A stretch of 4,194 nt of DNA from a virus (Duplodnaviria; Heunggongvirae; Uroviricota; Caudoviricetes): IMG/VR virus record IMGVR_UViG_2657245528_000005, one strand, 5' to 3'. Below the pieces are notes generated by a model, which was not told where the DNA came from, ran no database searches, and saw only the letters and a program-made list of their open reading frames with translations. How positions within the stretch are numbered: the first letter of the stretch is position 1; the number at the start of each line of letters is the position of its first letter. Shown here in pieces: positions 1 through 4,194 of this stretch. The translations under genes were made by a program, and so were the position numbers.

Positions 1-47
1 CCGTGGTTATAACCAGCGACCAGTAGCGATTTGATTTTTGATTTCAT
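1..47 (-). CDS. N-terminal fragment (about 15 codons) of the gene following O, truncated by the window edge; by synteny a replication protein in the lambda P position
   Basis: ATG at 47..45 on the minus strand, 3 nt after the O stop (TGA, 53..51), preceded by an AGGTG SD-like motif; reads MKSKIKSLLVAGYNHG. Function assigned by position only; no similarity to lambda P recognised. Confidence 0.3.
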   Translation of the reverse strand, partial: MKSKIKSLLVAGYNH

Positions 48-50
48 GGT

Positions 51-911
51 TCACCTGTCGAAAAACACGTAGCCAGTTTTCGATACGGTGATTGCGGATG
101 ATGGTTTGGATTGTGGTTGAATGGTTTCTGGCTTTTCGTCGTTCCAGCGCTGACCGTTCAGGTAGCTCGATGGTAACAACCTGTCGAATCCGAACTGCTT
201 ACCATTCCTGCATGCGATGTCTTCTGCCAGCATCGTGGCAAACTCGCTTGCCGTACCCCTGGTAGTTTTACGCCATTCCCTGAACTGTGTTCTGAATGCC
301 GAAGCTGCGTTTTTCTTCCCGGCCTTCCGCATGCCTGCACACCAGAATATTTCCTCGAATGCCTTGTCGGTTTCTTCGTGACGGTCAGATGATTTTTCAC
401 ACTCCGTCCGAACACTTTCGGACATAGTGTTTTTATTATTTCTTTTTTCTTTTGTAATAGTTTCTTTTGTGTGTCCCTGTTTTGGTGACAGCGCTGTCAC
501 CGTTTTGGTGACACTTTTTGTCACCAATGCAGTGACATTATCACCAGAGTAGTGACACCCTTCGATTTGCCATTCCTCGATGTTCTTGTTAGGCCCGATT
601 TGCTGGCCTTCGCGAAGGATAACCTTCATCGCGATAAGCTCATTCTTGGCCTTGTTTACCTTCTGTCTTGGCAGCCTGGTAATTTGAGCTAACTGACTAT
701 CAGAGATGCGATCCATCTTTTTACCGTAGCCGTATGTTTTACGGCATATGGCGTGGGCAACCTTGCTCTGATTTTTCGTTAAATCTGCGCCGATAAGCTC
801 TTCATACAGGGCATTTGCAAGACGGGTATAACCATCTTCAACTTCTGCCACACGACGCTCCACAGGCCGTTGTGAAGGCCTTAAATGTGTTACGGTTGCA
901 AGATTACTCAT
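51..911 (-). CDS. O: Lambdoid replication initiator protein O (286 aa)
   Basis: Provided ORF; GGAG SD upstream of the ATG at 911..909. N-terminal region resembles lambda O as I recall it (DGY.RL...GADLTK.Q.KV...RKTYG..K.MDRI.DSQL..IT.LP...GPNKNI.EW). ori iterons lie inside the coding sequence as in lambda. Located immediately after cII. Confidence 0.9.
428..560. repeat. Replication origin inside O: AT-rich tract (428..475) next to four spaced iteron-like repeats (484..501, 507..525, 531..545, 551..560)
   Basis: GGTGACAGCGCTGTCACC (perfect palindrome), GGTGACACTTTTTGTCACC, AGTGACATTATCACC, AGTGACACC at roughly 20-24 bp spacing, flanked by a T-rich tract on the side downstream in the O reading direction. 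Same architecture as lambda ori, but the repeat sequence is not lambda's. Confidence 0.7.
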
Positions 912-1050
912 GACCTTTCTCCTTCTGCATCAGCTTCACTTTTTCCAACTCAGCCCGGAATCGACCAGGCTGCTTGAAGCTGGACAGGAAGCGATCACGT
1001 AGTATGTGTTTGTGAATTTTGTCCTGGTAAGGACTGAGTTGTTTTGTCAT
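904..1050 (-). CDS. Hypothetical small basic protein (48 aa) between cII and O, overlapping the O start
   Basis: Hand-translated: ATG at 1050..1048 preceded by AGGAG with a 5-nt spacer; reads [48 protein letters not shown]; stop TAA at 906..904 overlaps the O start (ATGAGTAA). Below the size cut-off of the ORF track. No homolog recognised. Confidence 0.4.
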
Positions 1051-1084
1051 AATGACTCCTGTGGATTGATCCAGTCTTTCTACA

Positions 1085-1366
1085 TCAGGCCTCGAAGAAT
1101 TCGCCGTTCTTCGGGGCTTTTTCTTTTGTCAGGTAATTGGCAAGCCGCTTAGTCAGCTCAGCCATTTCATCGTCTTCGATTCCGTATTCCAGAACAGCCA
1201 GCATCATGCTTACCTGCGAGAAGAAACCATTCTTCCATCGGCTTACCTGATATTCAGGAACCCCCATTGCTCGAGCGAATGTCTTCTGCCCCATCAGTGC
1301 CAGTTTGTTCAGCAAGGCTGACTCGATGCGAGCCGCTTTCTTGCTTTTAGTTGCAATAGTACCCAT
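1085..1366 (-). CDS. cII: CII-like transcriptional activator (93 aa)
   Basis: Provided ORF; AAGGAAA SD upstream. Clear similarity to lambda CII as recalled ([13 protein letters not shown]...A.A.GV...Q.SRWK.....FS.LLAVLE.G..DD.MA.L) but diverged. Position between cro and O. Confidence 0.85.
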
Positions 1367-1373
1367 AGATAAT
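1341..1373 (+). promoter_or_regulatory. Putative pRE (CII-activated promoter for repressor establishment) with a TTGC-N6-TTGC CII box
   Basis: TTGCttttagTTGC at 1341..1354 on the plus strand, antisense within the first codons of cII and directed toward cI, with a candidate -10 GATAAT at 1368..1373. The placement mirrors lambda pRE. Confidence 0.55.
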
Positions 1374-1442
1374 TTCCTTAATGATTAGATAGAGTTGGCT
1401 TCGCAAAGAAACGCAAAACCATAGAGATTTGTTTCTGGTAAT

Positions 1443-1474
1443 GCCCTTTTTCAGGGCGGTGATGTGTAAGAGCG
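1443..1474 (-). promoter_or_regulatory. nutR (boxA and boxB) N-utilisation site
   Basis: Minus strand reads CGCTCTTAC (boxA, plus coords 1466..1474), an 8-nt spacer, then GCCCTGAAAAAGGGC (boxB, 1443..1457). Both match lambda nutR as recalled. Lies between cro and cII; a Rho-dependent tR1-equivalent would be expected just downstream (about 1380..1440) but cannot be read from sequence. Confidence 0.85.
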
Positions 1475-1482
1475 GGAATGTC

Positions 1483-2835
<1,353 letters not shown>

Positions 2836-2885
2836 CCCTCACCTCAATTTCGACAACCAAAAAACAAACTATTTTCCGTTTAAAA

Positions 2886-2965
2886 ACAATGGAGTTTGTT
2901 TTTCACGCCCATTTTTACAATATTTCTTGTTTACAACATACAATCTTTCTTGTAATTTTAAGCCA
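2886..2965 (+). promoter_or_regulatory. Left operator OL with three 14-bp 434-type sites (2886..2899, 2917..2930, 2940..2953) and the pL promoter directed toward N
   Basis: ACAATGGAGTTTGT, ACAATATTTCTTGT, ACAATCTTTCTTGT (all ACAA-N6-TTGT). Candidate -35 TTTACA (2930..2935) and -10 TAATTT (2953..2958). The downstream sequence ATCAGCAGGACGCACTGACCACCATGAAGGTGA matches the start of the lambda pL transcript as recalled. Confidence 0.75.
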
Positions 2966-2997
2966 TCAGCAGGACGCACTGACCACCATGAAGGTGA

Positions 2998-3028
2998 GGC
3001 TCTTAAAAATTAAGCCCTGAAGAAGGGC
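2998..3028 (+). promoter_or_regulatory. nutL (boxA-like and boxB) N-utilisation site
   Basis: boxB GCCCTGAAGAAGGGC at 3014..3028, identical to lambda nutL boxB; boxA-like GGCTCTTAA at 2998..3006 (lambda has CGCTCTTAA, from memory). Confidence 0.9.
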
Positions 3029-3296
3029 AGCATTCAAAGCAGAAGGCTTTGGGGTGTGGTGAAGCCAGCTAGTCACTGGCAAGTGCTTACCTACTGTTGA
3101 GCGGTGAAGCGCTCCCAACGCTAGCAATAGCGTGGACGAGATGGGGAGCCGCGGGCGATAAGGCCGCCATAACGCGCACGTTGTCGCATGGAAAAATCGC
3201 TGGGGTGCCGGTTATACCCCTCCGAATGAGACTCAACAAGCTGGAGCTAGACTACCAGCCACCACACCACCAAAGCTAACTGACAGGAGAATCCAG

Positions 3297-3629
3297 ATGG
3301 ATGCACAAACACGCCGCCGCGAACGTCGCGCAGAGAAACAGGCTCAATGGAAAGCAGCAAATCCCCTGTTGGTTGGGGTAAGCGCAAAACCAGTTAACCG
3401 CCCTATTCTCTCTCTGAATCGCAAACCGAAATCACGAGTAGAAAGCGCACTGAATCCGATAGACCTTACGGTGCTGGCTGAATACCACGAACAGATTGAA
3501 AGCAACCTGCAGCGTATTGAGCGCAAGAATCAGCGCACATGGTACAGCAAGCCACGCAGTGAAATGGGTGTGACCTGTTCAGGCCGCCAGAAGCAACGTG
3601 GAAAATCAATTCCAGCTTATTGCGATTGA
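3297..3629 (+). CDS. N: Antitermination protein N (110 aa)
   Basis: Provided ORF; AGGAGAA SD upstream. N-terminus MDAQTRRRERRAEKQAQWKAANPLLVGVSAKPVNRPILSLNRKPKSRVESALNPIDLTVLAEY is the lambda N arginine-rich boxB-binding motif and NusA-binding region as recalled; the C-terminal residues differ slightly. Confidence 0.95.
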   Translation: MDAQTRRRERRAEKQAQWKAANPLLVGVSAKPVNRPILSLNRKPKSRVESALNPIDLTVLAEYHEQIESNLQRIERKNQRTWYSKPRSEMGVTCSGRQKQRGKSIPAYCD

Positions 3630-3637
3630 GGTGAGCC

Positions 3638-3775
3638 ATGCTCAAGAAAGTCAAACGCCGACTTTACAAAGAAGGTAGATATTCATGCCAGTTGCCAAAA
3701 TGCGACACAACAAAATGGAGTGTCGATGATTGGTGTAACTGGATAGATAGATACGGAACTTGGTGGGATAAATAA
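3638..3775 (+). CDS. Hypothetical Cys/Trp-rich micro-protein (45 aa) immediately downstream of N
   Basis: Hand-translated: ATG at 3638 with a GAGGTGA SD overlapping the N stop; reads MLKKVKRRLYKEGRYSCQLPKCDTTKWSVDDWCNWIDRYGTWWDK; stop TAA at 3773..3775. Three Cys and six Trp in 45 residues. Below the ORF-track cut-off. No homolog recognised. Confidence 0.4.
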   Translation: MLKKVKRRLYKEGRYSCQLPKCDTTKWSVDDWCNWIDRYGTWWDK

Positions 3776-3829
3776 CAGGTAACTTAAGCGTATTTACTTT
3801 CGCAGCAAACCACTTATTTGAGGTGATAT

Positions 3830-3916
3830 ATGGAAGAAGAATTTGAAGAGTTCGAAGAGCATCCACAGGATGTGATGGAACAATACCAGGACTATCCGTA
3901 TGACTACGACTATTGA
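3830..3916 (+). CDS. Acidic 28-aa micro-ORF overlapping the ral start by 17 nt (lambda orf28-like arrangement)
   Basis: Hand-translated: ATG at 3830 with a GAGGTGA SD and 4-nt spacer; reads MEEEFEEFEEHPQDVMEQYQDYPYDYDY; stop TGA at 3914..3916. Length and the 17-nt overlap with ral match my recollection of lambda orf28. Confidence 0.45.
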   Translation: MEEEFEEFEEHPQDVMEQYQDYPYDYDY

Positions 3917-4100
3917 TAAAAATCAATGGTGTGGACAATTCAAACGATGCAATGGATGCAAGCTGCAATCGGAATGCATGGTTAAGCCTGAAGAAATGTT
4001 TCCTGTAATGGAGAATGGGAAATATGTCGATAAATGGGCAATACGAACGACGGAAATGATTGCCAGAGAACTTGGTAAACAGAATAACAAGGCTGCCTGA
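3900..4100 (+). CDS. ral: Ral, restriction alleviation protein (66 aa)
   Basis: Provided ORF; MTTTIDKNQWCGQFKRCNGCKLQSECMVKPEEMFPVMENGKYVDKWAIRTTEMIARELGKQNNKAA is near-identical to lambda Ral as recalled. Confidence 0.9.
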   Translation: MTTTIDKNQWCGQFKRCNGCKLQSECMVKPEEMFPVMENGKYVDKWAIRTTEMIARELGKQNNKAA

Positions 4101-4117
4101 TGGTGGCCTTTATTTTT
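4089..4117 (+). terminator. Putative intrinsic terminator-like hairpin at the end of ral
   Basis: AAGGCTGCC (4089..4097), loop TGAT, GGTGGCCTT (4102..4110): a 9-bp stem with two G-U pairs, followed by TATTTTT (4111..4117). The ral stop codon lies in the loop. Confidence 0.4.
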
Positions 4118-4146
4118 GGCACAAACAACAGAATAAACACTGCACT

Positions 4147-4174
4147 GTGTATTCATTCCAACGAGTGAATACAC
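4147..4174. repeat. Perfect 9-bp inverted repeat GTGTATTCA / TGAATACAC with a 10-nt spacer
   Basis: 4147..4155 and 4166..4174 are exact reverse complements. Intergenic, downstream of ral. Function unknown (RNA hairpin or protein-binding site). Confidence 0.4.
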
Positions 4175-4194
4175 GGAGCAATGTCGCTCGTAAC

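Follow-up and report, generated by a model that had tools for sequence, protein, structure and literature searches.

The leader between the pL promoter and the N gene of phage lambda is a textbook regulatory RNA, and the long hairpin within it is regarded as an invariant RNase III site. According to PMC5725501 (citing Wilson 1997, 2002), the structured region of this leader lies between NutL and the Shine-Dalgarno sequence of N and is a substrate for RNase III that modulates the translational autorepression of N; an RNase III substrate, or repression loop, in the lambda leader is also described in PMC5371410 (citing Steege 1987). A similar order of elements is found in rRNA operons, where a boxB-boxA antitermination site is followed by a long leader-trailer helix that is cut by RNase III and surrounds a structured RNA (PMC10250234). 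The locus that we describe here likewise has a Nus-dependent antitermination site followed by a long helix enclosing an RNA, although the enclosed RNA is of 0.2 kb, and not the 16S rRNA, and the downstream sequence is an mRNA under translational control.

We analysed a stretch of 4,194 nucleotides from a virus of the Caudoviricetes (IMG/VR record IMGVR_UViG_2657245528_000005; hereafter, the window), whose gene content identifies it as immunity and early-left DNA of a lambdoid phage, in reversed order relative to the lambda map. It contains O-like, cII, 434-type cro (minus strand) and 434-type cI (1802-2434, plus strand) genes; a small signal-peptide ORF lies 3' of cI and is followed by oL/pL, nutL and a lambda-type N gene (3297-3629). 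Across positions 2900-3330, Shigella phage Sf6 and coliphage HK633 match the window at 99.8% identity. We aligned the leader with those of lambda (J02459), phage 434 (OL657226), HK544 and Sf6. The window is the same as lambda and 434 from the start of pL (2965), via nutL, to GGCTTTGGGGTGTG, the last base of which is 3058, and identity resumes at CACACCACCAAAGCTAACTGACAGGAGAATCCAGATGG / CACACCACCAAAGC (3263 onward), continuing through the Shine-Dalgarno sequence and the start of N. Between both points, 204 nt (3059-3262; hereafter, the block) stand in place of 94 nt in lambda and 434, and the leader, from 2965 to the ATG of N at 3297, is 332 nt long versus 222 nt in lambda. The alignment thus bears out the original prediction, made from the letters of the window, of a leader that ends as that of lambda does, has its middle replaced, and is about 330 instead of about 220 nt long. 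The predicted contrast between a GC-rich block and AT-rich surroundings holds on one side only: the GC content is 0.58-0.62 across 3051-3250 and 0.29-0.47 in the upstream operator/promoter region, but the contrast is lost downstream because the N gene also has 0.55. The prediction had further considered that the block might simply be the standard leader of 434-type phages; in the alignment, the leader middle of phage 434 is of the lambda type and, therefore, it is not. The coordinates of the features of the leader are collected in Table 1.

Table 1. Features of the pL-N leader in the window (positions from the first letter of the window)
Feature	Position	Strand	Basis
pL transcription start, A of ATCAGCAGGACGCAC	2965	+	Same as lambda/434 start region; in the 434 record, first nt of the pL transcript
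nutL	2999-3028	+	Positions as in annotated nutL of lambda, HK544 and Sf6
boxA GCTCTTAA	2999-3006	+	Part of nutL
boxB hairpin, lambda-type, GCCCTGAAGAAGGGC	3014-3028	+	Pairing probability 1.0
GCAUUCA, 5' strand of predicted long-range pairing with UGGAUGC (3298-3304, N start region)	3030-3036	+	Predicted probability 0.91; also predicted for the lambda leader
Closing helix, 5' strand: lower part GGCUUUGG, upper part GGUGUGGUG	3045-3052 (lower); 3053-3061 (upper)	+	Pairing probability 0.97-1.0; inverted repeat; lower part common to lambda
Whole exchangeable module, CTTTGG ... CCAAAG, 229 nt	3047-3275	+	228/229 identity in loci L526, L539, L518 and L525 despite flanks of 53-66% identity
Segment divergent from lambda/434 (block of the original prediction), 204 nt	3059-3262	+	Alignment
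First hairpin, GCCAG-CUAGUCA-CUGGC, after the helix and 'AA', at the position of a tRNA D-arm	3064-3080	+	Pairing probability 0.95; present in centroid structure
Hairpin CCA(A)CGCUA-GCAA-UAGCG-UGG, GNRA-type tetraloop	3115-3135	+	Pairing probability 0.86
Core without defined structure	3137-3224	+	Pairing probabilities of 0.3-0.5 only
Last hairpin, GCUGG-AGCUAGACUA-CCAGC, abutting the 3' strand of the helix, at the position of a tRNA T-arm	3240-3259	+	Pairing probability 0.99
Closing helix, 3' strand: CACCACACC, bulged A, CCAAAGCU	3260-3268; 3269 (bulged A); 3270-3277	+	Folding, pairing probabilities, inverted repeat
N Shine-Dalgarno (GGAG) and start codon ATG (3297-3299)	3286-3299	+	Same as lambda

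The minimum free energy of the whole leader is far below that of shuffled controls (z = -4.2), as is that of the lambda leader (z = -3.6), and in the predicted folds the outer pairings are all common to both. The first of them pairs GCAUUCA with UGGAUGC across the start codon of N; the next is a short CAG/CUG pairing, followed by a long closing helix of 17 bp with a bulged A (3045-3061 with 3260-3277), which encloses a module spanning 3047-3275 and provides its boundaries with a terminal inverted repeat of 14-17 nt. The segments of the lambda-type hairpin, GGCUUUGGGGUGUG ... CACACCACCAAAGCU, are kept in the window, and pairing probabilities, including those of the GCAUUCA pairing, are 0.91-1.0. 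The significant stability of the leader is thus due to the closing stem, which is common to lambda, and not to the interior, and the substitution falls, as had been predicted, in the structured region that in lambda holds the RNase III site. The hairpin is like the RNase III hairpin of the lambda N leader in its position, the sequence of the lower stem, the bulged A and the long-range pairing over the start of N, as well as in the flanking nutL, Shine-Dalgarno sequence and N gene. Unlike in lambda, where the upper stem is GGUGUGUG/CACACACC, that of the window is GGUGUGGUG/CACCACACC, and the interior is unrelated and of 195 nt versus ca. 90 nt; processing is established for the lambda version.

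Variation among phages bears on the closing helix. The pairs that flank the module are compensatory, being GGC/GCU in the window, AAC/GUU in locus L526 and UUUGC/GCAAA in locus L317; they differ and yet stay complementary, and the extension of the helix is particular to each leader. Likewise, GG/CC in the lower stem changes to GA/UC in locus L223, modules of type B (see below) show a different 9-bp helix of equal length and with the same bulged A, and the acceptor helix covaries inside the family of type G modules. Together, these compensatory changes indicate that the closing helix is under selection.

The original prediction also regarded the substituted segment itself as strongly structured, and this did not stand: the interior alone folds no better than shuffled sequences on one strand (z = -0.12) or on the other (z = +0.38). 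Three hairpins are predicted with confidence (3064-3080, 3115-3135 and 3240-3259; Table 1). The lone variant found in the second one, a C to U change at 3120 in locus L025, yields a G-U pair; known variants of the module are single substitutions with no compensatory change among them, and one double variant, C-to-A plus G-to-A, is inconsistent with the pair predicted between 3157 and 3200. Searching the whole window against Rfam 15, with E values up to 1, gave no match in the leader to tRNA, riboswitch, leader or intron families, and the sole match in the window was to Mu-gpT-DE at chance level (651-705, E = 0.26). ARAGORN found neither a tRNA nor a tmRNA in the window, and a scan of 2850-3400 for promoters and terminators found none in the block, with boxB on the minus strand as the lone terminator-like match. 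Other resemblances were discarded. The 11-mer CAACGCUAGCA plus GAUAAG, common to the module type of 153 nt, and GCGGUGAAG, common to the core and to type G, are by our estimate not significant given the number of comparisons; a loop-loop pairing between UAGUC, in the first hairpin, and GACUA, in the last, was found post hoc, has a chance expectation of about 2% and conflicts with part of the minimum-free-energy hairpin.

These data bear on the possibility that the block is a cis-acting regulatory domain, whose core would bind a protein or a small molecule and alter the access of RNase III or the translation of N, so that N would be controlled differently than in lambda. The module does lie within the element whose lambda counterpart controls the translation of N (PMC5725501), and several of its predicted hairpins have defined loops, including the GCAA tetraloop. 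Nevertheless, sequestration of the start codon by the pairings at the base is predicted to be unchanged, there is no match to a riboswitch or leader family in Rfam, and the same N gene works with an apex of 59 nt, all of which make this explanation improbable. We give hardly any credence to the block being a small protein gene, encoded by a TTG-initiated ORF of 60 amino acids (3097-3279) or by ORFs on the minus strand, even if a hypothetical protein is annotated there in one phage record (Bas106) and in a few genomes. The TTG start is not preceded by a Shine-Dalgarno sequence, the three ORFs of the block do not belong to any Pfam or PHROG family, and the 60-amino acid ORF retrieved only 4 near-identical clusters, and no diverged homologue, among 5.8 billion proteins; its earlier description as an artefact therefore seems right.

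For the analysis of the site in other phages, we classified the sequence between the conserved flanks in 80 viral contigs encoding a lambda-like N and in 120 contigs containing the 5' flank. The interiors found first were A (59 nt), B (147 nt), C (217 nt, that of the window), D (121 nt) and E (106-108 nt, that of lambda and 434), to which F (72 nt), G (132 nt) and H (112 nt) were added; the last one came from a species-level genome scan with boxB, the matches of which were mostly due to chance and to lambda contamination. A search with only the stem retrieved the same helix from leaders with other nut sites, or without the lambda boxB, holding further interiors, among them type I (ca. 153 nt, with many variants), a type resembling tRNA-Gly, and others. 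Clustering by k-mers separates at least 15 module types at the site, which are mutually unalignable, and every type is predicted to fold as a multi-branch junction upon the same long helix. Type D is the leader module of the Stx phage 933W and its relatives. The replacement relative to lambda is a real substitution, but the unit is larger than had been proposed, because it includes the conserved stem halves (3047-3275), and it is not specific to the comparison with lambda, because the block is one of these alternative modules.

Each module type was found with several classes of N alleles and with several immunity (oL/pL) types. For instance, at least five different oL/pL sequences accompany type C, and A, B, C, D and E are all found next to one and the same immunity type. 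In contigs sharing module C in nearly identical form (Table 1), the rest of the leader and the 100 nt on either side of it are only 53-66% identical to the window. Module C was found in leaders with a lambda-type, a P22-type and a third nutL; the last two come from metagenome contigs, and the former of them contains what we take to be a P22-type boxB and lies upstream of an antiterminator that is presumably like that of P22 gene 24. In locus L526, modules C and D are in tandem, with a duplicated segment between them. There are no target-site duplications or direct repeats at the module boundaries, where the flanks are complementary to each other, and recombination within the two conserved stem halves would be the simplest mechanism for the exchange. 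The suggestion that the block is a footprint of recombination is thus confirmed in the sense of an exchangeable mosaic module that reassorts with N and immunity types. This resembles the mosaic modules and 'boundary sequences' of lambdoid phages, in which discrete divergent alleles are swapped between short conserved flanks and reassort freely, with the difference that here the module is a non-coding RNA within a leader and the conserved flanks pair with each other as the strands of a single helix. In the Sf6 record, boundary sequences are annotated at other points of the early left operon.

The block is 100% identical in phages Sf6, HK633, HK446, Sf101, mEp043, mEp213, HK544, vB_EcoP-720R6 and Bas106, and a total of 19 phage records carry it at this identity; the sequence has been in GenBank, without annotation, since the deposit of the Sf6 genome. 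It also occurs, with at least 98% identity, at 69 places in 60 out of 5426 complete E. coli genomes, with a median of one copy per genome; all those examined belong to N-type leaders, either intact or as remnants left by a deletion. A metagenome scan yielded 17 further copies, some of them in foreign leaders, that differ by single substitutions only. Conversely, blastn searches with 'distant' settings for diverged homologues of the module in phages and E. coli genomes retrieved only copies with at least 98% identity, and one pattern search of viral contigs for related module ends did not produce any match. Partial copies in two E. coli genomes (H108 and H109), considered as a second context for the module, are prophage deletions. 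A related element is found downstream of Q in about a quarter of the complete E. coli genomes.

Given its terminal inverted repeat, sharp boundaries and identical sequence in differing contexts, the module could be taken for an autonomous mobile element, either MITE-like or intron-like. We consider this very improbable, in view of the lack of a target-site duplication, with flanks that are complementary and not direct repeats, the low copy number and restricted location of the E. coli copies, the fact that it is a substitution relative to lambda instead of a clean insertion, and the absence of a match to any intron family. An ERIC/REP-type repeat was also discarded, as the E. coli search gave no dispersed copies.

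Across 20 distinct type C loci, nucleotide diversity in the module is π = 0.0036 (6 variable sites out of 216), which is about six times below that of the adjoining N gene (π = 0.022, with 29 variable sites out of 300, 19 of which are at third codon positions). This near-identity suggests either purifying selection, with the module being kept as a cargo RNA, or a recent spread. It also bears on whether the interior is a functionless passenger, or filler, in which case any sequence would be tolerated at the apex and the block would be a leftover of phage recombination. Interiors of 59 to 217 nt are all found with the same N gene, indicating that the site is permissive, and a passenger would agree with an interior that folds as its shuffles do and is devoid of homologues, covariation and known motifs. 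We see this as possible, but doubtful. Besides its low diversity compared to N, the module is 99.6% identical across three unrelated leader contexts, selection on structured RNA is demonstrable for other modules at the site, and a neutral insert of 200 nt would be expected to decay or to be lost from a phage genome of limited size.

Several of the modules found at the site are related to tRNAs. The module of locus L317 is identified by ARAGORN as a tRNA-Gly(CCC) and scores 45.5 bits with the Rfam tRNA model (threshold, 29), although it has a G at the position where U33 is expected; it is flanked by a pL-like promoter with a boxA-like sequence on one side and by a short, arginine-rich N-like ORF on the other. 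Likewise, Hafnia phage Pocitis76 has an annotated tRNA-Gly immediately 5' of the N gene. Modules of type G fold as a cloverleaf, with an acceptor-like helix of 9 bp, AA, a D-arm (GCUC-AAYGGC-GAGC), a long extra arm, an invariant AUCGG-CAGCGCA-CCGAU arm and a T-arm with UUCGAYU that abuts the helix. The helix is followed by A-CCA, where A is the bulged base and CCA pairs with UGG in the 5' strand. An alignment of 14 non-redundant members of type G contains compensatory changes in 10 out of 35 pairs.

Module C shares with type G the 5' end, GGUGUGGUGAAGC, and the 3' end, AAGCUGG...GACU.CCAGCCACCACACC. Additionally, the GCUGG/CCAGC arm has the same stem, at the same distance from the end of the helix, in C, G and L317, with loops AGCUAGACUA in C, UUCGACU in the T-arm of G and UUCAAGU in L317. 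In partial resemblance to tRNA and tRNA-like RNAs (Pocitis76, L317, the G family and the tRNA-like domain of tmRNA), a predicted helix joins the 5' and 3' ends of module C, two unpaired purines precede the first hairpin, a final 5-bp hairpin would be stacked on the helix, and the 3' end reads A-CCA. Nevertheless, it differs from a tRNA in that the helix is of 9 bp versus 7 bp (2 bp over the tRNA length), the CCA is paired to the 5' leader, some 150 nt separate the arms, there is no anticodon arm, and the loops AGCUAGACUA and CUAGUCA contain neither the T-loop UUCRANY, nor its UUCRA part, nor the GG of the D-loop. Module C is also missed by ARAGORN, by the tRNA and tmRNA models of Rfam and by a covariance model of the G family. 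With this last model, the best score on the window leader was 7.2 bits (E = 6.7), covering only 3198-3268, versus 27.6-29 bits (E = 0.00015-0.00029) on tRNA-like modules; types B, D and H are aligned by it over their whole length, but only with chance-level scores (E of ca. 0.5). Module C thus cannot be demonstrated to belong to the tRNA-like G family. It would work like a tRNA-like leader module and, given the match of its ends with those of such modules in the same place elsewhere, most likely arose from one by expansion and degeneration. We also compared its architecture with that of the tRNA-like domain of the bacterial Y RNA YrlA, for which there was no Rfam match in the window leader.

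The tRNA-like features raise the possibility that the module, once excised, acts in trans as an early non-coding RNA on a target of the host or of a rival phage, for example as a tRNA-shaped decoy for a defence nuclease that targets tRNAs or for a tRNA-processing enzyme. It would be expressed from the strongest immediate-early promoter, is highly conserved, has ends common to the tRNA-like modules at the site, and occupies the same slot that in other phages contains a bona fide tRNA-like module; moreover, the neutralisation of tRNA-cleaving defences by phage tRNAs is documented (PMC11464382). Against it, module C is devoid of the signatures of the anticodon arm, T-loop and D-loop, and we consider a role of this kind to be quite unlikely.

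With a probability of roughly 60%, we favour that the block is the interior of a self-contained, exchangeable RNA module at the apex of the processing hairpin, which is probably excised by RNase III and leaves the regulation of N intact. The module tops a long hairpin located between nutL and the ribosome-binding site of N on the pL transcript, in which lambdoid phages retain the stem halves (CUUUGG-GGUGUGGUG ... CACCACACC-A-CCAAAG in the window) and swap the interior, with C being the version of Sf6, HK633, HK544, mEp213 and similar phages. Its position at the apex would leave the base of the helix, the pairing of the start codon and the through-space distance from nutL to the Shine-Dalgarno sequence as they are in lambda; because these base features are the same, autoregulation of N and its relief by RNase III should act in a lambda-like manner. 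In the predicted folds, the apical module may be structurally insulated from the base of the hairpin, and a cut in the stem would, early after infection or induction, free the module as an RNA some 220 nt long.

A full-text literature search, older subscription papers aside, did not retrieve any description of a variable or tRNA-like apex in N leaders, and this swappable apex appears to have gone undescribed so far. A more speculative, and on the whole unlikely, view is that the apex is a dedicated hypervariable slot for the expression of phage non-coding RNAs, occupied by interchangeable tRNA-derived modules, of which the 229-nt one would be an example. After transcription as the first product of pL, they would be cut out by RNase III (or RNase P) and go on to act in trans early in infection, for instance as decoys against tRNA-targeting defences or host RNA enzymes, and the classical RNase III site of lambda would be a remnant of such a cargo system.

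In all, our results lead us to propose that the N-leader hairpin be read as a constant processing stem plus a variable cargo. They also flag unannotated RNA elements in many sequenced phages and prophages, including Sf6 and 933W. Isogenic phages differing only in the module could tell the early delivery of anti-defence non-coding RNAs from the mere tolerance of insertions at this site.

Two of the compared contigs each house two hairpin modules (coordinates of the features are collected in the table). One contig carries tandem modules 5' of an antiterminator like P22 gene 24, the first of type C (the exchangeable RNA module also found in the N leader of the window) and the second of type D, the 933W type. 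The two are set apart by a duplication, which starts where boxB ends, extends as far as antiterminator codon 4 and has left a mini-ORF of six codons. On the minus strand of a further phage contig (L307), two hairpin modules, one of type G and one of a 70-nt type, sit on the same conserved stem at sites approximately 730 nt apart.

Deletion end-points lie inside module C in two prophage remnants of E. coli. In one of them, a fragment of a late gene is fused to the module's second half plus N, and in the other the repressor is retained together with the module's first half.

Short contigs identical to the pL-N region of lambda also occur in assemblies of unrelated bacteria, including Ancylomarina, Enterococcus, Nocardioides, Paenibacillus and Shewanella (bacterial genome contigs L210, L213, L231, L232, L254 and L255, among others); these most likely represent contaminating laboratory lambda DNA.

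Within the window, the cI stop codon is overlapped (ATGA) by a 134-aa ORF, whose counterpart in Sf6 is gene 38; the phage 434 ORF at the same position is annotated as a Hex repressor-protection protein. A Mu-gpT-DE match, scoring 20.3 bits versus a gathering score of 49 and enclosed in a replication-gene ORF, is probably due to chance.

Features identified in the window and in the compared contigs
Feature	Location	Strand	Details
Tandem modules, type C then type D	L526:12760-13180
Prophage remnant with end-point in module C	L470:1501-1597
Prophage remnant with end-point in module C	L471:1501-1607
134-aa ORF	window 2431-2835	+	signal-like N-terminal sequence
Weak Mu-gpT-DE RNA match (Rfam)	window 651-705	-	E = 0.26
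tRNA-Gly(CCC)-like gene	L317:5482-5558
tRNA-Gly(CCC)-like gene	L354:1212-1291		Hafnia phage Pocitis76
G family RNA	L358:5795-5925
G family RNA	L469:3501-3901		E. coli CFSAN064035
G family RNA	L353:1501-1637		Salmonella phage Skate

In contig L317 and in Hafnia phage Pocitis76, the hairpin of the pL-N leader houses a tRNA-Gly(CCC)-like gene, directly 5' of an N-like gene. The conserved leader helix prolongs the acceptor stem of this tRNA-like gene, in which U33 is replaced by G33.

The G family, a conserved tRNA-like RNA of ca. 131 nt that lacks annotation, has no entry in Rfam, where the sole match was the tRNA-like domain of tmRNA, with 20 bits. A 401-nt query spanning the commonest form matched 1274 of the 5426 complete E. 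coli genomes, and at least 80% of the query was covered in only 135 of the 5426. The RNA lies, in the single place examined, in the interval that separates the holin gene from the Q antiterminator, is also contained in some N leaders and, in Salmonella phage Skate, adjoins a tRNA-Ile in a non-lambdoid genome context. Covariation among the sequences supports a predicted fold consisting of a cloverleaf with an extra arm.
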